Shown here: positions 1 to 5,620 of the stretch, piece after piece
Numbering within the stretch: the first letter of the stretch is position 1
Layout: every line of letters starts with the position of its first letter
DNA from: an uncultured archaeon
Lineage (GTDB): Archaea; Asgardarchaeota; Lokiarchaeia; Sigyniarchaeales; Promethearchaeaceae
Assembly (NCBI GenBank): GCA_964426185.1
Contig: CAYRPF010000093.1
Span: 1 to 5,620 of the forward strand
Reading direction: 5' to 3'
DNA length: 5,620 nucleotides
Translations under genes and position numbers: made by a program
The notes under the pieces: generated by a model
Databases searched by the model: none
What the model was told of the DNA's origin: nothing
What the model saw: the letters and a program-made list of their open reading frames with translations, nothing else

Positions 1-68
1 ATTATATTCGTTAAAAATACAATATGAGAAGGAAAATAAAAAAATATCACGAAAATAATTAATGATAC

Positions 69-181
69 CATGTCAGAACTGTAGGTCTGTAGGTCAAGAT
101 TACTGAGTTGCAGATAGCATGACTTTACTATCGTGATGTAAAACACCTAAAACCGTAAAAACTTTTGTCAGTTTTGACATG
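69..181. repeat. 13-bp imperfect inverted repeat enclosing 87 bp
   Basis: CATGTCAGAACTG (69-81) versus CAGTTTTGACATG (169-181; reverse complement CATGTCAAAACTG): 12/13 match. The mismatch is a G-U pair in a + strand transcript. Confidence 0.7.
79..94 (+). repeat. Perfect 8-bp tandem duplication (CTGTAGGT)2
   Basis: CTGTAGGT at 79-86 and 87-94. Confidence 0.7.
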
Positions 182-185
182 ACTG

Positions 186-241
186 AAAAAAAAACACGTG
201 AAAGCGTTCTATACGTTAACTAAAGAAAAGAAAGGTAGAAA
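186..241 (-). terminator. Putative archaeal oligo-T terminator region of the acidic-protein gene
   Basis: On the minus strand the stop is followed by TTTCTACCTTTCTTTTCTTT and then a T9 run (186-194). Confidence 0.45.
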
Positions 242-1117
242 TTATTTTTTTTTCGACTTATAGAGCTTATAGGCTTTAAGAATTTCTGGTGGAACTCTCT
301 TGCATTTCGGAAGATGCCTTAACACTGATACCTTGGTTTTTTGGCAGAAGGGGCATATCTGTTTTGCGGTATCTCCAGAGCCGACTTTTTTGATTTTTGC
401 AATTACTTCCTTTTCAAAATCAATGGAACTCGCATCAGTTTCACTATCAAGAGAATTATCATCCAATTCATCGTCTAGATCTTCATCAACATCTTCGATT
501 CCAACGATGTCATCATCTAATTCTTCCAATTCTTCTTCAAGTTCTTCGTCTTCTTCTTCGATTTCATCTTCCTCGAATATCTTTCCATGCTTCTTTCCTA
601 AACCTTCTTCTCGCTCATCTACATAATCCAATTCTTCTTCTGGTACTTTTTCTTCTGCAACCCCAATTACTAAAGCGACATCTTCTTCATCTTCAAACTC
701 TTCTTCTTCATCTTCTTCTTCATCTTCTTCATCTTCTTCGACAATTTTGCGAGCGACCCGTTTTTTCCGTTTCTTTGGAATCTCGATTTCTTCTTCTTCC
801 TCGTCTAAATCGAGATCATCTTCTAATTCTAAAGTTTCATCTCCAAAATCATCGTCAGAGATATCTATATCATCTAGATCGTAATGAAAATCTGGTGCTT
901 CATCCGCAACATATAATTCATCATGGGTTTTTCCATCTCTGCGCTCTCGATATTGTTCACAGACTTGGCAGACTATATTATAAGGGCTCATTACGAACTT
1001 TCGAACATTGCACCGACATAGGGGCACCCCAGTATTGGAGACTTCATTTAATGAAACCAGATGTTCGCAGGCAATAATTCGTACATTTTTTTTGGATTTG
1101 GAGGATTTTTTCGGCAT
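242..1117 (-). CDS. Highly acidic, probably largely disordered protein with an N-terminal Cys/His cluster and a C-terminal C2HC-type zinc finger; function unknown
   Basis: Long open frame. ATG at 1117 (MPKKSSKSKK) is preferred; the alternative GTG is at 1126. N-terminal CEH...CRC...CQVC (959-1069), long D/E tracts, basic PKKRKKRV (755-778), C-terminal CPFC-x9-H-x3-C (302-355) and a Lys-rich end. A TATA-like element lies upstream and T-rich tracts lie downstream. Confidence 0.85.
   Translation of the reverse strand: MPKKSSKSKKNVRIIACEHLVSLNEVSNTGVPLCRCNVRKFVMSPYNIVCQVCEQYRERRDGKTHDELYVADEAPDFHYDLDDIDISDDDFGDETLELEDDLDLDEEEEEIEIPKKRKKRVARKIVEEDEEDEEEDEEEEFEDEEDVALVIGVAEEKVPEEELDYVDEREEGLGKKHGKIFEEDEIEEEDEELEEELEELDDDIVGIEDVDEDLDDELDDNSLDSETDASSIDFEKEVIAKIKKVGSGDTAKQICPFCQKTKVSVLRHLPKCKRVPPEILKAYKLYKSKKK
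680..739 (-). repeat. Imperfect (GAA/GAT)n trinucleotide low-complexity tract encoding poly-Glu/Asp
   Basis: The + strand reads repeated TCTTCTTCA/TCTTCA and encodes EEDEEDEEEDEEEEFEDEED. Similar tracts occur near 520-575 and 788-805. Confidence 0.75.
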
Positions 1118-1126
1118 ATTAAGCAC

Positions 1127-1247
1127 AACTTATCATGGAAATTCAGAATATAAAAATAAGACAAAATCAGATTTTTTCTGCAATATCAAGAAATCTAAAA
1201 CTGCATTTAAAAAAAAATTTTTGGTTCCCCCGCATTTAAGCTAAATT
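1127..1247. promoter_or_regulatory. Divergent promoter region between the acidic-protein gene and the radical SAM gene
   Basis: Minus-strand TTTATATT at 1154-1147, about 30 nt upstream of ATG 1117. Plus-strand TTTAAAAA at 1206-1213 upstream of ATG 1248. No clear Shine-Dalgarno for either gene. Confidence 0.45.
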
Positions 1248-2162
1248 ATGGAAAGATCAGAGTTATATTATGAAGAACCAATTTATCGACCACCTTCAGA
1301 AGGAAAAAAATCCCTATTACTTACCGCCACAGTTGGCTGTTCATTTAATTGCACTTTTTGTATACCTTATCGGCATAAGAAATTTCGTATACGGCCAATT
1401 CAAGAAATAAAAGCAGATATTCGCAAGGCGCGGCGCATTTATGGTGATCATGTCGAGCGGATTTTCCTATTAGACGGGAATGCTTTCGTTATAAAACCCG
1501 CTACTTTGATTGAAATTACCAAAACTTGCTATGAAAATCATCCACGTTTACAACGGATAAGTGCTTATGCTCATGCGAAGGATATTCTGCGAAAATCGGA
1601 TTCAGAATTAAAAAAAATTCGGGAGGCAGGCTTAAACTTAGTTTATATGGGGATAGAGACAGGAGATGATGAATTATTGGAGAAAATTAATAAACATACA
1701 ACCGCAGCAGAACTAACCAAAGCAGCCCAAAAACTGCATAAAGCGGGAATCACACTTTCCGGTACGATAATTTTGGGGTTAGCAGGAGCAGATCCTGAAT
1801 TAAGTCACCGTCATGCCGTAAAAACAGCGAATTTGATCAATGCTATGAATCCACCCTCAAATCAAGATTGGTATATCTCTGCATTAACTCTAATGATTCC
1901 TAAAGGAACACCTATTGCGGTAATGTATGATAGGGAAGAATTTATCCCGCTTTCGCAAAAAGGAATTTTAAATGAACTTCGGACAATAATTGCTCATACT
2001 TCAAATGATCTTCAAGATTGCATTTTTCGTAGCAACCATGCATCGAATTATTTGGTGTTGAAAGGGGTTCTCAGCCAAGATAAAGGAAATTTTCTTCAAA
2101 AAATAGAAATTGCACTGCGCGATCCATCTATTCTTAGACCAGATTTCTTTAGAGGGCTTTAA
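1248..2162 (+). CDS. Radical SAM protein (RPPSE...NHASNY family, COG1032-like); substrate unknown
   Basis: CxxxCxxC [4Fe-4S] motif CSFNCTFC at 1338-1361, preceded by IYRPPSE. Also FLLDGNAF, VYMGIETGDDELLEKINK, IILGLAG and C-terminal FRSNHASNYLVLKG, all typical of this widespread uncharacterised family. There is no room for an N-terminal B12-binding domain. Confidence 0.93.
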   Translation: MERSELYYEEPIYRPPSEGKKSLLLTATVGCSFNCTFCIPYRHKKFRIRPIQEIKADIRKARRIYGDHVERIFLLDGNAFVIKPATLIEITKTCYENHPRLQRISAYAHAKDILRKSDSELKKIREAGLNLVYMGIETGDDELLEKINKHTTAAELTKAAQKLHKAGITLSGTIILGLAGADPELSHRHAVKTANLINAMNPPSNQDWYISALTLMIPKGTPIAVMYDREEFIPLSQKGILNELRTIIAHTSNDLQDCIFRSNHASNYLVLKGVLSQDKGNFLQKIEIALRDPSILRPDFFRGL

Positions 2163-2217
2163 TTCATAAATTTTCGTAGAAATCATGGTTTTACCTTCTT
2201 CTTTAATTATTCATTTA

Positions 2218-2232
2218 CCCAAAATATTAAGG
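2218..2232 (+). promoter_or_regulatory. Possible BRE/TATA-like promoter for the polyprenyl synthetase-like gene
   Basis: CCCAAAATATTAAGG in a 120-bp intergenic gap, downstream of a pyrimidine-rich stretch (TTTTACCTTCTTCTTT). Weak evidence in AT-rich DNA. Confidence 0.3.
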
Positions 2233-2285
2233 TTGCATGAACGTATCTTCTATCAACTCATAAATTAAGCGTGAAGGGAAAAGGG

Positions 2286-3371
2286 ATGAGCACTAAATTT
2301 AAAACAATTTTAGACAAAGAGCGAAAAAAAATCAATAAAAAAATAGAGGAGATTTACCGGGATTTAATCGAACAAGAAGAAGAACCATACCTACGCAAAT
2401 TCCACACTTATTCATACAATTTTTTTAAAAGTCCCGGTCGGCGCATTTTACCGATATGTTTAGTTAATACATTTTTAGGATTATCAAATGATCGTGATAT
2501 TTCAGAATTAATAGAAGATGTTTACAAGATCAGTGTTTCTGTAGAATTATTGCATATTTCCAGCCTTATTATTGATGATTTAGTAGATAATGAAGATCTC
2601 AGACGAGGTCAACCCACATTCCACAAATCAATTTTGGGATTAGAAAATTTATCTGGTAAAAGCAACAGCGATTTCGCAACCGCAGCGGCCATTTACGGGG
2701 GAAACCTCTTATCCTTGATGGGAACGAGAATTATCTTAGACTCTTGTTTTGATACGGCGCGAAAAGAAAAAGTACTTCAGATTTTTCTCACAGGTCTTGA
2801 AGGAATCACACGGGGACATCTGTTGGATGAACATTATAAGTTGAAAGCACTCAAACACATTACTTTGGAAGATTATCTCATTTTGAGTTCTTTGAAGAGG
2901 GGAAAACCCATGGAAACCGCAATTGGAATTGGAGCGATCTTGGGACATGCCAGAAAATCCCAATTAGAACCTCTAATGCAGGCCATGGAAAAAGTTGGAA
3001 TCATTGATCAGTTGATGAACGATGTAAAGGGCAGTTTTGGTGACCCTACTGAAAAATCAATTGATGCCGATATAATAAATGGTCAGTGCACCATTCTTAC
3101 CATTATTGCATATCAATCCGCTTCTCTTGAACAAAAAGCCGTATTAGACTCCACTTTAGGGAATCCTAATGCTACTGGGGATCAAATTGAAGCAGTCAGG
3201 GAAATTTTTCGAAATACTGGTGCCTTGGATTTTGCCAAGATGTATGCGAATAGCTTGAAAAATGACATATTCAATTTACTGGAGAAAGTATATCCTGGTC
3301 TAAAAGCAGAAGTGAGAAGCTTTTTCAATGATCTACTACAATTTCTCACCGATATTCCCGTTTTGAATTAA
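2286..3371 (+). CDS. Polyprenyl synthetase (trans-isoprenyl diphosphate synthase) family protein with degenerate catalytic motifs
   Basis: ELLHISSLIIDDLVDNEDLRRGQPTFH (FARM plus RRG, 2574-2609), AIYGGNLL, and helix-by-helix correspondence to archaeal GGPP-synthase-like proteins. The SARM position reads NDVKG instead of DDxxD. Start is ATG 2286 (purine-rich upstream) or GTG 2271. Confidence 0.9.
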   Translation: MSTKFKTILDKERKKINKKIEEIYRDLIEQEEEPYLRKFHTYSYNFFKSPGRRILPICLVNTFLGLSNDRDISELIEDVYKISVSVELLHISSLIIDDLVDNEDLRRGQPTFHKSILGLENLSGKSNSDFATAAAIYGGNLLSLMGTRIILDSCFDTARKEKVLQIFLTGLEGITRGHLLDEHYKLKALKHITLEDYLILSSLKRGKPMETAIGIGAILGHARKSQLEPLMQAMEKVGIIDQLMNDVKGSFGDPTEKSIDADIINGQCTILTIIAYQSASLEQKAVLDSTLGNPNATGDQIEAVREIFRNTGALDFAKMYANSLKNDIFNLLEKVYPGLKAEVRSFFNDLLQFLTDIPVLN

Positions 3372-3392
3372 TTTTTTCTGAATACCTTTTTT
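3372..3392 (+). terminator. Putative oligo-T terminator after the polyprenyl synthetase-like gene
   Basis: T6 directly after the stop (3372-3377) and a second T6 at 3387-3392. Confidence 0.45.
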
Positions 3393-3399
3393 CATCATT

Positions 3400-3437
3400 A
3401 ACAATTTATTATTAACCGTATTATCCTAAATGGGGAG
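3400..3437 (+). promoter_or_regulatory. Possible promoter and RBS for the hypothetical-TrmB operon
   Basis: AACAA-TTTATTATTAA (TATA-like from 3405) about 40 nt before GTG 3447, and GGGGAG at 3432-3437. Confidence 0.4.
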
Positions 3438-3446
3438 AATAAATTA

Positions 3447-4166
3447 GTGTCGAGTGCCAACAATTTCATCGAATTCAGAGATCCACTCATAAAACGCAAT
3501 TATCATTTAATTCGTCATTATTTTCTTTTTTTAATCGATATTGGATTAGATTATTTAAAGCGAGAATATATTAACTATAATTCCGAATCTTCTTTTCAAG
3601 AATTTACAGCCAATAATTATTATGACTATATTTTAAAAGATTATTTACGTCGGAAATTAAAAGGACAATTAAAAATTATTCTAAATGCCTCTGTTGAAGC
3701 AGTTGAACAATTTCCAAAAGGAAAAATCGGCGGAGAACCTCTAGATCGTATCGTTAAAAAAAATTATCCAGAATATGCAGAAAACGATATGTCTCTTCTA
3801 CATAGTTCACCCAGCCATATAAATAGAAAAGAGTTGGAAACAATCAGCAGATTAACTTTTCGGGTGGCAATTATTCAAATCACAAGGATAATGCGAAGCA
3901 ATTCGGAAAATGTTAAAACCTACGCAGAATTAATCCGCAGCGTTTATCCAGAAAAAATACAATGTCAAACTTCGCTCCAAGCCATCTTGACAATGATAGA
4001 TAAAATGATCGATTGTTTTGAACGCTCTTTAGACTTAATTGCCATACCCTTTTACAAACCTACTTGGAATTTAAGGGATTTTGCATACATCCGACGAATG
4101 TACGAATTTGCCATTACTGAAGCAAACCATCAAATAGATTTAATCTATCAAGGAGAATTACCATGA
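3447..4166 (+). CDS. Hypothetical, probably all-alpha soluble protein (239 aa)
   Basis: Long ORF filling the gap between neighbours. GTG start preceded by GGGGAG (3432-3437); stop overlaps the next start (ATGA). Amphipathic helical pattern and no recognised motif. Confidence 0.8.
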   Translation: MSSANNFIEFRDPLIKRNYHLIRHYFLFLIDIGLDYLKREYINYNSESSFQEFTANNYYDYILKDYLRRKLKGQLKIILNASVEAVEQFPKGKIGGEPLDRIVKKNYPEYAENDMSLLHSSPSHINRKELETISRLTFRVAIIQITRIMRSNSENVKTYAELIRSVYPEKIQCQTSLQAILTMIDKMIDCFERSLDLIAIPFYKPTWNLRDFAYIRRMYEFAITEANHQIDLIYQGELP

Positions 4167-5050
4167 AAAAATATAAAATGCCAAAAGTTAAGCCAGAAAT
4201 TCGTAATGCCATGAAATCGATCGGCTTTACAGATTACTTTATCAATCTTTTTGTCACTTTACTAAATTGCGGAGAAATGAATGCACACGAATTAAGCGAT
4301 ATTACACAAGTCCCCTATTCGCGCATCTACGAAATCTTAAATGAAATGGTTGCAAAAAAAATAATTACTAAAATTGAAGGACGACCCAGCACTTTTATTG
4401 CCAACGATCCCAGAGATGTCTTTACATACATAAAACACCAGCAAGAACAAAGTTTCAATGAAAATATCAATTCATCTCTCCCCTTCCTGAAGCAGCTTTT
4501 TGGTGAAAAACGCCCGACCAAACAAGTCCAATTTACTTTATTAGAAGGGGACAAAGCTAGTAGGGATCATCTCAGAAATTTGATTAATGCGACCTCACAT
4601 AAATTACAAGCAGCCATCAAAGATGTAGCCGAAGTTTACCCCATTATTCGTCATAATTTGGATTTTCTTAGAACCAAAGGAGTAGAAACGTTTATTGTAA
4701 TAGAATCACAATTTGCAAATGAAGAATTCATCCCTATCTTGGAAAATCACTGCAAAATTATGTATATCCCTCATATCTTTCAAACATTGTTTATTTCAGA
4801 TGATTCTGTGGCATTTCAAACCGCCAAAGGACGTTTCAACATAGCTAATCCAAAAAAGGAAGGTTATTCTATTTTTAGTAGCACTGACATGAAATATATC
4901 ATATATATTCAGCAGATTTTTCAAAATATTTGGGAACTTGGTATCCCAAGAAGCAAATTGAAGATTTCTTCTAAAAATCAGAAACATCCTCGAAAAGTTC
5001 CTCAAAAAGAATCTTTAATTCGTAAAAGTAAGGAAACAACATCAAAGTAG
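4163..5050 (+). CDS. TrmB-family transcriptional regulator
   Basis: N-terminal winged HTH GFTDYFINLFVTLLNCGEMNAHELSDITQVPYSRIYEILNEMVAKKIITKIEGRPSTFIANDP, a linker helix, and a C-terminal effector-like domain ending FQNIWELGIP. AGGAG at 4151-4155 lies upstream of the ATG. Confidence 0.92.
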   Translation: MKKYKMPKVKPEIRNAMKSIGFTDYFINLFVTLLNCGEMNAHELSDITQVPYSRIYEILNEMVAKKIITKIEGRPSTFIANDPRDVFTYIKHQQEQSFNENINSSLPFLKQLFGEKRPTKQVQFTLLEGDKASRDHLRNLINATSHKLQAAIKDVAEVYPIIRHNLDFLRTKGVETFIVIESQFANEEFIPILENHCKIMYIPHIFQTLFISDDSVAFQTAKGRFNIANPKKEGYSIFSSTDMKYIIYIQQIFQNIWELGIPRSKLKISSKNQKHPRKVPQKESLIRKSKETTSK

Positions 5051-5620
5051 CTGAATTCCTCGCTTATTATAGGGTGGTTCATCCAAAATTAGTTGAACTA
5101 TTGCTTTAAAAATAATCTCGGTATTATAACCAGTTTTTGCGGAAGTTTCAAATGCTTTCGCAGCACCAATCTTACAACGAACTTCATCCACTACACCATC
5201 GTCAAATTTTAAGTCGGGATTAACAATATCATATTTGGCACCAACCAGAATTGAAGGAATCAGCTCAGTATTTGCTTGAACCAAAGGTAACCATGTCTCC
5301 ACAAGATGAACTAAACTGTGAAAAGCCGTCATGTCGTAAACATATATTACCCCATTCGCACCTAGAATAAATTGAGAGAGAAGCGGGCGAAAACGTTCTT
5401 GACCTCCAAAATCCCAAATTGAGAGCCCCACCCCAATTTTTTCACCTTTTTCTTTGGCAGGAAGCGAATAATTGTTGAAGCTCAATCCGATGGTCAGTTT
5501 AGTGTCAAGAAATTCGGAATAACAAAACCTATTAGTTAGACAAGTTTTTCCCACTCCCCCGTCTCCAACGAGTATTATTTTAAACTGGTAACGAATGTTA
5601 TCTGAGATTTGAAACGACAT
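5042..5620 (-). CDS. Rab-like small GTPase (Ras superfamily, Asgard type)
   Basis: G1 GDGGVGKT (5543-5566), G2 TIGLSF, G3 WDFGGQERF (5390-5416), G4 GAKYD (5228-5242), G5 ETSAK. The ATG sits at the window edge, so an N-terminal extension cannot be excluded. Confidence 0.95.
   Translation of the reverse strand: MSFQISDNIRYQFKIILVGDGGVGKTCLTNRFCYSEFLDTKLTIGLSFNNYSLPAKEKGEKIGVGLSIWDFGGQERFRPLLSQFILGANGVIYVYDMTAFHSLVHLVETWLPLVQANTELIPSILVGAKYDIVNPDLKFDDGVVDEVRCKIGAAKAFETSAKTGYNTEIIFKAIVQLILDEPPYNKRGIQLL

Follow-up and report, generated by a model that had tools for sequence, protein, structure and literature searches.

An acidic protein restricted to one Lokiarchaeal order, built on a predicted Cys4 domain and encoded close to one radical SAM gene

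The window (the whole stretch of 5,620 nucleotides that was analysed) carries on its minus strand an open reading frame for an acidic protein (242..1117; ATG start, stop-free translation of 291 amino acids, TAA stop at 242–244, and an in-frame GTG at 1126, three codons upstream of the ATG). A divergent intergenic region of 130 bp (1118..1247), common to both genes, separates its start codon from the start of a plus-strand gene (1248..2162) for a radical SAM enzyme of 304 amino acids, recognised by its CX3CX2C motif, by profile and by comparison of loci. The acidic protein contains 96 Asp or Glu residues (33%), 43 Lys or Arg, eight Cys and five His, and has a net charge of −53. Our composition counts agree with the layout described in the initial annotation: a basic N-terminal tail (six K/R within residues 1–15), a Cys/His cluster (positions 17, 19, 34, 36, 50 and 53), a D/E-rich linker interrupted by basic patches (residues 113–125 and 175–179), a C2HC finger and a basic C-terminal tail. 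The linker of about 175 residues is 51% D/E (89 D/E against 14 K/R in residues 61–235), and the count of 26 acidic residues in 48 that had been given for its first tract is recovered in segments that begin at residue 65 or 66. The acidic tracts are partly encoded by imperfect GAA/GAT repeats, and because of these the plus strand contains long Ser/Leu-rich frames overlapping the coding sequence (300–626 and 397–1077), which mirror the GAA/GAT-rich coding strand and are read as artefacts. The acidic two-module ORF itself is a real conserved gene, and more than a chance reading frame, with orthologues in many related genomes.

The first 12 residues form a Lys-rich tail on composition (1082..1117, on the minus strand like all parts of the protein given below), with 61% mean identity to relatives, and are followed by an N module (residues 13–57; 947..1081) which, as far as the alignments indicate, is a Cys4 metal module of a new family. 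Only C17, L33, C36, R39, C50 and C53 are invariant over 48 aligned N modules, giving a Cys4 spacing of C-x18-C-x13-C-x2-C, and in the same set C34 is replaced by A, I, F or Y and H19 by Y, F, N or Q. Since these two positions vary, the metal site would be a Cys4 site rather than a Cys/His one; the cluster noticed earlier is present, and its composition has to be revised. A conserved segment follows (residues 58–80; 878..946; 47% identity), with a short predicted helix and an acidic-aromatic motif. AlphaFold models of the N module are of low confidence (pLDDT 57–71 within the full-length model, 52 for the module by itself), and the Protein Atlas contains no feature matches for it. Elf1/ELOF1 shares the order of parts seen at the N terminus of the acidic protein (basic tail, zinc ribbon, acidic tail); this reading was rejected, with an hhalign probability of 1.5%, no Pfam match to the Elf1 family model (PF05129) in the acidic protein, and a canonical Elf1 on another contig of the source genome (62.6 bits). 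A reading as a Dph3/Kti11 CSL-type CxC...CxxC electron donor to a radical SAM enzyme was likewise rejected because C34, being A, I, F or Y in many members, does not complete the required ligand set; there was also no zf-CSL Pfam match in the acidic protein.

The linker consists of three acidic tracts separated by a basic patch and a conserved island, and regional conservation is given here as mean identity to the window protein over 20 full-length relatives. Tract 1 (residues 81–112; 782..877; 32% identity, 21% gaps) includes a conserved SDDDF motif and is followed by a K/R patch (residues 113–125; 743..781) whose position is kept and whose sequence is not, with 4–11 K/R per 12 residues over the family. 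Tract 2 (residues 126–147; 677..742), delimited by composition, repeats and alignment, contains imperfect GAA/GAT repeats. The island (residues 148–180; 578..676; 62% identity, 4% gaps) carries VIG..KE and DY.DE.EEGLGKKHG motifs, and tract 3 (residues 181–229; 431..577; 28% identity, 26% gaps) includes a helix predicted with moderate confidence at residues 183–205. Thus the three tracts, with 28–37% identity and 7–26% gaps, contrast with the C module (76%), the island (62%) and the N module (58%), and the alignments show that the acidic tracts are conserved in composition and not in sequence, with length drifting too. The initial annotation would have given up its reading if the acidic linker were not conserved in orthologues; we find that composition and one island are kept and that sequence and length are not. 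D/E content is 36–53% in the linkers of one-finger relatives (mostly from the window protein's own family), 26–34% in a two-finger family and 30–41% in winged-helix variants, where K/R content is far higher. Net charge ranges from −84 to +6 overall; it lies between −3 and −33 for the two-finger family and between −22 and +6 for the winged-helix variants. Extreme acidity is specific to the window protein's own family.

The C module (residues 230–279; 281..430; 76% identity) is modelled with high confidence as a helix, two strands, a beta-beta-alpha C2HC finger and a helix (pLDDT about 88–95 over residues 231–290), and on composition and the model it leads into a basic C-terminal helix and tail (residues 280–291; 245..280). 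The finger core is C255-x2-C258-x9-H268-x3-C272 (302..355), in which C, P, C, H and C are invariant across 37 family fingers, and the model predicts a basic finger of the C2H2-like type. It differs from C2H2 fingers in that the last ligand is Cys and not His, and the spacer is x9 and not the usual x12. The window protein's finger reached no curated family in the searches, for which the Pfam copy lacked PF28519. Within the 37 fingers, zf-C2HC_2 (PF13913) was matched by 21 at E ≤ 1 (best E 5.9e-5; curated cut-off 27 bits), zf-C2H2_4 by 19 and zf-Di19 by 16, all below cut-off; the window finger is not one of the 21, and whole relatives score 10–14 bits against zf-C2HC_2. Profile matches to PDB entries were weak and included designed C2H2 fingers, the FAAP20 UBZ and Ros. 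Among precomputed matches, PF28519 (MTNAP1_ZnF) is recorded for relatives P0027 and P0030 and for 87% of a 107-member Promethearchaeota Atlas cluster of two-finger relatives, and not for the window protein or its close orthologues. We note that one f1 orthologue of 370 amino acids (L019, 2689–3801, in genome G008) has a C-terminal Lys-rich stretch and about 90 extra residues past the finger.

All orthologues, whether close or distant, are annotated as hypothetical proteins of Lokiarchaeota/Promethearchaeota, including those of two cultured species, P. syntrophicum (DSAG12_01428) and L. ossiferum (NEF87_003782), which bears out the earlier description of an Asgard protein. Of 41 related genomes, 35 have a full-length or N-terminal orthologue, among them all 23 high-quality genomes, with one match each (reported as two pieces in two of the 35), and no paralogues of the N or C module were found within the source genome, where the C2HC finger core is also the sole copy. 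The phyletic profile across the Asgard archaea that the initial annotation had proposed gave a clear pattern: the N-module profile matched 4/4 genomes of family f1 and 52/55 of family f3, two families of one Lokiarchaeal order, and had no match in the 191 genomes that represent 26 other Asgard families in a sample spanning the phylum. Variants of the gene were found in a further two families (4/4 f4 genomes and the single f2 genome). An exhaustive search of 1.84 billion representative proteins with the N-module profile returned only 34 relatives, and a word-index search with the C module returned the protein's own family alone. The gene is therefore single copy per genome across four families of one Lokiarchaeal order, and the protein is a recent innovation of that order, based on a new Cys4 domain. 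Neither the acidic protein nor its terminal domains reached a described family, of unrelated function or otherwise, among the models searched, in keeping with the earlier inability to assign it; there were no matches in the defence and phage libraries, and a paper search by locus tag found none on the family in the literature searched. Within that literature the family is undescribed, and it belongs to an already-known general kind, zinc-finger proteins with an acidic disordered region.

Comparison across families shows that the end of the protein is interchangeable. The f3 proteins are shorter (about 230 amino acids) and have two C2HC fingers, and each f4 genome has one gene in which a winged helix replaces the finger; this winged helix scores above the Pfam cut-offs of B-block_TFIIIC and RPA_C and resembles those of Lrs14, MarR and RPC39. 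Relatives from Bathyarchaeia have a winged helix, then a coiled coil, then the Cys4 module. Like the window protein, the winged-helix variants occur once per genome and have a charged linker, and their Cys4 module is homologous to its own (E 1e-9 to 1e-4 in the exhaustive search). They differ in having an Lrs14/MarR/RPC6-type winged helix for the finger, a more basic linker and different neighbours (FolD in f4, and mch and probable fwd genes in Bathyarchaeia, without a radical SAM gene directly beside them). Therefore, with two fingers in one family and a winged helix in a sister family, the end module is interchangeable and of a DNA-binding type, and in these comparisons the Cys4 module is the constant part and the variable part always a DNA-binding-type module. 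It should be noted that a relationship of the Cys4 plus winged-helix forms to TFE-beta/Rpc34, which joins a winged helix to a C-terminal Cys4 Fe-S domain, is not supported, as only the winged-helix part matches, below cut-off. There was no match to this family (PF05158) in the window protein, and none was found at E ≤ 0.01 in five genomes of the order (G000, G001, G016, G022 and G030); a Sulfolobus acidocaldarius control was positive. The nucleic-acid-associated role put forward at the outset is accordingly plausible, given a basic C2H2-like finger that is replaced in a sister family by a winged helix.

An RNA-directed role would make the protein an acidic ribosome-biogenesis factor of the nucleolin or assembly-factor type, with its basic tails and finger binding rRNA. 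Its Lys-rich tails would suit this, a YlqF-type GTPase gene lies between the variant and the radical SAM gene in f4, and the C module is weakly similar to the eL43 zinc knuckle (E 0.01–0.02, and E 0.029 for the eL43 profile on one relative's C module). However, the eL43 matches are marginal and cover only the first K-rich CPFC knuckle, and on this ground we rejected the relationship; the ligands here are C2HC and not C4. There is also no RNA-binding domain, no ribosomal genes lie nearby in f1 or f3, and the winged-helix swap points to DNA over RNA, so that we regard this reading as very unlikely.

The spacing of the window finger is also that of the CCHC finger of vertebrate MTNAP1 (C17orf80), whose N-terminal finger is C-x2-C-x9-H-x3-C (PMC10445727). 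MTNAP1 is a largely disordered protein that associates with mitochondrial nucleoids, is found only in jawed vertebrates, and has a C-terminal ATP synthase subunit f-like domain and a membrane helix (PMC10445727). Both proteins thus place a terminal finger on a largely disordered chain, but the finger is at the N terminus of MTNAP1 and in the C-terminal part of the acidic protein, and MTNAP1 lacks the Cys4 module and a comparable acidic linker. The similarity covers only about 20 residues and may be convergent.

The acidic tracts invite a different comparison, as K/R-interrupted D/E tracts with predicted disorder are also found in nucleoplasmin/NPM1, NAP1, the HMGB1 tail and prothymosin alpha. 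The acidic protein shares no domain with these, nor a pentamer or NAP fold, and the resemblance is one of layout and not of family. The initial annotation had proposed a candidate histone chaperone. This would be a chaperone or buffer for histones or other basic proteins, in which aromatic-anchored acidic tracts bind histone dimers and zinc modules tether the complex to DNA. The D/E-rich linker, the conserved acidic-aromatic motifs SDDDF, DY.DE and IDFE, a layout recalling nucleoplasmin and NAP1-type tails, and the eight histone-fold proteins encoded in the source genome are all consistent with this. However, we found no histone-chaperone domain or fold (nucleoplasmin, NAP1/SET, ASF1 or FACT-type) by sequence or fold comparison, and no linkage of the gene to any of the eight histone-fold genes. 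The tracts drift in sequence and length, and sister families are far less acidic. The protein is confined to one order, whereas histones are held to occur widely among Asgard archaea. The start codons of the f3 orthologues also speak against high abundance. At the start position before the PRRK motif, ATT was found eight times, ATA eight times and ATG three times (n = 19; noted for loci L014, L016, L017, L022–L027, L029, L031–L035 and L037), 5–8 nt past a GGTGAT Shine-Dalgarno-like (ribosome-binding) box. An in-frame stop lies upstream in at least six f3 loci (by 2–3 codons in five and by 15 in one), so that any protein including the invariant C17 would have to begin at a non-canonical codon, which suggests near-cognate initiation. 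We conclude that nothing found singles out histones for the acidic protein, and a chaperone function now seems quite unlikely.

The most consistent feature of the gene outside its own coding sequence is its genomic tie to one radical SAM gene. In f1 the two genes are divergent in five genera, convergent in two, and 1.6–2.3 kb apart in two genomes, and the radical SAM gene was absent from the 1.5–3 kb flanks examined in f1 genomes G005, G007 and G013. In f2 the enzyme gene comes first on the same strand as the homologue. In f3 the finger gene comes first on the same strand; of 17 loci read in detail, 16 have gaps of 6–76 bp and one has a 4-nt overlap. Adjacency in an operon-like arrangement was found in 48/48 assessable f3 genomes among the matches listed, with coordinates paired (four genomes were left out on account of contig ends or listing). 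In f4 the radical SAM gene is 2–4 kb away in three of the four genomes, with the YlqF-type GTPase and FolD genes between, and there is none in the neighbourhood of the fourth. No FolD or YlqF-type GTPase gene lies beside the gene in f1 and f3, where other neighbours vary within both families. This adjacency to one radical SAM gene across the order is newly found here. In the window, an A/T palindrome-like box, CATTTA(9)T(5)GG (1204..1224, plus strand), ends 23 nt before the radical SAM ATG, and each of the seven divergent loci compared (the window, L003, L004, L008, L010, L011 and L019) has a CATTTA(8–9)T(4–6)GG-like box about 20–25 nt ahead of the radical SAM start codon; the 1204–1224 box probably serves as a strong BRE/TATA promoter. 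In f3 a related A7-TTAAATTTTAAG box stands upstream of the gene pair.

Matches of the enzyme are limited to the generic radical SAM core, with a weak similarity to B12-type enzymes but no B12 domain; the Protein Atlas gives generic names only, and the phage library a weak generic PHROG radical SAM match. We note that its motif is CX3CX2C (GCSFNCTFC) and that of orthologues in other Asgard families (L044–L058) is CX4CX2C (GCSHNACTFC), the Cys motif being preceded in the enzyme here and in the 45–50% identical orthologues by the same RPPSEA.SL motif.

The main rival to our preferred reading, that of a regulator or adaptor, is a direct partnership in which the protein is an accessory subunit, targeting factor, electron-transfer partner or substrate of the adjacent enzyme, with the Cys4 module or the fingers binding either the enzyme or the macromolecule it acts upon, and both proteins working together on DNA, RNA or protein. 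The tight operon-like pairing in f3 argues for this, as does the fact that adjacency outlasts three changes of orientation in f1 and f2, whereas the remaining neighbours differ. There is also an analogy in eukaryotes, where radical SAM enzymes are served by small acidic-tailed Cys4 proteins such as Dph3/Kti11. However, the Dph3-like CxC knuckle is not conserved, the enzyme is assignable only to the generic core, radical SAM orthologues of 45–50% identity are common in other Asgard families without a Cys4/finger partner, and the f4 and bathyarchaeal Cys4 members are not adjacent to a radical SAM gene. We consider a direct partnership rather unlikely.

We tentatively favour an order-specific, single-copy, modular regulator or adaptor associated with DNA (or nucleic acid), a function that seems quite possible in view of the interchangeable DNA-binding-type end, the basic arms, the single copy and the persistent nearness to one gene. 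The ATT or ATA starts of 16/19 f3 orthologues also fit this reading, and such weak starts would suit a low-abundance regulator. Single fingers with basic arms bind DNA in the GAGA factor and Ros/MucR, and the basic flanks of the finger here resemble those of these known binders. The basic finger, with the flanking Lys-rich helix and tails, would attach the protein to DNA. The acidic tracts might then fold back onto the basic parts, competing within the molecule or mimicking DNA in the manner of the HMGB1 tail, or might alternatively hold a basic partner protein; the acidic linker probably does one or the other, competing with nucleic acid for the basic modules or holding such a partner. The invariant Cys4 module would carry the family-specific function, which could be partner binding or metal or redox sensing, and the likeliest site of action would be the adjacent radical SAM locus, with the protein as a local regulator or a recruited accessory.

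Several observations stand against the regulator or adaptor reading. A lone finger could just as well bind protein, RNA or ubiquitin, as the weak FAAP20 UBZ matches illustrate, and a 170-residue acidic linker is unusual in an archaeal local regulator. Convergent gene pairs in two genera mean that a shared-promoter model does not fit; the radical SAM gene is distant or absent in f4 and was not seen in the flanks of the three f1 genomes mentioned above, and other Asgard families have orthologues of it that lack a partner of this kind beside them. The N module, moreover, has neither a confident model (pLDDT 52) nor a fold match. A further reading is that the Cys4/finger protein and the enzyme form an order-specific two-component system, in which a DNA- or chromatin-bound charged adaptor recruits or gates the enzyme, or is itself modified by it. 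We think this unlikely; if true, the prokaryotes most closely related to eukaryotes would have a hitherto unknown way of modifying nucleic acid or a chromatin component that depends on radical SAM chemistry.

Lokiarchaeal genomes are intensively searched for forerunners of eukaryotic chromatin and nuclear biology, and the acidic protein has much that looks eukaryote-like, including acidic tracts, an NLS-like basic patch and a CCHC finger with vertebrate MTNAP1 spacing. Of the eukaryote-like layout claimed earlier, the features of layout are present, but no chaperone homology or fold match was found that would indicate ancestry, and the eukaryote-like look is one of layout and not of ancestry. 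This case guards against over-reading eukaryote-like acidic proteins as 'proto-chaperones', and leaves a defined subject for tests in two Asgard archaea that are in culture, namely a modular factor present in one copy, with exchangeable ends of DNA-binding type and a conserved radical SAM neighbour.

The wider surroundings of both genes vary between lineages. The winged-helix variant of f4 directly follows FolD, and on a Bathyarchaeota contig (L072; JAGTQN010000078.1) a protein of 179 amino acids with a winged helix, coiled coil and Cys4 module (792–1331) is encoded between the methenyl-H4MPT cyclohydrolase gene mch and a run of fwd-like genes, resembling those for formylmethanofuran dehydrogenase subunits (the latter read by eye), so that there may be a C1-metabolism theme for the winged-helix branch. 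Radical SAM orthologues of two other Asgard families (L046 and L053, in f11 and f22) are near MfnE-like and MfnB-like (methanofuran biosynthesis) genes and NadX. A C1-carrier or methanofuran theme for the radical SAM pair is nonetheless weakened, because four f1 genomes (G000, G001, G010 and G011) keep both genes and MfnB and MfnE were not found in them. In another Asgard family, f10 (L048, L050, L055 and L058), the radical SAM orthologue is beside a gene for a Ras-like small GTPase on the opposite strand, and a Ras-like GTPase is also encoded in the window at 5042–5620. Downstream of the radical SAM gene, and on the same strand, the window contains polyprenyl-synthase-like, orphan helical and TrmB-like genes (2271–3371 and 3447–5050); this run follows the radical SAM gene only in genera g1, g5 and g6, and in f3 the closest polyprenyl-synthase-like gene, a more distant one, is 4–6 kb away.
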